DNA of 64,000 nt from a virus. Lineage: Duplodnaviria > Caudoviricetes. The notes beneath the pieces are model-generated. The model had not been told where the DNA came from. It saw only the letters and a list, made by a program, of their open reading frames with translations, and made no database searches. Numbering within the stretch: position 1 is the first letter of the stretch; each line of letters opens with the position of its first letter. Both the position numbers and the translations under genes were made by a program. Shown here piece by piece: positions 1 to 64,000 of this stretch. The DNA lies in the IMG/VR virus record IMGVR_UViG_3300031992_000040, positions 32,001-96,000 of that record; one strand, written 5' to 3'.

Positions 1-2
1 AA

Positions 3-3000
3 ACTATAGACAAATTTAAAGAATTAAAAAAGATAGTTGACGATAGTTCATCTAGCTATACTGAATATAAACAAGCAAAAGAAGAATTGAAACAATTACA
101 AGAAGAATTAATTAAACAGTATGGAAAAGAAGCAGAGGGAATAGATTTAGTAAATGGTTCTTTAAGTGAGCAAGCTGAGAAAATCAAACAAATAAAACAA
201 GAGTCTGCAAAAGCATTTTTAAATGAACCAAAAAATCAAGTAGCATATGAGACTGCTAAAAGCAAAGTTTATGGTAAAAATAGTTATACTAGAACTATGG
301 GAACCGGTGCTGATTGGCATTATAGTTATGATACTGATTGGGCTTATAAACATAAAGAAATTACTAAAGAAGAAAAAACTAAATTAGATAATAACAAAAA
401 GACATATGAAAAATATGTAAAAGATATACAGGCTTTGGCTAATAAATATGGAAGAGTCATAAATAGCGTAGATATTTCGGGATATTTTGATTTTGAAACA
501 AAAAGCGTAGATAAATCAAAGAAAATGTTAACCGAATGGCAAGAATATTTGCAGAAAAACAAAGATAAACTGATTTCTGCCGGTGTTATGAGCGAAAGCA
601 CATATAATTATACATTTAAACAAATTCAAGAAGAATTAGATGAGATAGAAAAAAAATTCGGAACTTTCTATAAAACATTAGATGAAAATAATAAGATGCT
701 TTTAGAATCTAAAGGGTATAGTTCTTTTATAGACGACCTAGAAGCGTTAGCGCAAGAAAGCGTTTTAACAGAAGATGCGATTCAAAAATTATTAGAGAAA
801 TATCCTGGGTTAGAGGCTGTTTTAAAACAAAATGGACAAACGATTAGTAAGATAGCCAAAGAACATCAAAACTATAGGCAGGTCGTTGATTCTATAGGTA
901 GTTCTTTGGGGGATAAATATACTGAAAGTATAAAGAAAATGGTTCTGGAAAATGATTTGGGAGTAGAGTCATTTGAAAGATTAAAAAAAGAATATCCAGA
1001 ATTACAAACATTGTTAGACCAATATGGTATGTCTTTAGATGATTATGCAAAAAAAATAGAATCATTAGTAAAAGACCATTTAGATTGGGATTATCAGTTA
1101 CAACTTTTTAATAATTCTATGGATTCATTACAGACTTCTTTTAATGCATTAAAAGCTGCTCAAGAAGAATATAATGAGCAAGGATTTATAACAGTAGATA
1201 CTCTTCAAGCTTTATTAAAGCTTGATGAAGAGCAATTAGTGAATCTTGTAGATAAGAATGGTAAAATTAAACTTAATACAGATGCTTATAAAATGTTAAC
1301 CGCAGCAAAATTAGATGAAATGCTAGCAACAGAAGAACAGCGTCATTATGATGAAGTTTATAGGCTTCAACAACAGTTGACAAATCAAACGACAAAAGAA
1401 TCTACGGGTTGGTTTGCTGCTTTGTGGAATGTTATAAGGGGAGGTAAAGAACCTGTAACTCAAGCCAAAAAAACTTTGGCTGATTTAGAATCAGAAATTA
1501 GGTCTGCTGGAGATTCTGCAAAAGATATACAGGCGGCATTAACGAAAGAAAACGAATTACACAATGCAAGGGTTACTTTAATAAAAAAAACAAAAGTGGG
1601 ATTAAAAGATGTTAATACACTTTTGGGAAGCACAGCTTCTAAATCAGCAAAAAATACTCGTAATGCATCTAAGGCTACTTCTTCTACTAAAGAATGGTGG
1701 GAAGAACAACTTTCAGCTTTAAAAGACCAATATAATTATAATGAAATAACGATAGAGCAATATATATCAGCGTTAGAAAAGCTTTTAAGTAAAGTTCAAA
1801 AAGGAACTGAAGCTTATCGTAAAATTAATGAAGAGCTTGGAAAACAAAAATTAAATCAAATTCAAGATTCTTATAAAAGAGGAACGATTAGTCTTGATGA
1901 ATATTTAAAGAAATTAAAAGAGCTAATTAAAACTTATAAAGAAGGTTCTCAAGCTTGGTTGGATATTGCCGATAAGATTAAAAGTGGTCTTCAAGAAAAG
2001 GCCAATAAACAAAAGAGTGATTTAGATACTGCTGAAAAAGCAGCTCTTGGCCTTATAGATGAAGAAATCGATAAGATTAAGAAATTAAAAGAAGAAAAGG
2101 AAAAAGAGCTTGACGCTGAAATAGATGCAAAAAAGAAGTCAAATGACGAAACAGAAAGAGCAATAGAGCTTGCTAGACTCCAAGAGGCATTAGAAAACGC
2201 TAAAAGAGAAAAGACAAAAAGAGTGTGGAGAGAAGGCTTGGGTTGGGTTTGGGAAGCAGACCAACAAGCCATTGCTGATGCTCAAAAAGCTCTTGATGAT
2301 TTTAATTTTGATTCAGAAATTGAAGATTTAGAAAAACAAAAAGAAGAAATGATTAAAAACTTCGATGAGCAAATAGATGCTTTAGAAGCCTATAAAAAGA
2401 TGTGGGAAGATGTTGCTGATGATTATGAAACTCAGCAACAAAGAATAATTCTTGCACAAAAATTAGGCGCTGGTGCTGAGCAAGATATTTTAAATCAAAG
2501 GCTTGAAGCTCTTGAAGAATATAAGAGACAATATTTGGCCACAATGGCTGAAATTGAGAAATATGAAAAAACTCCATCTACGGAATTAGCTAAAGAAGGA
2601 CAAACTACAACAAAGAAACCGGCTTCAAATACCGGTTCAAGTGGAAGTTCCGCTCCAAAATTAGCTGTTGGTTCTTCTGTTAAAGTTAAGAGTGGAGCTA
2701 AATGGTATGCCGATTCTTATGGTGGAGGAAGCAGCGGAAAAGCTAAAAATGGAAAAATAAAATATATTAACTTAAAAGGAACTCATCCATATAATATTGA
2801 TGGTCTTGGATGGGTTAAGAAAACAGATATTCAAGGATATGCCGGAGGGGGTATAGTAGATTATACTGGACTTGCAATGCTTCACGGAACAAAGAATAAA
2901 CCAGAATTTGTATTTAATTCTGAACAAATGAAAAACTTGTTCTATGCTATTGCACATCCAAAATCTTCTGGAGTATTAGCATCTGGAGGAAATACTACTT

Positions 3001-3095
3001 ATAATTTTGGGAATATATCCTTACCGAATGTTACTAATGCTAGACAATTTATATCAGAATTAAAAGCATTAGTTAATGTTCAAAAACATCAATAA
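3..3095 (+). CDS. Tape measure protein, C-terminal part (5'-truncated by window)
   Basis: Frame open from window start; long coiled-coil; TMP-like C-terminal GYAGGG...LHGT..PE.V motif; lies upstream of tail genes. Confidence 0.85.
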   Translation, partial: TIDKFKELKKIVDDSSSSYTEYKQAKEELKQLQEELIKQYGKEAEGIDLVNGSLSEQAEKIKQIKQESAKAFLNEPKNQVAYETAKSKVYGKNSYTRTMGTGADWHYSYDTDWAYKHKEITKEEKTKLDNNKKTYEKYVKDIQALANKYGRVINSVDISGYFDFETKSVDKSKKMLTEWQEYLQKNKDKLISAGVMSESTYNYTFKQIQEELDEIEKKFGTFYKTLDENNKMLLESKGYSSFIDDLEALAQESVLTEDAIQKLLEKYPGLEAVLKQNGQTISKIAKEHQNYRQVVDSIGSSLGDKYTESIKKMVLENDLGVESFERLKKEYPELQTLLDQYGMSLDDYAKKIESLVKDHLDWDYQLQLFNNSMDSLQTSFNALKAAQEEYNEQGFITVDTLQALLKLDEEQLVNLVDKNGKIKLNTDAYKMLTAAKLDEMLATEEQRHYDEVYRLQQQLTNQTTKESTGWFAALWNVIRGGKEPVTQAKKTLADLESEIRSAGDSAKDIQAALTKENELHNARVTLIKKTKVGLKDVNTLLGSTASKSAKNTRNASKATSSTKEWWEEQLSALKDQYNYNEITIEQYISALEKLLSKVQKGTEAYRKINEELGKQKLNQIQDSYKRGTISLDEYLKKLKELIKTYKEGSQAWLDIADKIKSGLQEKANKQKSDLDTAEKAALGLIDEEIDKIKKLKEEKEKELDAEIDAKKKSNDETERAIELARLQEALENAKREKTKRVWREGLGWVWEADQQAIADAQKALDDFNFDSEIEDLEKQKEEMIKNFDEQIDALEAYKKMWEDVADDYETQQQRIILAQKLGAGAEQDILNQRLEALEEYKRQYLATMAEIEKYEKTPSTELAKEGQTTTKKPASNTGSSGSSAPKLAVGSSVKVKSGAKWYADSYGGGSSGKAKNGKIKYINLKGTHPYNIDGLGWVKKTDIQGYAGGGIVDYTGLAMLHGTKNKPEFVFNSEQMKNLFYAIAHPKSSGVLASGGNTTYNFGNISLPNVTNARQFISELKALVNVQKHQ

Positions 3096-3107
3096 AAGAA
3101 GTGAGAT

Positions 3108-3127
3108 GGGCTCTTATGAGCCCTTTC
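3108..3127 (+). terminator. Possible intrinsic terminator
   Basis: GGGCTC-TTAT-GAGCCC hairpin followed by TTTC (short U tract). Confidence 0.5.
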
Positions 3128-3148
3128 AATAATTAAGGAGGAATTAAA

Positions 3149-3496
3149 ATGATAAAAATTAAACACAGATTCCACGATAACACTTCTAGCGATGGTAATG
3201 GTCAAGATTACCTTGTTGGAAACAAATCAAATGGGGCAGTTATGGCTGTTTCTTGTGGAGACTTAAACGAAAATCCAACTGCTACTGCTGCTACAATGAC
3301 TTTTTATGGAAAAGCAACAGGAAGCAAACAATATATACCTATAAATGCGATTAGAACAAGTGATTTCTCTTTGCAAAAAACGGGTGAAATGAATGAAGTG
3401 TATTTAATCGATTGCACTTCATTTGAAGGAATAAGAGTCACTTTATCTGGGGTAACAGGAGGTAAAGTAACCGTAATAGGGGAGGTCGTTGAATAA
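3149..3496 (+). CDS. Small virion/tail-associated hypothetical protein
   Basis: AAGGAGG RBS; beta-rich; stop overlaps start of next gene. Confidence 0.6.
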   Translation: MIKIKHRFHDNTSSDGNGQDYLVGNKSNGAVMAVSCGDLNENPTATAATMTFYGKATGSKQYIPINAIRTSDFSLQKTGEMNEVYLIDCTSFEGIRVTLSGVTGGKVTVIGEVVE

Positions 3497-6400
3497 TGGC
3501 AGCAGATATAATTGCTAGAGGAATGGCAGCAACAGCCATTAGACCCGGTGAAGATGGAAAAATTCCAGCTTCCTACTTACCTAGTTATGTTGACGATGTT
3601 GTTGATTTAATAGCCATTGATGAGACAGCTCCTGCTGTATGTGAAGAAGGTGACAAATATTATAATTCTGTAGATAAGCTAATTTATACTGCTACAGGAA
3701 CAAATACTTGGGGCTCTTCTGGAGAAGCTCCATTACAAGGTAAAATATATATAAATATGGCGCAACAACCATCAACAAGTTATAGATGGGATGGAAATAA
3801 TCTTGTTTTAATTGGTGGTGCTGGTCAAATAATTCAGTATAATGAAATGCCAACTCCAGAGTCAAATATTCTTGGGAAAATAATTCAATATACTGGCGAA
3901 AATGATGGAAATTACGTAAAAGGATATTATTATATATGTGTCAGCGATGGCAATGACCCTGCGACATATAGCTGGTCTAATATTGGAGTTCAGGGATGCG
4001 AAAACTTTATGTCTATTGATGCCGATGGATGTTGGAACATAACAAATGTTAAGCCAGGGGTTTATTTTTATCCTAAAGCCGAAGTTTCTGGTCAAACTAC
4101 TCCGGAAGGATTTCCTGCCTTTTCTATTCAAGTAGAAGAAGTTAAATTGGCAAATTTGATTTCTGCCGAAAATGGGGTTAGAATATTTAAAAGTCCATTA
4201 GAGGCCGAAACCGGAGATATTGTTCTTGAAACATATTATCATGAAGGCCCTTGTATAAAAAGACTTACTTTAGCAAAAACAGCTAATAGCTGGGCAGAAA
4301 CTTATAATAATATTCTTGTTTATGTGGATTCTGGAAGCGACCAGAGTATTGCTGGAACGAAAACTTTTAATGCTTTGCCACAGAGTTCGGCTGTTCCATA
4401 TTTAGATAATCATCTTGTTAATAAAAAATTTGTTGATGATAACTTTTTAGGAACAAAAGTAATGATGCCTGCCGCATCAGCAAATTATCTTAATAAAATA
4501 GTAGAATATGTAGGAGATACAAACGCAAATTATACACACGGATATTTTTATGAATGTATTTCTGATGGTGAAGACCCAGCAACTTATAGTTGGGAAAATA
4601 TAAATGTTCAAGAGGGTTCAACTATTCAATATACTGTAATGCCAGAACCAACGGAGGAATTGTTAGGAACTGTTGTTCAATATGTTGGAGAAGACAATGG
4701 GGATTATGTAAAGAATTGGTTTTATGAATGTGGATACTACGATGGAATAGCCAGTGTAGAAAGTGTTACGGGTGATATAGAGGCAACTGTTGATTCTTCA
4801 ACTTTTAATAATTATGTTTTCTATAATATTGGGACTTATACGTTTACATATAATGGTTCTTCTAATCGGTGGGTAATAGATACGAATAGAGTTAAAAGCG
4901 GAGTATTATATCAAAGCGGTTTAACTGTAACTGGAACGCCTGTTGATGGAGACACAATAGTAGTTAAAAATATTGCTAATTATAATTGGCTTCCTGTTCC
5001 TGGATTATCTGAAGGAGCAATAGAGTTTAAAGAATTGAATCCTGATTTAAACGATGATTTTATAAGAAATAAAATAGTTAAAGCTATAAATATTATTATA
5101 GCCCATAATAAAAAATACAATCGATATAATCAAGGTGGAGAAAGATGTCATACAGGTATTTATATTTATGCCGATGGTTATAAAGAAATTGTTGGCATGA
5201 CTTTCAGTTCTGTTCCTTCTCCTACTTCTCATAGATGTCTAATTAATTTAATTTTTTCGAGCGAGGTTTTTGCTAATGTAATGCCACAATATAACACACA
5301 TTATGGTCTTAAATATGAAATGATAGGTTCTGCAACTCAAGCAGCAGTATATATTGATGGGGAAGAATATCAAAACGGTTATATAACAGACGTTTATTCT
5401 AATACTAGCAATGTTAATTACTATGGAAGATTAAGTTTTACTAATACTGCAAGAAATATAACATTTAGCAATACTGGTTACGATGGGCTTCCTCTTGGAA
5501 CTTTAAATGATGATGCTTATACACCAACAGCATCTTATCATCCTGCAACAAAAAAATATGTGGATGGAATATTTAATAATTCTAAAACGGTCAAAGATTT
5601 ATATTTAATAGATTCTCAAGGAACAATTTCCGACACAAACACATTAGAAGAAGGAGATTCATATACATATAGTATTACTTCTTCCTCTGGACAATCTAAT
5701 TCTTATTTGCAATATACATTTACAGAACCGCTTAATTTAACATTAAATTCTCATATAATAATAGATTCCGCAATGAAGATTAATGTCTCTGCTACTTGGG
5801 TAAATTTCTTCTTTTATATTTATAGAGGAAATCAATGGATTTTAACAGGAGATAATAAAGGACAGCCTAATTCAGAGTGCGTTGTATCTGGTTCTATTGC
5901 CGAAAAGCAAATATATATAACAAATCTTCAGACAAATAGTGCTGTAAGCAACTTGTTAAATGCTGATGGAACAATTACTATTCAAGCCGGAGATGTTTTA
6001 AGAATAAGTGAAAATAAAAGGATTAATCCTGCTAATGGATTTATTCTTACTTTTATAAGTTCTTATGATATGCCTTGTAATATAAAAATACAATATGGGG
6101 CTATAGGTGCAAGTTCAGTAATCGATACAATAAATAACGAAACAAAAACACAACATGAATGGAACTCTATTTTTGCAAATAGTAGTTTAGCTTTTGATTT
6201 ATTACCTGAAACATCTTTCAATGAACCTTTTGATTTATTGACTGCCAAACAAGGCTCATATGTAAGTGCTGGTGGCGCAATCGGAGCTTCGTCTTATTTT
6301 AGTTATGGAGACGACTTAAAGTTTAGTTCTTCTAATGTTATAGATTTATTGATTTTAAATGACTTTGAGAAAGCTCAGATAGGTGAAATATTCGCAATAG

Positions 6401-7401
6401 TAAGAGGTCAGACAAATACCTATATACAATATAATGTTGTTAGCAAAACAGCGAATGGAGCTTCTGTAGCATCCAGAACTGGCATAAATGTTCCATCGAC
6501 TTATTACGTAGATACGATTAAAAGTAATTTTGCTGCTGATTGGACTCCTATTTCTTATAATCCAGGTGATTATGTTATAGGAGCTAATGGACAATTATAT
6601 AAATGTATTATTAAAACAACCGCTGGTCATTCATTTAATATTAATGAGTGGACTCTTGTAAAAGTTACGGATATATTAAAAACTATTCAAGAGGAAACGG
6701 TTAAAATAAATGAAGGAGTATTTAGACTAACTCAATCAAGCTCAATGGCCGATATATTAGCTGCCTTTGGTGGAGAAACCGATTTAAATACTTTAATTGA
6801 TAAATTAAACAATGGCGCTAGAGCTTATGTTAGCTATGATGCTACGGTTGAAAATCCTAGAGTTTACACTGTTGATTGCTCATCTAATGTAAGAGATGAA
6901 AGAACAGATGGCAGTGGAACTGTTATTTTAGCTTTTGAATACAATACGGGTGAAAGAATTGTTGGTGGAGCTTATACATTTACATTTACTGATAGTTTGG
7001 TAACTAATGCAATAGCTACTGTAACTGCTATCGATTGCGTAACTACCGAAACAAATCAAACAATTTCTGGTAAAAAAACATTTACTACGCTTCCAGAAAG
7101 TTCAATAGCTCCTACTTCTGATAACCAACTTGTTAATAAAAAGTATGTTGATGATAATGCTGGTGGAGGCGGATTCGATGTCTCTCAACTTGGATTTGAT
7201 GCTTTCTCAGACCAATCAACTTATGCTGTTGGAGATTTTGTAACTTATAATAACAAGGTGTATAAATGCACTACCGCTGTTACTACGGCTGGAGCTTGGA
7301 ACGCTGCTAACTGGACAGAATCTAGTATGAAAGGATATGTCGATAGCATAGTTGGAGATATTAACTCTGTTCTTGCATTGTTGACAACTCCATCAAATTA
7401 G
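3496..7401 (+). CDS. Large tail fibre/adhesin-like structural protein with internal repeats and CBM5/12-like modules
   Basis: Three IQY..MP..G.I.QY.GE repeats; two KTF..LP.SS..P..DN.LVNKK.VDDN repeats; Y..GD.V...YKC..W motifs. Confidence 0.7.
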   Translation: MAADIIARGMAATAIRPGEDGKIPASYLPSYVDDVVDLIAIDETAPAVCEEGDKYYNSVDKLIYTATGTNTWGSSGEAPLQGKIYINMAQQPSTSYRWDGNNLVLIGGAGQIIQYNEMPTPESNILGKIIQYTGENDGNYVKGYYYICVSDGNDPATYSWSNIGVQGCENFMSIDADGCWNITNVKPGVYFYPKAEVSGQTTPEGFPAFSIQVEEVKLANLISAENGVRIFKSPLEAETGDIVLETYYHEGPCIKRLTLAKTANSWAETYNNILVYVDSGSDQSIAGTKTFNALPQSSAVPYLDNHLVNKKFVDDNFLGTKVMMPAASANYLNKIVEYVGDTNANYTHGYFYECISDGEDPATYSWENINVQEGSTIQYTVMPEPTEELLGTVVQYVGEDNGDYVKNWFYECGYYDGIASVESVTGDIEATVDSSTFNNYVFYNIGTYTFTYNGSSNRWVIDTNRVKSGVLYQSGLTVTGTPVDGDTIVVKNIANYNWLPVPGLSEGAIEFKELNPDLNDDFIRNKIVKAINIIIAHNKKYNRYNQGGERCHTGIYIYADGYKEIVGMTFSSVPSPTSHRCLINLIFSSEVFANVMPQYNTHYGLKYEMIGSATQAAVYIDGEEYQNGYITDVYSNTSNVNYYGRLSFTNTARNITFSNTGYDGLPLGTLNDDAYTPTASYHPATKKYVDGIFNNSKTVKDLYLIDSQGTISDTNTLEEGDSYTYSITSSSGQSNSYLQYTFTEPLNLTLNSHIIIDSAMKINVSATWVNFFFYIYRGNQWILTGDNKGQPNSECVVSGSIAEKQIYITNLQTNSAVSNLLNADGTITIQAGDVLRISENKRINPANGFILTFISSYDMPCNIKIQYGAIGASSVIDTINNETKTQHEWNSIFANSSLAFDLLPETSFNEPFDLLTAKQGSYVSAGGAIGASSYFSYGDDLKFSSSNVIDLLILNDFEKAQIGEIFAIVRGQTNTYIQYNVVSKTANGASVASRTGINVPSTYYVDTIKSNFAADWTPISYNPGDYVIGANGQLYKCIIKTTAGHSFNINEWTLVKVTDILKTIQEETVKINEGVFRLTQSSSMADILAAFGGETDLNTLIDKLNNGARAYVSYDATVENPRVYTVDCSSNVRDERTDGSGTVILAFEYNTGERIVGGAYTFTFTDSLVTNAIATVTAIDCVTTETNQTISGKKTFTTLPESSIAPTSDNQLVNKKYVDDNAGGGGFDVSQLGFDAFSDQSTYAVGDFVTYNNKVYKCTTAVTTAGAWNAANWTESSMKGYVDSIVGDINSVLALLTTPSN

Positions 7402-7419
7402 AGATAGAGAGGTGGTTAT

Positions 7420-9456
7420 ATGATAACAACAGAAGACTACCTTCGTAGTTTAATAAATGATAGAAATAAAATAATAAACAAGATTGAGGCACACGGTGAT
7501 AGTGTGCCTTCCAATCCTACTTTTGGTGAATTAGCAAATATTTATAATAATACTTCATTACTTCCTTATGATTATTCTCCAAGAGGTTTGTTTTCTCCAA
7601 ACATAGCAACTATATATACTGTTGAACCTCAAGTTTATCTATATACTAAGTTTACAAATAATTTATCTGGCTTTTATTCTGGTTTATATGGTGGAAATGT
7701 TCAAAATATGGATGCTTCTAATGCGACTGCGGGCGTAAATGCGTTTTTTAGTGTTAGTTCTTTAAATTTAAACGGTGCAAATTTTAATAATATGATAAAT
7801 ATTGACGGTATGTTTGCTAATACGAGTGGAAACGCTTTTATAAATAATATAAAATTTGGAAATGTTATTACGGCTTCAAATTTATTTAGTAATTCTAATA
7901 TTTCTACAATCGATGTCAACTTATCAAATCTTCAAAATGCGGCTTCTATGTTTGAAAATTGTGTCAACTTAACTTCTGTTGCAGGAAATATTGGTGATTC
8001 TGGAAGTCTAACCAATATGTATCATATGTATTCTGGATGCGGCAACCTACAAAATATTCCAAATGTTGTTATAAGAGATAATATTTCAAATATAGAAGGT
8101 ATTTTGCGAATAAATGATTCAACTATGTTAAAAGTTCCTGCTCAATTTAATTTAGATATTCAAGATAATAATCATGCACTTAATTTTTTTCGAGGAGTTT
8201 TTACTTATAGCAATGTTATTAATGTTAGTAATTTGATTATTTCTAACGAAACTCAATCTTCCTCTAATATATTTGGTATATTACAGAATTGTAAAATGTT
8301 GCAGAGTGTATACAATGTTAATTTACCAAAAACTACAACTGGAATAGGTGGAGGATACACAAATTTATTTTATGATTGTGCAAATCTTACGACAGTTTCA
8401 AACTTGAATGTCACGGGCTGTAAAGATATATCTGGTATGTTCAGAAATTGTAAAAAAATTAATAACGTCAGCGTTATTGGTAATTTTTCACAGGTAACGA
8501 ATGCTAGTAATGCATTTTCATATTCAAGTTCTGGTGCCATAGTTACAAACGATACTGCGGATTTTTCTAATGTTGTTAATGCATCATATATGTTTAACAA
8601 TGGAGGAATAAGAAATGGCGTTGTGTTAAAATTTAATAAAGTTATTGATGCCAGTTATATGTTTGCGGAAAATTCTTCGGGATTTTCGGGCCGCGTTGAT
8701 GTTGATATGGGTTATTCTCCAATAGAAAATGCATCGCATATGTTTTATAATCATTCATACACATATCGAATGAATATCACTAATTTAAGATTTGATACAA
8801 TTAAGGATGCTACATATATGTTTAATGCTGTTGGGTCAGGCACAATAAAAAATATAACTGGAAACGGTTATTGTAATTTTGCTAATGCTACAAGTTTAAG
8901 CCAGGCTTTTAGTTATTGTTTTGAAAATGATTTGATACTTGATTTAGGGGTCGATGGAGTAAGTATGTATTCAATATTTTGGAGAAGCAATATAGTAAAT
9001 CTTACTATAATCAATCAGCAAAAAGCAAATCTTTGCTGGGCTTTTCAGGAGTGTTATTTCCCATATATTAACTTAGATATAGATTTGCGAGGGGAGAACT
9101 TACGTTCACAATTTCGCCGCTGCACGAATTTGATTTCATTACCAAATTTTTATAATTATAACGGTTTAGATTGTAGTTATTTTTGTGATTCTTGTTATAA
9201 TCTGGTAGACGTTCCGATTATTGAATTTGCCCCAAATTCTAGTGTTTTGTATGCTTTTCGTTCTTGTAATAATTTAAGTAACGATAGTATTATAAACATA
9301 GCAACTTCTTTGGTTAATGCTGGAACGATGCCTTATATGAATTTTAATTCAACCAATTTTCAAAGTCTATTTTATCAAACAAATATTAATGTTCTTAATT
9401 GTGGTGTTCCGGAAGAAGTTTTAAGTGCTTTGAATGCAAATGGATGGACTTATTAG
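7420..9456 (+). CDS. BspA/DUF285-like leucine-rich repeat protein
   Basis: Repeated N...ASYMF / MF.NC..L motifs; AGAGGTG RBS. Confidence 0.75.
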   Translation: MITTEDYLRSLINDRNKIINKIEAHGDSVPSNPTFGELANIYNNTSLLPYDYSPRGLFSPNIATIYTVEPQVYLYTKFTNNLSGFYSGLYGGNVQNMDASNATAGVNAFFSVSSLNLNGANFNNMINIDGMFANTSGNAFINNIKFGNVITASNLFSNSNISTIDVNLSNLQNAASMFENCVNLTSVAGNIGDSGSLTNMYHMYSGCGNLQNIPNVVIRDNISNIEGILRINDSTMLKVPAQFNLDIQDNNHALNFFRGVFTYSNVINVSNLIISNETQSSSNIFGILQNCKMLQSVYNVNLPKTTTGIGGGYTNLFYDCANLTTVSNLNVTGCKDISGMFRNCKKINNVSVIGNFSQVTNASNAFSYSSSGAIVTNDTADFSNVVNASYMFNNGGIRNGVVLKFNKVIDASYMFAENSSGFSGRVDVDMGYSPIENASHMFYNHSYTYRMNITNLRFDTIKDATYMFNAVGSGTIKNITGNGYCNFANATSLSQAFSYCFENDLILDLGVDGVSMYSIFWRSNIVNLTIINQQKANLCWAFQECYFPYINLDIDLRGENLRSQFRRCTNLISLPNFYNYNGLDCSYFCDSCYNLVDVPIIEFAPNSSVLYAFRSCNNLSNDSIINIATSLVNAGTMPYMNFNSTNFQSLFYQTNINVLNCGVPEEVLSALNANGWTY

Positions 9457-9470
9457 AAAGGGGGATGGTT

Positions 9471-10463
9471 ATGAATTTTAATGATTATGCTAGTATACTT
9501 ATGAATGATATGAATAATTTAAAAATGGCTATGGCTAACAGAACCCTTTCCGATGAAGGGAATCTAACTAATTTGTCTGAAAATTTTTCATATATTGATT
9601 TAAATAATATTTCAGTAATAATACCAGATACATCTTTAAATGTTTATGATATTAGATGTTTAACACCGTTGGCTATAAGCAAATCGTTATATTTGTTTTC
9701 TAATTGTCAGAATATGACAAACATCATAGGATTGCCAAATCAGCTTATGTATGCTCCTGCTATGTTTCGAAATTGTAAAAAACTAACGAACATTCCTAAT
9801 ATAGAGATATTACCTATATTTGACGAAAATCTTTTTTATGAAAATCCTTTGCCTGTGGCAGGAGCTCCTAAAGCAAAAAGTTGCGAATTTATGTTTGCAG
9901 GATGTAATTCGATACAAAATTTAAATGGACTTTCTGGATTTAATCATATTACATCAATAAATAATATATGTAATGGATGTTCTTCTTTGAGAAGTTTTCC
10001 AGCTTTAAATTTAAAAAATTTGGAGACATTTGATGATGCGTTTTATGGGTGTTATCAATTATATAATGTTCCTGATTTTGATACTCCAAAATTGAATGGT
10101 TTTTCAGACGCATTTCATTATTGCCACAATTTAAAAGACGCACCGAATATAAATACTGTTTCAGCAACACGAATGAATAACATTTTTGCTGACTGTAAAA
10201 ATTTGGTTAATGTTCCAGAATATAATACAAGAAATGTTAGATATATGACTCAGGCTTTCGCTCGTTGCAATAATTTGAGTAATGCAAGTGTTATAAATAT
10301 AGTTAATATGTGTATTAATAGTAATGTTACTAATACTCTTTTTGCGAAATATAGAAATTTAAATACGACAAATAACAGAAGTCCATTATATCAGACTAAG
10401 TTTAATAGTTCGTATTATTCAAACCGCATATCAGACCTTACTGCTGCGGGTTGGAAATATTAA
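9471..10463 (+). CDS. BspA-like LRR protein, paralog of upstream gene
   Basis: AF..C..L..P repeats; C-terminus CNNLSN.S.INI...GW.Y shared with 7420-9456; start moved to ATG after GAAAGGGGG. Confidence 0.75.
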   Translation: MNFNDYASILMNDMNNLKMAMANRTLSDEGNLTNLSENFSYIDLNNISVIIPDTSLNVYDIRCLTPLAISKSLYLFSNCQNMTNIIGLPNQLMYAPAMFRNCKKLTNIPNIEILPIFDENLFYENPLPVAGAPKAKSCEFMFAGCNSIQNLNGLSGFNHITSINNICNGCSSLRSFPALNLKNLETFDDAFYGCYQLYNVPDFDTPKLNGFSDAFHYCHNLKDAPNINTVSATRMNNIFADCKNLVNVPEYNTRNVRYMTQAFARCNNLSNASVINIVNMCINSNVTNTLFAKYRNLNTTNNRSPLYQTKFNSSYYSNRISDLTAAGWKY

Positions 10464-10466
10464 AAA

Positions 10467-10491
10467 AAAGAGGCGAGAAATCGTCTCTTTC
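10467..10491 (+). terminator. Intrinsic terminator-like hairpin
   Basis: AAAGAGGCGA-GAAA-TCGTCTCTTT. Confidence 0.65.
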
Positions 10492-10524
10492 TAAAATTAA
10501 AGAAAGAAAGGAAAGAAATAAAAT

Positions 10525-11565
10525 ATGATAGATGTTATTATTCCTGCGTATAATAGTCAGGATACAATTATAAGAACTTTAAGTAGTTTAGCAATGCAGC
10601 TAAATAGAGATGAATTAGTTGTAACAATAGTAAATGACGGGGGAAAAGATTATAAAGAAATAGTCGAAACTTTTAAACCATTACTTAATATTAAGGAAAT
10701 AGGATATAAAGAAAATAGAGGGCCTGGTTATGCCAGACAATATGGAATAGACCACACCAAGGAAGATTTTATAACTTTTATTGATGCGGATGATACTTTT
10801 TATGAGGCTTGTTCTTTATCTTTATTATCTAAACCAATGAAGGATACTTCAACTAAATTTATTATAAGCCCTTTTATACAGATTGGTAAAAATAATGAAC
10901 AGATGCCTATGCAAGCAAATCTTGTTTGGGTTTTCGGGCATATGTATAGAAGAAGTTTTCTAAAACAACATAACATAAGATTTACTTCGACTAGGGCAAA
11001 TGAAGATGTTGGATTTAATAATATGTGTTATTTAATAGCCCGTAATGATATGGGGGAAGAGGGAGGAAAAATACTTGGAACTCCAACTTATGAATGGCAT
11101 TTTAATCAAGCATCGATTACAAGGAGGGGTAAGGATGAATATGAGTATGGAATTTGCACTCCCGGTTATATTTATAATTTACACAACGCTTATAATGTAG
11201 CTCAAAGAGAGGGTGTTCCTTTGAAAATGATTGCGCCTTCTGCATTGGAAACTGCATTTAGTTGTTTTATATATTATAATGTAGCTTTAGCAAAAGGGGT
11301 TCCCGAAGAAACTTTGGAGGCAATAGAAGAACTTTCAAGAAAATTTTACTATGATTATTATAAACAAATACAGGAATATATTTCACAAGATGAATATAAG
11401 CAAATGTATACTAATTCTTATAATGGAAAAGGTTCACATTTGCAAGGAATTATTTTTAAAATGACATTAGACGATTTTATTAATTTAATGTTTAGCAAAC
11501 CAGTTAATGATACTACTTATGAGCAATTAGAAAAGAGTGTTCAAACGGTAGCTGAAAATTTATAA
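10525..11565 (+). CDS. Glycosyltransferase family 2 (GT-A)
   Basis: VIIPAYN, VNDG, N.GPG.AR..G, FIDADD (DxD), NED motifs. Confidence 0.9.
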   Translation: MIDVIIPAYNSQDTIIRTLSSLAMQLNRDELVVTIVNDGGKDYKEIVETFKPLLNIKEIGYKENRGPGYARQYGIDHTKEDFITFIDADDTFYEACSLSLLSKPMKDTSTKFIISPFIQIGKNNEQMPMQANLVWVFGHMYRRSFLKQHNIRFTSTRANEDVGFNNMCYLIARNDMGEEGGKILGTPTYEWHFNQASITRRGKDEYEYGICTPGYIYNLHNAYNVAQREGVPLKMIAPSALETAFSCFIYYNVALAKGVPEETLEAIEELSRKFYYDYYKQIQEYISQDEYKQMYTNSYNGKGSHLQGIIFKMTLDDFINLMFSKPVNDTTYEQLEKSVQTVAENL

Positions 11566-11589
11566 AAAAAATGAAGGGAGGAGTTCTTT

Positions 11590-13497
11590 TTGATATATCA
11601 ACCTAAAAACGTCCTACCAAAATCTGGTAGTGCCGTCAATAGTTCCGAAGATACTGTTATATCTATGGATATTCAGACGAACTCATATATAAATCAATAC
11701 ATTTTAAGTGTTTATGATAAGGGAGCAACAGGATGGAATGACACGCCGATATATGTTTATAATTCAGGAGAACTAACCTCTGATGAATATATATATAATA
11801 ACGAGACATTAACTATAACATTAGACCGAATGCTCGTTCCTTTTATAAATGGGGATATTTATGGTTGGAGTATTAGATTATTCCAACCAACCCCAAATAT
11901 TGTTGTTACTACTGGAACGATAGTTAGTGTAGAAGATTCTACTAATTATCATATACAAATGAATCCAAATATTAAAGTTGGTATGTGTATAAAAAGAGAA
12001 GGACTTGCGGCTCCAGTATCTACAATAAGTGCATATGATGTCGAAACGGGGGCTATAACTCTAAGTTCAATAGCTGACCCTTTTATTCAAGGAGAAGTCT
12101 ATCAAATAGTTTCTTTTTATATAGATACAACGCCTTTAAATGTATTTTATTATTGGCAGGAACCAACCATTGAAATAGAAGACGTTCCCGCAACAATTAC
12201 AACCAGAACGCATACTTTTCAGGGAACTTGTAATGACGACCAATCCCCTATTGTTTGGTATAAATTTGACCTTTATGAAGAGCAGGAGGATGGGACTTTT
12301 AAATTAATTGATTCTACGGGTGAAGTTTATTCTGCTCGTCTTAATTATACTTATGATTCGTTTATGTCAGAACAAACATATAAAATACAGATGACTATGC
12401 AAAATGATTTTGGACAAACGGTTTATTCTGATTTATATGAATTTAATGTTTCTTATGCTTTTATTGAATATTTACAGCAACCAGTTGCAACTTGTAATGC
12501 AAATCAAAATGCAATAAATGTTTCTTGGGCTGCTCCGGTCGAAAACGATGGTCGTTTAGCGCCTGTTTTAAAACCAGAGAGGGTTTTTACTTATGTTCCT
12601 TATACTACTACTAATGCCGGAGTTACATTTACTGCTTCGAATACTCGTATTGGGTTGTCTGGATATTCAACTGCTATGGAGCCGAGCGTTTCGATATCAT
12701 TAGATGGAGCGATGACTTTTTTAGCGAATAAAACTTATGAACTTAATCTTTTTGAAGAAGGAGATAAAACGAGCACAAATCCATCGATTTATCCAGTTTT
12801 ATATTTTCAAGATTCAAATTCTAATGTTAAATTACTTTTGAAACCTGGGGATTTTCCTTATACTTATACCCCAACAGAAGATGTTTCTATCTCCAAAATA
12901 ATGGTGTTGCCTGTTTATCACGTTACATATACGGATTATACGGCAAAAATAACTGTTAGAGAGGTGGTTCCAACGGAATCTCCCTCGGATGCTAAATATC
13001 TTTATAATACTCCTTTTAATGGGGTTAATAGCCTTTATACTGATAATTATGAAGTAATCTGGGAAAATGAAGATGGTCTTTGCACTCTTTCAAATGATTT
13101 TGATATTTCATTTGTTTTTAATTTAGATTCAGATTTCTTTATTGATTCGGATAATAATTCTATAGAAGAAGCTACTATTTTTGAAACAGAAGCAGATGTT
13201 TCAGCAGAAAATGATATGTCAAGCTTTGTTGTAAAAATAAATAAATATGATTTAATACTTGAAAGCGGAGATGCTGTTCTTTTAAGAAAAAATATTTTTG
13301 GAGGGAATATTTCTCAGGCATTTGTTTTAAGTAGCGTTCCTGAAGTAGACCAGTATAAAGATTATATATGGTCTGATACAGCAACTTGGGCTGATACATA
13401 TTATTGGGTAGAAGGATTAAGTTTCAACGATAGAATGTGTAATAAATGGTGGAAAGTTGAAATTAAACCAACTTCAATTAAAGCAATATTAATGTAG
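11590..13497 (+). CDS. Tail/baseplate-associated structural protein (Ig/Fn3-like domains)
   Basis: MIYQP start, beta-rich, acidic, in structural module. Confidence 0.6.
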   Translation: MIYQPKNVLPKSGSAVNSSEDTVISMDIQTNSYINQYILSVYDKGATGWNDTPIYVYNSGELTSDEYIYNNETLTITLDRMLVPFINGDIYGWSIRLFQPTPNIVVTTGTIVSVEDSTNYHIQMNPNIKVGMCIKREGLAAPVSTISAYDVETGAITLSSIADPFIQGEVYQIVSFYIDTTPLNVFYYWQEPTIEIEDVPATITTRTHTFQGTCNDDQSPIVWYKFDLYEEQEDGTFKLIDSTGEVYSARLNYTYDSFMSEQTYKIQMTMQNDFGQTVYSDLYEFNVSYAFIEYLQQPVATCNANQNAINVSWAAPVENDGRLAPVLKPERVFTYVPYTTTNAGVTFTASNTRIGLSGYSTAMEPSVSISLDGAMTFLANKTYELNLFEEGDKTSTNPSIYPVLYFQDSNSNVKLLLKPGDFPYTYTPTEDVSISKIMVLPVYHVTYTDYTAKITVREVVPTESPSDAKYLYNTPFNGVNSLYTDNYEVIWENEDGLCTLSNDFDISFVFNLDSDFFIDSDNNSIEEATIFETEADVSAENDMSSFVVKINKYDLILESGDAVLLRKNIFGGNISQAFVLSSVPEVDQYKDYIWSDTATWADTYYWVEGLSFNDRMCNKWWKVEIKPTSIKAILM

Positions 13498-13509
13498 AGG
13501 GGTGATTGA

Positions 13510-14358
13510 ATGATAAAAAAAATAAAATTAAATAAAAGTGTTAAATTAGACTTTTTGCATATAAAAGAAGGCTCTAATTCTGATGATAATATTTTCTCTA
13601 ATAATCAATATATCCCCTCTTTAAGTGTCGATTCTCGTTTTTTAGTTAAATTTGAGGATACAACGCTAATTGCTCACGGAATTTCTAATTTGGCATTAGG
13701 TAATACTTTTAGTGTTTACAAAAAAGTTAATAATGATTTAGAACTTATTTATGTATCTAGGATAGACGATGGATATTTATCTGTCACAGATTATAAGGTA
13801 GCAAATAATAGAAAGTATCAATATTATATATTTAAAGAAACGGCAACTGCTATGTCTCAAGCTGTTTTATCAAATGATGTTGTAATAGATTGGTATGATT
13901 GGAGTATTATTGATGTTGCCCCAAGTCTAACAGATAAAAATTTATATTATGCAAATCCTTCTTCTATGTGGAAATTAACATTAAATCTTTCTAGTGATTC
14001 AACAACACAAAATATGAATACTACCGTATATCAAACATTGGCTCAATTTCCAAAAGTTTCTACTTCTAGCAATAATTATTCTAGCGGTGGATTATCTTGT
14101 TTATTGGGTAGTGTAGAAAAAATTGGGGCTAACACTGCTGATTATAATGAACCTTTTAATAAAATAAAAGAGTGGAATAAATTTTGTTCTAATGGAAATC
14201 TAAAACTTTTAAAAGACAGAAGAGGAAATGTTCGTTTGGTTATGATAACAGATACGAGTTCTGAAATTGATGACGTAGTAACTCAACAACCGACTACAAT
14301 ATCTTTTTCCTGGGTTGAAGTTGAAGATATGGATAAAATTTCTGTAATAGGTGTATAA
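13510..14358 (+). CDS. Putative tail component
   Basis: Context; C-terminal KLLKDRRG...ISFSWVEV segment resembling tail-module proteins. Confidence 0.55.
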   Translation: MIKKIKLNKSVKLDFLHIKEGSNSDDNIFSNNQYIPSLSVDSRFLVKFEDTTLIAHGISNLALGNTFSVYKKVNNDLELIYVSRIDDGYLSVTDYKVANNRKYQYYIFKETATAMSQAVLSNDVVIDWYDWSIIDVAPSLTDKNLYYANPSSMWKLTLNLSSDSTTQNMNTTVYQTLAQFPKVSTSSNNYSSGGLSCLLGSVEKIGANTADYNEPFNKIKEWNKFCSNGNLKLLKDRRGNVRLVMITDTSSEIDDVVTQQPTTISFSWVEVEDMDKISVIGV

Positions 14359-15620
14359 TGTCAACATATAATAGGAATGCTTTAGCGGATTCAAATAATA
14401 ATATACTTTGGAACAAATTTGGAGAGGTTCTTAGGTTAGTAGATAGTGAAGATATATCTATGGATTATCTTGAAAGTGTTTTGCAAAGACCAAATATAAA
14501 AACCAGATATAGATTACTTCTTTTAAATCCGGATGAAAGTGTAAATTATGAAATTCCACAAGAAGATATAATAATAAATTCTGGTAGTTTTACAGAGAAT
14601 TATCAGAGTGGACAAAGAAAAAGTTTGACAATAGACTTGGTTAATACTGATGGAAAATATACCCCAAGTATAAATTCAATTTGGGTTCATAATAGATTAA
14701 GATTGGACGTTGGATTAGAATTTGATGGAAATCTTTATTGGTTTCCTCGTGGTGTTTATATCTTAAATAATCCTACTGATTATCATATTCTTTCTGACAA
14801 AAAAATATCTTTGTCTCTTTCTGATAAATTTGCGATTTTTGAAGGAAAATCTGGAACATTAGAGACTACTTATGAAATTCCAGTTGATTCAGATATTGAG
14901 GGAGTAATAAAAGGTATTCTTGGTATGGATAGTGGTTCTGGATATCCTTTAGATTCAAAACCCATTTTTTATGATAATAATTTATCTGGTATAAAAATGC
15001 CTTATACTTTAACTAAGGATGCTGGAAGCACTTTCGGGGAAATATTGTTAGAAATAGGTGTAATATTAAATGCGGAATTATATTATAATTCACAAGGTAA
15101 TTTTTGTGTTGTGGCAATTAATGAAACTTCTGATGATTATCAGAAAGCTTCGATGTGGGACTACGAAGAAGGAAAAAATGATTATTTTGATTCTAATATT
15201 AATTATGATTTTGAAAATGCTGTTAATGAAATACACGTTGTAGGAGATAACATATTGAATGATTTATTTTATGCAAAAGCCGTTAATGATAACCCTTTAT
15301 CTCCAATATGTGTTCAAAGAGTTGGAAGAAGAATAGATTATATAAATGATTCTGGAATATATAGCGATGATTTGGCAAAACAAAGAGCACAATATGAGTT
15401 GAGAAAAAAGATGATTTTGGGAACCATACTTAACGTAAGTGTGGCTTTTAATCCTTTATTGTTTGTAAATAATATAGTGACTATAACAGATTCACATTAC
15501 AAAATAAAAAAAGAAAGATATATAATACAATCCATTTCTTATACTTTAGGAAACGATAGCGTGATGAGTTTATCTTGTTCTAATGTTAATGAAAGGGTTA
15601 ATAGCGTATTACAAATGTAA
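14358..15620 (+). CDS. Tail hub/baseplate protein (DUF5048-like)
   Basis: Tail-hub-like features (GVY, N.I.VVG, LA..RA.YEL); context. Confidence 0.6.
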   Translation: MSTYNRNALADSNNNILWNKFGEVLRLVDSEDISMDYLESVLQRPNIKTRYRLLLLNPDESVNYEIPQEDIIINSGSFTENYQSGQRKSLTIDLVNTDGKYTPSINSIWVHNRLRLDVGLEFDGNLYWFPRGVYILNNPTDYHILSDKKISLSLSDKFAIFEGKSGTLETTYEIPVDSDIEGVIKGILGMDSGSGYPLDSKPIFYDNNLSGIKMPYTLTKDAGSTFGEILLEIGVILNAELYYNSQGNFCVVAINETSDDYQKASMWDYEEGKNDYFDSNINYDFENAVNEIHVVGDNILNDLFYAKAVNDNPLSPICVQRVGRRIDYINDSGIYSDDLAKQRAQYELRKKMILGTILNVSVAFNPLLFVNNIVTITDSHYKIKKERYIIQSISYTLGNDSVMSLSCSNVNERVNSVLQM

Positions 15621-15632
15621 AGAAGGTGTTGT

Positions 15633-16934
15633 ATGGATTTTAATTCTAATGAAACAGTCGAATTTAAAAAGACTATAGAAGATATAGTTTCGGCACAATT
15701 TTATAGAGAAGGAGTCACAAAATATGTTGCTGCAAAAATCACTGCGGTTAATTCAGATGGCACCTTCAATGCAATAATTCCGCCTGACGATGAAGTAGAA
15801 GTCGTTGGGCTTTTAAATAAATCTAATGATGCTTTACAAGTGGGGGATTCTGTAGAGCTTGTAACAAAAAATGGAAAGCTTTCTAATGCGTGGATAAGCG
15901 CGAAACATAAAAAAAATCATTTTGGATTTACTTATTCTCCCGATGGTCAGAATAGAGGATTATTTGATTATGATGTTAATGATTGGATTTATTATAAGTC
16001 GCAAGATAATAATTTAAACATTCCTTATTTGGCAGATACAAAAAAAAGAAGAAGTTTCTTTTTACAGAATCATTCGCGTGATGATGCTCCAAGTTATTAT
16101 TTAATAGCAAAATTACCAGTAAGCAATACGAGCAATAGGGCAAGCGTTGTTATATCTGGTTTATTTGGGGGGTATTCTTCTAATACTCAGGCATATATGG
16201 ATTTATTGATAGGTAACAGAGACAGATTTACTGTAAGTTTAATGTATACAGGAGATTCTTCTGCGTTTAATTATACTACAGTGGAAGTTTATGAGCAAAC
16301 GAATGGGGAATATTGGATATATGTAAAGAGGATACAAAGATATACTACGGATACAATTTTTGATATTGTAGCTTCTCAGGCGGAACTTATTTGTTCTACA
16401 ACTCCAACCACGCCTTCTGGAAATTTAATAAAAACAGTTGGAGCTGGAGATGCTTCTGGCGGAGGAGGAAGCACGGATGTTTCAAGGGCTTATCCCGTTG
16501 GTTCAATTTATTTGACTACTTCGTCTACAAATCCCGCAACATTGTTTGGTTTTGGAACCTGGCAACAAGTTTCTCAAGGAAGAGTTTTAATTGGTGTTGG
16601 AACTGGAAATGATGGAAATACTTCTAGGACATATGCTTCTGGAGACACTGGAGGAGAGTATACTCATAAACTTACTCTTTCGGAATGTGCTTCACATCAA
16701 CATAACCCCGATACATCTTCTTGGGGATTTTTAGCTTATGTTCCTGGAGACGTAGAAAGAGTTAGGGTTGGGACTAATACGAGTGGTCGATATGCATTTT
16801 TAAGTGTAGCAGCAAGCTCAGCAGATGCTTCAGGGTTAAAATATGCAGGAAAAACAGATTCACGAGGTGGTAATGGATATCACAATAATATTCAGCCATA
16901 CTATGCGGTGTATATATGGCGTAGAACGGCTTAA
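15633..16934 (+). CDS. Baseplate/tail fibre protein with Gp10-like C-terminal domain
   Basis: YPVGSIY...NP..LFG.GTW, GGE..H.LT..E, HNNIQPY..VYIW.RTA motifs. Confidence 0.8.
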   Translation: MDFNSNETVEFKKTIEDIVSAQFYREGVTKYVAAKITAVNSDGTFNAIIPPDDEVEVVGLLNKSNDALQVGDSVELVTKNGKLSNAWISAKHKKNHFGFTYSPDGQNRGLFDYDVNDWIYYKSQDNNLNIPYLADTKKRRSFFLQNHSRDDAPSYYLIAKLPVSNTSNRASVVISGLFGGYSSNTQAYMDLLIGNRDRFTVSLMYTGDSSAFNYTTVEVYEQTNGEYWIYVKRIQRYTTDTIFDIVASQAELICSTTPTTPSGNLIKTVGAGDASGGGGSTDVSRAYPVGSIYLTTSSTNPATLFGFGTWQQVSQGRVLIGVGTGNDGNTSRTYASGDTGGEYTHKLTLSECASHQHNPDTSSWGFLAYVPGDVERVRVGTNTSGRYAFLSVAASSADASGLKYAGKTDSRGGNGYHNNIQPYYAVYIWRRTA

Positions 16935-16948
16935 AAGGAGGTAATTAT

Positions 16949-17353
16949 ATGGCACAAAAAATTTTAAATAATGGTATGACCGGTGCTGCATTTAGAGGAG
17001 CTTTAAATGATAATTTTACAGAATTATATTCTTCAAGAGTTCCAATAAATCATGCGGTATCTGCAACTACATACGGTGTTGGAACAACATCTAATTATGG
17101 GCACGTTAAAGTTACTGCTCAAAATGGTCTATCTATAACTTCTGGAACAATAGCTATGGCCGCAGCATCTACTTCTCAAATTGGAGCCGTTCAATTAGTA
17201 GATGATGCTTTGACCAATGATTCTACTAAGGCTGCTACTGCCGCTGCTTTAAAAGGGGTTAAGGATAGCGCTATTTTAACTTATAGTGGAACTTCAGACC
17301 CAAGTTCTTCTTTGGGAAAAAATGGAGATATATATATAAAATTATCTTCATAA
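16949..17353 (+). CDS. Short tail-fibre-repeat protein
   Basis: YGHVK, AST...G.VQL, AAT..ALK, GKNGDIYIK motifs. Confidence 0.7.
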   Translation: MAQKILNNGMTGAAFRGALNDNFTELYSSRVPINHAVSATTYGVGTTSNYGHVKVTAQNGLSITSGTIAMAAASTSQIGAVQLVDDALTNDSTKAATAAALKGVKDSAILTYSGTSDPSSSLGKNGDIYIKLSS

Positions 17354-17368
17354 AGGAGTTGATTTTTT

Positions 17369-17581
17369 ATGAAAAGAATAATAAAAAAAATTTGGAATAA
17401 TAGAATTTTTAGAACTTTTTTGCAAACATTTTTAAGCACAATTTTTGTATATTTTAGTTCAAATGAAATATTTAATTTTGATATGAGTGCATTAAGAGCT
17501 TTATTTATCAGTGCATTAGCAACTGGTTTAGCAGCTATAATGCCTCTTTTTAATATTGATGAAAATAAGGAGGAAGAATAA
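17369..17581 (+). CDS. Holin
   Basis: 70 aa, two TM segments, RTFLQ motif, upstream of endolysin. Confidence 0.8.
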   Translation: MKRIIKKIWNNRIFRTFLQTFLSTIFVYFSSNEIFNFDMSALRALFISALATGLAAIMPLFNIDENKEEE

Positions 17582-17676
17582 TGGATATTAATGAAGAAAT
17601 CTTAGAAGAAGAATTTGTAGAAGTAATCGGAGATTCAGATGAAGTTATAACAGAAGTAGAAGAAGAGGTGGAGTAA
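17581..17676 (+). CDS. 31-aa highly acidic peptide (not in ORF track)
   Basis: ATG overlaps holin stop; AAGGAGG upstream; MDINEEILEEEFVEVIGDSDEVITEVEEEVE. Confidence 0.55.
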   Translation: MDINEEILEEEFVEVIGDSDEVITEVEEEVE

Positions 17677-17677
17677 T

Positions 17678-18655
17678 ATGGCATATGTAATGAAAGCAGC
17701 GGATTTTGTTAAAAAAGCAAAAGATGTTGCAACTAAATATAAAACATTATATGTTTATGCTTGTTTTGGAGCACCAATGAACCCCACTAATAAAAAAAGA
17801 TATTGCAATAATTCAGCTTATAACAAACAAGCAGCTAGAACAAAAAAAATAATGGCTGCATCCGCAGATACTTTTGGATTTGATTGTGTAAATTTATTAA
17901 AAGGGCTATTGTGGGGATGGTCTGGAAATAAAAATGCTACATATGGAGGAGCAAGATATGCTTCAAATGGTGTTCCCGATGTTAATGCTAATGATATGTT
18001 TAAAAAATATTGCACTAATAGAACATCAAATTTTAAAAATATAGCCGTTGGGGAATTTGTATGGATGAATGGACATATCGGCGTTTATATTGGTAATGGA
18101 CTTGCAGTAGAATGCACTCCTATTTGGAAAGATGGAGTTCAAATTACTGCCGTTGGAAATATTGGTAAAAAATCTGGGTATAATACTAGAACTTGGACAG
18201 AACACGGAAAAAGTATATTTTTAGATTATTCTACTCCAGCACCTACACCAACTCCAACACCCGCACCAACTCCTAGTCAGAAATTTAAGATAGGAGATAA
18301 AGTTATAATAAATGGTTATTTATATGTAAGTTCAAATGCAGCAAAACCATCTGGAACTGTTAAAAATAAAAAAACCAAAATAACCAGATATGCAAAGGGA
18401 GCAAAGCATCCTTATAATACTACCGGAGATTTAGGATGGATGAATGAAGCAGATATTAAACTTGATAACGCTACATCTTCTCCTGTTTCAACGAAACCAA
18501 AAGAAACAATATATGTTGTTCAAAAGGGCGATACTTTAACAAGTATAGCAAAAAAATATAATACAACTTGGCAAAAGATATATGCAAAAAATAAATTTAT
18601 AATTGGAAATAATCCTAATATAATTAAAGTTGGACAAAAATTAACGATAGTATAG
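17678..18655 (+). CDS. Endolysin: NlpC/P60-like catalytic domain, Pro-Thr linker, SH3-like domain, LysM
   Basis: FDC..L...GHIG.Y catalytic Cys/His; PTPTPTP linker; YVVQKGDTL..IA..Y LysM. Confidence 0.9.
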   Translation: MAYVMKAADFVKKAKDVATKYKTLYVYACFGAPMNPTNKKRYCNNSAYNKQAARTKKIMAASADTFGFDCVNLLKGLLWGWSGNKNATYGGARYASNGVPDVNANDMFKKYCTNRTSNFKNIAVGEFVWMNGHIGVYIGNGLAVECTPIWKDGVQITAVGNIGKKSGYNTRTWTEHGKSIFLDYSTPAPTPTPTPAPTPSQKFKIGDKVIINGYLYVSSNAAKPSGTVKNKKTKITRYAKGAKHPYNTTGDLGWMNEADIKLDNATSSPVSTKPKETIYVVQKGDTLTSIAKKYNTTWQKIYAKNKFIIGNNPNIIKVGQKLTIV

Positions 18656-18667
18656 AGAGGTGATTAG

Positions 18668-19738
18668 ATGGCGGTAACTGTTTGGGAAAAGAAAAAAATA
18701 TATACTTATTCAAGTAGTGCAACAAACACTATTTATTCTAAATGCGAAATAACCTCTCAGTCTCGTAATGCTGCCACACAGAGCTTTACCGTTAAAATAA
18801 CAATGTGGGTTGAGACAACCGGAACAGGAACTTTTTATAATGACAAGTGGACTTGTGATATCACTGTCGGTGGTAAATCCATTAAGACAGGTTTACAAAT
18901 AAAAGGAACTACTTCCGGAAATATCGCAGGCACTAGATATAATAATAGCGCTTCTGGAAGTGTTACGGTTAGTGGAACTACTGGAACATTAAATATTAGT
19001 GTAACGCATAAAAACGGAACAACGGGCAGCAAACTCGGAGATGCATCTGGAAGTTTTGCCATAAATCCTTTGCCTTATGTTACGTTGGCTTCGAGTAGTA
19101 AAACAGATACAACGGCCACTTTAACTTATTCATCTTCAACTATAAGTCCTTCTAAGGTTGCTGTTTATCAAAATGGAACGAAAATAAAAGAAGTTACATC
19201 TTCTCCATTTACTATGACTGGATTAAGTCCATCAACAACTTATAAATTTAAGGGTTATGGTTATGGAAACGGAGATTGGGGTTCAAATGCCAATGAATTA
19301 AATGTTACAACGTATAGACAGACAGTTCAAATTTCTAATGTAACTATTGGTAATTTATTATATAATTCGGCAACAGTAACTCCAACCTTTAATAATGCTT
19401 CAAATGTTGAGACGGTAAGATATAAGTTATATTCTAGTGATGGTTCATTATTGGGAACTTATACTTATTCAACAACATCGCCAATAGCCTTCACTTTATC
19501 AGAGCAACAAAGTTATTATTTTGTTATTGATGCATCAACAAAAGACTCTGGTGTGTGGTCAAATGCTTATACAACTCCTGTCTTTACAACACCTGCTGAC
19601 CAGGCATCTGCATATATAAAGGTAAATGGGTCTTGGCAAAAAGGGAAAGTTTGGATAAAAGTTAATGGAACGTGGCAAAAAGCCAAAGATTTCTATATAA
19701 AAAAGAATGATTCTTGGCAGAAAGGGGTTAATCAATAG
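18668..19738 (+). CDS. Fn3-domain virion protein
   Basis: Thr/Ser-rich, TGLSPSTTY Fn3 motif, C-terminal triple IK.NG.WQK repeat. Confidence 0.65.
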   Translation: MAVTVWEKKKIYTYSSSATNTIYSKCEITSQSRNAATQSFTVKITMWVETTGTGTFYNDKWTCDITVGGKSIKTGLQIKGTTSGNIAGTRYNNSASGSVTVSGTTGTLNISVTHKNGTTGSKLGDASGSFAINPLPYVTLASSSKTDTTATLTYSSSTISPSKVAVYQNGTKIKEVTSSPFTMTGLSPSTTYKFKGYGYGNGDWGSNANELNVTTYRQTVQISNVTIGNLLYNSATVTPTFNNASNVETVRYKLYSSDGSLLGTYTYSTTSPIAFTLSEQQSYYFVIDASTKDSGVWSNAYTTPVFTTPADQASAYIKVNGSWQKGKVWIKVNGTWQKAKDFYIKKNDSWQKGVNQ

Positions 19739-19770
19739 AGTAGATTTTAAATAAGTCTACTCTTTTTTTT
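19737..19770 (+). terminator. Intrinsic terminator ending late module
   Basis: AGAGTAGA.. / ..TCTACTCT stem followed by a T tract. Confidence 0.8.
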
Positions 19771-19871
19771 ACCGCATTATTTTTTTAAAAAAGACTTGTA
19801 ATTGACCTCTGGTTATGTTATCTTGATATTAATATTGATGGTATTGTGACCATAAAAACGAGGTGATTTTT

Positions 19872-20870
19872 ATGAGAAGAATTTATTTTGACAATGCGGC
19901 GACAACACCCATAGAAAAGTCTGTATGGAAGTGTATGAAGCCGTTTTTTGTTAGCATATATGGAAACCCTAGTAGTGCTCATAACGAGGGCAGACGAGCT
20001 CATTTCTATGTTGAGAGCTCTCGAAATAATATTGCAGAACTTTTGAAATGCAAACCAGAAGAAATATTCTTCACGAGCGGAGCAAGCGAATCTAATTCTT
20101 GGATTTCAAAAAATTTATGCTATTGGTGTGACCCTTGGTCTCACGATTCTATGAAGATGGCAAATAAAAAAAATGATGCAAAAGTTAAAGCTCATTCATT
20201 CCCCTTGGTGGACAGCGAAATGGGACAAAAGACTAAGTTTTCAGATAAAGATTTTTTTGTTCATTTAGATTTAACTCAAGCCATAGGGAAAGTAGATATT
20301 GATTTATCTAATTCTTTAATTGGTTCGGCTTCGTTTAGTGCTCATAAATTTGGAGGCCCGAAGGGTGTGGGCGTTTTATATATAAATAGCTTATTACAAA
20401 AAAGAATAGAACCTTTAATCTATGGTCATCAAGAAAGAGGATTGCGTGGGGGGACAGAAAATGTTCCTGGTATTGTTGGTATGGCAGAAGCTTTAAGGTT
20501 AGCCATAGAAAATAAAGATAAAAATATAGCTAAAATAAAAAAGGTTAGAGATGCTATTTTAAGTAGAATATCAAGAAATAATAAGATAGAAGTATATTCT
20601 TCATCGAATATTATAAATATAAAATTCAAACATTTAAAAGCATATAGTGCTGTGCAGATTTTTAATCAATATGGAATTGATATTTCTGCGGGGAGTGCTT
20701 GCAATTCTGGTTCTGATGAACCATCGGAGTCATTAACCTCTAGGGGCTTTACAGAAGATGAGGCTTTAAGGACAATAAGAATATCTCTCAGTCATCATAA
20801 TACTGTTCGGGAAGCAAAAAAATTCTGCAAAATATTAAACAGAATAATTGACACCTATGATAAAGAATAG
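19872..20870 (+). CDS. iscS: Cysteine desulfurase (IscS/NifS-like, class V PLP enzyme), shortened
   Basis: YFDNAATTP, GNPSS.H, FTSGASE, SAHKFGGPKGVG, GGTENV, SAGSAC. Confidence 0.85.
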   Translation: MRRIYFDNAATTPIEKSVWKCMKPFFVSIYGNPSSAHNEGRRAHFYVESSRNNIAELLKCKPEEIFFTSGASESNSWISKNLCYWCDPWSHDSMKMANKKNDAKVKAHSFPLVDSEMGQKTKFSDKDFFVHLDLTQAIGKVDIDLSNSLIGSASFSAHKFGGPKGVGVLYINSLLQKRIEPLIYGHQERGLRGGTENVPGIVGMAEALRLAIENKDKNIAKIKKVRDAILSRISRNNKIEVYSSSNIINIKFKHLKAYSAVQIFNQYGIDISAGSACNSGSDEPSESLTSRGFTEDEALRTIRISLSHHNTVREAKKFCKILNRIIDTYDKE

Positions 20871-20876
20871 TATAAT
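20848..20876 (+). promoter_or_regulatory. Consensus sigmaA promoter for replication module
   Basis: TTGACA-17 nt-TATAAT. Confidence 0.85.
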
Positions 20877-21024
20877 GTATATATAAGATTGAACACAGGA
20901 AAATTAGGGATTTGTTGTGGATAAATCTGTTGGATTTGAGGTGATGTTCAGAAGGTAAAAAAATAATAAATAATAAAAAAAAGAAAAAAGAGAAAAGAAT
21001 TAAAAAAAGGGAGAAAATAATAAA

Positions 21025-21897
21025 ATGGCAGGATTTCAAAAAGCCAAAAGAGAAAAAATTTGGCTAAAATTACTTTTAGGTGGTGCCAGTGGGAGTGGAA
21101 AAACTTATTCCGCATTAAAATTAGCTACTGGTATTGCTAGTAAGGCAGGAACTAGAGTTGCTGCTGTTGATACTGAAGCTGGTCGTATAAGATATTATGC
21201 TAACGAATTTGATTTTGATGATATGCAATTAGAAGAACCTTATACTCCAGAAAAATATATTGAAGCGATTGATAGCGCCATACAAGGGGGATATCAAGTA
21301 TTAATAATAGACAGTATTTCACACGAGTGGAGCTACTGTGTTTCTACACACGATAAGATGCCCGGAAATTCATATACAAACTGGGCAAAAATTACACCTA
21401 GACACGATTTATTTATGGAAAAAATTTTACAATCTCCAATTCATATTATTGCCACTGTTAGAGGCAAAGATGAATATGTTTTAGAAGAAAAAGAGGGAAA
21501 ACAAAAACCTAGAAAAGTTGGACTTGGTTATAAACAAAGAGATGGCATAGAATATGATTATACAGCCACTTTTAATATAGCTCAAGACACACACGTTGCT
21601 GAAGCAACAAAAGACAATACTCACTTGTTCGAAGGTAAATATGACCCTCTATCAGAAAAAGACGGAGAAGCATTATACGAATGGGCAAATTCAGGACAAG
21701 AGCCAGCTTTCAATAAAGAAAAAGCACAAGAAGAAATAATTGCTTTGGCTACTGAACTAGGGGGAAGCAAAAACTCAAAAGTTGTAGAGGCTACTCAGTC
21801 AATATTAGGAGTTGCTAATCCAAAGTTCTGCAAAGATACAGCTTTGTTAAAACAATCTTTGGAGGCGCTAAAGAAAATAAAAGAGGAAGGAAATTAA
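21025..21897 (+). CDS. AAA_24 / Sak4-like ATPase (putative recombination/ssDNA annealing)
   Basis: GASGSGKT Walker A, IIDSISHEW Walker B; adjacent to SSB. Confidence 0.75.
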   Translation: MAGFQKAKREKIWLKLLLGGASGSGKTYSALKLATGIASKAGTRVAAVDTEAGRIRYYANEFDFDDMQLEEPYTPEKYIEAIDSAIQGGYQVLIIDSISHEWSYCVSTHDKMPGNSYTNWAKITPRHDLFMEKILQSPIHIIATVRGKDEYVLEEKEGKQKPRKVGLGYKQRDGIEYDYTATFNIAQDTHVAEATKDNTHLFEGKYDPLSEKDGEALYEWANSGQEPAFNKEKAQEEIIALATELGGSKNSKVVEATQSILGVANPKFCKDTALLKQSLEALKKIKEEGN

Positions 21898-21905
21898 AAA
21901 AGGAA

Positions 21906-22406
21906 ATGAGAGTAAAAACGGTTGATAATTTTAGAGTTTGGGAAATAAAAGAAAGCGATTCTGGAAAGAGCGCATTAGTGCAACTTCAGGAAAGTCGTAA
22001 GGTAAATGAAGAAAATGCTTATGATAAAAGTTTAATAGATAACGGGGTTGCTAAAAGAGGATATGTAAATACTAATTATTTTAATGTAAAATTTATTGCG
22101 CACGCATATAATAAATTAAAAGAGATTGAAATAGGGGATTCCATCACAAATGTTGAATTTGAGATGAAAAAAGAACCTTATTATAATAAAGCAGAAGAAC
22201 AAATTGTTTATCCTAATTATCCTAATATTACAGTTACAGACTTTACTGTTAATAGTGGAAAGAGATATAACTTGGAGTTCGTAGAAGCACCTGCAACAAA
22301 AGGTATAAATATGGATAAAGCACCAAAAGTTGAAGAGTCAACTCCGGAACCTGTTGTTGAAGAAGTGGACAATTCAAAGTCTCCAGAAGACATTTGTCCT
22401 TTCTAA
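21906..22406 (+). CDS. ssb: Single-stranded DNA-binding protein
   Basis: OB-fold-sized; acidic tail ending EDICPF; context. Confidence 0.65.
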   Translation: MRVKTVDNFRVWEIKESDSGKSALVQLQESRKVNEENAYDKSLIDNGVAKRGYVNTNYFNVKFIAHAYNKLKEIEIGDSITNVEFEMKKEPYYNKAEEQIVYPNYPNITVTDFTVNSGKRYNLEFVEAPATKGINMDKAPKVEESTPEPVVEEVDNSKSPEDICPF

Positions 22407-22453
22407 AATTAAATAAAAAAAACAAAAAATTTTAGGAAAGGCGGCAGGTGTGT

Positions 22454-24376
22454 ATGTTAATACCAAAAGATAAAATAAATGCCGCTAAGGCTAAATATGG
22501 TGAGAGAGCCATACAAGAAATAATGGAATATTTCGGTGAGGGTTCTTATATAAGTGGCAAGAAAGCTTATTCTTGCCCTTATCATATAGACAAGACTCCT
22601 TCATTTGTTTGGAACGAAAAAAATAGTTCAATGCATTGTTTTAGTTGTGGAAGAAACTTTGATATAATTGATTTATATATAGCTCAAGGAATGACATATT
22701 TAAAAGCCATTGAAAAATTGTTTGATAATGTAGATGAGGAATTTACTTTTGGTAACACATATAGCTACAAAGATGACAATTATAGATATCCTAAAAGAGA
22801 AAAAGAAGACAGAACTAATGTAGAAGAATATTTAGCGCTTAGAAAATTAAGTGCAAAAACATTAGATTATTTAGATATTCAGAGCGATAAGAGCGGAAAC
22901 ATAGTATTTCATTTTTATGATGAGAACGATATTCTTAAAACTGTTAAATACAGAGTTGGACACGTTTTTAATAAAGATAAAGATAAAAATAAATGTTGGG
23001 CTCAAAAAAATGCAGATTTTGCACCAATTTTATTTAATATGAACAGAGTAGACCCATCGAAGCCACTTGTTATTAGTGAAGGGGAACTAGATTGCGCCTC
23101 TATTGTGGAAGCCGGTTATAGTAATGTTGTTTCTGTTCCTAATGGATGTAATAATGCGCAGTGGATAGAATATAATTGGGATTGGCTTGAGCAGTTTGAT
23201 AAAATTATTTTATGGTTTGATAGTGATGCTCCTGGTAAAAAAGCAAGAGATAATATAATGCATCGACTTGGAACTTGGAGAACTTATTATGTTGAAATTA
23301 TGGATAAAGACACCACAGAAAGCGGTAGACCAATAAAAGATGCTAATGAGATATTATATTATAAAGGAGCAAATAGAGTTCTTGACTATATTGCAAAACC
23401 ATTGGATGTTCCGATAGACAATGTATTAGATTTGGCTACTGCCGAAGAATTTGATATAGAAAAAACTGAGGGACTTTATACTGGAATAAAAGATTTAGAT
23501 GACAAAATTTATAAACTTGTTTTTGGAACTTTAAATATTATTACAGGGAAAAGTGGTTCAGGAAAAAGTGTTTTTGTTAATCAGGTTGCCATTTGCCAAG
23601 CTTTGAATCAAGGGTATGATGTCTTTGTATTTAGTGGAGAATTGCCGTCTCCAGTATTAAGAAATTGGGTTGAAGTTAATATGATTGGCCGAGACTATAT
23701 TACGATGAAAGATAATCATATTAGAGTATTAGATTCCGAAAAAAGAAGGCTAATGCAAAATTGGTATAGTGGTCGAATACTTGTTTACAACAATGATGTT
23801 GATACTACTGCAAAAAGTATTTTAATAAAAATGGAAGAACTTGCTAGAAAATGTGGAACCAAAGTTTTTTTAATAGACAATTTAATGATGGTTGATTTAG
23901 AATGTCAAGAAAATGAAAGGTTGCAAGCAGAAAAAAGATTTGTGAGCGAATTAATATTCTTTGCAAAAAAATTTAATGTTTTGGTATTTTTGGTTGCACA
24001 TCCAAGAAAAACAATGGAAACAAGATTAACTAAAGAAGATATTGCCGGTAGTGGAAATATAGTTAATTTAGCCCATATGGTTTTTAGTGTTCACAGATAT
24101 ACCGATAAAGAAAAAGAAGGAGAAATGAACCTCAGAGGTCAGTATGTTAAAGGCAAAGAACCAATAGAATATGATACTTGCATTGAGGTATTAAAAAACC
24201 GTATTACGGGAGTTTTACCGATGACCAAATTGTATTTTGATTATAATTCATATAGATTTTATAGAACTCCTTCAGAATTATGGTTTAGATATGGTTGGAA
24301 TAAAAGCACTGAACCTTTAAACACAAATGACCCAAATCCTCACGGAATATCGAGTGGGGGTGATAGTCCATTGTGA
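22454..24376 (+). CDS. Primase-helicase (T7 gp4/Twinkle-like)
   Basis: CPYH..CFSC Zn finger; TOPRIM EGELD and D.D; Walker A GKSGSGKS; LVAHPRK. Confidence 0.9.
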   Translation: MLIPKDKINAAKAKYGERAIQEIMEYFGEGSYISGKKAYSCPYHIDKTPSFVWNEKNSSMHCFSCGRNFDIIDLYIAQGMTYLKAIEKLFDNVDEEFTFGNTYSYKDDNYRYPKREKEDRTNVEEYLALRKLSAKTLDYLDIQSDKSGNIVFHFYDENDILKTVKYRVGHVFNKDKDKNKCWAQKNADFAPILFNMNRVDPSKPLVISEGELDCASIVEAGYSNVVSVPNGCNNAQWIEYNWDWLEQFDKIILWFDSDAPGKKARDNIMHRLGTWRTYYVEIMDKDTTESGRPIKDANEILYYKGANRVLDYIAKPLDVPIDNVLDLATAEEFDIEKTEGLYTGIKDLDDKIYKLVFGTLNIITGKSGSGKSVFVNQVAICQALNQGYDVFVFSGELPSPVLRNWVEVNMIGRDYITMKDNHIRVLDSEKRRLMQNWYSGRILVYNNDVDTTAKSILIKMEELARKCGTKVFLIDNLMMVDLECQENERLQAEKRFVSELIFFAKKFNVLVFLVAHPRKTMETRLTKEDIAGSGNIVNLAHMVFSVHRYTDKEKEGEMNLRGQYVKGKEPIEYDTCIEVLKNRITGVLPMTKLYFDYNSYRFYRTPSELWFRYGWNKSTEPLNTNDPNPHGISSGGDSPL

Positions 24377-25179
24377 TAGAAGAATTTAAAGAAAAATTAA
24401 AAGTTTTTGATAAATTTCATTTTGAAGAAGAACCCCATATTTATTGGTGGCTAGATGAAGACGGAAATAGATGCCAAGCAGAAACATCGATGACAGCTCT
24501 AATTGAGTCACACGCACATCCATTTGATAAACAAAAAATTGCTGGTATTGTAGCCAGAAGAGATGGAATACCAGTAGAAGATGTTTTAGCTGAATGGGAA
24601 TATAGCAATGAGTTATCAAAAATAAAAGGAACTCATATACACGCTTTTAATGAATATTTATGGCAAGGAATGAACTATAAATATCCAAAAGATGAAATTA
24701 TCAAAAAATTTGGTTTTGATGTTTTAGAGCCATTATGGCCACGTCTTATAAGAATAGCACAGAAATTTTATGAAGACTATAAAGATAGAATTATTCCTAT
24801 TGGTTTAGAACAAGTTGTTGGAGATGAAGAAATAGGGATTTGTGGAAGTATTGATTTTCTATGTTATTCCAAAAAATTAAAATCTCTAATAATAATTGAT
24901 TATAAATCAAATAAGGAAATTAAATTTGAGCCATATAGAAATAATAAAATGACTGGTTGTTTATCTCATTTAGATGACTGCAATTATATTCATTATAGTT
25001 TGCAGCTAAACGGATATCAATATATACTTCAAAAGAAAACCGGATTTAAATTAAATAACAGGCATTTCTTAATATGGATGAATGAAAAAAATGATGACTA
25101 TATAATATATCAAACCAAAGATTTATATAAAGAAGCAAAAGATATGCTTTTAGATTATAAAAGAAGAAAAGGGAAGTAA
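24373..25179 (+). CDS. PD-(D/E)XK (Cas4-like) exonuclease
   Basis: GT.IH, GSID, IIDYKS, LQL..Y motifs. Confidence 0.8.
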   Translation: MIEEFKEKLKVFDKFHFEEEPHIYWWLDEDGNRCQAETSMTALIESHAHPFDKQKIAGIVARRDGIPVEDVLAEWEYSNELSKIKGTHIHAFNEYLWQGMNYKYPKDEIIKKFGFDVLEPLWPRLIRIAQKFYEDYKDRIIPIGLEQVVGDEEIGICGSIDFLCYSKKLKSLIIIDYKSNKEIKFEPYRNNKMTGCLSHLDDCNYIHYSLQLNGYQYILQKKTGFKLNNRHFLIWMNEKNDDYIIYQTKDLYKEAKDMLLDYKRRKGK

Positions 25180-25181
25180 AA

Positions 25182-25391
25182 ATGTTTGAAAATACAATAG
25201 CTAAAAAAAGAATGGAAAAGAAAAATAATTTATTAAATGAAATAGAAAAAGCAAAAAAAGATGGCAATGATTGGAAATTGAGACAATTAGAAGGAAAACT
25301 TGCCGATTTTAATGCTAAAAAGTATCCGACTGTATTTTTGGATGCGACACAAAAGGGGACTTATAAAAAACCAAAGGAAGAAAAAGAATAA
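25182..25391 (+). CDS. Hypothetical protein
   Basis: ORF in operon. Confidence 0.5.
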   Translation: MFENTIAKKRMEKKNNLLNEIEKAKKDGNDWKLRQLEGKLADFNAKKYPTVFLDATQKGTYKKPKEEKE

Positions 25392-25412
25392 AAGGATAAA
25401 AAGGAGAAAATT

Positions 25413-25973
25413 ATGAATATTGAAGAATTAAGTGGATATGGCATTTCTAAAGAAATTGCTAAAATCATAGAAGAAGGATTTTCATATGATGAAGAAACAG
25501 GAGAAGTATTTTTTACTACTGATGATTTAGAAGCGCTTCAGATGGCTCTTGATGATAAACTTGCACAATTAGACGGTGTTTATTTATGTCATTTAGCAAA
25601 AATAGATGCTATGAAAAATAGAAAAAAAGAAGTTGAAAAATCAATTAAACAACTTGAGAACAAAGCTGAAAATTTAAAGAAATATATTGATTTCTTAATG
25701 AAAACTAATGGAAAAACCAGCTTTGAAAAAGACGATAAGAAAATATCATATAGAAAGAGTGTTTCTTCCAATATTTATGATGAAAAGGCTTTAAGAGAAT
25801 ATATAAAATCCAAAGATGAATATGAAGAAAAATACTTTAAAATTTCAGACCCAGAGATTAACAAAAAAGCTCTGTCAGACGATGTTAAAGCTACAAAACA
25901 AGAGGATGGGTCATATGCTCTTAATATACCTGGTTTCGAGCTTATAACAAACGAAAACATACAAATAAAGTAG
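25413..25973 (+). CDS. Siphovirus Gp157-like protein
   Basis: DEETGEV N-terminus, coiled coil, ISYRKS.S, IPG.EL....NIQIK end. Confidence 0.75.
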   Translation: MNIEELSGYGISKEIAKIIEEGFSYDEETGEVFFTTDDLEALQMALDDKLAQLDGVYLCHLAKIDAMKNRKKEVEKSIKQLENKAENLKKYIDFLMKTNGKTSFEKDDKKISYRKSVSSNIYDEKALREYIKSKDEYEEKYFKISDPEINKKALSDDVKATKQEDGSYALNIPGFELITNENIQIK

Positions 25974-25980
25974 GTATAAT

Positions 25981-26193
25981 ATGCAAAATAAAATGGTTAC
26001 GCTACAATTATCTTTGGAAGATGTAGATACAATATTAAATGCTTTAGATTTAAAAGCAAAATCAATAACTGCTTTTAAAGATTATATTTATGATGATGTG
26101 ATGTCACAAATTAAAGATATTTCTGAAGAAGAAGAAAATGTCTTTATTGATAATGATAAAAAAAAGAAGAAGAAGGGAAAAGAAAAAAAATAA
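25981..26193 (+). CDS. Hypothetical protein
   Basis: ORF in operon. Confidence 0.5.
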   Translation: MQNKMVTLQLSLEDVDTILNALDLKAKSITAFKDYIYDDVMSQIKDISEEEENVFIDNDKKKKKKGKEKK

Positions 26194-26408
26194 TGGAAGA
26201 TATAAAATTAATTTGTAAAGATTGTAAAAAAGAATTTGTATTTACTGTTGGGGAACAGAAATTTTATGAAGAAAAGGGCTTTGGTGCGCCAATAAGATGT
26301 AAAGAATGTAGAGACGCTAAAAAAGCAAGAAACGAAGCGAAAGAAACACCTAAAACAGACTTGGAGGATATGCTTAAAAAGTTTAGAGAAAACACTATTA
26401 AATTTTAA
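26193..26408 (+). CDS. Zinc-ribbon protein (zf-trcl-like)
   Basis: CKDC..EFVFT.GEQ.FY.EKGF..P.RC..CR. Confidence 0.85.
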   Translation: MEDIKLICKDCKKEFVFTVGEQKFYEEKGFGAPIRCKECRDAKKARNEAKETPKTDLEDMLKKFRENTIKF

Positions 26409-26430
26409 AATGTAAAAAGGGAGAAAGAAA

Positions 26431-29400
26431 ATGAAGTATTATAACTATCATAAGCACGACCATAAAGGAAACCCGGTTTCTTTAGATGTTGTAGTTAAAA
26501 TGGAAGATTATTGTAAAAGAGCTATTGAATTAGGGCACGATGCTGTATTTACGACTTGTCACGGACTTCAAGGAGATATATTTGAAGCAACAACATTGGT
26601 TCATCAATATAATTTAAAATTAATTGTTGGAGCCGAACTTTATTATGTTCCAGACCGAAAAGAAAAAGATAGGACAAATAGGCATATTATTTTAATAGCA
26701 TTAAATCACGATGGAATAAGAGAACTAAATTCTATCATATCAGAATCTTTTATTACAGGGTTCTATTATAAACCAAGAATAGACCACGAACTTTTATTTT
26801 CTTTAAATCCAAAAAACTTTGTAATAACTACTGCTTGTATAGCGGGATTGTGGGAAGATGAACCTTTAATTAAGGAATTGAAAGAACATTTTGGTTTTAA
26901 TTTCTTTTTAGAGGTTCAAGACCATAATTCTGAAAAACAAAAAGAGGTTAATCGAACAGTTTTAAAATTTAGTCAAAAATATGATATAAAAATAATACAC
27001 GCAAATGATAGTCATTATATTTATCCAGAAGATGCGGCTTATAGAAATTTATTTTTGAGAGCCAAAGAAATATTTTATCCTGAAGAAGATGATTTTATAT
27101 TGGATTATCCAGATTCAGATGAAATATTAAAAAGATATGAAATACAGGGCATATTAAATAAAAACAAGGCTATGGAGGCGCTTGAAAATACATTAATATT
27201 TGAAGGTATAGATTGTAGTGATTATATAAATGATGACATTAAATTACCATCTGTATCAGAAAACCCAAATGAAGATTTAAAACAAATTATTAATGAAGCC
27301 TGGAAAAGAGAAAAAGATAAAATTCCAAAAGAAAGAATCAAAGAATATTTAGAAGCAATAAGATATGAATTTGACATTATTGAAAAAACTAATATGGCAA
27401 ACTATTTCTTAATTGATTATAACATTGCAAAAATTGCAAAAGAAAAATATGGAGGAGTTTTAACTAATACGGGAAGAGGTTCTGCTCCATCGTTTTATAT
27501 AATTAATTTGTTAAGATTGACAAACATTGATAGATTGCAATCACCAATAACATTATTCCCAACAAGATTTATGTCTGTGGAAAGAATATTGGGGGCTCGC
27601 AGCCTTCCTGATATAGATTTAAATACTGCGGATGCTGAACCATTTATTAAAGCTAGTAAAGATTTGTTGGGAGAGAATAATTGCGGTTGGATGCTTTCTT
27701 GGAAACCACTACAAGAATCTTCTGGATTCAGATTATATTGTAAAGCAATAGGTTTAGACATTTCTGAATATAATGAAATAGCCAAAAATCTTGATAAATA
27801 TAAAGACGACCCAGAATGGGCACCAAGAATAAAAGATAGTTCGGTATTTATTGGAGTAGTTGAAGGAATATCTGAATCTCCTTGTAGTATGCTTTTACAT
27901 TCAAAAGATGTTAGAGAAGAAATAGGAATGATAAAAACTCCTAATGGCAAAATTTGCTGTATGCTAGATGGTTATAATTGCGATAAATATAAATATTTAA
28001 AAAACGATTATTTAACCGTTACTGTTTGGGCTATTATTAGAGATGTTTGTAAATTGGCAAATATTGATATTCCATCAATAGAAGAATTAAATAAGCTTTT
28101 GGATGAAAAAACTTTTGATATTTATAAGGAAGGGTTGACTTGTTCAATAAATCAAGCGGATTCCGATTATGCAACTAATTTGGTTATGAGATATAAACCT
28201 CAATCCGTAGCAGAAATGTCTTCTTTTGTTGCAATAATCAGACCGGGCTGTGCGTCTCTACTTGAAGATTTTATAGATAGAAAACCATATACTACTGGCG
28301 TTAAAGCACTTGATGATATTTTGGAGGACAGTGAACATCGACTTATTTATCAGGAATCCATAATGAAATATTTAATATGGTTAGGTGTTTCTGAATCTCA
28401 ATCTTATGACATTATCAAAAAGATAGCGAAGAAAAAGTTTAAAGAGCCAGAATTAAAAGAACTAAAGGAACAACTTTTAGATGGTTGGAAAAAACAGGTT
28501 GGAGAAGAAAATGGCTTTGAGGAAACTTGGCAAGTAGTAGAAGATGCTGCAAAGTATTCTTTTAATGCGAGCCATTCACTATCTTATGCTTATGATAGTT
28601 TATATGGGGCATATTTAAAATCACATTATCCATTAGAATATTATACTGTGGCGTTAAATTATTATAATGGTGACACTGATAGAACTGCAAAATTAACAAA
28701 AGAACTTTCATATTTTGGAATATCTGTTGAAAAACCTCAATTCAGATATTCTATTGATGAATATTTTATGAATAAAGAAACAAACAAAATATACAAAGGA
28801 ACTCAGGCCGTTAAGTTTATTAATAGTCAATGTTCATTATATTTATATAGTTTAAAAGATAATAAATATGATTATTTTGTTGATTTATTGCGAGAAATAT
28901 CAGAGGCAAAAACAGAAGATAATAAAGCATATATAAATTCAAGACAAATGGAAATATTAATAAAATTACAATATTTTGAAGAATTTGGAAAAAATTTAAA
29001 GCTTTATAATATTTATCAAAAATTCTTAAAATTATATGGTAGAAAAACCATACCAAAAGATACTATTGAAGAGTATAGTATTCCAGAAGATGTTCTTCAA
29101 AGTGAACTCTTTACTCAAACAGAAAAGCAATATAAACTTTCTGATTCTATGGCCGTTCTTAGAATAATAGAAGAAAGAGAAGAAGATAAAAACTTTGATA
29201 TAAAAGACCAAATAGATTTTGAAAGTGAAGTTTTAGGCTATATAGGCATGACTTATGATGTAGATAAAAGAATTTGTTATGTTTTAAATGTAGAAACTAA
29301 ATTTTCACCAAAAATAACTTTATATTGCTTACAAAATGGGAAAAATGTTATTTGTAAAATAAACAAATCAATGTATTCAGCTAACCCTGTAAAAAAAGGA

Positions 29401-29526
29401 GAAATAATTCAAGCCATCAATTTTGAACAAAGATTTAAACAGATAAAAACAGAGACTGGATGGCAAAAAACGGATGAGAAGGAATGGTGGCTATCTCAAT
29501 ACAAGATACTAACTGAATTTAAGTAA
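26431..29526 (+). CDS. dnaE: DNA polymerase III alpha subunit (family C)
   Basis: PHP domain (H.H, NDSHY), GRGSA, PDID, RPG, YSFN.SH..Y. Confidence 0.92.
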   Translation: MKYYNYHKHDHKGNPVSLDVVVKMEDYCKRAIELGHDAVFTTCHGLQGDIFEATTLVHQYNLKLIVGAELYYVPDRKEKDRTNRHIILIALNHDGIRELNSIISESFITGFYYKPRIDHELLFSLNPKNFVITTACIAGLWEDEPLIKELKEHFGFNFFLEVQDHNSEKQKEVNRTVLKFSQKYDIKIIHANDSHYIYPEDAAYRNLFLRAKEIFYPEEDDFILDYPDSDEILKRYEIQGILNKNKAMEALENTLIFEGIDCSDYINDDIKLPSVSENPNEDLKQIINEAWKREKDKIPKERIKEYLEAIRYEFDIIEKTNMANYFLIDYNIAKIAKEKYGGVLTNTGRGSAPSFYIINLLRLTNIDRLQSPITLFPTRFMSVERILGARSLPDIDLNTADAEPFIKASKDLLGENNCGWMLSWKPLQESSGFRLYCKAIGLDISEYNEIAKNLDKYKDDPEWAPRIKDSSVFIGVVEGISESPCSMLLHSKDVREEIGMIKTPNGKICCMLDGYNCDKYKYLKNDYLTVTVWAIIRDVCKLANIDIPSIEELNKLLDEKTFDIYKEGLTCSINQADSDYATNLVMRYKPQSVAEMSSFVAIIRPGCASLLEDFIDRKPYTTGVKALDDILEDSEHRLIYQESIMKYLIWLGVSESQSYDIIKKIAKKKFKEPELKELKEQLLDGWKKQVGEENGFEETWQVVEDAAKYSFNASHSLSYAYDSLYGAYLKSHYPLEYYTVALNYYNGDTDRTAKLTKELSYFGISVEKPQFRYSIDEYFMNKETNKIYKGTQAVKFINSQCSLYLYSLKDNKYDYFVDLLREISEAKTEDNKAYINSRQMEILIKLQYFEEFGKNLKLYNIYQKFLKLYGRKTIPKDTIEEYSIPEDVLQSELFTQTEKQYKLSDSMAVLRIIEEREEDKNFDIKDQIDFESEVLGYIGMTYDVDKRICYVLNVETKFSPKITLYCLQNGKNVICKINKSMYSANPVKKGEIIQAINFEQRFKQIKTETGWQKTDEKEWWLSQYKILTEFK

Positions 29527-29541
29527 GAAAGGAAAAATAAG

Positions 29542-30126
29542 ATGTTTGAAAAATATAAAAGAGTATTCATATTTGATACTGAAACAAGTGGATTAAGTCC
29601 TCAATATGATGAAATTATAGAACTTGGCGGATTGTTGTTAACAAAACCAGAGGGGAGTAATAAATTTACTGATAAAAAAGAAGTTTCAGTATTAATAAAG
29701 AATAAAAATCCAATAACAAATAGCCACATACATCATATTACAGAACAAATGTGTCAGAAAGACGGCATTGAAAAGGCTGAATTATTTGAAATATTGAAAG
29801 ATATTTTTGGAGAAAATAAAGATGACACATTAATTGTGGCTTATAATGCCCCATTTGATATTAGGTTCGTAAATTATTTTTTAAAAAGTTTTGATAAAAA
29901 CTACAAAATAAAAAATCCAATCTTAGATTTATTAATAGTTGCAAAAAATAGAACACATAGAATAAGGGGCAATAAACTTTGTAATATGATTGAATATTAT
30001 GATGTTAAAAATGTTCAAAATTCCCATAGAGCCATAGACGATGTTTATGCTACTTTTGAAGTTATGAAGGCTATGATATTGGAAAAGCCAGATTTAGAAA
30101 AATATATTTATTATGAAAGGGAATAG
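29542..30126 (+). CDS. DEDDh 3'-5' exonuclease (DnaQ-like)
   Basis: FDTETSG, AYNAPFD, HRA.DD. Confidence 0.9.
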   Translation: MFEKYKRVFIFDTETSGLSPQYDEIIELGGLLLTKPEGSNKFTDKKEVSVLIKNKNPITNSHIHHITEQMCQKDGIEKAELFEILKDIFGENKDDTLIVAYNAPFDIRFVNYFLKSFDKNYKIKNPILDLLIVAKNRTHRIRGNKLCNMIEYYDVKNVQNSHRAIDDVYATFEVMKAMILEKPDLEKYIYYERE

Positions 30127-30127
30127 T

Positions 30128-30742
30128 ATGGAAGTAAAAACAAAAATAGTAAATTTTGATGTAAATTGGCAATTTATAAAAGAAGGTTGTATGGCAACAA
30201 TAGGCAAACAAGCAGGTAAAGAGCCTGGAAAAGAATGGAAAAGAAAGCTCTTAATTTGCCAACATTCGCCTCTTAGAAGAGGAGTTATAAGTTGGAAATG
30301 GGAAGAAATACCATTTTATTCTATGGGGCATTTTGTTCGCCATCACGTTGGATGCACACCGTTTGTGTCGACAAGCAGAGAGGACAGAACAAATGTTCCA
30401 AGAAGCGAAAGGAAACAAACAGACCTTGTTTCTATGGAAATGGATGCGAACATCCAATCTTTAATAGATATGGCCGCAAGAAGACTTTGTTACTGTTCTG
30501 ATGCAACAACTATAAAGTATATGGAAAGTTTAGTTGAAGCAATAAGAGAAAAAGACGAAGATATTGCTTGGAGACTTGTCCCTCAATGTATAAATTATGG
30601 TTCTTGTATTGAGAAATTTGGTGGTTGTAAATTTTATGAAAACTTTTCGAAGAATTTAACCCCAGAAGAACAAACAGATATAGAAAAAAGAATAGATAAA
30701 TATAATGAATATAGAGCAAAAAGATTAAAAAAGGAGTTATAA
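30128..30742 (+). CDS. thyX: Flavin-dependent thymidylate synthase, divergent
   Basis: HSP, RHH..........SR, N..SL....RRLC motifs; nucleotide metabolism context. Confidence 0.7.
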   Translation: MEVKTKIVNFDVNWQFIKEGCMATIGKQAGKEPGKEWKRKLLICQHSPLRRGVISWKWEEIPFYSMGHFVRHHVGCTPFVSTSREDRTNVPRSERKQTDLVSMEMDANIQSLIDMAARRLCYCSDATTIKYMESLVEAIREKDEDIAWRLVPQCINYGSCIEKFGGCKFYENFSKNLTPEEQTDIEKRIDKYNEYRAKRLKKEL

Positions 30743-31023
30743 TGATAACAATAAATGATAGATATGCCATTGATTTTGATGCCTATAATTTTATTTTAAA
30801 AGAAAAACGTGTTAGAGGTGAAAAATCAAAAGACTCTGGAGGAATTTATTATAAAGATATTGGATTTTATGGAAATTTTGAAGGAGCTATTAAGTGGATT
30901 ATAAATCAAGGCATAAAAGAATCTGGAGCTACAAATTTTGATTCTTTGTTGGAATATTTAGAAAATATGAAAAATGAACTTGTGGCATCAATAGAAAAAT
31001 TAAATACAGATACGAGTTCTTAA
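30742..31023 (+). CDS. Hypothetical protein
   Basis: ORF with RBS. Confidence 0.55.
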   Translation: MITINDRYAIDFDAYNFILKEKRVRGEKSKDSGGIYYKDIGFYGNFEGAIKWIINQGIKESGATNFDSLLEYLENMKNELVASIEKLNTDTSS

Positions 31024-31083
31024 AGAAAGGAAAACAATTTAAGCTTTTGAAAAGAAGGTGCAGATTTTTTTAGGAGGCTAATT

Positions 31084-31482
31084 GTGAAAGAGATAACAAA
31101 ATTAATGATAAGAGAATTTAAGATTAAACAACTTGGATATGACTTTATGGGATATCGTTTACAAAAAGGCGATATTTATACTGCACACCATTTGATTTTA
31201 CCAGCAAGATTCGGAGGAAAATTAACAAGGGATAATACTGCTATATTATGTGGGCAAACTTCACATCCATATCTTCATTTAGTAGAGTGCAAAGATTATG
31301 ATATGTTTTGTTACATTACTTCAGAAATGATAGATATGAATGTTTTGGGAAGATTAGATGTTAAAAATTTACGAAATATTGATGCAGTATTAACTCAATT
31401 TGAAAAAGAACATTATGACGATAGAGGCAAAAAAGGAAAGAGGCTAATAAAAGAGGAGTATTTAAGAAGACCAAAATATTAG
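31084..31482 (+). CDS. HNH-like domain protein
   Basis: HH....R.GG....N...LC...H..LH pattern. Confidence 0.5.
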   Translation: MKEITKLMIREFKIKQLGYDFMGYRLQKGDIYTAHHLILPARFGGKLTRDNTAILCGQTSHPYLHLVECKDYDMFCYITSEMIDMNVLGRLDVKNLRNIDAVLTQFEKEHYDDRGKKGKRLIKEEYLRRPKY

Positions 31483-31490
31483 GAGGAAAT

Positions 31491-32294
31491 ATGAAAAAAA
31501 GAATTTTCTTTTGTAGCGACATACACGGCAATTTCGATGCCCTGATTGAAGGGCTCGAAAAAGCCGGATATAAAGAAGATGACAAAAATAATTTACTTGT
31601 TGTTTTGGGAGACCTTTTTGATAGAGGAACAGATTCCTTGAGAGTTTATCAATATTTAAAAAGGTTATCAGATGAAAATAAAGCCATTATTACTATGGGA
31701 AATCATGAGGGATTTTTAATAAGATATTTAGATGGAACATCAATTTCTCCATTTAATTATTTAAGAAATGGAACAGATGAAACATTGGCTGATTTTTTGG
31801 GAAGAACAAAACCTTTTGAAAGTTGGTGTTTTATCGATAAAGAATTAGAATATCCTACAGACGAAAGTTTTGCTGAATGGATTTCTATTGCCAAAGATGA
31901 TATAAACAAAGAATATCCAGAATTATTATCTTGGTTAAAATCATTACCTAGATATTTTGAAAGTAAAAACTATATTGGTGTTCACGGAGCAATAGACACA
32001 AGGGCAGAAGATTGGCACAACCCTCATTGTATATTGTCGGGCTATGTCGATTGGGATGCTCTTGACTTTGATGATGGAACATTTTTTGGTAAAAATATCA
32101 ATAACACAGATAAAACTGTAGTAATTGGACACTTTGGAACCAGACATCTAAGAGAAATATATGGAATCTCAGATGGAAAAGAAGATAATGATATATTGAT
32201 TAGAGAGGATGGTAGAATTGTTGCTTTGGATGCAACAACAATATTAACTAACAAGATTAATGTTTTTGTTGTCGAAGACGAATTATTAGAATAA
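31491..32294 (+). CDS. Calcineurin-like metallophosphoesterase (NinI-like)
   Basis: DIHG, GDLFDRG, GNHE, VHG, GH motifs. Confidence 0.9.
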   Translation: MKKRIFFCSDIHGNFDALIEGLEKAGYKEDDKNNLLVVLGDLFDRGTDSLRVYQYLKRLSDENKAIITMGNHEGFLIRYLDGTSISPFNYLRNGTDETLADFLGRTKPFESWCFIDKELEYPTDESFAEWISIAKDDINKEYPELLSWLKSLPRYFESKNYIGVHGAIDTRAEDWHNPHCILSGYVDWDALDFDDGTFFGKNINNTDKTVVIGHFGTRHLREIYGISDGKEDNDILIREDGRIVALDATTILTNKINVFVVEDELLE

Positions 32295-32310
32295 AGGAGG
32301 GGAATTTTAA

Positions 32311-33197
32311 GTGGAAAAGGTTATTAAAAGAGACGGAAGAACAGAATTATTTGATAAAGAAAAGATAGTTAGAGCCGTAGAACTATCGTTTCAAGATATA
32401 GAGGGCGAAATATCTGAAAAGGCTCATCTTAAAGCTAGAGAAATTGCTAATTTTGTTAGCAATATAGAAGAAGATTTGTCGGTTGAACAAATCCAAGATA
32501 TTGTAGAAGAAAAATTAATGGCTAGTAATTATAAAAATATAGCCAGAAATTTTATAACCTACAGATATGAAAGAACAAAAGTAAGAGAAAGAAACTCCCA
32601 ATTTATGAAGGATGTTTCAGAAAAACTTGCGGCTTCTAATGTTCAAAATCAAAATGCAAATGTCGATGAATATTCTTTTGGTGGAAGAATGGGAGAAGCA
32701 AAAAATTCCCTTATGAAAAAAATTGCTCTTGATTATATAGTATCTGATATGTCAAGAGAAAATCATTTAAATAATGAAATTTATATACACGATTTGGATA
32801 GTTATGCGGTTGGTATGCATAATTGTTTAACAATACCATTTGACAAATTATTGAAAGAGGGGTTTAATACAAGACAAACAGATGTAAGACCAGCACGTTC
32901 AATTAATACTGCATTTCAATTAGTTGCAGTATTATTCCAATTACAATCACTTCAACAATTCGGAGGAGTAAGTGCTAGTCATTTAGACTGGACAATGGTT
33001 CCTTATGTTAGAATATCATTCAGGAAACATTTTAATGAAGGAATGGAATTTATTGAAGAAAGTGATTTAAGACAAGAATCAGATGAACTATCTATAGAAG
33101 ATGATTTTTATAAACAATATCCTAAAGTTTATAAATATGCTATGATAAAAACAGAAAAAGAATTGATGCAAGCAGTTCAAGGAATGTATCATAACCT
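32311..33197 (+). CDS. nrdD: Anaerobic ribonucleotide reductase, exon 1 (ATP cone)
   Basis: VIKRDG ATP cone, IYIHDLD, HNC, QFGG; ends in YHNL at intron. Confidence 0.92.
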
Positions 33198-34149
33198 TAA
33201 TTATTAGGGCGACTTAATAGCAATATTAAGAACTTAGTTATCTAAACGGGGAAACTCTCATCGAGACAATCCCGTGCTAAATTTGTATCATTAAAAAAAG
33301 AAAAAAGGTGGATAATATGTATTATGTTTATTTGCATAATAACAAAATAAATAATAAAAAATATATTGGTATAACCAAACAAAAACCAGAAAATAGATGG
33401 GGTTTAAATGGTTATAATTATAATAGCAGTCCATATTTCTATTCTGCTATACAGAAATATGGTTGGAATAATTTTGAACATATTATCTTATATGACAATT
33501 TAACAAAAGAGGAAGCGTGTAAAAAAGAAATAGAATTAATAAATAAATATAAAACGCAAAACAAAAAATATGGATATAATATAATGGAGGGTGGAAGCGC
33601 ACCTAGCTTACCAAAGGAAGTAAGAGATAAATTATCAAAAGCTTTAAAAGGTAATCAAAATGGTAAAGGTCATCCTTGCAATATAAATAAAAGAATAAAA
33701 ATAAGCGAAGCACAAAAAGGTAGAAAATTAACAGAAGAACATAAAAGAAAATTGTCATTAGCTGCAAGCAAAAGACACGTAGTATGTTCTAATAAAAAGA
33801 AAAGGCTTTTATCACAAAATTATCCACATAAAAAGAAAATATATTGTGTTGAAACAAACACTATATATGATTCGGTGCAAGAATGTGCTAGACAACTTAA
33901 TTTACACGCAACGAATGTCACAAAAGTATGTAAAAGTATTCATCATACAACTGGTGGCTATCATTTACAATATCATAATGATACAATAAATGCCTAACGA
34001 CTATCCACATAAAACGTGGAGTAGACTCAAGCGAGTCGAAATGGTAACCTCCTCGTTAGAGGATGAAGATATAGTCTAATCTTTATGGCGACATAAAGAA
34101 GTTCATAAGAGAACTGCATAAGATTAGCGACCTTATGTGAATATTAATG
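33198..34149 (+). mobile_element. Group I intron in nrdD
   Basis: P1 CCU/UAAUUAUUAGGG with U.G at 5' splice site; P/Q (AAACGGGGAA, AATCCCGTG), R (AACGACTA), S (AAGATATAGTC); ends in G34149; splicing restores YHNLNTLQSRSG in frame. Confidence 0.9.
33317..33997 (+). CDS. Intron-encoded GIY-YIG homing endonuclease with NUMOD-type DNA-binding modules
   Basis: YVY.H.N..N.K.YIGIT, E..LI, GYN..GG; KISE..KG and IY.S..ECAR.L repeats. Confidence 0.9.
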   Translation: MYYVYLHNNKINNKKYIGITKQKPENRWGLNGYNYNSSPYFYSAIQKYGWNNFEHIILYDNLTKEEACKKEIELINKYKTQNKKYGYNIMEGGSAPSLPKEVRDKLSKALKGNQNGKGHPCNINKRIKISEAQKGRKLTEEHKRKLSLAASKRHVVCSNKKKRLLSQNYPHKKKIYCVETNTIYDSVQECARQLNLHATNVTKVCKSIHHTTGGYHLQYHNDTINA

Positions 34150-35467
34150 TAATACATTACAATCAAGAAGCGGAAATCAACTTCCATTTACTTCTATTAA
34201 TTATGGAACTTGCACATTACCAGAAGGGAGAATGGTTATTAAAGCGTTGTTAGAAGGTTCGATTGAGGGAGTTGGTAAAGTTAGAAAAACTCCGATATTC
34301 CCTTGTGGTATATTCCAATGTATGAGGGACGTAAACAGAAAACCTGGAGACCCAAATTATGACTTATTCAAATTGGCATTAAAATCTACTTCAAAAAGAT
34401 TATATCCTAATTATGTTAATGTAGATTGGTCTACGAATGCAGGATATGATAAAAATGACCCTAAAACTTTTGTAAGCACTATGGGATGTAGAACATATAA
34501 TGGAGCCGACATTAATGCTGAAGAAGGAACTAATCCGCAAACAAAAGACGGCCGTGGAAATATTTGTCCGGTCACAATTATAATGCCTACGCTTGCAATG
34601 GAAGCCGATAGAGATATAGATAAATTTATGGAATTACTTGATAAAAAAATCGGAGAAGCAAAAGATATGCTTATTGAAAGATATAATTATATTTGTTCAC
34701 AAAGTCCTGAATCTGCTAAATTTATGTATGAAAATGGTTTAATGCTTGGTTATGATGGAAAAACAATAGAAAGTGCTATGAAGCACGGAACTTTAGCTCT
34801 TGGACAAATTGGTTTAGCTGAAACATTGCAAATTTTAATTGGAAAAGACCATACAACACCTGAAGGTATGAAGCTTGCTAAAAGAATAGAACAATTATTC
34901 AAGGATAGATGTGCTGAATTTAAAAAGAAATATAAATTAAATATTGGAGTATATTATACACCAGCAGAAAATTTATGTTATACTGCTATGAAAAAGTTTA
35001 AATCTCAATATGGAGAGATTGAAAATGTTTCAGATAGAGAATACTTTACAAATTCAATTCACGTTCCTGTTTGGATTAAAATGTCGCCATTTGAAAAAAT
35101 CGACATAGAAAGTCAATTAACTGGTTATTCAAACGCCGGTTGTATCACTTATGTAGAATTAGATAGCGGCGTTCAAAACAATCTTGATGCCTTAGAAGAA
35201 TTAGTTAATTATGCTATGGATAAAGATATACCTTATTTTGCAATTAATGTGCCAAATGATACTTGTTTAGATTGTGGATATACGGATGAATTTAATACTG
35301 AATGTCCTATGTGCCATAGTAATCATATACAACAGTTGAGGAGAGTTACGGGGTATTTAACAGGGGATTATAAAACGGCATTTAATTATGGTAAACAAAA
35401 AGAAGTCGAAGATAGATATAAACACAGTCATAAAATGAAGAATTGGAACAAAAATAATGAGATATAA
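34150..35467 (+). CDS. nrdD: Anaerobic ribonucleotide reductase, exon 2
   Basis: PFTSINYG, MGCRT, GRGN, TPAE, YFTNS, CxxC..CxxC, glycyl radical RRVTGYL. Confidence 0.93.
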
Positions 35468-35951
35468 TTCAATAGATAAATGTGAAGCTATTAACGGCGA
35501 AGGATTTGGGGTATCTTTGTATACACAAGGATGCCCTTACCACTGTTTAGGTTGTTTTAATCCTGAAACCTGGGATTTTGATAAAGGTAAAGAATGGACT
35601 CAGCAAGAAGAAGACTTAATTATAGAATTTTTAAAACCAGATTATATCAAAAGATTAACAATTCTGGGTGGAGAGCCACTCATAGAACGCAATATTGAGC
35701 CGTTGACGGCACTTTTGAGAAGGGTTAAATATATTTATCCAAATAAGAAAATATGGCTTTATACGGGCAGTAATTTTGAATTTGAAAGCATTAGATGTGA
35801 TAATTTAATAGAGCACACCGACATAGTGATAGATGGACAATTCAAAAAAGAATTAAGAGATATAACTTTAAAATGGAGAGGTTCATCTAATCAAAGAGTT
35901 ATAGATGTTCAAAAAAGTTTAAAAGAAGGAGAAACAATATTATATGAATAA
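35457..35951 (+). CDS. nrdG: Anaerobic RNR activating radical SAM enzyme
   Basis: NGEG..VSL..QGC..HC.GCFN, LGGEP, WRGSSNQ. Confidence 0.93.
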   Translation: MRYNSIDKCEAINGEGFGVSLYTQGCPYHCLGCFNPETWDFDKGKEWTQQEEDLIIEFLKPDYIKRLTILGGEPLIERNIEPLTALLRRVKYIYPNKKIWLYTGSNFEFESIRCDNLIEHTDIVIDGQFKKELRDITLKWRGSSNQRVIDVQKSLKEGETILYE

Positions 35952-36111
35952 TTTAGTAAGCATATTAAAAATAGTATTTCCAGCACTAATGGTCACTGGT
36001 GCATTAGGAAGTTTAATCACAAATATAGCAACCAAAGGAAATTGGCCAACATCATTACAATGGTTTGGAGCAGCACTATTATATACGGCATTGTTGTTCA
36101 GAAATAAATAA
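35944..36111 (+). CDS. 55-aa two-TM membrane protein (not in ORF track)
   Basis: [25 protein letters not shown]...[16 protein letters not shown]; AAGGAG upstream; fills nrdG-dut gap. Confidence 0.6.
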
Positions 36112-36127
36112 AAAGGAGAAAATAATT

Positions 36128-36553
36128 ATGGAAATTAAAATAAAATATTTTGCAGACATTGAAAAAATCGAAAAGATTGAAAAAGGAGACTGGATTGATT
36201 TAAGAGCAGCAGAAGATATAGAAATGGTTGCTGGAGATTATAAATTAATTCCTCTTGGAATTGGTATGATATTGCCAGAAGGATATGAAGCTCATATCGT
36301 TCCAAGAAGCTCTACATTTAAAAATTGGAAAATTTTGCAAACTAACTCTATGGGCGTAATAGACAATTCATATTCAGGAGAAAACGACCAATGGATGTTT
36401 CCTGCTCTTGCAGCAGATGATACAGTAATACATAAAAATGATAGAATTTGTCAATTTAGAATAGTAGAAAAACAACCAGAAATAGAATTTACAGAAGTAG
36501 AACATCTTAATGAAGAAGATAGAGGAGGATTTGGCTCTACTGGCGAAAATTAA
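36128..36553 (+). CDS. dut: Trimeric dUTPase
   Basis: [28 protein letters not shown]; start at ATG after AAGGAG. Confidence 0.92.
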
Positions 36554-36555
36554 TA

Positions 36556-36584
36556 TTGACCACAAAAACCCCTTGTGATATAAT
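36556..36584 (+). promoter_or_regulatory. sigmaA promoter with extended -10
   Basis: TTGACC-17-TATAAT, TGn before -10. Confidence 0.75.
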
Positions 36585-36604
36585 TGTATCAAGGAGGGTA
36601 GATT

Positions 36605-36997
36605 ATGGAAAATACTTTAAATATAGTTAGACTTGTATTTTATTGTGCTTTTATCTTATTTATTGTTATTAGTTTGATTTGGAAAATAATAGACAGATAT
36701 AGAGAAAAGCAAGCTGATAAAGCAGCCGAAAAATTTTTTGATGAAATACATCAAGGAATAAATAAGTGGAAAGAAGAAATAACTAAACCAAAAGTTAAAA
36801 GGCCAAGAAAATCAAAACAATCAGGTGCGAAAGTAGTAAAGATAAAAGCAAAAGAGCCAAAAATTGTAGTTGATTATTCAGCGAAGAATATGAAAGAACT
36901 TAGGTCTATTGCCAAAGAAAAAGGGGTTAAAAACCCTACTACACTTAATAAAGCAAGTTTAATTAAAGCAATAGAGGAAAAAGATAATGAAAAATAA
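36605..36997 (+). CDS. N-terminal TM protein with C-terminal Rho_N-like helical domain
   Basis: TM at aa ~7-29; KELRSIAKEKGV....LNKASLIKAI. Confidence 0.65.
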   Translation: MENTLNIVRLVFYCAFILFIVISLIWKIIDRYREKQADKAAEKFFDEIHQGINKWKEEITKPKVKRPRKSKQSGAKVVKIKAKEPKIVVDYSAKNMKELRSIAKEKGVKNPTTLNKASLIKAIEEKDNEK

Positions 36998-37340
36998 AGA
37001 AGAAATAAAAAAGGAATTAGACCTTTATACAAACTTAGCTAAGGCCGTTAAAGAAGGCCTTGTTGTTTCTATGTTTTTGGATATCGTAGCATATATGGTT
37101 GAAGAAACAGATGATGGCAAAAAAAGTTTTGAAAAAATTGATAAACTTTATAACGATGCTAAAAATGAACTAGAAAAGGTCGATTTAAAAAACATTGAAA
37201 TAAGAGACTCTGATAAACTCGTTGAGTCATTTAAAGAGCAATTAAATACTTATGAAAGACGCTTTTCAGAATGCATTGGTTCTATAAAAGTAACTCAATG
37301 GATTTTAGGAGAAGAAGAAAAAACGAAAGAGGACGAATAG
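36987..37340 (+). CDS. Hypothetical protein
   Basis: ORF in operon. Confidence 0.55.
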   Translation: MKNKEEIKKELDLYTNLAKAVKEGLVVSMFLDIVAYMVEETDDGKKSFEKIDKLYNDAKNELEKVDLKNIEIRDSDKLVESFKEQLNTYERRFSECIGSIKVTQWILGEEEKTKEDE

Positions 37341-37354
37341 TCCTCTTTTTTTTT
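37326..37354 (+). terminator. Intrinsic terminator
   Basis: AAAGAGGAC-GAATA-GTCCTCTTT plus T tract. Confidence 0.85.
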
Positions 37355-37364
37355 ACGCTTTTAC

Positions 37365-37393
37365 TTGACATCTCAAGGTGGGTTTATTATAAT
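37365..37393 (+). promoter_or_regulatory. Consensus sigmaA promoter
   Basis: TTGACA-17-TATAAT, then AAGGAGG RBS. Confidence 0.85.
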
Positions 37394-37413
37394 TAAATTA
37401 AAGGAGGTATACT

Positions 37414-37713
37414 ATGGAAACGCCAAGTAAAGAATCAATGTTAATACATCAAATGTCACATTTTGAGTCGATTTTAAACGAAATGGCAGGAAGTTATTAT
37501 AGTCTTGCTAAAAAAAGAATATTTGATGAAGAAATGGATAGAGATAAATATATGGTTTATGATATGGTAGATATGCTTATACATTTAAATGCGGCTTTAG
37601 GAGAGGCAACAAAAGAAAATATTTATCCTGATTATATGGTTGAAAAATTATCAAAAGTTAAGTCATATATTGATACGACATTGCATTATTTTGAAGAAAG
37701 GGCAAAAAAATAA
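37414..37713 (+). CDS. Hypothetical protein
   Basis: Strong RBS. Confidence 0.6.
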   Translation: METPSKESMLIHQMSHFESILNEMAGSYYSLAKKRIFDEEMDRDKYMVYDMVDMLIHLNAALGEATKENIYPDYMVEKLSKVKSYIDTTLHYFEERAKK

Positions 37714-38279
37714 TGAAAATAACAAAAGATATGAAAGTTGGAGACATTTATTTAAATCCTGTTGCTGCGGATTTATGGATTTTAAGAAAAGGTTTTCCAA
37801 ATGATTATGATAATGAAGAATGGGTTTTAAGTTTAGTTCACACTGATTATGAAGAAGAATATTTGGCTGTTAAAGATTTTGTTAAACTCGGAAATATTTA
37901 TGAAATAATAAGCGGATGGTCTGAAGAAAGATTTTTAGAAGATTATAAAGAAAATTATAACAGATTTTGGAAACAAATTGTTGAAAATGAAGATGGAACT
38001 TTAAATAAAGACCAAGTTATGAGAGAACTCTGTGATTATTCTATGGTGTTAGATAATTGTGCTCAAGCATATAGCAAAATGACAAATAATATGGTATCAA
38101 AACAAAATACAAAGTTTTCTGCCGTAGAAGAAATATTTGATACTTGCTATTTAGACCGAGATATAACAACTGATGATATTTGTGATATGATTGAAAACAA
38201 CAATGATATTAATGAATTAAAAAGCGAATTAAAAAAATATTTTGGAATAATGGAGTCTAACAATGAAAATAATAAGTAA
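37713..38279 (+). CDS. Hypothetical protein
   Basis: Coupled ORF. Confidence 0.6.
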   Translation: MKITKDMKVGDIYLNPVAADLWILRKGFPNDYDNEEWVLSLVHTDYEEEYLAVKDFVKLGNIYEIISGWSEERFLEDYKENYNRFWKQIVENEDGTLNKDQVMRELCDYSMVLDNCAQAYSKMTNNMVSKQNTKFSAVEEIFDTCYLDRDITTDDICDMIENNNDINELKSELKKYFGIMESNNENNK

Positions 38280-38472
38280 TAAAGAATATCAAAAACTTAA
38301 AGAAACAAGCGAAAAATACGATTTATTAATGGGACAAACAGTGACTTTTTGGACAGGAGAAAGAAGTAGATATAAAGCTCTTCTAACTCTATCAAAAGAG
38401 GAATTAGTTCGCAGAATAATGGATATGAATAATTATATTTGTCAAACAATACGAAAGAAAGGAGGTATATAA
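38263..38472 (+). CDS. Hypothetical protein
   Basis: Coupled ORF, GGAG RBS. Confidence 0.5.
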   Translation: MKIISNKEYQKLKETSEKYDLLMGQTVTFWTGERSRYKALLTLSKEELVRRIMDMNNYICQTIRKKGGI

Positions 38473-38888
38473 TGTATTTAAGAATACTGCCAATGTCTAA
38501 CCTCGACAAAGAATTTGCTGGGAAAACAATATCCGAAATTCAACAAGATTTTTTTGAAAATCATTTAAAGATTAATGAGGAATATTTATATCAAAAAAAT
38601 GGGCTTGATGCAGAAGATGGAGATATGGTTTTATTCCAAATGGAAAGCCAAATAATTGCTATGGCTAAAATTAAAAGTATTATTTCTTTTGAGGAACCAA
38701 CAAAAGAAGATGGAAACTATGGAGCCATTATGTTTAGAGGAAACACAGTAAAAACTTTTAAACCAATAAACGCAGAGGAGCTACAAAAATATATTCCTAC
38801 ATTTAAAAGATTTTCACAAGTTAAACACAGATTTAAATTGGGAGAAGTAAAATTAGATGAATTATTAGATAGGATGGAAATAAAATGA
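38472..38888 (+). CDS. Hypothetical protein, possible EVE/PUA-like fold
   Basis: GDMVLFQ....IIA.A.I pattern; AAGGAGG RBS. Confidence 0.45.
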   Translation: MYLRILPMSNLDKEFAGKTISEIQQDFFENHLKINEEYLYQKNGLDAEDGDMVLFQMESQIIAMAKIKSIISFEEPTKEDGNYGAIMFRGNTVKTFKPINAEELQKYIPTFKRFSQVKHRFKLGEVKLDELLDRMEIK

Positions 38889-39196
38889 TAAGATTAAAAA
38901 AGAAAAATAGGGAATGTTGGGTATTAAATTATGAGTCTATAAAATGGTTGAAAGAGCATTTTGAAATTTATAAAGAGGATGCTTCTAGGATAGTAAAATT
39001 AGATTATCATAAGTTTAAATACAAAAATAAAGAATATACACAGATAGAAATTATCAATATGATAATAATATTGTGCACTGAATTATTACGTATTATGGAA
39101 GAAAATAATTACAGTAAATCTGGAACTAAAGCTGAAAAAATTAAAAATGAAATTTTTGATTTATATAAACTTGTATTCTGGGTTATGTGGTGGTAA
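38885..39196 (+). CDS. Hypothetical protein
   Basis: ATGA overlap. Confidence 0.55.
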   Translation: MIRLKKKNRECWVLNYESIKWLKEHFEIYKEDASRIVKLDYHKFKYKNKEYTQIEIINMIIILCTELLRIMEENNYSKSGTKAEKIKNEIFDLYKLVFWVMWW

Positions 39197-39214
39197 TAAA
39201 GAGGGGGTGATATA

Positions 39215-39511
39215 ATGGAAAATAAGTTAAAACAATGTATAATAGATTATATTTTAGATTTAAAACAAAAAGGATTTTCTTATAATGAAATAATGAAATC
39301 GGTTAATAAAATATTTTCACAAGTAAAAACAACCGTTGAGAAAGCAAATAAAGAATTGTGTTGTATTTGCGGAAAAAGAATAGAGGGATTTGGGAATAAT
39401 GCTCAACCTATTGCAGACGGAAGATGTTGTGATGATTGTAATAGAGCTGTAATCAACGCAAAATTTGATAAAATTTTCTCAGATGGAGATGCCGTTAATG
39501 AGAACGTGTAA
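39215..39511 (+). CDS. Zn-finger hypothetical protein
   Basis: CCICG....GNNA.P...GRCCD.CN. Confidence 0.65.
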   Translation: MENKLKQCIIDYILDLKQKGFSYNEIMKSVNKIFSQVKTTVEKANKELCCICGKRIEGFGNNAQPIADGRCCDDCNRAVINAKFDKIFSDGDAVNENV

Positions 39512-39929
39512 ATTATGTAAAAATAAGTTTGGACAAAAAGGATATTATTGCCCTTCTTGTTATGCATATTTAAGAATACACCCAGAAGGAGTTTATGAAT
39601 TGCCTAATGCTGGAGAAATAAGAAGGGCATCAAATGGAGACCCTATCTGTCATATTTGTGGCATGGCTTATAGAAAGTTAGGTAATCATATCGCTTTTAA
39701 ACATCATATGACACAAAATGAATATAGAGATATGTTTAAATTATATCATAATACTAAGTTATCAAATTATGAATATATTAATAAAATGTCACAATATAAT
39801 AACATTTATAAAGACATTGTTGTTAAAGAAAATTTAATAAAAGGCGGAAAGAAAACAAGGATTACTCCTGAAATGCAGAATATGCCAAAAAGAAAATATG
39901 GCAGAGCAATTTCAGAAAAAACTGTTTAA
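39498..39929 (+). CDS. Zn-finger protein (C2H2/MucR-like segment)
   Basis: CxxC..CxxC and CHICG....L..HI...H.M...EY. Confidence 0.6.
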   Translation: MRTCKLCKNKFGQKGYYCPSCYAYLRIHPEGVYELPNAGEIRRASNGDPICHICGMAYRKLGNHIAFKHHMTQNEYRDMFKLYHNTKLSNYEYINKMSQYNNIYKDIVVKENLIKGGKKTRITPEMQNMPKRKYGRAISEKTV

Positions 39930-39981
39930 TTTTCACCACAAAATATTCTTTAACGATATTTACTGGAGAAAAAAAAGAGGT

Positions 39982-41613
39982 TTATGCCTCTTTTTTATTT
40001 TCTTTATTATCCCATTGTTTAATTAGTTCTGATGCAAATAATAATTCTTTTCCTGTCCATCCGTATAGAACGGCTCCTCTATAAATATATTCTGGTATTA
40101 AAGCATTATTATATCCTGCTGTTTGTATCATAAACACGTTTACTTTTGGATTCACTTCTGCCCTATATTTATTGATTAACTTCATTACATCGACATATTT
40201 ACCACTGTTATAGTTTGTTCCGTCTATAATATAATCATCCGTTTTACCATACAAACCACCGTGTCCAGCTTGTTGGTCTGAATAAATAAATATATTATCA
40301 TACCAGGTTTTTTCTCTTATTGCTGAAAGGAAGAACAACCAAATACCATTTTCTGTGCCCATACCGATTCCTTGACGAGATTCTTCTGATATTTTTTTTG
40401 CCTCAGACAGTATACCATTTTTCTTTAATATAGAGTATTCTTTTAATCTATCTCCGAATGCTCCAACATATCCTTCATCACTTCTATGAGCAACCATTAC
40501 AGAACTTAAATTACCTATTTCCGCTACTGTTACACTTCCGTATTCACTAGGTATTGCTCCCCAAGCACTTCCAGAATTGTCTGATAAACACATTGTTTTA
40601 CCTTTTAACATAGGAAGTTCCCTAGAACTAATATCTATACAATCTTCTAAAGCATCCATAATGCTAGCTTTAAAATTAATTTCACTATTTGAACATTTTT
40701 CAATTCTTTGTAATGCCGTATAGTATCTAAAAGGAAATTGTTTACCCTTCTTAACCCCGCTCTTTAATTTTGCTAATATATTATCTTTTTCTGATAAATC
40801 ATCAATCTCTTTAAATATATTCTTTAAATTTCTTAGCAAGGCCATATGGGGCATATCAATAGTTCTCAATATTTCTTTAAAAGATTTTCCTTCAGAACGT
40901 AAGTTTTCCCAGGTCTTATCTTCTTCTTCAATTTCTATTGTTCCCGTAGTCATCAATTCATTTATTGCTGAATTCTTTGCGTGACAAATTCTTATTACAT
41001 CTATAAGCCCAATATCTTTATTTTTATATTTTGCAATCTCATATTTTGTCATCTTTTCAATTCTATCAGCCCAAGAACGCTTTAATATTGATGGGATTTT
41101 ATTTTTAGATTTATTATAATATAAGTAAAAAGAAAGTTGAGACGCAGGTTCATCGGCTCTGGCCATAATTTCGCAATTTAATTGTCTAAATAATGATGGA
41201 TTTTCTTTTGAAAATTCTTCTCTTTTTGGATTTATTGCGGCTAAAACCATTATTACTTGTGGGTTTAATCTCATATAAAAGTTATTACGCAATTCTTTTG
41301 CCCACTCAATAGTTCCCATAAAATCATATTCTAATGAGTCTTCAATGGCCATAATCATTATTTCAGAAGTGGTCTTATTATCTGGAAATAAAAATAAACC
41401 ATAATCTTCTACCAATCTATGATATTTAAATTTACCATCTCTAATACCAGAATTTCTATAATAAGCAGGCTCTCCAAATATTGAAGATGCTGAAATCATT
41501 TTTAATGTTTCAAGCGGGTCAAGCTGATAAGATACGCCACCCATAAAGTTTTCTACGGGTTTTTCTTTTCTAACCTTATCTTCCCAATCTACAATTTTGC
41601 TTATTTTACTCAT
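39982..41613 (-). CDS. rsr: Ro60/Rsr TROVE-domain RNA-binding protein with vWA domain
   Basis: N..GG..Y, R...MR..P, RADE, YEIAKY, MALLRNL, QFPFRY, MIDAS-like SDNSGS, YSD.Q, YGW; 543 aa. Confidence 0.9.
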   Translation of the reverse strand: MSKISKIVDWEDKVRKEKPVENFMGGVSYQLDPLETLKMISASSIFGEPAYYRNSGIRDGKFKYHRLVEDYGLFLFPDNKTTSEIMIMAIEDSLEYDFMGTIEWAKELRNNFYMRLNPQVIMVLAAINPKREEFSKENPSLFRQLNCEIMARADEPASQLSFYLYYNKSKNKIPSILKRSWADRIEKMTKYEIAKYKNKDIGLIDVIRICHAKNSAINELMTTGTIEIEEEDKTWENLRSEGKSFKEILRTIDMPHMALLRNLKNIFKEIDDLSEKDNILAKLKSGVKKGKQFPFRYYTALQRIEKCSNSEINFKASIMDALEDCIDISSRELPMLKGKTMCLSDNSGSAWGAIPSEYGSVTVAEIGNLSSVMVAHRSDEGYVGAFGDRLKEYSILKKNGILSEAKKISEESRQGIGMGTENGIWLFFLSAIREKTWYDNIFIYSDQQAGHGGLYGKTDDYIIDGTNYNSGKYVDVMKLINKYRAEVNPKVNVFMIQTAGYNNALIPEYIYRGAVLYGWTGKELLFASELIKQWDNKENKKEA

Positions 41614-41639
41614 ATAAATCTACCTCTTTCTAAAATAAA

Positions 41640-41763
41640 GACTCTTGAGAATAACTTAAAGACGAAATATAAGCCCTTTATATCACGGAGATATGAGCTC
41701 TAATTAAAATCCTTTTTACTAATTTACCAAAATCGAAGTATGTCTTTAACCGCTTCAAGAGTC
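41640..41763 (-). ncRNA. Candidate Ro-associated (Y-like) RNA, copy 1
   Basis: Terminal stem GACUCUUGA/UCAAGAGUC, loop AGCGG/GUUAUUC, stem UUAAAGAC/GUCUUUAA, UACUUCG motif; directly 5' of Ro60 gene. Confidence 0.65.
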
Positions 41764-41781
41764 ATTTAATTTTTCATTTTT

Positions 41782-41864
41782 GACATCCGAGAATAACCAA
41801 AAGAGTAATAAGTTTTAACCAAAAACTATCATAACGAAGTAACTCTTTTACCGCTTCGGATGTC
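41782..41864 (-). ncRNA. Candidate Ro-associated (Y-like) RNA, copy 2
   Basis: Terminal stem GACAUCCGA/UCGGAUGUC, same AGCGG/GUUAUUC loop, stem AAAAGAGU/ACUCUUUU, UACUUCG motif. Confidence 0.65.
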
Positions 41865-41883
41865 TGTTCTTTTTTTTTATGTG

Positions 41884-41959
41884 TGGTGGAGCATACAGGG
41901 GTCGAACCTGCGACCTCCACGGTGCAAACGTGGCGCTCTCCCAGCTGAGCTAATGCCCC
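41884..41959 (-). tRNA. tRNA-Ala(UGC)
   Basis: 76-nt cloverleaf, UAGCUCAG.UGG.AGAGC D arm, GGUUCGA T loop, G3.U70, encoded CCA. Confidence 0.95.
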
Positions 41960-41971
41960 AAAATATTAATT

Positions 41972-42188
41972 TGGAAAGGGAGCTACCGCTATTACTGTAT
42001 CCTTTTACCTTAGTTCACTATACGTTTATAAGCGCCATTACATACTAAGAACCAAAAAAAATCAATAGGTTAATGCTTATATAGTAAAGGGTTAACCAAA
42101 ACATTCTATATACACACTACATTTTACATAACTTATTCTATTAGTCTCGTTAGTGTCATTGAGCTATCAGCAGTTGCTCCTTCGTTTC
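41972..42188 (-). ncRNA. Candidate ~215-nt structured RNA between the tRNAs
   Basis: Ends pair (GAAGGAGCAACUGCU / AGCGGUAGCUCCCUUUC); internal hairpins; no credible ORF. Confidence 0.45.
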
Positions 42189-42210
42189 TGCATCAAAGTT
42201 AAAACCTAAT

Positions 42211-42284
42211 TGGCAGAGAGCGTAGGAATTGAACCCACTCGACTTGAGATTTGGAGTCTCAACGGCAACCATCGCCTGCTCCCC
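42211..42284 (-). tRNA. tRNA-Trp(CCA), atypical (minimal D arm)
   Basis: Anticodon arm UGAGA-CUCCAAA-UCUCA, T arm GUGGG-UUCAAUU-CCUAC, G73, encoded CCA. Confidence 0.8.
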
Positions 42285-42296
42285 ATATAGCTTTGC

Positions 42297-42538
42297 ATAA
42301 GACTGAAATTATATTTTGCTCTCTCTAATTATTATATTATAATTCTAAGTCTTATACACAAACGCAAAGTATACCGCAAGAGAGATGCGTTTGACAAATG
42401 CAATAAGCATAGTTTTCGATTTATGCACGGTCGTTAGAACAAAAAATTATTCAAAACATATATTCAGGGGGCGAAAAAACCGTGCTACGCCAAAATGAAA
42501 AACAAATCAAATGCGTAAGAGCTATTCTTGTCTCTTAC
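42297..42538 (-). ncRNA. Candidate structured leader/ncRNA (four tandem hairpins)
   Basis: Inverted repeats at 42297-42355, 42359-42393, 42425-42485, 42515-42538, starting at the predicted TSS. Confidence 0.4.
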
Positions 42539-42544
42539 AAATTA

Positions 42545-42574
42545 AGTATAGCATTTATGAATATAAGTTGTCAA
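42545..42574 (-). promoter_or_regulatory. sigmaA promoter driving RNA array and Ro60 gene
   Basis: TTGACA-18-TATACT with TGn extension on - strand. Confidence 0.7.
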
Positions 42575-42920
42575 TGTATTTTTCAAACAATTTTTGCATC
42601 TCTGGTGTTATTGTATTATTACCAAATTTTCTTGAAATTTCTATGGCTTTCAAGGTCTTTACTGCATTAGAGATACTGCCGATATTATTATTTTCCATAC
42701 ACAATAGAATACAAAAAAGAGCTGCAAAAAACATTTCTTCACTAATGTCGCTTAATTCCATTATTTTTATGACTTCATCAATATATTTATGAACCTTATA
42801 TGTTTCAATTCCAACTTGTGCTAAACAATCATCACAAGCATAAACCCCATTCGCTAATGTTTTAGTGGTCTTTTGTCCACATTGAATACATTTTCCTCTT
42901 TTTTTTAATCTAAATCCCAT
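42555..42920 (-). CDS. Zn-ribbon hypothetical protein
   Basis: CIQCG...CDDC. Confidence 0.55.
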   Translation of the reverse strand: MGFRLKKRGKCIQCGQKTTKTLANGVYACDDCLAQVGIETYKVHKYIDEVIKIMELSDISEEMFFAALFCILLCMENNNIGSISNAVKTLKAIEISRKFGNNTITPEMQKLFEKYIDNLYS

Positions 42921-43291
42921 CTATTTAATTCCTCCATACAAATTTCATACATTCTAATATATTCATCTCTGCTATGAAGTTTATTTACCGTTGTTCCTCT
43001 GCCAAGATACTTATACCAACTTATTTCAATATCTCCACATTTAAAATTGTAATCTTGTGAGTCTTCATCATTCCAATTATAAGCGTGCACTTCAAAGTTT
43101 TTTCCAATAAACTCATTACCTGTATTCGCAAAAGGGCTTTCATATTCTTTGTGGTTTTTATTCCACATTACTATACTTAATTTTCTTTCTATATCACGTA
43201 GAAGTGCAATTACCCACTGAGGACAATCATAAGGATGAATCGTGTTTGGGGAAAAAAGTATTTGTCCTAATTCTACATTTGTCTGTGTCAT
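42905..43291 (-). CDS. Hypothetical phage protein
   Basis: Coupled ORF; WYKYLGRG motif. Confidence 0.6.
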   Translation of the reverse strand: MTQTNVELGQILFSPNTIHPYDCPQWVIALLRDIERKLSIVMWNKNHKEYESPFANTGNEFIGKNFEVHAYNWNDEDSQDYNFKCGDIEISWYKYLGRGTTVNKLHSRDEYIRMYEICMEELNRWDLD

Positions 43292-43488
43292 TTTTGATTT
43301 CTTCCTTTCTTTATTTTTTCAAATTTGTTTATAAGTGATTTTTTTAATTTTACATTTATAAGTATCGCGCCATCATTGAAAATTAAATTATATAAATCTC
43401 CAACGGGGATAATATCTAATACATCATCTAAATCAAAAGCCAACCACTCTCCATTATATTTAATACTTTCCAATAATTTTGATGCCAT
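43288..43488 (-). CDS. Hypothetical protein
   Basis: Overlapping ORF in operon. Confidence 0.5.
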   Translation of the reverse strand: MASKLLESIKYNGEWLAFDLDDVLDIIPVGDLYNLIFNDGAILINVKLKKSLINKFEKIKKGRNQK

Positions 43489-43960
43489 AATCTTCTTCTA
43501 ACTCCTCTAATGTTAATGGTTTTAATTGTATTATTACTAACATCCCATCTTTTTCGTTGTCATTATATATAGGAATATTATGCTGTAATACATTGACATT
43601 TCTTTTTTCTTTTTCTTCCCACGGCAATGTTATATATTTTTCTTCTTCATTATCAAATACCAAATTAACGTGAGTGATGTCTCTATATTGAAGTCTATCT
43701 TCTAGCGAGTATTCCGATACATCTGAAAATAAATTGACCTGTGTTTTTAGCCCCTTATTATTAATATATACATAAAAACAATCACAATCTATCGGTCTTA
43801 AAATTTCTCCTTCTCTATATTGAAAAGAATTAATATGCAAAGACTCATTCATTTTACAAAATCCAGCCTTGTCCATTAAGTTCGGCGTTAATTCTGCTAC
43901 TTCTAGGTTTTCAAAGACAAGCTCTAACTTTTTTAATTTCAAATCTTTTTCTTTCCCCAT
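43460..43960 (-). CDS. Hypothetical protein
   Basis: AGGAGG RBS before ATG 43960. Confidence 0.6.
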   Translation of the reverse strand: MGKEKDLKLKKLELVFENLEVAELTPNLMDKAGFCKMNESLHINSFQYREGEILRPIDCDCFYVYINNKGLKTQVNLFSDVSEYSLEDRLQYRDITHVNLVFDNEEEKYITLPWEEKEKRNVNVLQHNIPIYNDNEKDGMLVIIQLKPLTLEELEEDYGIKIIGKY

Positions 43961-43986
43961 TTTTATTCCTCCTACCATCTATATAA

Positions 43987-44015
43987 ATTATATAATAGAA
44001 ATAATGATATGTCAA
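43987..44015 (-). promoter_or_regulatory. Consensus sigmaA promoter
   Basis: TTGACA-17-TATAAT on - strand. Confidence 0.85.
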
Positions 44016-44029
44016 CAATAAAAAAAATG

Positions 44030-44056
44030 AAAAAAGAGCCCAAAGGCACTTTTTTC
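44030..44056 (-). terminator. Intrinsic terminator (possibly bidirectional)
   Basis: AAAAAAGTGCC-TTTG-GGCTCTTTTTT on - strand. Confidence 0.7.
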
Positions 44057-44193
44057 AACTGCACTTTTTAATTCGAATTTACTTTTTCCAAAACTACAAA
44101 AAAAGTAAGGAATTAAGTCTTCATCTGATGGAAAAAGAAATAAATGATATAAGAGAATATCCTATCCCATCAGAAACAAGTTTAACTGAAGAC
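44030..44193 (-). ncRNA. Candidate ~165-nt sRNA
   Basis: Lies between promoter 44200-44228 and terminator; stems GUCUUCA/UGAAGAC and UCUGAUGG/CCAUCAGA; no ORF. Confidence 0.55.
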
Positions 44194-44199
44194 AATATT

Positions 44200-44228
44200 A
44201 ATGTATCATATTATTATATAAATGTCAA
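44200..44228 (-). promoter_or_regulatory. sigmaA promoter for candidate sRNA
   Basis: TTGACA-17-TACATT with TGn extension. Confidence 0.65.
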
Positions 44229-44231
44229 CAA

Positions 44232-44690
44232 TTACCACCATTTTTTTGCAACAAAAGTTCCTTCTTCTAATTTGTTGGTTATAAGGTGTTTTGCTTTTAC
44301 ATCTTCTACATTTACTAAATACGTTACACAAAGATTACTAATAACAACATCGTCCTTAAACCAATCTGCAATATCTTCATATCTTGCACCGATAAATTTT
44401 GTGTGTTCACTTTCATAAGGTTTCATCCATCTTCCTGCATTCCACAAATCAATACCGATATAATCAATTCCTTCATTTTCAAAAATATATGCATATTGAT
44501 TAAGATTGCTACCAATATCCACAACCCTTTTTGGCTTTTCTTCTAATTCTAAAACTGCTTTTAATATATTTTCGTATGAATCTACATTGATGAAACTGTG
44601 CATTTTACAATCATCATATCTCATATCATCTTTATCGTTTATACTGTCGAGATATTCATACATTTCTTTCATATTATTTATTTTTTTCAT
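44232..44690 (-). CDS. Small class I SAM-dependent methyltransferase-like protein
   Basis: VVDIGS motif I-like, YIGID motif II-like. Confidence 0.55.
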   Translation of the reverse strand: MKKINNMKEMYEYLDSINDKDDMRYDDCKMHSFINVDSYENILKAVLELEEKPKRVVDIGSNLNQYAYIFENEGIDYIGIDLWNAGRWMKPYESEHTKFIGARYEDIADWFKDDVVISNLCVTYLVNVEDVKAKHLITNKLEEGTFVAKKWW

Positions 44691-44902
44691 AATCTTTGTA
44701 TTGTAGCACTCCTATCATTTAATAATTTCATTAAAGCCTGAGCCTCTTCTTTTATAATGGGTATTCCATCTTCTATAAAATTTGTTAAAGTTATTTCTCT
44801 TCTAACCCTCCAATGATTTTCTGAGTCTTTAACAGTAATTATTTTAAAATCTTTAATATACATATCGCCAGATTTTACTCTATAAAATTCTTCTTTATTC
44901 AT
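44687..44902 (-). CDS. Hypothetical protein
   Basis: ATGA-coupled ORF. Confidence 0.5.
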   Translation of the reverse strand: MNKEEFYRVKSGDMYIKDFKIITVKDSENHWRVRREITLTNFIEDGIPIIKEEAQALMKLLNDRSATIQRL

Positions 44903-45444
44903 TCTTTATCTCCCCCTGTTAATGTATTTTCAATATCAGTTATTTCTGCTATATCAATTCCAATATGTAATATATCCTTTAATTTTTTATTTAGTTCTTT
45001 TAACATAGGAATTGCTTTTTCACATCTTGATTTATAATCTTCATAAGTTGGCATATCATATAATTCCATAAAGGTTTTATCTTTTGTCAATTTTTGTGGA
45101 ATACCCGCTTTTTGTATATAAATATTTTGTTCAAAATCAAATAGTTGTTCTTTTAATCTTTCATTTTCTTCGACATTCGCTTTCAATAAAATTTCGTATG
45201 TTTTTAAAGAACCTCTAAGATTTTGAATTTCGTCTTGTAATTCTTTAAATCTATCAGTGCTAATCCATTTCATACCATTATATTCAAGTAAATCTTCCCA
45301 ATTAGTATCTGTATATAATGTTGGTTTTTCTTTTTGTAAATTAGTTATGTAATTATAATATTCTTCATATTTATCTTCACTTATTTCACCACAATAATGG
45401 CAATTACCTATTAATTGTAATATTTCTTTTGTCTCATCACTCAT
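44899..45444 (-). CDS. Coiled-coil hypothetical protein
   Basis: Coupled ORF. Confidence 0.55.
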   Translation of the reverse strand: MSDETKEILQLIGNCHYCGEISEDKYEEYYNYITNLQKEKPTLYTDTNWEDLLEYNGMKWISTDRFKELQDEIQNLRGSLKTYEILLKANVEENERLKEQLFDFEQNIYIQKAGIPQKLTKDKTFMELYDMPTYEDYKSRCEKAIPMLKELNKKLKDILHIGIDIAEITDIENTLTGGDKE

Positions 45445-45766
45445 AATCTTTGCATTCCTTTGATAAACTAATTTCTAATGCTAAATTGTTATCATAAAAA
45501 TTATATCCTATCGAACAAATATAACTTTTTAATATTTCTTCATTAAATATTTTTTTACATATATCCCAAGTATATTGTTTCTCACTAAAATCATATATTC
45601 CAAATTCAAACCACTCATTTTCTTTATATTCATCATAATTATAAGGCAAATATATCCTTATTATCTTTGTGTCATATATATCTTTTTTATATTCGTTACT
45701 ATAACCTGCAAAATCTCTAAAATTAAAAGTTTTTATAAATTGTTCAAATGTTATTCTTTTACTCAT
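45437..45766 (-). CDS. Hypothetical protein
   Basis: Coupled ORF. Confidence 0.55.
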   Translation of the reverse strand: MSKRITFEQFIKTFNFRDFAGYSNEYKKDIYDTKIIRIYLPYNYDEYKENEWFEFGIYDFSEKQYTWDICKKIFNEEILKSYICSIGYNFYDNNLALEISLSKECKDYE

Positions 45767-45876
45767 AAATTTATTTAATCTCCCACATATAACTTCTAAT
45801 AATGTCCATAATTGTTTTATAGACTAAATATCTATCCCAATAAATTGGTGTAGTAGTTTCTCTGTTCATAATTTAT

Positions 45877-46155
45877 TTAATTTCCTTCATAATAATCATC
45901 CACTGTGCCACTTAAATCATTAAATATAATCATTATTTCAGTTTCCCATCTTGAATTTTGTGGAGCAAAGTTTTGAGATAATATTCCTGCTAAATTATCC
46001 CAATCCATATATGCAAGTTCAGGAGCACGGTAGCGACTATCTCTTTTTACTTTTTCTATTTGTTCAATAATATTAGCAACTCTTTCTTCATTAAAATCAC
46101 ATTGTTCATCTATAACTTTAATAATTTTATCTGCTACATCTACTATATTTCTCAT
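45877..46155 (-). CDS. Hypothetical protein
   Basis: AGGAG RBS. Confidence 0.55.
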   Translation of the reverse strand: MRNIVDVADKIIKVIDEQCDFNEERVANIIEQIEKVKRDSRYRAPELAYMDWDNLAGILSQNFAPQNSRWETEIMIIFNDLSGTVDDYYEGN

Positions 46156-46162
46156 ATTCTAT

Positions 46163-46678
46163 TTACTCCTGACTTTCTAAATTGTGTTTATGATAACAAT
46201 ATAACATATCAAATCCAGCCGAATAATTTACATTTTTCCAATCAATCTTCTGTTCAATATCATCAACCACTTTAGTCATATAAGGTTTTAAATCAATAAA
46301 TAATTTGTAAAAAGTTTTACCAATATATTCGTCACTAAAAGCAAAACTTAATTTTGAATAAGTTAAAAAATTGCCTTTATAATCTGTTATTAATAATTCA
46401 CATTCGTCACAATATTTTCTAAAAGATAATTCACTACTTCTACTAACTGGTTTATCATAATAACCTTTGCAACCATATTTATCTCCATCAGGTAAATCAT
46501 TATATTCTTCTTCTGATATAAATTCTTTTTTTAAAGGTTTATTTTTAGTTTCATATACGACTAAATCATCTCCACTGAAGCCTAATGGTGCAACATTAGT
46601 TATTTCATCATTTCTTATTTTTTTTACATAATTAATAAAATCTTGTTCTGTTATTTTATTTAATTCTTTCATAAGCAA
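46163..46678 (-). CDS. Hypothetical protein
   Basis: ORF in operon. Confidence 0.55.
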   Translation of the reverse strand: MLMKELNKITEQDFINYVKKIRNDEITNVAPLGFSGDDLVVYETKNKPLKKEFISEEEYNDLPDGDKYGCKGYYDKPVSRSSELSFRKYCDECELLITDYKGNFLTYSKLSFAFSDEYIGKTFYKLFIDLKPYMTKVVDDIEQKIDWKNVNYSAGFDMLYCYHKHNLESQE

Positions 46679-47909
46679 TTCACTTCACTTTCTACTTTAT
46701 TCGCTAGCTTTAAAATTATATATTGGCTTTATTATTTTTTCTACTTCAACTGTATCTTTTATACGTTCTAATATTTCTTGCATTGGTTTATATACCATAG
46801 GTGCTTCATCTATTGTTTCCTCATTTACTGATGTTGTATATATACCGTCCATTGATTTTTTGTAATCATCAATATTTAATGTTTGCCTTGCTATGTTTCT
46901 TGACATTGTTCTACCAGCTCCGTGTGGTGCAGAATAATTCCAATCTTCATTGCCTTTACCAATGCCTATAATACATCCATCTCTCATATTCATAGGTATA
47001 ATAACTTTTTCACCTTTTCTTGCTGATATTGAACCTTTTCTAACAATGTTATCTTCAAAATTTATATAATTATGAATACATTGGAAATAATCTTCACTTA
47101 ATATACTCATCTCTTTACAAATTTTATAAGCAATATAACTTCTATTTAATAATGCAAACTCTTGACATAGTTTCATATCGTGCAAATAATCTTCTCTATC
47201 TTTTCCTTCTAAATAACATAAATCTTTTGGCAATTTAGTTTTTCCATTATATTTAGCATTAATTTCTGTTAATACTTTTTGTATTTCCTTTTCTCTGCCT
47301 TGTTCTTTATATTCTTTAATTACTTTTTGCTTTTCATCGTTCATTTCTTTTTTGTATGAACAATATTCTATCGCTTTATTTTGATATATTTCGGCAACTT
47401 GTTTTCCTAAATTTCTCGAACCCGTATGAATAACTAAATATTTGTTATTTTCATCATCAACATCAATTTCAATAAAATGATTACCACCACCTAGTGAGCC
47501 TAATGACTTTTCTAACCAACCATCTTTATTTTTTAATTCTTTATAACAATATAATTGAGTAAAGTCATAATCTTTAACTTTTTTTTCATGAACATTCATT
47601 CCACTTGGTATATATTTTCTAATAATCTTATCTAATTTCTCTAAATCTAATTCTATATTTCCTAAATTGACACATAACATACCACAACCAATATCAACAC
47701 CCACTATGTTTGGTATTACTTTATCACCTAAATTGCCAGTAAAACCTATTACGCAACCTGCTCCTGCATGAACATCTGGCATTATTCTAATTTTACAATC
47801 TTTAAATGCTTCTTGTTCTAATAATAAATCAATTTGTTCTTTTGCGCTTTGTTCTATATTGTTTGTAAATATTTTTAAGTCTTTCATAATCAATTCACTT
47901 TACTTTCTA
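46676..47909. repeat. 19-bp direct repeats flanking rtcB (46676-46694 and 47891-47909)
   Basis: CAATTCACTT(C/T)ACTTTCTA, one mismatch. Confidence 0.7.
46697..47893 (-). CDS. rtcB: RtcB RNA ligase (3'-P or 2',3'-cP to 5'-OH)
   Basis: MPDVHAG.G..IG, VGVDIGCG, LGGGNHFIE, HTGSR, HNY, HGAGR, DEAP..YK. Confidence 0.95.
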   Translation of the reverse strand: MIMKDLKIFTNNIEQSAKEQIDLLLEQEAFKDCKIRIMPDVHAGAGCVIGFTGNLGDKVIPNIVGVDIGCGMLCVNLGNIELDLEKLDKIIRKYIPSGMNVHEKKVKDYDFTQLYCYKELKNKDGWLEKSLGSLGGGNHFIEIDVDDENNKYLVIHTGSRNLGKQVAEIYQNKAIEYCSYKKEMNDEKQKVIKEYKEQGREKEIQKVLTEINAKYNGKTKLPKDLCYLEGKDREDYLHDMKLCQEFALLNRSYIAYKICKEMSILSEDYFQCIHNYINFEDNIVRKGSISARKGEKVIIPMNMRDGCIIGIGKGNEDWNYSAPHGAGRTMSRNIARQTLNIDDYKKSMDGIYTTSVNEETIDEAPMVYKPMQEILERIKDTVEVEKIIKPIYNFKASE

Positions 47910-48040
47910 AACTAAAATATAATTCCGATATGGAACATCTATCATCGAAATAAATTTTGTTTCAAATATTACTGTTTTTCCCTTTTTATCTTTATATAAA
48001 TACAATGCTTTTGTATATTTCATCACCATTCACTCCACTT

Positions 48041-48922
48041 TTATTTTTTTATTATTTGAAACATTTCTGTTATTGATTTTTTTAATGGATAACCTTCTTT
48101 TACCAAAGAACTTTTGTGAAAAGTTTTATTTACTGCGTCTATATAAAAACTCGTTTCTCCATCATTGCCCTGATAAATAGTCTTCCATTGTTCTTCTGTA
48201 AATATATGTTGTGGCTCTAATTGTTCAATAGCCAAATTATCCAATGAAATCAATTTAAACTTTTTTATATATTTATCAAGATTATTCTTTAACCATTCAA
48301 TTTTACCGTCAACATCTTTGTCTTGTTCTCTGTATTTTATTCCTCTTTCTAAGTTTTTATACCCGAGTATAAGTATTTTACAGTTAAATTGTGAAAGATA
48401 GTCAAATACATCTTTACCGTGAACTCCTGCAATTAAATGTATTATTGCATTATCATTTTCTGCTACATTTTTCCATAGCAAATCAAACCTTGCTTTATAT
48501 GAAACACCCAATCCTTTTATTAAATCCTCATCAATAAGTTCGTTAATAAGCATAACTTTCTCTACAAATTCTGGTTGACTTACAGTCATATTTGCTATTA
48601 TACCTTTTTCTTTCAATTTTCGTAAAAATGGTTTTAAATCTGGGTGAGTAGTGACAGAGCCACCACCAATAGCACACTCTTCTCCTGCAATCATAGTGTC
48701 AATAAAATCTAGGTTCATAATATCTGCGTGCTTACCTTCTTGTGTGCAACCAGCATAACAATATGGACAACCGACTTCACAATATTTAGTTATACAAAGG
48801 TCTATACTTAAAGGATATTCTAAATTTAGTTTCTCGTGGTCTGGATAATCCACAATTCTTGTTCCATCATCAAAAATGGATACTTCTGCATTTCCATTTT
48901 TATATTTATTAAGCAACTTCAT
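48041..48922 (-). CDS. Radical SAM protein
   Basis: CEVGCPYC (CxxxCxxC), AIGGG...HP. Confidence 0.88.
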   Translation of the reverse strand: MKLLNKYKNGNAEVSIFDDGTRIVDYPDHEKLNLEYPLSIDLCITKYCEVGCPYCYAGCTQEGKHADIMNLDFIDTMIAGEECAIGGGSVTTHPDLKPFLRKLKEKGIIANMTVSQPEFVEKVMLINELIDEDLIKGLGVSYKARFDLLWKNVAENDNAIIHLIAGVHGKDVFDYLSQFNCKILILGYKNLERGIKYREQDKDVDGKIEWLKNNLDKYIKKFKLISLDNLAIEQLEPQHIFTEEQWKTIYQGNDGETSFYIDAVNKTFHKSSLVKEGYPLKKSITEMFQIIKK

Positions 48923-49121
48923 TATTTTCCCCCAACTTTCTTAATATATCTAACTTTTTTGCAACTTCCTCATAAGATTTTCCCATACAAATAGGAATAT
49001 ATCCATTAAAACATTTCTTTTTATATAAATCTTCGTTTATTTTTATTGCTTCTTCTAATGTTATTATATTATAAGCGTCTTGCTCTGGACTATATTCTCC
49101 TAAATAATACATATTAATCAC
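48909..49121 (-). CDS. Hypothetical protein
   Basis: Coupled ORF. Confidence 0.5.
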   Translation of the reverse strand: MINMYYLGEYSPEQDAYNIITLEEAIKINEDLYKKKCFNGYIPICMGKSYEEVAKKLDILRKLGENNEVA

Positions 49122-49522
49122 CTCTCTTTAAATATTTTTCTATCAATCCAAAAGAAAATGATACCACCAATTAAATTGGCTATTATTGTTTCTAAAATAG
49201 TATTTGTATGCAATAAATACAATACTATAGCCAAAGTAGGTGTGCTAAGTTGCCATCTAAATAAATACAGTAGAAACTTTTTTATAGTTAATTTCCCTTT
49301 TCCAAAACTTCTTTTATTAATAAGTTCTACTAATTCTAAATTTTTATTATTTGCTCTTTCTAACTCTTTTGTTGTATCACATAAATCTTTTGCAAAAGCC
49401 TTTATTCCTTCATCTTTTATTTTTATAATATCATTTAATCTTTCAATTTCTTTCTTGTATTCTTCTATTGTTGGGTCTTGCCATCTTGTTAAAACCTCAA
49501 CTTCTTTTCCATCATCTGCCAT
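49118..49522 (-). CDS. Coiled-coil protein with C-terminal two-TM (GtrA-like) segment
   Basis: YLFRWQLSTP...IANLIGG.IFFWIDR.IF. Confidence 0.55.
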   Translation of the reverse strand: MADDGKEVEVLTRWQDPTIEEYKKEIERLNDIIKIKDEGIKAFAKDLCDTTKELERANNKNLELVELINKRSFGKGKLTIKKFLLYLFRWQLSTPTLAIVLYLLHTNTILETIIANLIGGIIFFWIDRKIFKER

Positions 49523-49854
49523 TATTCCTCCCAACCAAGTTCATCGTATTGCATTTGTATTGCTAATAATTCTTTTTTATTAAGTGGAGCACTAATTCTA
49601 CAATTATGTTTTTTAGAATACGCCCCAATCCAGACTCTTTTTGTATAAAATCTAAATTCTATATCTTGTATAAAGTCTTCGTTTTCACTACGGTATAATA
49701 TATACGGTTCATCCTGCGTTACCCAACCACCATTTTCTTTGTTATTAGAAATATTATGGCATATTTTTTTATACCCAAGTTCAGCAAATAAATCTTCTGC
49801 CATTTTATTTTCCAATAGTGTAACGCAATTTTTGTTCACATCCGTCTCCGTCAC
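49522..49854 (-). CDS. Hypothetical protein
   Basis: A..LF.ELGY ... EL.AI.....ELGW pattern; true start may be internal. Confidence 0.5.
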   Translation of the reverse strand: MTETDVNKNCVTLLENKMAEDLFAELGYKKICHNISNNKENGGWVTQDEPYILYRSENEDFIQDIEFRFYTKRVWIGAYSKKHNCRISAPLNKKELLAIQMQYDELGWEE

Positions 49855-50086
49855 AATATATATGTCCGCTCAACATATATATATTATTACCGTAGTTAAC
49901 GTGACGATGGCAATTAGGACATTCTACGGTATAATTTAACTCATCATCACTATTATTTTTATCGATTATTTTTATTGGCGGTTGAGATAAACTTGCATAT
50001 ATATATTCATCTAAGCTTCTATCTACAAAATTTTCTCCAGTTATTGTGGCATTTATCATTTTTGCCACCAAATCTATTTTATTCAT
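49805..50086 (-). CDS. Zn-ribbon hypothetical protein
   Basis: CPNC...C...C. Confidence 0.5.
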   Translation of the reverse strand: MNKIDLVAKMINATITGENFVDRSLDEYIYASLSQPPIKIIDKNNSDDELNYTVECPNCHRHVNYGNNIYMLSGHIYCDGDGCEQKLRYTIGK

Positions 50087-50087
50087 A

Positions 50088-50867
50088 TTAATTACCTTTT
50101 AAGAATACATCGTTTTCTTTTTCGTATTCTCTTAATTTATCCCAAAACTCTCCAGTTTCAAAAGTATATTCTTCCCAATATCTATCCCAATATTCATCTT
50201 TAATACAACCACGCTCATCTAACCATTCCTTTGGAGGCAATTCTCCTTTTTCGTTCATCCTATGGTCGCCTTCTTTATAGTCATATTCAAACCCTATTGT
50301 TTTAATATTATAGCCACGATATTCATCTCCACCGATAGTTATATAAGAATCTTTATTAAAAATAAATCTTTTTAAAAATTCATCGTCATTAAATACTTTA
50401 TCAAAAAAATCTTTTCTATCAGCAAATTCTCCAACGTGGTCAACAAATGGGTGAAACCAACTTCTATCTAAAAAGTCATATTCTTCACTTTTTTCTCCAT
50501 TTGTGTCGATACATTTGAAAATATCATTAGGTTTTGGGTCATTTTTATATGGTTTATATTCAACAATATTATAAACTTCATTATATATTTTATTTATTCT
50601 TTCTTTAAAAGAGTTAACCATATCTTTTGTTATTTGATATTGGTCTTTACTCCACTCATACCCTACTAATTCACGAATTGTAATATATAAATAGGCTAAT
50701 TTCTCATCCCAATCATCGACAAGCCTACTTTCTTCTCTCCCATAAGCATAATTGTGGTCTAAACTATCATTAAGATTATAATTTTCTTCATCAACTTCGT
50801 GTGGAATAACTAATGCGTGTGTAGAAGAAGAATTGGTTTCAAATGTCCCTTTTCTAATTAATTTCAT
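50088..50867 (-). CDS. FETNSSSTH-motif protein 4
   Basis: N-term MKLIRKGTFETNSSSTHAL; VDH; GGDE; ends KGN. Confidence 0.8.
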   Translation of the reverse strand: MKLIRKGTFETNSSSTHALVIPHEVDEENYNLNDSLDHNYAYGREESRLVDDWDEKLAYLYITIRELVGYEWSKDQYQITKDMVNSFKERINKIYNEVYNIVEYKPYKNDPKPNDIFKCIDTNGEKSEEYDFLDRSWFHPFVDHVGEFADRKDFFDKVFNDDEFLKRFIFNKDSYITIGGDEYRGYNIKTIGFEYDYKEGDHRMNEKGELPPKEWLDERGCIKDEYWDRYWEEYTFETGEFWDKLREYEKENDVFLKGN

Positions 50868-51227
50868 TTACCATCTATCTCCTTTATAAATACTCATAAT
50901 TATTTTATCATCAAGTTCTTTTTGTTCAACTTCTGCATAATTATTTATATATTCTGGAGAGGCATTTCCATCTTCAATTACATCATAGTAATCACTTTCC
51001 ATAAAATCATATTCGTTATCAAAATGCTCCCCATTATAATCTATAGAGCCATCTGCATTTCTTATGATTTTTTTATCGTTATCACTTAAATCTTCAACTT
51101 CTCCAGTATAAAGATTTAAAACCTTTTCATTATTTTGCCAAGCCTTATAGTCTTCTTTAGACATAATTACAAGTGCGTGTGTGCTACTACTGTTAGTTTC
51201 AAAAGTATTTCTTCTTATTAATTTCAT
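50868..51227 (-). CDS. FETNSSSTH-motif protein 3
   Basis: N-term MKLIRRNTFETNSSSTHAL after AGAGGTG RBS. Confidence 0.8.
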   Translation of the reverse strand: MKLIRRNTFETNSSSTHALVIMSKEDYKAWQNNEKVLNLYTGEVEDLSDNDKKIIRNADGSIDYNGEHFDNEYDFMESDYYDVIEDGNASPEYINNYAEVEQKELDDKIIMSIYKGDRW

Positions 51228-51237
51228 ATTGACACCT

Positions 51238-51759
51238 CTAATTTCCTTTATAATAATGATAATAGTCTGGGTTATCATCTAAATCATCTAAATCATAGCC
51301 ATCATCATTATCATTTCCAGTTCTTACATAACCATCTAAAATGGCATTAACAAATAATTCTTCATTTCCAAATATTTCATCAAGAAAATCCTTTAATTCT
51401 TCACAATGGTCTACATAACCTTGCATACTATCTAAATATCTCCATTTTAAATTTCCGTCATCATCATAACTTTCATCAAATTTAGGCTCTTCAAATTCTA
51501 TTTTTTTATAATAAGGACTTAATATATCTATGATTTTTTGTTTATATTCTTCATATTTGTCTGGATAAACGTCACATATTGCTGTCCAAATGTAATCGGT
51601 AAGAGTATGTTTCCCATATTCCCATCCGAAATCACTAATTCCAAAATGAATAGATGGACGCTTTCCATATAATGATTTATCTATTTTTCTAGGAATTGTT
51701 ATTGCGTGAGTTGAAGATGAATTTGTTTCAAAAGTTTTTAGTCTAATTATCTTTGTCAT
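51238..51759 (-). CDS. FETNSSSTH-motif protein 2
   Basis: MTKIIRLKTFETNSSSTHAI; YVDH; TGNDN; ends KGN. Confidence 0.8.
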   Translation of the reverse strand: MTKIIRLKTFETNSSSTHAITIPRKIDKSLYGKRPSIHFGISDFGWEYGKHTLTDYIWTAICDVYPDKYEEYKQKIIDILSPYYKKIEFEEPKFDESYDDDGNLKWRYLDSMQGYVDHCEELKDFLDEIFGNEELFVNAILDGYVRTGNDNDDGYDLDDLDDNPDYYHYYKGN

Positions 51760-52171
51760 TTTTATCACTCAATTCTGTATACTCTAAATATAGTTCTTTA
51801 AAACTATCATCTATTTGAGCATAATATTCGAACTTCTTTTGTTTATCAATTTCTTTAAATTTGCTTTCCATCTTTTCTTGAAGTTCCTTCATTCTCTTTT
51901 TTCTTTCAATTTCTTCTACCCAGTCTGATAAATTTATATCTTTTAAATATCTATATTCTTTTGCAGAAGAAGGAATAAAATCTTCTTGACAAAATTCTTT
52001 ATATACTTTCCCTATAAAAACTCCACATCCTATATGTTCAACTACTACAAAAGAATCTTCTTTTAATTTTTTATTAGATGCCATAATAATACTATCTCTG
52101 CTATTAATTCTTAATATCCCACTAGCATATTCTACTGTGTAATAATATATTTTATTTTTACTTTTTTTCAT
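51743..52171 (-). CDS. Hypothetical protein
   Basis: ORF within motif-protein cluster. Confidence 0.55.
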   Translation of the reverse strand: MKKSKNKIYYYTVEYASGILRINSRDSIIMASNKKLKEDSFVVVEHIGCGVFIGKVYKEFCQEDFIPSSAKEYRYLKDINLSDWVEEIERKKRMKELQEKMESKFKEIDKQKKFEYYAQIDDSFKELYLEYTELSDKNDKDN

Positions 52172-52172
52172 G

Positions 52173-52643
52173 TTAATCTCTCCCAAATTCTATATCTTTT
52201 CCGTCTTGTAATACTTCTGCGAGCAAATCTCTTTCTTCATCTACAAGGTCTTCTAAAACTTCGCTTAAACTATGGTTCCAACTTATAAGTTGATGATTTA
52301 TTACCGTTAAATCTTCAACATTTCCACTGTATTTAGGAAAAACAATTTTCTTTCCATAATTATCTGAAACATATTGCTCAATTCTTTTGAAATCCCAGTT
52401 ATTTTTTACTTGTTCAATTAAATCTTCATAATCTTCTGCATTATATTGATACCAACTTGCAATATGAGATACCAAATAAGACACTTTTTCTTCTAGTGTG
52501 GTCAAAGTTTCTTCTTCATCAAACCACCTTATCTTTATGTTGTTTCCAAAAGGAGCATAATCTTTTCCCAGTGTTCTTCCAATAGTTAAAGCGTGTGTGC
52601 TACTACTATTTGTCTCAAACACGCTATTTCTAATTTTTCTCAT
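52173..52643 (-). CDS. FETNSSSTH-motif protein 1
   Basis: MRKIRNSVFETNSSSTHAL; INHQ; ends EFGRD. Confidence 0.8.
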   Translation of the reverse strand: MRKIRNSVFETNSSSTHALTIGRTLGKDYAPFGNNIKIRWFDEEETLTTLEEKVSYLVSHIASWYQYNAEDYEDLIEQVKNNWDFKRIEQYVSDNYGKKIVFPKYSGNVEDLTVINHQLISWNHSLSEVLEDLVDEERDLLAEVLQDGKDIEFGRD

Positions 52644-53022
52644 ATAATTGTTCCTCCAACATCTTTATTTTTTCTTCTAATTCATTAATTTTTAATTCCA
52701 TAGCACCACCATTTAGCCATTTATTTAAATAACCTTCATCAAATTCACGATGTTGCACTACTGATTGACAAAATAAGTCACAAGCTGTGCTTAACATTCT
52801 CTGTATTTGACACGCTTGTTCCCTATTTAAATGTGAATATTCTTCTTTTTGATATATTATACCTTTATTATCTTCTCCATAATAACAAACCATATCATAA
52901 GAAATTTCCCTAATCATCTTGAGAACTTCTTTTAGAGTTAATTTAGAACAAACATCTCTTAAAACCTCGTCCATTCGTTCATAAATCATTTCATCATCAT
53001 AAAAACTCTTCCTCGTCTCCAT
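52630..53022 (-). CDS. Hypothetical protein
   Basis: Coupled ORF. Confidence 0.55.
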   Translation of the reverse strand: METRKSFYDDEMIYERMDEVLRDVCSKLTLKEVLKMIREISYDMVCYYGEDNKGIIYQKEEYSHLNREQACQIQRMLSTACDLFCQSVVQHREFDEGYLNKWLNGGAMELKINELEEKIKMLEEQLYEKN

Positions 53023-53329
53023 CTTCTTCCACCTCCTTTGTTAATTCATCTACTGTTTTATTTGCCTCTTTTAATTCAATTTTTAAATTTGACATTTCTT
53101 TCTTTTGCTCTTTTAATTGATTATATGCCTCTGCATATTTATCGTGATAATATAAGTATTGATTAAAACCCTCTGCCTTTTCTTCTAAAAGTGCCATATA
53201 TTTTTGAGTTAATTCTCTTATTTCATTCTCTAAATCTTCTATTTCTTTATCTCTTTTTCTGTATTTCTTTTGAGGTCGATTTTTACCATCTTGATTTTCT
53301 TGATGATTTAAAATATTAAATATTCCCAT
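52997..53329 (-). CDS. Coiled-coil hypothetical protein
   Basis: GGAGG RBS. Confidence 0.55.
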   Translation of the reverse strand: MGIFNILNHQENQDGKNRPQKKYRKRDKEIEDLENEIRELTQKYMALLEEKAEGFNQYLYYHDKYAEAYNQLKEQKKEMSNLKIELKEANKTVDELTKEVEEDGDEEEFL

Positions 53330-53341
53330 ATTTTTCCTCCA

Positions 53342-53830
53342 TTATTTAAAAAGATTTTTAAAATCTTCGTCCGTATATCTCCTATTTTTATATTCGGTAT
53401 TAAGATTTTTTGCTGCTTTCCATATCTCTGATATAAAAAACTGTCTCTGTTCTGATTGACACAATCTGTTTTTATACAAATTATAAACTCTCCTAATTTC
53501 TATATCTTTGACTATCTCTCTCCTTTCCAATCTCTTGTCTTTTATTGCTTTAACAATTTTTGTGCATTGAGTTGGTTTTAAATCATTATTTTCTATATAA
53601 TGACACAAATCGCTTAATTCTTCATCGACTCTTGATTGTTCATCATTTAAACTATCAAAATAATTGTCTATAACATATAATTTTTCACAAACTTCTTGTA
53701 TTTTTTTTACAATTTCTGTGCAATTAATTTCTTCTTTTTCTTCTTCATATTCTTTAAGATTTTGTTCATCTTCTGTTGTTATAATATCAAGTTCTGCGAT
53801 GTCTTCTAAACTTTTTACCTTTTTAACCAT
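53342..53830 (-). CDS. Coiled-coil hypothetical protein
   Basis: D.ELSDL.HYIE...R..RR..K pattern. Confidence 0.6.
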   Translation of the reverse strand: MVKKVKSLEDIAELDIITTEDEQNLKEYEEEKEEINCTEIVKKIQEVCEKLYVIDNYFDSLNDEQSRVDEELSDLCHYIENNDLKPTQCTKIVKAIKDKRLERREIVKDIEIRRVYNLYKNRLCQSEQRQFFISEIWKAAKNLNTEYKNRRYTDEDFKNLFK

Positions 53831-53834
53831 TATA

Positions 53835-54731
53835 TTACTCTCCTAAATCATCTTGATGAAGCATTATATTTTTAATTGCTTCCTTGTTTGAATGTGCATA
53901 AGTATTTGTTATTGCGATATTTGTATGACCAACCATATCACGAATATTACTAATTGGTGTTCCTTTATCTATCATTTTTGTAATGAAACTATGCCTAAAA
54001 GTATGTGCTGAAACCTCTCGATACCAAGAAATACCTGCTTTCCTAGCAATTTTCTTTAGATATTCATTAAATTGATGTAAACCCAAAGTTTTTCCAGTGT
54101 TCGTAATAAACAATAGGTCTGTATCTAAATTTAATTCTCTAATAATTCCTTTTCTTCTATTGTTAATAAATATATTACACAAATATTGGCAATTAGGTGT
54201 AAACCATATTGTTCTTTCTTTATTTCCTTTACCGATTATAGTAGCATAACCATTTTGAATATCTGTGCAAGTAATTTGTATCATCTCAGAAAATCTTACA
54301 CCCGTAGTAGACAATATAGACATAGCCGCTTTCATTTTTGTGTTAATAGCAATATTCATCATTTGTTGCATTTGTTCTTCTGTTAAATATTTCTTTTCTT
54401 TTTGTTGTTGTTTTGGCGGTTTAAGTTGTTGTATCTTTTTATCAATATTATAATCTTTAACAAATTCTAAATAATTAAATAATAATTTTACTGAAATTAA
54501 TTTTATTTTTCTAGTTGCTGGAGAATTATTTCTATCTGTTAACATTTGCAACCAATCTATTATTGTTTTAGATTTTGCATTAGTCAAATCTTCCATATTT
54601 TCTATATTCATTTCCTTAATAAATTCTCTACAATGTTGAGAATAAAATGTAGCACTTTTTTCACTTTTTCCCTCAACTTTTAATTCATAAATATAGAAAT
54701 CATCTATTAATTTTTCTAAATCTTTATTCAT
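53835..54731 (-). CDS. Tyrosine recombinase (XerC/D-like integrase family)
   Basis: TGVRFSE, GKGNKER, HTFRHSF, VGH.....T..Y catalytic residues. Confidence 0.92.
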   Translation of the reverse strand: MNKDLEKLIDDFYIYELKVEGKSEKSATFYSQHCREFIKEMNIENMEDLTNAKSKTIIDWLQMLTDRNNSPATRKIKLISVKLLFNYLEFVKDYNIDKKIQQLKPPKQQQKEKKYLTEEQMQQMMNIAINTKMKAAMSILSTTGVRFSEMIQITCTDIQNGYATIIGKGNKERTIWFTPNCQYLCNIFINNRRKGIIRELNLDTDLLFITNTGKTLGLHQFNEYLKKIARKAGISWYREVSAHTFRHSFITKMIDKGTPISNIRDMVGHTNIAITNTYAHSNKEAIKNIMLHQDDLGE

Positions 54732-54746
54732 TTTTTATTTGCCCCC

Positions 54747-55061
54747 TTATTGATTGTTAAATTTTTTTACCTCATCTAAATTAATTTCATATAATGGGTA
54801 TGTGCAAAACCCACTTTGAAAATTCTTTCCAAGAGGTTTACCTAAATTATTTTCCTCTATAAATTTTTCCACCCAAGAACAATTATTTGTATCTAAATAT
54901 GCTTGATTTTCTGCCAAACCCTCCTCTAAATTTTTTGTAATAATAGCATAAGGTTCTCCGATTTCATCATATAAAGTTAGTGCCAAATTGTTCCAATAAC
55001 TATATCTGCTCACTTCTATCTTCTTTATTAGATAGCCGTTTATTCTTCTTTTTTCTTCCAC
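54747..55061 (-). CDS. DUF4313-like protein
   Basis: GEPY..IT.NL...AYLDTNN...FI....LG.....SGFC.YPLY. Confidence 0.65.
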   Translation of the reverse strand: MEEKRRINGYLIKKIEVSRYSYWNNLALTLYDEIGEPYAIITKNLEEGLAENQAYLDTNNCSWVEKFIEENNLGKPLGKNFQSGFCTYPLYEINLDEVKKFNNQ

Positions 55062-55260
55062 GTTTTATTTCCTTTCTTTCCTCCTCTGTGATTGATAATT
55101 TATAAAATGTTCCATCATATTTTACTTTCACAGTAGGAATTTCTTTCTTTATATAATCTGCTTGTTCTTCTAAAAATACGGTAGCAACACCACTTGATGT
55201 TAAATCGCTTATAGCGTCCCTAACAACTGCTCTAAAATAACCATTTTCTTCTTCTAACAT
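55000..55260 (-). CDS. Hypothetical protein
   Basis: ORF in operon. Confidence 0.45.
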   Translation of the reverse strand: MLEEENGYFRAVVRDAISDLTSSGVATVFLEEQADYIKKEIPTVKVKYDGTFYKLSITEEERKEIKRGRKKKNKRLSNKEDRSEQI

Positions 55261-55751
55261 TGTATCTTATACCTTTCTTTATTTCTATATTTTCCTTTTA
55301 CTATACCCTCTATGGTTGTATATGAAACACCATATACTTCAGCCAATTTTCTATAACTGATTTTAGTGTTTGGGTTATTAATTTCTCCCTTATCTTTATA
55401 TTTATTATATATGTATTTAATTTCCTCTGCTTGTTCGTCCGTTAATTTAGCCGTCTTGTTCTTTTCTCCGTGAAGAATATCTTTGTTTTCTATTGCCATT
55501 AAATTATCTACGGAATAATCATCTTTATCATTATTTTTTCTTGTTATTACAATGTTGGTATTATTTATATCAAAACTATCTTGATGAAAAGCAAAATAAA
55601 TTAATCTAATATACGAAATATTTTGTTTCTTACCATTTTCCATACAAATTTTAATTTGTTTTCTTTTCTTTATTAATTTATTTGATTTTTTTCCAATAAT
55701 ATCACCATTTTCATATATTTTATAACCAAATAATTCTATGAATTTTTCCAT
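55254..55751 (-). CDS. Degenerate HNH-endonuclease-like protein with C-terminal HTH
   Basis: Y.I...G.I; RL...AF; DNL; GE.N..AKLT; LA..YGVS..TI..I; the catalytic His residues are missing. Confidence 0.6.
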   Translation of the reverse strand: MEKFIELFGYKIYENGDIIGKKSNKLIKKRKQIKICMENGKKQNISYIRLIYFAFHQDSFDINNTNIVITRKNNDKDDYSVDNLMAIENKDILHGEKNKTAKLTDEQAEEIKYIYNKYKDKGEINNPNTKISYRKLAEVYGVSYTTIEGIVKGKYRNKERYKIQC

Positions 55752-55975
55752 TTTTTAATGATATCTCCTATATTATAACAAAATATTGTAGCAAAGTCTA
55801 CCCTAATATTTTCTCCACCATTAAGAACAATTTGCACGGTTTTTTTACTGTTGTTTGTTCTATACCTTGCAATTTCCTTATTATTTTTAGCCATAAACAA
55901 TTTTAAACGAACTCTTTGACCAATAGAATCAAATTCTCTTTTTCCATATCTCTTTATAAATTCTGCATTATTCAT
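55736..55975 (-). CDS. Hypothetical protein
   Basis: AAGGAG RBS. Confidence 0.55.
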   Translation of the reverse strand: MNNAEFIKRYGKREFDSIGQRVRLKLFMAKNNKEIARYRTNNSKKTVQIVLNGGENIRVDFATIFCYNIGDIIKKWKNS

Positions 55976-56058
55976 ATATAATTATCTCCTTCTATTTTTT
56001 GATGGTAGTAACCCAGTAACAAGTAAAAATATTATAAATTCTATTATTAAATCTAACA

Positions 56059-56736
56059 TTATACCCCCTCACTTTCCTTGATACAATCTTTCCATCTATA
56101 TTCAGTATCAAAAATCTCTTTATATTCTTCATCTGTTAATAATTCAAATGTGTCAATAAAGTCTAGTTGTTCCATTACTTTATCATATAATTCTTTATTC
56201 ACATTTTTTAATTTATATTTTTCATATTCATCTTTATAAGTGTTCTGATTTAATTCAAAATACTTTCTTGCACTAATCATTTTAAAATCATCAACCCAAT
56301 CGCCAATTTCTTCGTAACCACCACCAAGACCATATTTAACTTTGCCATCTTCTCTAATGTCAATTACGAGTATGCCATTGTTATTGTCTTGATTATTAGG
56401 GTTCATTTTAAATGTTTCTGTTATGTCGCCTTTTTCTTTAGCCCACTCATATTCTTCTTTAATTAAATCAATACCCTTAACATAACTTCCAATGGTAGTG
56501 TTCATTTGAATTAAATTTTGTAGTATATCAATATCTTCTCTCCTATTGCCACTATTTGCTATGTCAAAATTTTCCTCTCTAAAATTTCCATAAGTTGCTT
56601 TTACATTTTTACTAATAAAATCTAATAATTGATAGGTTCTATTTATCATATAGTAGCCATAATTCCATTGTAAGTGCATAGCCACCAAATTCTTTTTATT
56701 TTTATATCTAATATATAACTGACTTCTTTGTCCCAT
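56059..56736 (-). CDS. Hypothetical protein (MGQR...H.QW family)
   Basis: N-terminus resembles 62039-62662. Confidence 0.6.
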   Translation of the reverse strand: MGQRSQLYIRYKNKKNLVAMHLQWNYGYYMINRTYQLLDFISKNVKATYGNFREENFDIANSGNRREDIDILQNLIQMNTTIGSYVKGIDLIKEEYEWAKEKGDITETFKMNPNNQDNNNGILVIDIREDGKVKYGLGGGYEEIGDWVDDFKMISARKYFELNQNTYKDEYEKYKLKNVNKELYDKVMEQLDFIDTFELLTDEEYKEIFDTEYRWKDCIKESEGV

Positions 56737-56737
56737 A

Positions 56738-56932
56738 TTATTTTCCCTCTTTTTCCATATATTCTTTATAAGTTATATTGCCGTTCATATAATCTAGTTG
56801 ATTTTTTAAATGTTCCACCAATGTATCAACTTCATCACTATTTAACGGTTCTTTAACCCAATCTTTATCATATTTATTTAATATTTCAATTAATTCATTT
56901 TCAAATTCCAAATCAAACATATCAAATTTCAT
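56738..56932 (-). CDS. Small acidic hypothetical protein
   Basis: Coupled ORF. Confidence 0.5.
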   Translation of the reverse strand: MKFDMFDLEFENELIEILNKYDKDWVKEPLNSDEVDTLVEHLKNQLDYMNGNITYKEYMEKEGK

Positions 56933-57137
56933 CTCCCACTTCTAAAATATCTAATATTTTCCACTCATTTTCCACAAGTGTTCCATTTTTAATATCTTCT
57001 CTTATTTCGTTTTCACTTAAACCATAAAAGAATATTTTATCATCTTCATAATCATCTTTATAATCATTTGTCGTTTTAATAATTACTTCCATTTGTGTTT
57101 TATCATCTGCATATTCTATTAAACACTTAATATACAT
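56922..57137 (-). CDS. Small acidic hypothetical protein
   Basis: AAGGAG RBS. Confidence 0.55.
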   Translation of the reverse strand: MYIKCLIEYADDKTQMEVIIKTTNDYKDDYEDDKIFFYGLSENEIREDIKNGTLVENEWKILDILEVGDEI

Positions 57138-57149
57138 ATTATCATCTCC

Positions 57150-57605
57150 TTAATTCAAATTTGTATTACTACATACTTCTTCTAAACTTGCTTTTCCAAA
57201 ACACCAAGTATCATCTATATCTTTATAGATATTTGCTTTAATATAATCTTCTAAACAACTATAAAGTCCCTTTGTGTTTACATTATATTTACTGACCTCA
57301 AAATCTTTTGCAATATTTACACACCACTCGTAAGCAATATCATTTTCTAATGGTAGAATATCTTTTAATAAATCTCTGCCTAATAGAAAGACCACATAAT
57401 TATCATATCTTTTTATTTCCACACCAAATAGTCCACCATTAACATAATGATTTTTAATATCTTCTATACTTTCTGCTAAACTTTCTGTGTTGTCTTCATA
57501 TAACTTATAAATATCAATTCTTTTAAAGTCTTTTATTGCACTTTCATAATCTTCTTCTTCCATACCAAGCCAATAATAGCCATAATCTATTAATTTATTT
57601 CTCAT
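57150..57605 (-). CDS. Hypothetical protein
   Basis: ORF in operon. Confidence 0.55.
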   Translation of the reverse strand: MRNKLIDYGYYWLGMEEEDYESAIKDFKRIDIYKLYEDNTESLAESIEDIKNHYVNGGLFGVEIKRYDNYVVFLLGRDLLKDILPLENDIAYEWCVNIAKDFEVSKYNVNTKGLYSCLEDYIKANIYKDIDDTWCFGKASLEEVCSNTNLN

Positions 57606-57606
57606 T

Positions 57607-57912
57607 TTATTCATCTCCCATTTCAAACCAAACTTTAGTTTCCAACCAATTTACTTCTACTTTTTCTTTTATTTGTTCTATTGTTGGTATCTTTTTATAA
57701 TCATCATAAAAATTGTTAATAAAATTTTCTATGTCCCTATGTAATTCATCTGCAAATTCATCATCTTGCTTTAAACCCATTTTATTTAAGTCTAATGTTA
57801 TCATATAATTTTCAATAATTGTTTCTGTATCACTAATTTCTAAATCAACTAAAACATTATTGTCTTTTAAATCTTTTATGTCCCATATACAACAAAATAA
57901 TCTATCTTTCAT
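57607..57912 (-). CDS. Hypothetical protein
   Basis: AGGAG RBS. Confidence 0.55.
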   Translation of the reverse strand: MKDRLFCCIWDIKDLKDNNVLVDLEISDTETIIENYMITLDLNKMGLKQDDEFADELHRDIENFINNFYDDYKKIPTIEQIKEKVEVNWLETKVWFEMGDE

Positions 57913-57921
57913 ATTAATCTC

Positions 57922-58188
57922 CTATAATTCATCAAACCATTTTTGTTGTTCTTCAACATTATCTGTCATTTCTGCCCTTAAATCTTCTAAATCATCAATT
58001 CCTAAAATTAAAAATCTAACTCTTTCTTCATCTCTAACATAAACCTTTACTGCTATATGTAAACTTTGTTCTAAATCATAATACATTTTAATATCTTGAA
58101 TTTGATAATCTTTAAGTCCTTCTTGAATTTTTTTCTTTTCATTTAATATATCTTTAATATCATATAATAAACTATTCATCTTTATCAT
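57922..58188 (-). CDS. Hypothetical protein
   Basis: ORF in operon. Confidence 0.5.
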   Translation of the reverse strand: MIKMNSLLYDIKDILNEKKKIQEGLKDYQIQDIKMYYDLEQSLHIAVKVYVRDEERVRFLILGIDDLEDLRAEMTDNVEEQQKWFDEL

Positions 58189-58450
58189 CTCCTATCTTAT
58201 CATATAAAATTTCTCCATTTTCATTTTTTACAACAACAACGACAGAATTTTTATCTAAATATTCAATAATTAAGTCTTGATATATGCCATTTATTATTTC
58301 TAAATACATATTTATATCTTTTTGTATTTCTTCGACACCATTACACTCAAAATAATAATCATCTAATTTAATGTTTTTAGTTTCTTTTATAATTTCTTTT
58401 TTTAATTTTTCAACTACTTGTAATGGTTTTCCTCTCAATAATTCTTCCAC
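58172..58450 (-). CDS. Hypothetical protein
   Basis: ORF in operon. Confidence 0.5.
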   Translation of the reverse strand: MEELLRGKPLQVVEKLKKEIIKETKNIKLDDYYFECNGVEEIQKDINMYLEIINGIYQDLIIEYLDKNSVVVVVKNENGEILYDKIGDDKDE

Positions 58451-58465
58451 CTCTATACACTTCCT

Positions 58466-58879
58466 TTACATATAAATATAAGTCAATATTGAATTAAAAT
58501 AATATTTTTTTCTTTCTTCATTTTTTTCATTACAATAATCTAAATAATAATTACATAAGTCCCAAATTTCATCTAACCAACTAACATAAGGAATTTCATC
58601 ATACATAAAAGCATAATCTCCATTATGTTTGTCCATAATTTCTTCCATATCATCATCATAAGATATAAAATGAAGTTCCATATAGGTTTTTTTTACATAA
58701 TCATAATCTTCTATACACCAATCTAATAATGTTTCTGCACCATCTTTTCCTCTGTTATTTATTTCATATTTTAATTGCCCCAACAATACCTCATTATATT
58801 TACTATCATTTGTTTTTTTCCAAAACTCATATAATTTTTCAATTAATTTTTCTTTCATTAATTTTTCATCTTTTTCCAT
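58466..58879 (-). CDS. Hypothetical protein
   Basis: Coupled ORF. Confidence 0.55.
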   Translation of the reverse strand: MEKDEKLMKEKLIEKLYEFWKKTNDSKYNEVLLGQLKYEINNRGKDGAETLLDWCIEDYDYVKKTYMELHFISYDDDMEEIMDKHNGDYAFMYDEIPYVSWLDEIWDLCNYYLDYCNEKNEERKKYYFNSILTYIYM

Positions 58880-59145
58880 TATTTCACTTCCATTTCATTT
58901 ATAACAATTTGATATTGTAATTCATCATCATAATTGATTTGAAAAATAATTTCATCTTCTTCGTTTTTAATTAAAATATATTCCCAACCACCATTATTAT
59001 CACATTGAAAAGATAATTCATTTTTTACAAAAGTCATAGCATTTGTTTCATTATTAAAAACACCAAGACACTCATAATTACTATCATAAAAATTTACATT
59101 AGAAAAATCTTCTTCTCTAATTTCACTAACAACATAAACTTTCAT
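58879..59145 (-). CDS. Acidic hypothetical protein
   Basis: Coupled ORF. Confidence 0.55.
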   Translation of the reverse strand: MKVYVVSEIREEDFSNVNFYDSNYECLGVFNNETNAMTFVKNELSFQCDNNGGWEYILIKNEEDEIIFQINYDDELQYQIVINEMEVK

Positions 59146-59738
59146 TATTTTATCTCCGTATCAACTTCATCTAATGCCCTTAAAAAATCTGTCATAAAGT
59201 CTAACATATCTTCAAAATTAGATACACTAATATCGTTCATATTTAAAATTTCATTGTTGTTTTCCACTTCACATTTATAATCATAGCAACCATTTAAAAA
59301 GTTTTCATGTGCATTATAAACACAATTAAAGTCTTTCATCTCATTGTTTCCTAAATGCCAACCATATTTTATCATCTTTTCATATATTTGTTTTTTGATA
59401 TTACCGATTTTATTTATATGAATAACGAGTTCATTTTCTTCTGCTATTCTTCTTTCTTTATCTGCCCACTCTAAATCATATAATTTCATTATTTTGTATA
59501 AAGAAAACCAACAAACGTCCCAAATATTAGTATTTAATCTTAATTCTCCTTTATAACCACTTTCAACATAAGCAAGAATTTTATCTATATTTTCCATTAA
59601 GATATTAAAATCTTCCATACCATATTTTTCATCATATCTATAATCAAACTCATCATCTGCTACTGCATATTTTATACACTCTTTTAATTCTTTATTTATT
59701 CTTTCATCTGCATATACTTTTAATATAATTCCTTTCAT
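59145..59738 (-). CDS. Hypothetical protein
   Basis: AAGGGGG RBS before ATG 59738. Confidence 0.55.
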   Translation of the reverse strand: MKGIILKVYADERINKELKECIKYAVADDEFDYRYDEKYGMEDFNILMENIDKILAYVESGYKGELRLNTNIWDVCWFSLYKIMKLYDLEWADKERRIAEENELVIHINKIGNIKKQIYEKMIKYGWHLGNNEMKDFNCVYNAHENFLNGCYDYKCEVENNNEILNMNDISVSNFEDMLDFMTDFLRALDEVDTEIK

Positions 59739-59751
59739 ATTATTTTCCCCC

Positions 59752-59976
59752 TTAATCAACAAATCTACTCATATTTTTTTCATCACTTTTTGCAATTTCA
59801 TCTAATTTATCAATATTTTTTGCCACATAATCTGTGCCTAATAAATCATCAATATCTTGCAACAAACCAATTAGTCTAGCATAAGCCATTTCTCCACTTA
59901 TAGATAATGTTTCGTTCTTCTTAAAAGGTTTTTTGCAACCAAAATATTCTTGTAAAATTTCTTCCATACTTTTCAT
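59752..59976 (-). CDS. Hypothetical protein
   Basis: Coupled ORF. Confidence 0.55.
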   Translation of the reverse strand: MKSMEEILQEYFGCKKPFKKNETLSISGEMAYARLIGLLQDIDDLLGTDYVAKNIDKLDEIAKSDEKNMSRFVD

Positions 59977-60410
59977 TATTCAATTACACCACTTTCTTTT
60001 AAATCTTTTATAATATAATCTAAATAGTTCTTAATTTGATATTTAAAATCTTTTAACCCCTCACTAATACTGCCATATACACTATCATTAAAATAACTTT
60101 CAATATAGTTTCCCTCGTTATCAAAAAACTCTATCGTAAACCAATTACTCATATCAAAGTATATTTTATCTTCATCAACTGCCTTTGTTAACTCATCATT
60201 GTTTCTAATATAATAGTTTACTATATCTGTATAATTCCAAGTATCTATATTGTTTTCTTCATCTGTATAATGACACTTTAATTCTCCTAAACTATTTATT
60301 CTCCAAGTTCCATATTTACACTTTGCAAGTTCATAACCATAACCATAGTGAAAGAAATCACTATCTGCATTATCTAGCAACTTTTTGTCTAATGTTATTT
60401 CAATATTCAT
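59976..60410 (-). CDS. Acidic hypothetical protein
   Basis: ORF with RBS. Confidence 0.55.
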   Translation of the reverse strand: MNIEITLDKKLLDNADSDFFHYGYGYELAKCKYGTWRINSLGELKCHYTDEENNIDTWNYTDIVNYYIRNNDELTKAVDEDKIYFDMSNWFTIEFFDNEGNYIESYFNDSVYGSISEGLKDFKYQIKNYLDYIIKDLKESGVIE

Positions 60411-60423
60411 ATATTGCCTACCT

Positions 60424-61257
60424 CTACTTTCTATTTATTTTTTCATACTTGACTAAAATTTTTGTAATATCTTTTTCTAATTTTTTTTCTTCTTCAACTG
60501 CCAAATGTAATTTTCTCATTTCTTCTAATGTCAAATATAAACATACAATTTTTTGGTCTATACTTATAATATCATCTTCAAACCAATGGTCATATTCACT
60601 TGCATTTATATAATTATTATCAAACATAAATTCTACAACTAATTCTTCTTTTGTTTTAACAAAGTTTTCTATAATCTTTCCATTTCCTTTGCCTAAAAAA
60701 TAAGGGTTTTTCTCATCTCTAACTTTATATAAACTATAAATAACATTGTCAAGTTCATAAGCACCATTAAATATGCCAATATCTTCTACATAGCCACCAC
60801 CAAGTATATAATTTATATCGTTCATTACATAACCCATTTCTTCATCTCCTAATGGTTCTTTTTTTGAATAAATTTCATTACTATCATATTCTAATTTAGA
60901 TATAATTGCATAAGTTCCATTTACACCATTATCTACATATTTTTTTGCATATTCAACTGCTCTATTATAATCTAAAAACAATACACTATTTTCTTCATAA
61001 TAACTATGTTTTTTATCGTAATATAAATAAAATTCATATTCTTCATTATCTTTATCTAAAAGAACACCAACCTCAACTTTATAAACATCAAAATTTAGTC
61101 TATAATAGTTCCAATTTTCTATTATATTTTTTTCTAAAGCATATTCTATTCTTTCAATAATATAATCAATATTTACTCTGTTTTCATAACCATTTTTAAG
61201 GTTTATTTCTTGATTATGTTTTAATTCGTTTAATAATTCTTCTAATCTGTTTTTCAT
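60424..61257 (-). CDS. Hypothetical protein
   Basis: 277-aa ORF with AGGGGTG RBS. Confidence 0.6.
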   Translation of the reverse strand: MKNRLEELLNELKHNQEINLKNGYENRVNIDYIIERIEYALEKNIIENWNYYRLNFDVYKVEVGVLLDKDNEEYEFYLYYDKKHSYYEENSVLFLDYNRAVEYAKKYVDNGVNGTYAIISKLEYDSNEIYSKKEPLGDEEMGYVMNDINYILGGGYVEDIGIFNGAYELDNVIYSLYKVRDEKNPYFLGKGNGKIIENFVKTKEELVVEFMFDNNYINASEYDHWFEDDIISIDQKIVCLYLTLEEMRKLHLAVEEEKKLEKDITKILVKYEKINRK

Positions 61258-61278
61258 ATTATTTTACACCCCTTTTAA

Positions 61279-61494
61279 TTAAAACCCTAATAGTTTATGT
61301 AAATCATCTGCCATTTTTTGCACCCTACTATCTTCTTCTTCAAAGTCTACAAAACTACCATTATATACATAATCTTTTAATAATGTTATCAATTCTTTAA
61401 TATCTTTTTCGCCAATAACACCAACTAAATATGTATATATTGCTTTTGTTCTACAATCTTCTAAATTATTCATCATTATCACTTCCATATTCAT
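61279..61494 (-). CDS. Hypothetical protein
   Basis: ORF in operon. Confidence 0.5.
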   Translation of the reverse strand: MNMEVIMMNNLEDCRTKAIYTYLVGVIGEKDIKELITLLKDYVYNGSFVDFEEEDSRVQKMADDLHKLLGF

Positions 61495-62026
61495 CTAATA
61501 ACTCTAAACTATCAAAATTATGTAATTCTGTTAATTCACAAGTTTTATCGTAATAATCAAAATCTTCATTTGCTATTTTACTTAATCTACAAATTTCATC
61601 TAATGCTTTCATAAAACCATTTGCCAATTTGTCATATTCCCAATTAGTATGTTTATAACCAATTTCATCAAAATACCAATTATAACCTAAATCTTCACAA
61701 GTAAGGTATTCATCAAAATTATATTTGTCTTTCGTAATATCATAAGTTCCTTTTTTAACGAAATTATAGTCTGTATAAACATTGTTTCCTATAATAAGTT
61801 CTTCATCTTCAAACTCTTGTTTAGTTTTAATTTTCAAATCATCATCTTTATATTCACTTTCCATAGCCATACCAAAAACTTTACAATATAAATTATTTAT
61901 TGTTTCTGTCATATTATAAATTTTTGTTTCCTCATCTTTTGAAAATCTATCTTCGTGATTTTCTCTTATATCGTTTAATAGTTCATAACAAATTTTTAAT
62001 TCTGCCAAAACTTCTTTATTTGTCAT
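61466..62026 (-). CDS. Acidic hypothetical protein
   Basis: AAGGGGG RBS. Confidence 0.55.
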   Translation of the reverse strand: MTNKEVLAELKICYELLNDIRENHEDRFSKDEETKIYNMTETINNLYCKVFGMAMESEYKDDDLKIKTKQEFEDEELIIGNNVYTDYNFVKKGTYDITKDKYNFDEYLTCEDLGYNWYFDEIGYKHTNWEYDKLANGFMKALDEICRLSKIANEDFDYYDKTCELTELHNFDSLELLDEYGSDNDE

Positions 62027-62038
62027 TTTAAAACCCCC

Positions 62039-62662
62039 TTAATATATACAATGATATATATTCTCTTTATCTCCTTTAATTTTAAACATACCACAATAAT
62101 TGTTTTCTATTTCAATTACCCTATTAAAAAGTTCATATAAATTTTCTCTTGTCATATTCCATAAATCAAAATCAAATTCAATTAAGTTGTCATAATCTAT
62201 ATTATATTCTGCATAATCTTCCTTTGTGCTTTCAATATCTTGCCTATAAAACACATCAAAAGACACTCTAATTTCCTTTATTTGCTCGAAATAGTCAGTG
62301 ATATTAGGTAGATATATTTCAACTCTGCCCTCCTCCCACTTTCTTGTTTCTTCTATGCCTTTTTCAGTAAAAGATATTAAGCCTAGATTTCTGTTTTCTC
62401 CAACTCTGCAAACTCTTTGTTCTTTTTCAGTTAATAAATCGTATTCATCACTAATAACCCCTGCACCTGTGCTTTCTAACAACCTAATAGCATACATTTT
62501 ATCTACTTCTTTTTCGTTATAATTTACACTTATGGTATTTTCAATAATTTCTAATGTTAAGTCTAAAGCACTTTTTGTATAAGCCGACCAATGATAATAA
62601 CAATTTGCTATTGTTTCGTTTGTTTCCTTTTTCTTTATTTCAATATTTAATCTTTGCCCCAT
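62039..62662 (-). CDS. Hypothetical protein (MGQR...Y.HW family)
   Basis: Start at MGQR after GAGGA RBS. Confidence 0.6.
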   Translation of the reverse strand: MGQRLNIEIKKKETNETIANCYYHWSAYTKSALDLTLEIIENTISVNYNEKEVDKMYAIRLLESTGAGVISDEYDLLTEKEQRVCRVGENRNLGLISFTEKGIEETRKWEEGRVEIYLPNITDYFEQIKEIRVSFDVFYRQDIESTKEDYAEYNIDYDNLIEFDFDLWNMTRENLYELFNRVIEIENNYCGMFKIKGDKENIYHCIY

Positions 62663-62663
62663 A

Positions 62664-62900
62664 TTATTTTTCCTCACTTTCTAACTCTTTAATAATTTTT
62701 TCTGTTAATTTTTTATCATATTTATATGCTATTGCTCTAAAGTTATGTAAATCTATTATTGTGTCAATTAAATCATAATAATTATTTACTTTTAATTCAT
62801 CAACTAAAAATTCACTTAATTCTTGTATATTTTTATATATACTTTCTTTCATTATATCATATTCGTTCATAATTTTACACCTCTGTTTCAATTTCAACAA
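62664..62900 (-). CDS. Hypothetical protein
   Basis: ORF in operon. Confidence 0.5.
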   Translation of the reverse strand: MLKLKQRCKIMNEYDIMKESIYKNIQELSEFLVDELKVNNYYDLIDTIIDLHNFRAIAYKYDKKLTEKIIKELESEEK

Positions 62901-63558
62901 TAGTATATCTAGTCAACATATCAGTATAATCTTTTGTTTCAAACCAAATTTCCCTTTGATAATTTCCATTATCATTATAATCACAAATATAATAATCTCC
63001 ACCATTTTCTTTTAAACCCTCGTATTCTTGTATAATTAGTCTGTCTAATTCTTCTTTTGCTTTTTCATAAGTAGTATAACCAACTTTGTGATTATCATTA
63101 TATATAGTATTGTCTGTGTCTTTGCATAAAACCTCTATTATATATACCTTTTTAATGTTTCTTTCTTCGTTTTTTCCAAAAGGAATATAACCTAAAACTA
63201 TTTTCTCTAAATCTTCAAAATTCATTTCATCAAAATCAGTTCCCATTTCATCATCATAGATAATAATATCTTCTCCTAATTTGCAAACCTCTCTCTTATT
63301 ATATTTACTAATAGTTAATAACATATCTTTATAGTTAAAATCAAAATAACCTAAATCTAAATCTATATTTGTAAAACCAATAGTAGTATCTTTCTTCTTT
63401 AATTCTAACATATATTTATAAACTTTTTCAATATCGTAAGTATCTCCAATATCAATACTTAACTTTCTTTCAAGTTGTTTATAGTCAATATAAACCCTAG
63501 TTAATATTTTCATTTCTCTTTCATTATATTTTTTCATATTATCTATTCCCCTCGACAA
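62875..63558 (-). CDS. Hypothetical protein
   Basis: ORF in operon. Confidence 0.55.
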   Translation of the reverse strand: MSRGIDNMKKYNEREMKILTRVYIDYKQLERKLSIDIGDTYDIEKVYKYMLELKKKDTTIGFTNIDLDLGYFDFNYKDMLLTISKYNKREVCKLGEDIIIYDDEMGTDFDEMNFEDLEKIVLGYIPFGKNEERNIKKVYIIEVLCKDTDNTIYNDNHKVGYTTYEKAKEELDRLIIQEYEGLKENGGDYYICDYNDNGNYQREIWFETKDYTDMLTRYTIVEIETEV

Positions 63559-63907
63559 AATCTTCTAACATTTTTTTATATTTATTATCTACAAATTTAC
63601 AATAAACATTCAAATAATTTCCATAATAATCTTCTGTAATTTCATAATCAACAAATATAACATTTGCATTTAAAATATTTTTATCTTTTAAATAATAATT
63701 TCCTACAACATATTTATTTTCTAGGTCTTTATACATACCAACATATTTTTTTGTTGAAAGTAAATTTTTAATAAAAACATTATTAAAACCAGCGTCCAAA
63801 ACTTCTTTTAATGTTATTTCATATTTATCATAACTATTGTCAATACGATTTAAACATTTTTTTCTTAATTCTGCAACCTCATATTCTAATTGATATAATT
63901 TTTTCAT
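63539..63907 (-). CDS. Hypothetical protein
   Basis: GAGGTGG RBS. Confidence 0.55.
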   Translation of the reverse strand: MKKLYQLEYEVAELRKKCLNRIDNSYDKYEITLKEVLDAGFNNVFIKNLLSTKKYVGMYKDLENKYVVGNYYLKDKNILNANVIFVDYEITEDYYGNYLNVYCKFVDNKYKKMLEDFVEGNR

Positions 63908-64000
63908 AATTAAACCACCTCATAATCTCCTCTTAAAATCATTTCAATAATACTTTCTTCATCTGCAAACAAACCAACCCAATCTTTAATAGTTATTTCT

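What the first reader, a model, noticed from the sequence alone, without database searches (positions are those of the whole stretch)
41640..41864. Two tandem RNA repeats with compensatory base changes: candidate Y-like RNAs without a tRNA-mimic domain
Seen on the - strand: copy 1 is GACUCUUGA-AGCGG-UUAAAGAC-A-UACUUCG...GUCUUUAA-GUUAUUC-UCAAGAGUC. Copy 2 is GACAUCCGA-AGCGGU-AAAAGAGU-UACUUCG...ACUCUUUU-GGUUAUUC-UCGGAUGUC. Both stems differ in sequence but stay paired, while the internal loop (AGCGG/GUUAUUC) and UACUUCG are identical. This is the pattern expected of a selected RNA structure with a protein-binding loop. The apical domain differs (124 vs 83 nt; copy 1 has an extra hairpin). Neither copy has recognisable D/T arms, unlike tRNA-mimic YrlA. 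Inference: a shared Ro-binding module carrying interchangeable effector domains.
Basis: partly seen in the sequence, partly recalled or inferred. Interest (0 to 1): 0.88.

Follow-up and report, generated by a model that had tools for sequence, protein, structure and literature searches.

The report
Two phage Y RNAs beside Ro60
Two small structured RNAs just upstream of a phage Ro60 gene are real members of the known Y RNA class: they keep the conserved Ro60-binding handle of bacterial YrlA RNAs but lack the tRNA-like part, so this is a well-supported but ordinary example of a known RNA-protein pair.

Summary
On the - strand, 41864-41782 (83 nt) and 41763-41640 (124 nt) share one layout: stem1, AGCGG, stem2, UACUUCG, variable top, stem2', GUUAUUC, stem1'. 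Six base pairs are swapped compensatorily between the copies. They lie 26 nt upstream of a 543-aa TROVE/Ro60 gene and downstream of tRNA-Trp and tRNA-Ala.

A covariance model built only from four Bacillus phage G copies finds both window copies (47.7 and 46.2 bits) and nothing else in the 108.7-kb genome. Across 80 related phage Ro60 loci it gives 169 hits, all on the Ro60 strand and all flanking the gene. All 17 pairs covary.

The same handle carries a true YrlA tRNA-like domain in phage G and in a syntenic relative, and it has the layout of the Rfam YrlA consensus. The window copies have no T or D arm and match no Rfam family.

They are therefore Y RNAs of the YrlA lineage without the tRNA mimic, like YrlB, Yrn2 or phiLo Yrl1/2. 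Y RNA modularity, Y RNAs without a tRNA mimic and phage Ro60 with upstream Y RNAs are all published, so this is a new member of a known kind. Binding and expression were not tested. This scan has already noted the same handle-plus-cargo arrays beside Ro60 in other phage genomes.

The parts
41782..41864 (-). Y RNA copy 2 (distal, 83 nt). Stem1 41864-41856 with 41790-41782; 5' loop AGCGG 41855-41851; stem2 41850-41842 with 41806-41798; UACUUC 41841-41836; U-rich apical hairpin 41835-41807; 3' loop GUUAUUC 41797-41791.
   Evidence: Sequence; fold, z = -3.85; R1 47.7 bits, E 6e-8, full model; no tRNA or YrlA match.
41640..41763 (-). Y RNA copy 1 (proximal, 124 nt). Stem1 41763-41755 with 41648-41640; AGCGG 41754-41750; stem2 41749-41742 with 41663-41656; UACUUC 41740-41735; apical domain 41734-41664 with an extra hairpin; GUUAUUC 41655-41649. 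It ends 26 nt before the Ro60 start codon.
   Evidence: R1 46.2 bits, E 1.3e-7. The apical hairpin keeps pairing through U-G to U-A and A-U to G-U changes in 94-98% relatives L085 and L086.
39982..41613 (-). Ro60/TROVE + vWA gene (543 aa), the presumed protein partner.
   Evidence: Pfam TROVE 31.3 bits, cut-off 23. 53.7% identical to Bacillus phage G gp540. phmmer E 2e-12 to Thermus phage phiLo Ro60, PDB 9L5Y/9KOP. DNSGSAW (MIDAS-type) is invariant in the family alignment.
41884..41959 (-). tRNA-Ala(UGC), 19 nt upstream of copy 2 on the same strand.
   Evidence: ARAGORN; Rfam tRNA 63.6 bits.
42211..42284 (-). tRNA-Trp(CCA), first gene of the putative RNA operon.
   Evidence: ARAGORN. In Rfam the best match is sub-threshold, tRNA-Sec 33 bits. 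With tRNA-Ala it is one of only two tRNAs in the whole genome.
42545..42574 (-). Promoter-like site TTGACA-18-TATACT with TG, 11 of 12. A second site lies at 42368-42397 (10 of 12). Either could drive tRNA-Trp, tRNA-Ala, the Y RNAs and Ro60.
   Evidence: Consensus scan only. Sites are not enriched over shuffles and no - strand terminator was found before the end of Ro60.
39971..39996 (.). Terminator-like hairpin overlapping the Ro60 stop codon (listed on the + strand by the scan; its U/A-rich flanks might let it act on both strands); likely end of the transcription unit.
46697..47893 (-). RtcB RNA ligase gene, same strand, 5 kb upstream. It is context: the Ro60, Y RNA and RtcB association known from bacteria.
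   Evidence: ORF; PF01139 156.5 bits at genome 78709-79794, which is window 46709-47794.

Best explanation
The two repeats are genes for two Y RNAs, the small non-coding RNAs that bind the ring protein Ro60 encoded right after them. Shown: each has a constant handle made of a 9-bp terminal stem ending YGA/UCR, an asymmetric internal loop (5' AGCGG, 3' GUUAUUC), a second stem of fixed length and the unpaired UACUUC. This handle is the lower, Ro60-binding module of YrlA-type Y RNAs. Above it the window copies carry only hairpins, not the tRNA-like effector domain, so they resemble YrlB/Yrn2-type Y RNAs. Inferred: they are transcribed with tRNA-Trp, tRNA-Ala and the Ro60 mRNA from an upstream promoter and are cut out of the precursor. 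Inferred: Ro60 reads the two invariant single-stranded motifs, held 9-11 nt (about one helical turn) apart by stem2. Inferred: the bound RNA gates the Ro60 cavity and/or tethers Ro60 through its variable top to a nuclease such as PNPase. With the phage tRNAs and RtcB this would serve RNA quality control or repair during infection, possibly as counter-defence.
For: Anatomy and compensatory changes. Independent model: R1 was built from four phage G copies only and finds both window copies full-length (47.7 and 46.2 bits), plus two further phage G copies it was not built from. It finds nothing else in the 108,674-bp genome or in the window with filters off. Linkage to Ro60: 169 hits in 74 of 80 related IMG/VR Ro60 loci, all on the Ro60 strand, none inside the ORF, in arrays of up to 7. 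In five whole phage genomes of 170-497 kb every hit lies within about 10 kb of Ro60 on its strand. In Bacillota genome and MAG loci 80 of 84 hits are on the Ro60 strand. A database-wide scan for the 5' half-motif alone gave 15 matches with a proper 3' partner, all on Ro60-bearing contigs, against 0 of 67 chance matches. Covariation over 125 distinct copies: 93% of cells paired, all 17 pairs changed on both sides, score 0.857 against 0.216 for shuffles and about 0.1 for slid partners. Candidates chosen by 5' motif alone have a perfect 9/9 stem1 partner in 39%, against 5% for shuffles, and the partner is usually preceded by UAUUC. Identity as Y RNA: in phage G the same handle carries a T arm, an acceptor-like hairpin and a D arm, which hits Rfam YrlA at 36 bits. 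Relatives with tRNA-like tops hit YrlA full-length at E 1e-6 to 1e-8 at the same coordinates as my model. The YrlA consensus has the same layout: stem cggCga, AUGCu, stem, CUAc. G15 to U31 spacing is 10 nt in 111 of 125 copies and 9-11 in all. Literature: Y RNAs are modular, lie within 2 kb of rsr, carry GNCGAAN0-1G and YUAY, and include non-tRNA-like members (PMC4201824, 10.1101/312249). Phage phiLo Ro60 binds two upstream Y-like RNAs and host PNPase (PMC12135203).
Against: No terminator separates copy 1 from the Ro60 ORF, so they could act within the mRNA leader. The handle fits the published GNCGAAN0-1G motif only partly: copy 2 has CCGAAG and copy 1 has UUGAAG. Rfam YrlA does not match them. 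The experimentally studied phiLo Yrl locus is not detected by my model, so transfer of its biochemistry is by analogy. The effector partner and the biological role are unknown. The covariation alignment was fitted to the model.
Confidence: 0.85

Rival explanations
1. They are cis-acting elements of the Ro60 mRNA leader, either Ro60 autoregulatory binding sites or processing and stability signals, rather than stand-alone RNAs.
For: Copy 1 ends 26 nt before the ATG with only the ribosome-binding site between them. No - strand terminator was found. In many relatives the last copy also ends 15-45 nt before the Ro60 start.
Against: In many relatives the arrays lie downstream of Ro60 (L007-L013, L016-L025) or several kb away, so a 5'-leader position is not required. 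The same handle belongs to YrlA RNAs, which accumulate as stable Ro-bound RNAs processed from a precursor in M. smegmatis and Salmonella (PMC4201824). The two roles are not exclusive.
Confidence: 0.1
2. They are decaying remnants of once tRNA-like Y RNAs, with the tRNA domain deleted, and no longer function.
For: The syntenic relative L092 (66% Ro60 identity, same tRNA-Trp, tRNA-Ala, Y, Y, Ro60 order) has a YrlA-type tRNA-like RNA where the window has the 83-nt copy 2.
Against: Every invariant handle nucleotide is kept, and both stems are perfect with compensatory differences. At least 116 of 150 family copies likewise lack a T-loop motif, and many phages carry only short copies. Near-identical phages (94-98% Ro60) keep both RNAs, with changes confined to loops and apical pairs that stay paired.
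Confidence: 0.04
3. They are chance inverted repeats, REP-like repeats or terminators unrelated to Ro60.
For: The genome is AT-rich (29% GC), so hairpins are easy to find. The z-score of copy 1 alone is modest at -1.99.
Against: Strand-specific invariant unpaired motifs, covariation and exclusive linkage to Ro60 genes across hundreds of copies. No U-tract terminator follows copy 2.
Confidence: 0.01

Closest known systems
Bacillus phage G Y RNA (YrlA type) upstream of gp540, and its paralogues
   Same: Ro60 is 53.7% identical. The handle is identical: UGAAGCGG, stem2, UACUUC, then AAUAAUC-UCA. The copies are tandem, upstream of Ro60 and on its strand. Literature lists phage G among phages with Y RNA-like RNAs (PMC12135203, citing Chen 2014).
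   Different: Phage G has seven copies. One carries a full permuted tRNA-like domain (Rfam YrlA 36 bits). The window phage has two copies and no tRNA-like one.
Salmonella and M. smegmatis YrlA (Rfam RF02553)
   Same: Same lower-module layout: terminal stem ending CGA, a 5' loop containing UGC/AGC, a second stem, then YUAY (CUAC or UUAC) (PMC4201824). Adjacent to rsr and associated with RtcB.
   Different: The window RNAs lack the T, acceptor-like and D elements that make up most of the family model and define YrlA. They give no RF02553 match at E <= 10.
YrlB (Salmonella, M. smegmatis) and D. radiodurans Yrn2
   Same: [quoted passage not shown] Copy 2 fits this description.
   Different: No sequence homology could be tested, because YrlB has no Rfam model and published searches found it only in S. 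enterica. In the window no tRNA-like partner RNA accompanies them.
Thermus phage phiLo Yrl1/Yrl2 with phiRo60 (PMC12135203)
   Same: A phage Ro60 gene with two Y-like RNAs directly upstream and a stem-bulge-stem plan. Ro60 is homologous (E 2e-12). Binding to Ro60 and to host PNPase was shown by EMSA and cryo-EM.
   Different: My handle model finds nothing in the phiLo locus; that paper defines its RNAs by a CGAA motif. The host and base composition are very different.
Metazoan Y RNAs (hY1-hY5, Xenopus Y3)
   Same: 80-130 nt, ends paired into a long stem that holds the Ro60 site, with a variable effector part. The motif on the 5' strand is similar: GGUCCGA against (U/C)CCGAAG.
   Different: No bulged-C helix, different conserved loops, no Pol III terminator or La site. 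Sequence homology is not detectable (no Rfam Y_RNA hit).

Membership tests
Y RNA (Ro60-associated ncRNA class) | Encoded within about 2 kb of a Ro60/TROVE gene on the same strand | tested here: met
   The copies lie 26 and 168 nt upstream of the TROVE ORF on the - strand.
Y RNA (Ro60-associated ncRNA class) | 80-130 nt; 5' and 3' ends pair into a long stem interrupted by an internal loop, with a variable distal module | tested here: met
   83 and 124 nt, with stem1, loop and stem2. Pairing is supported by covariation in 125 copies.
Y RNA (Ro60-associated ncRNA class) | Conserved 5'-strand Ro-binding motif (bacterial GNCGAAN0-1G; vertebrate GGUCCGA) | tested here: inconclusive
   Copy 2 has UCCGAAG and copy 1 has CUUGAAG. 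The family consensus is YGA-WGCRG. The CGAAG core matches, but the leading G-N is not conserved.
Y RNA (Ro60-associated ncRNA class) | Physically bound by Ro60 and dependent on it for stability | not testable with these tools
   Needs EMSA, co-immunoprecipitation or Northern blots.
YrlA (Rfam RF02553) | Score at or above the gathering threshold (69 bits) | tested here: not met
   No RF02553 match at E <= 10 in 41500-42400. tRNA-bearing relatives reach 36-49 bits.
YrlA (Rfam RF02553) | tRNA-like effector domain (T arm, acceptor-like stem-loop, D arm) | tested here: not met
   No tRNA called inside either copy, no tRNA or YrlA match in Rfam, and no GTTCRANYC-type T-loop motif near them in the genome-wide regex.
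YrlA (Rfam RF02553) | Lower module: terminal stem ending CGA, 5' loop, second stem, YUAY | tested here: met
   The layout of the Rfam consensus equals that of the window copies.
Handle family defined here (models R1 and R2: YGA-WGCRG / 9-11 nt / UACUUC ... UAUUC-UCR) | Full-length match to a model not trained on the window | tested here: met
   R1 gives 47.7 and 46.2 bits over model positions 1-108.
YrlB/Yrn2-type Y RNA | [quoted passage not shown] | tested here: inconclusive
   Copy 2 folds as a long hairpin with a U-rich apical loop. There is no sequence model for YrlB to test homology against.
tRNA | Cloverleaf recognised by ARAGORN or Rfam RF00005 | tested here: not met

The most novel reading that the evidence does not exclude
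The handle is a portable Ro60-docking cassette with a bipartite recognition site: WGCRG and UACUUC held 9-11 nt (about one helical turn) apart, plus UAUUC opposite. Phages shuffle it onto different cargoes (plain hairpins, permuted YrlA-type tRNA mimics, whole non-permuted tRNA cloverleaves), forming adaptor libraries of 1-8 RNAs inside their tRNA islands. The window phage would be a minimal case that works with two cargo-less handles and no tRNA mimic at all. That would contradict the generalisation that every Ro60-bearing genome keeps at least one tRNA-like Y RNA, and it would imply that gating of Ro60, not tethering through a tRNA mimic, is the core function.
Probability: 0.3. Interest if true: 0.65.

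Novelty: new member of a known kind. Interest (0 to 1): 0.42.

Why it matters
For this window the result is an annotation. The 225 nt upstream of the phage Ro60 gene are two Y RNA genes, and together with two tRNAs and RtcB they mark an RNA quality-control or repair module that is probably used during infection. More broadly, the handle model (R1, R2) recognises several hundred unannotated Y RNAs beside Ro60 genes in phages and gut Bacillota that Rfam's YrlA model misses, because that model depends on the tRNA-like domain. The fixed spacing of the invariant motifs gives a concrete, mutable hypothesis for how bacterial-type Ro60 recognises its RNAs, for which no complex structure with a native handle was found in the literature searched. 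A phage genome estimated 94% complete with only cargo-less Y RNAs is a convenient minimal system for testing what the handle alone does.

Tried and rejected
1. Rfam 15 at the gathering threshold and at E <= 10 gives no family for either RNA.
2. A single-protein search of IMG/VR found no relatives. An alignment query was needed.
3. MAFFT alignments of full-length copies misaligned the 3' halves. I seeded the model from four phage G copies whose alignment I checked column by column.
I used the 39-copy alignment instead.
5. I considered an alternative pairing of GAAG (in YGAAGCGG) with CUUC (in UACUUC), which would make a switch. It is rejected because the W and the U/A columns do not covary (1 U-A against 38 U-U and 12 A-A).
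6. I asked whether the 250-nt spacer between the two tRNAs, which contains AGCGGU, is a third family member. It is not: nothing reaches 10 bits there on the - strand with filters off.
7. No handle hits were found in the Thermus phiLo, CcrColossus or Nitratidesulfovibrio phage loci. Hits in Streptomyces phage BRock and crAss-like csAssE-Sib were only weak.
9. No protein-RNA complex prediction is available, and I spent no protein fold job because Ro60 identity was already clear from sequence.

Full report
**1. What is there.** On the - strand the order is: promoter-like sites (42574-42545 and 42397-42368), tRNA-Trp (42284-42211), a 250-nt spacer, tRNA-Ala (41959-41884), copy 2 (41864-41782, 83 nt), an 18-nt spacer, copy 1 (41763-41640, 124 nt), a ribosome-binding site, and a 543-aa ORF (41613-39982). 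The unit ends at a hairpin over the stop codon. The ORF is a TROVE/Ro60 protein. It scores 31.3 bits on Pfam PF05731 against a cut-off of 23. It is 53.7% identical to Bacillus phage G gp540. It is related to the structurally solved Ro60 of Thermus phage phiLo at E 2e-12.

The window lies in a 108,674-bp IMG/VR phage record of 29% GC, estimated 94% complete. That genome has only these two tRNAs. An RtcB ligase gene lies 5 kb upstream on the same strand.

**2. The observation.** Both copies read exactly as reported. RNAfold gives each the same nested design: a 9-bp stem1, an asymmetric internal loop (5' AGCGG, 3' GUUAUUC), an 8-9 bp stem2, the unpaired UACUUCG, and then a variable top. Four stem1 pairs and at least two stem2 pairs differ on both sides between the copies, while the unpaired motifs are identical. 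Neither copy contains a tRNA by ARAGORN. Neither matches any Rfam family, including tRNA, YrlA and Y_RNA, even at E <= 10.

**3. Relatives.** Upstream of phage G gp540 I read the same motif five times and a sixth time one gene further up. In that sixth copy the handle carries a textbook T arm, an acceptor-like hairpin ending ACCA and a D arm. That is the permuted tRNA-like domain of YrlA, and it hits Rfam YrlA at 36 bits over model positions 23-86.

I built covariance model R1 from four phage G copies only, after checking the alignment column by column. R1 recovers the two remaining phage G copies and both window copies over the full model, at 47.7 and 46.2 bits with E about 1e-7. It finds nothing else in the window's genome.

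An alignment of Ro60 homologues retrieved 80 IMG/VR loci with 48-63% identical Ro60. R1 gives 169 hits at E < 0.1 in 74 of those loci. All are on the Ro60 strand, none is inside the ORF, and they form arrays of up to seven directly before or after the gene. In five complete phage genomes of 170-497 kb every hit lies within about 10 kb of Ro60 on its strand. Closer relatives (61-98% Ro60 identity) have two to five copies directly upstream. In 80 loci from Bacillota genomes and MAGs, including Bacillus sp. Brlt_9 and Acetatifactor muris DSM 23669, 80 of 84 hits are on the Ro60 strand.

As an unbiased test I scanned all IMG/VR for 15 specified bases of the 5' half only. Fifteen of them have a proper 3' partner, and all 15 sit on Ro60-bearing contigs. 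None of the other 67 has a TROVE ORF in its locus.

**4. Structure support.** On 125 distinct copies, 93% of cells pair and all 17 pairs show changes on both sides. The covariation score is 0.857, against 0.216 for shuffles and about 0.1 for slid partners. That alignment is fitted to the model, so I also picked candidates by the 5' motif alone. That gave 205 distinct candidates, 203 of them on the Ro60 strand. Of these, 39% have a perfect 9/9 complement downstream against 5% for shuffled probes, and the partner is usually preceded by UAUUC.

The invariant or near-invariant unpaired positions are G12, C13, G15 (WGCRG), U31, A32, C33, U35, C36 (UACUUC) and the C before UCR. The distance from G15 to U31 is 10 nt in 111 of 125 copies and 9-11 nt in all of them; the window copies have 9. 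A tempting alternative pairing of GAAG with CUUC does not covary.

**5. What it is.** The Rfam YrlA consensus reads stem cggCga, AUGCu, stem, CUAc, the tRNA-like core, stem, loop, stem. This is the same plan as the handle. Family members with tRNA-like tops hit RF02553 full-length at E 1e-6 to 1e-8, at the coordinates of my hits. So the handle is the Ro60-binding module of the YrlA lineage. Its YGAAG corresponds to the published GNCGAAN0-1G motif and its UUAC to the published YUAY (PMC4201824).

The window RNAs are this module with plain hairpin tops. The syntenic relative L092 has the same tRNA-Trp, tRNA-Ala, Y, Y, Ro60 order, and it has a YrlA-type RNA where the window has the 83-nt copy. 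This suggests loss or exchange of the cargo. In near-identical phages (L085, L086) both RNAs are kept; the few changes fall in loops or keep apical pairs.

**6. How it probably works.** Published work shows that Y RNAs are modular, with a Ro60-binding stem plus an effector-binding module. They gate Ro60 or tether it to PNPase (10.1101/312249). Phage phiLo Ro60 binds two upstream Y-like RNAs and host PNPase (PMC12135203). A Ro60-like phage protein next to tRNA genes counters a defence system (10.1101/2024.10.10.617714). By analogy the two RNAs dock on the phage Ro60 through the handle, and their different tops would give two particles. The fixed stem2 length suggests that one protein surface reads both single-stranded motifs. 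Co-transcription with the tRNAs and Ro60 is inferred from the lack of a terminator. Binding, processing and function remain untested.

**7. Novelty.** Phage Y RNAs next to Ro60 were reported in 2014 for 22 phages, and later literature names phage G among them. Y RNAs without a tRNA mimic (YrlB, Yrn2) and the modular concept are also published. The window element is therefore a new member of a known kind. It belongs to a handle family that Rfam does not capture. Notes from this scan already describe the same handle-plus-cargo arrays beside Ro60-like genes in other phage genomes. Those notes are leads, not evidence.

The mildly new points are these. This phage has no tRNA-like Y RNA at all. The spacing between the two invariant motifs is constant. 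In relatives, the cargo can be a complete, non-permuted tRNA cloverleaf.

Noticed in passing
L010:4171-4305, L010:4320-4435, L012:4164-4273, L020:4217-4348, L021:1800-1926, L087:2116-2231, L090:1849-1985, L093:2153-2289: In relatives some handle RNAs enclose a complete, non-permuted tRNA-like cloverleaf (D arm, anticodon arm, T arm), with stem2/UACUU serving as the acceptor stem. ARAGORN calls them tRNAs (Lys, Thr, Ser, Leu, Ile and a UUA 'stop' anticodon), and one reaches 50 bits on Rfam tRNA. This topology differs from the permuted YrlA domain.
   Followed up: partly
window 41960-42210 (-): The 250-nt spacer between tRNA-Trp and tRNA-Ala has no ORF on that strand and contains AGCGGU. It is not a member of the handle family: nothing reaches 10 bits there on the - strand with filters off. 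Its nature is unknown.
   Followed up: partly
window 42211-42284 (-): ARAGORN calls tRNA-Trp(CCA), but it does not reach the Rfam tRNA gathering score in the whole-window scan. Its best Rfam match is a sub-threshold tRNA-Sec alignment (33 bits) with a short D arm. It is an atypical tRNA.
   Followed up: no
window 46697-47893 (-): A full-length RtcB RNA ligase gene (PF01139, 156 bits) lies 5 kb upstream of Ro60 on the same strand. Relative L087 also has RtcB about 2.3 kb upstream of its Ro60.
   Followed up: partly
window 39465-39929 (+): A Ros/MucR-type zinc-finger ORF (PF05443, 30.8 bits) converges on the Ro60 gene. The same neighbour is seen in relatives L085, L086 and L090.
   Followed up: no
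L005-L094 in general; for example L016, L087, L091: Ro60 and its Y RNA arrays are embedded in the phage tRNA gene islands, with up to 16 tRNAs in 6.6 kb, all on the same strand. Several of these phages carry suppressor-type tRNAs (anticodons UUA and CUA).
   Followed up: no
L023:5631-6031: A 346-kb phage encodes a tmRNA (tag DTNRYAAPIAA) 1.5 kb downstream of its Ro60 and Y RNAs.
   Followed up: no
NC_023719.1 412773-412841 (+): A seventh handle copy (54 bits) in Bacillus phage G lies 3.7 kb downstream of gp540, just past the tRNA-Ser..tRNA-Glu gene block.
   Followed up: no
L298:1490-1682; L297:1174-1309: Weak handle hits with the conserved GUUACUUC lie upstream of Ro60 in Streptomyces phage BRock. 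A YrlA-type RNA lies upstream of Ro60 in crAss-like phage csAssE-Sib. The UACUUC element therefore reaches beyond Bacillota phages.
   Followed up: partly

Follow-up and report, generated by a model that had tools for sequence, protein, structure and literature searches.

Genes for proteins that share a serine-rich N-terminal F-E-T-N-S-S-S-T-H-A tag show near-obligate linkage, on the same strand and mostly as direct neighbours, to genes of one clade of radical SAM (rSAM) enzymes, and the two probably form an undescribed protein-modification system. The analysis started from a 64,000-nucleotide stretch of phage DNA (positions 32,001 to 96,000 of IMG/VR record IMGVR_UViG_3300031992_000040), referred to here as the window, in which the following features were mapped:

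52173..52643, minus strand: tagged protein of 156 aa, pI 4.7; family A, short "FIDTDD ... FGRD" subtype
52590..52643, minus strand: tag of the 156-aa protein, M1-A18 (pattern match 52591-52619 and alignments)
51743..52186, minus strand: untagged 147-aa ORF between two tagged genes; homologs in 11/84 loci
51238..51759, minus strand: tagged protein of 173 aa, pI 4.5; family A, core "GEYGWE ... DH ... TGNDN ... YKGN" subtype
51703..51759, minus strand: tag of the 173-aa protein, M1-A19, with one residue more than the other tags (pattern match 51704-51732)
50868..51227, minus strand: tagged protein of 119 aa, pI 4.35; family B, "KEDYxKWxxGE ... IYKGDRW"
51174..51227, minus strand: tag of the 119-aa protein (pattern match 51175-51203)
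50088..50867, minus strand: tagged protein of 259 aa, pI 4.7; family A, long "DSLDHNYxFGRE ... VDH ... IGGDEYRGY ... FLKGN" subtype
50814..50867, minus strand: tag of the 259-aa protein (pattern match 50815-50843)
48909..50086, minus strand: four small co-directional ORFs (93, 110, 138 and 70 aa) from the last tagged gene to the rSAM gene; homologs in at most 4/84 loci
48041..48922, minus strand: radical SAM enzyme, 293 aa (PF04055 and phrog_16999 matches)
48758..48781, minus strand: codons for C48-x3-C52-x2-C55, the [4Fe-4S]/SAM cluster-binding motif (invariant columns in a 27-sequence alignment)

All four tagged ORFs start M-x(2-3)-I-R-x3-F-E-T-N-S-S-S-T-H-A, as an earlier note on this DNA had reported, and a degenerate DNA pattern for FETNSSSTHA matched the window four times against 0.00 expected from 100 shuffles. 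The serine codons of the tag are drawn from both the AGY and the TCN boxes, which places the selection on the protein rather than on the DNA; the idea that the tag is a DNA-level repeat or recombination site was dropped on the same grounds. A motif-family profile derived from the four proteins matched about 2,200 clusters (50% identity), and the general form of the tag is M-x-x-[IV]-R-x3-F-E-T-N-S-S-S-x-H. Its register from Met1 is fixed, with Glu at residue 10 in 221/261 proteins, and Arg5 is present in 260/261. Thermus phage YS40 carries a variant without Phe, Glu and His, which leaves T-N-S-S-S as the sole possible universal target. Gly is absent from the tag, and the sulfatase motif (C/S)-x-(P/A)-x-R from all four proteins. 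An apparent internal tag in protein P0197 looks like frameshifted read-through of two adjacent genes.

Once the tag was removed, the bodies of the 156-, 173- and 259-aa proteins clustered together (family A), and with their common DH, GxD and KGN motifs they are true paralogs. The 119-aa body has only the tag in common with them (hhalign probability <1% against family A), so that the earlier description of four paralogs stands for three of the proteins and fails for the fourth. The internal (V/I)(D/N)H described in the same note is indeed found in the 156-, 173- and 259-aa proteins, and the 173- and 259-aa proteins do end exactly in KGN. The late acidic G motif ascribed to all four held up in part: GNDN (173 aa) and GGDE (259 aa) align with each other, whereas GRD (156 aa) and KGD (119 aa) lie at the C-terminus and are not their counterparts. 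Near-invariant residues of family A are Y56, D117-H118, G148, D150 and K171 (173-aa numbering).

Grouping of 413 unique tag-removed bodies gave family A (234 members), family B (147), family C (21) and singletons, with mutual profile-profile probabilities of <1% among the three families. By this comparison the tag is portable, being carried by at least three body families without detectable mutual homology. The 173-aa core subtype is present in nearly all modules, the 119-aa (family B) type is usually encoded directly upstream of the rSAM gene, and the 156-aa protein has about 100 close homologs in gut phage contigs of roughly 130 kb. Searches of Pfam, NCBIfam, PHROGs and PDB sequences with the four proteins matched only phrog_28997, a PHROG without assigned function: the 173-aa protein aligned to profile positions 6-152 of 165 (E 2.3e-11), the 156- and 259-aa proteins mainly to the profile's N-terminal portion, and no match was obtained with the 119-aa protein. 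Pfam returned no sulfatase match for any of the four. Archease, HAD, Toprim, GGDEF-like and metallophosphoesterase identities were considered for the tagged proteins and dropped, as neither profiles nor folds supported them.

The linkage was examined in both directions. Among 84 loci found via the tag or the 173-aa type, 80 carry an rSAM homolog on the same strand (phmmer E 1e-42 to 1e-118 against the window's enzyme), which follows the last tagged gene by a median of 21.5 nt; of the four loci without one, two are truncated at the locus end. Conversely, 78 of the 80 IMG/VR loci chosen by rSAM alone have one to six tag ORFs directly upstream, and one of the two misses offers just 182 nt of upstream sequence. 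GTDB species genomes gave an rSAM gene within 8 kb in 63/75 loci, a set that includes loci matching only over the first ~25 residues. All five exceptions that were tested hold an rSAM gene elsewhere in the same record or MAG. This near-obligate co-occurrence both ways bears out the suggestion of the earlier note that tag and rSAM belong to one module. Related gut phages and a single large metagenome project (3300045988) contributed many of the loci, whose counts therefore exceed the number of independent events; the 28 rSAM clusters at <70% identity are a fairer measure.

The window's rSAM gene, previously placed within about 1.2 kb, is co-directional with the tagged genes and follows the last one after 1,166 nt, with no terminator-like site between them on that strand. 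The four small ORFs in this interval are specific to the phage lineage and stand outside the conserved module, as does the 147-aa ORF, which has weak matches to phrog_3489 and RpbA-like families. Elsewhere, one to six tagged genes accompany a single rSAM gene, and the trio of family A, family B and rSAM is the commonest architecture (42/84 loci). A kinase-HD protein, RNA ligase, RtcB, cysteine desulfurase and dCMP deaminase are frequent, non-obligate neighbours; the next most conserved neighbour after rSAM occurs in 9/30 non-redundant loci (rSAM <70% identity). A natural fusion also exists, in which tag, body and rSAM form a single chain (P0282, 594 aa). Another apparent fusion, at locus L198, was rejected: its two ORFs are in different frames. 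The module occurs in phages of Firmicutes, Bacteroidota (Lak megaphages), cyanobacteria and Thermus.

Internal proteins of phage T4 carry a capsid-targeting sequence (IP/CTS) that is cleaved by the prohead protease, and the conserved N-terminal peptide, the hydrophobic-x-Glu and the divergent tandem proteins seen here resemble that arrangement. A role of the tag in sorting, packaging or processing of this sort, with an incidental rSAM neighbour, is nevertheless highly improbable: two-way, same-strand linkage at ~20 nt to one rSAM clade across phages of Firmicutes, Bacteroidota, cyanobacteria and Thermus cannot be incidental, a fused tag-body-rSAM form exists, and the tagged genes lie among early/middle genes, away from the structural block.

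The rSAM enzyme contains a single CxxxCxxC motif, CEVGCPYC, at residues 48-55, and C48, C52 and C55 are the only three invariant Cys among 27 rSAM sequences (<70% identity). Given this lack of invariant Cys beyond CxxxCxxC in the 27 sequences, no SPASM/twitch auxiliary-cluster domain was found. The match to PF04055 covers residues 44-116 only and scores 23.6 bits (gathering cut-off 29.5; E 6.6e-5), and several longer homologs carry PF04055 among precomputed hits. The enzyme aligns to phrog_16999 over profile positions 8-267 of 288 (E 1.3e-41); this PHROG and gp128 of Microcystis phage Ma-LMM01 have the annotation "Fe-S oxidoreductase" in common. NCBIfam SPASM families aligned to residues 35-116 only, with 11-18 bits against cut-offs of 380-650; the best NCBIfam match, NrdG2, reached 18.3 bits against a cut-off of 131, and weak profile matches to SkfB, PqqE and WgkB were confined to the rSAM core. 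The clade has a GGE-like motif, AIGGG(N/S), and parts of its own: an N-terminal hairpin (YKNGN...DGT.I) and the C-terminal motifs SFDNLA and GDDG. In several phages, inteins or split arrangements break the enzyme at catalytic motifs, positions expected of a conserved, functionally important site.

AlphaFold2 (AF2) models were obtained with high confidence for the 173-aa (pLDDT 86.6) and 259-aa (pLDDT 89.2) proteins. In both, the start of the chain scored low (residues 1-12 <50 and residues 1-10 ~47, respectively), which within otherwise confident models suggests an unpacked N-terminal arm. The C-terminal half of the family A tag (S-S-S-x-H) leads straight into strand β1. Foldseek found no PDB match with E <0.5 for either model, and a wide VIA-align search gave best Z scores of 2.6 (173 aa) and 3.2 (259 aa) with weak ferredoxin-like or helical entries, which is not proof of a new fold; neither list contained a chain of the alkaline-phosphatase superfamily. 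A BFVD search returned solely an uncharacterised family member.

These models bear on the proposal that the tag serves as a catalytic or metal-binding loop intrinsic to the tagged proteins, much like the DxDxT at the N-terminus of HAD enzymes or P-loop-like nests after strand β1, and that the rSAM enzyme does no more than share their pathway, making or consuming a metabolite that they handle. The run of the family A tag into β1 fits such a loop, and Y56, D117-H118, G148, D150 and K171 look like an active site. However, families B and C bear the identical tag without those residues or detectable homology to A, the first 10-12 residues are unpacked in the models, the fixed Met1 distance and invariant Arg5 are hard to account for, and no known phosphoesterase, HAD or Toprim family was matched; we therefore regard an intrinsic loop as quite unlikely. 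It does count against a modification that S-S-S-x-H in family A may simply join D-H and G-x-D in an intrinsic polar or metal site.

The portable tag, its fixed distance from Met1 and its unpacked state in AF2 monomers favour a site of rSAM recognition or modification over a shared active-site or assembly element. We infer that the enzyme binds the tag and that the tag is covalently changed, and we hold with roughly even confidence that the module works as a client-maturase system, with the T-N-S-S-S tag as the site modified by the rSAM enzyme. One compact rSAM enzyme with a single [4Fe-4S] cluster and without SPASM/twitch would recognise the N-terminal tag, and several co-transcribed acidic proteins would bear this tag as its clients. 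A 5'-deoxyadenosyl-initiated radical modification would fall within the T-N-S-S-S core and mature the tagged proteins for their role in mid-infection; in family A, the modified tag may adjoin D-H, G-x-D and the C-terminal K-G-N to form an active site. By analogy with other rSAM systems, candidate changes are oxidation of a Ser Cβ to formylglycine, as in anSME (-2 Da), and a C-C crosslink of the Phe9-x-Thr11 type (-2 Da).

The linkage, the portability, the fusion and the pairing of one enzyme with many partners would also fit if the tag were an unmodified docking handle and the bodies acted as exchangeable specificity subunits of an rSAM holoenzyme, presenting its actual substrate, be it a nucleic acid, a nucleotide or a small molecule. 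The commonest A-B-rSAM trio resembles a fixed multi-subunit set, and frequent neighbours include RNA-repair and nucleotide genes, but none of these exceeds 9/30 loci. Moreover, a peptide used purely for docking seldom calls for eight invariant residues, most of them small and polar (E-T-N-S-S-S-x-H), and their retention in thousands of 50% clusters is of a kind that typifies a reaction site. We consider such a handle unlikely.

The proposed client-maturase system finds its closest parallels in three known ones. Like anSME/AtsB and the sulfatases, it encodes together one rSAM enzyme and several paralogous folded clients, with a short invariant Ser motif near the N-terminus, by the first β-strand and an Asp/His/Lys cluster. 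In contrast to anSME, which has a SPASM domain and two auxiliary clusters, the phage clade has three invariant Cys only; the tag lacks (C/S)-x-(P/A)-x-R and stands at a fixed distance from Met1, the clients match no solved fold (best Z 2.6-3.2), and the system is phage-borne. The activases PflA and NrdG are likewise small single-cluster rSAM enzymes whose target is a flexible stretch within a folded protein encoded beside them, and glycyl-radical activases are common in phages (T4 NrdG); here, however, the profile score is 18 against 131 bits, the tag contains neither Gly nor RVxG(F/W/Y), and the clients bear no relation to PFL or NrdD. RiPP maturases (SkfB, SuiB, PqqE and the three-residue cyclophane-forming enzymes) also combine a conserved N-terminal recognition sequence with a dedicated rSAM enzyme, and F-x-T and H-x-x of the tag formally fit their aromatic-x-x crosslink motif. 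Unlike RiPPs, the presumed substrates are entire folded proteins (119-259 aa; AF2 gave confident globular models for 173 and 259 aa), neither SPASM nor an RRE domain was detected, no conserved protease or exporter is encoded nearby, and what is invariant is the presumed reaction site itself, not a leader that precedes a variable core. Two features of the module count against a modification: the enzyme is without the auxiliary clusters used by anSME and most peptide-modifying rSAM enzymes, and the clients are folded proteins, not peptides.

The module is co-transcribed in the middle phase in one cultured phage, cyanophage Ma-LMM01. Its gp130 (tagged, family A), gp129 and gp128 (rSAM) all belong to middle class B5 (PMC5780444, supplementary file 4), and among gp130-gp128 a promoter is predicted before gp130 only (PMC5780444). 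A literature search on the tag motif and phage-encoded radical SAM enzymes returned nothing relevant, and no curated family of known function was matched, in line with the earlier view of the module as uncharacterised. The rSAM/SPASM genes with conserved C-terminal peptides described by Kaur et al. 2020 (PMC7159879) are a different system.

More tentatively, the rSAM enzyme might install a novel modification or protein-derived cofactor in the N-terminal T-N-S-S-S of folded proteins without an auxiliary Fe-S cluster, and so switch on new-fold phage enzymes or effectors (family A with its D-H/G-x-D/K-G-N site, B and C) needed mid-infection by large phages of many bacterial phyla. The module is also present in the cultured Microcystis phage Ma-LMM01 and the Thermus phages phiYS40 and TMA, which makes a direct test feasible. 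If the tag is modified by the rSAM enzyme, the system would represent a new class of protein, rather than peptide, maturation by a minimal radical SAM enzyme. Thousands of phage proteins annotated as "hypothetical" would thereby gain a function, radical SAM enzymology would be extended by a new reaction or cofactor, and a short tag that can be genetically encoded would become available together with its own modifying enzyme.

The four minus-strand ORFs that the earlier note had reported as starting with M-x(2-3)-I-R-x3-FETNSSSTHA were present as named. A degenerate DNA pattern for this N-terminal tag matched the window four times, against zero matches expected by chance, and the whole phage genome carries four copies only. 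The tag serines use AGY as well as TCN codons, which differ among copies, indicating that selection maintains the peptide and not the DNA. The tagged genes are densely packed, with overlaps or gaps of at most 10 nt, and are followed on the same strand by four small ORFs and then, 1,166 nt downstream, by the gene for the radical SAM enzyme (rSAM). No terminator-like site was found on this strand between the last tagged gene and the rSAM gene.

Genes of the module and its surroundings
53835-54731, minus strand: tyrosine recombinase/integrase, amid the run of early genes of the ~109-kb phage
52173-52643, minus strand: tagged protein, 156 aa
51238-51759, minus strand: tagged protein, 173 aa
50868-51227, minus strand: tagged protein, 119 aa
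50088-50867, minus strand: tagged protein, 259 aa
49805-50086, minus strand: small ORF between the tagged genes and the rSAM, 93 aa, two CxxC pairs, zinc-ribbon-like
49118-49534, minus strand: small ORF between the tagged genes and the rSAM, 138 aa, C-terminal half hydrophobic
48041-48922, minus strand: rSAM, 293 aa
46697-47893, minus strand: RtcB, within the early/middle block

Neither the 93-aa nor the 138-aa ORF is conserved with the module. The source IMG/VR virus record (108,674 bp, estimated to be 94% complete) belongs to a phage with a GC content of ~29%; in the window, a plus-strand structural block precedes a block of small early/middle genes on the minus strand. Its nearest relatives are phage contigs from gut or rumen, ~105-133 kb long, of which some were binned into Bacilli or Clostridia MAGs. 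The integrase is kept in the closest relatives (7 loci).

The co-occurrence of motif proteins with this rSAM clade, seen by the earlier note in a single cluster, held across genomes and in both directions. Of 84 loci found by way of the tag or of the 173-aa type, in IMG/VR and close relatives, 80 have a homolog of the window's rSAM on the same strand, at a median of 21.5 nt downstream of the last tagged gene; the locus end cuts off two of the four that lack it. Conversely, one to six tag ORFs were located directly upstream of the enzyme in 78 of 80 loci picked by rSAM alone, and of the two exceptions one has just 182 nt of sequence upstream and the other has its tag ORF downstream. Among species genomes, the rSAM was encoded within 8 kb in 63/75 confirmed tag loci, a set that includes loci resembling the query over the first ~25 residues only. 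Five loci without a nearby rSAM were followed up, and each proved to carry the enzyme at another place in its record or MAG. As an internal control, the next most conserved neighbour of rSAM genes less than 70% identical to each other recurred in 9/30 loci; such neighbours include a kinase-HD protein, an RNA ligase, a primase, a cysteine desulfurase and a dCMP deaminase. In addition, one 594-aa protein (P0282) is a natural single chain of tag, body and rSAM.

RNA-repair-type genes recur near the module and are not obligate (each in at most 8/30 loci); RtcB is the neighbour of this type in the window. In the related loci L016, L030, L031, L062 and L073, the neighbours of this type are a kinase-HD (Pnkp-like) protein, a class-V aminotransferase/cysteine desulfurase and an RNA ligase carrying a PHA02142 OB domain; L001 has a PAPS-reductase-like protein near the module.

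We grouped 413 unique bodies, that is, tagged proteins from all fetched loci with the tag removed, into three families and ~10 singletons.

Body families of the tagged proteins
Family A: 234 sequences, including the 156-, 173- and 259-aa proteins of the window
Family B: 147 sequences, including the 119-aa protein of the window
Family C: 21 sequences, Cys-rich, none in this window

When A, B and C were compared profile against profile, the probabilities were below 1%. The description of the window genes as four paralogs must therefore be narrowed to three: the 156-, 173- and 259-aa proteins have in common a K-A/L-x-Y helix, a D-H that is nearly invariant and a strand ending in G-x-D (GNDN/GGDE), and two of them finish exactly in K-G-N, whereas the 119-aa protein has the tag alone in common with them. 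Judged from these comparisons of sequence, the tag is a portable element. The order family A (173-aa type), family B, rSAM is the commonest architecture (42/84 loci), and the 156- and 259-aa subtypes are additions in the lineage of the window. The reading of the tag as a catalytic loop intrinsic to its proteins, for which the rSAM would be a pathway partner only, is weakened by families B and C, and we regard it as improbable.

A profile of the four proteins retrieved 2,193 representatives of 50%-identity clusters (E up to 1e-3) and, among word-index candidates, 2,209 clusters at 90% identity; no names or Pfam domains were found among the matched family members. In 261 fetched members, E10, N12, S13, S14 and H17 of the tag are invariant, R5, T11 and S15 are each present in 260 and F9 in 259. 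The distance from Met1 is fixed as well, the Glu being residue 10 in 221 and residue 11 in 36 of the 261. A search of 185,579 species genomes for the exact tag pattern gave only 140 occurrences, most of them on contigs of phage size within MAGs of many phyla. In one metagenomic protein of 173 aa (P0129), a body of the 156-aa subtype follows a hydrophobic N-terminus that resembles a signal peptide and replaces the tag; this is a variant without the tag or else a chimera produced by gene calling.

For the enzyme itself, 27 rSAM sequences below 70% identity aligned over their full length with a mean column identity of 53%. C48, C52 and C55 of the cluster motif CxxxCxxC are the only invariant cysteines, so the clade has no SPASM or twitch domain. 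Three features are specific to it: a hairpin region near the N-terminus (Y-K-N-G-N...D-G-T-K-I-R), the SAM motif GGG(N) and the C-terminal motifs S-F-D-N-L-A and G-D-D-G. Profile matches to solved structures (among them GDGT-MAS, QueE, SkfB and PqqE) were weak, with E values of 0.003 or worse, and covered the cluster-binding half only; NCBIfam gave sub-threshold matches only (NrdG2, 18 bits where the cut-off is 131).

Nine of ten longer rSAM homologs (including P0273-P0281) contain intein or homing-endonuclease Pfam domains, and one homolog (L232:3629-5704) carries a full-length LAGLIDADG-type intein within the GGG SAM-binding motif. On a 233-kb IMG/VR contig (L027:7098-9548), the rSAM homolog is split exactly at CxxxCxxC. 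Its N-terminal part ends in CDRGCVF followed by an intein-like start, C-V-P-S-G; the ORF of the C-terminal part opens with an intein-like end, G-I-L-V-S-N, followed by C-H-E-N-S; and a zinc-finger ORF and an HNH ORF lie between the halves in other frames. The arrangement resembles a "fractured gene" in which a split intein is accompanied by a free-standing homing endonuclease. In another record (L021; G002:C1:75010-77283), the rSAM lies ~23 kb from the tagged gene in two pieces ~1.4 kb apart, covering profile positions 3-60 and 52-294, and is apparently interrupted near the cluster motif.

All four window clients, as we term the tagged proteins, are acidic (pI 4.35-4.7). AlphaFold2 with family alignments confidently modelled the 173-aa (pLDDT 86.6, pTM 0.82) and 259-aa (pLDDT 89.2, pTM 0.86) proteins with their first 10-12 residues below or near pLDDT 50, order beginning where S-S-S-x-H enters strand β1. 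Neither Foldseek nor exhaustive VIA-align found a solved structure above Z 3.2 for these models, the usual background being 7-8, and BFVD returned only another family member; the predicted fold is thus one without a recognisable relative, which does not prove novelty. From the strand order, the tag in family A probably ends up beside D-H, G-x-D and K-G-N.

A short tag that stays invariant at the terminus of several unrelated proteins, which are co-encoded with one dedicated rSAM and in one case fused to it, is the signature of a client-maturase system. In such a system the rSAM would recognise the N-terminal arm of its clients and then perform radical chemistry within T-N-S-S-S, the reading that we favour, at about an even chance. 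By analogy, the cheapest candidate chemistries, both hypothetical, would be Ser Cβ oxidation to formylglycine and an aromatic-x-Thr crosslink; an rSAM without auxiliary clusters calls for caution over both alike. The tag could alternatively be the docking handle of a multi-subunit rSAM holoenzyme, which seems to us unlikely but less so than the catalytic loop, while a role as a sorting or packaging signal is very hard to credit. In keeping with the earlier note, which knew of no assigned function, searches of Pfam, NCBIfam and the literature found no description of the tag/rSAM module.

The rSAM clade extends to Prevotella Lak megaphages and to the Microcystis phages Ma-LMM01 and MaMV, with more distant members in the Thermus phages phiYS40 and TMA. 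The Ma-LMM01 protein gp130 is a typical member of family A (tag, GEFG, KASYLY, MDH, TGNDND, FFYKGN), followed by the untagged gp129 and the rSAM gp128. All three genes are assigned to middle class B5 in the published transcriptome of this phage, and a promoter is predicted before gp130 only (PMC5780444, supplementary file 4). Upstream of the rSAM in Thermus phage YS40_Isch, a 318-aa protein (L244:3060-4013) bears a divergent tag, M-R-K-L-K-E-L-R-L-T-S-M-T-N-S-S-S-A-S-M, from which the Phe, Glu and His are absent. T-N-S-S-S alone is therefore universal, which points to it as the minimal core of the tag, and the YS40 variant offers such a minimal-core tag in a genetically tractable host.
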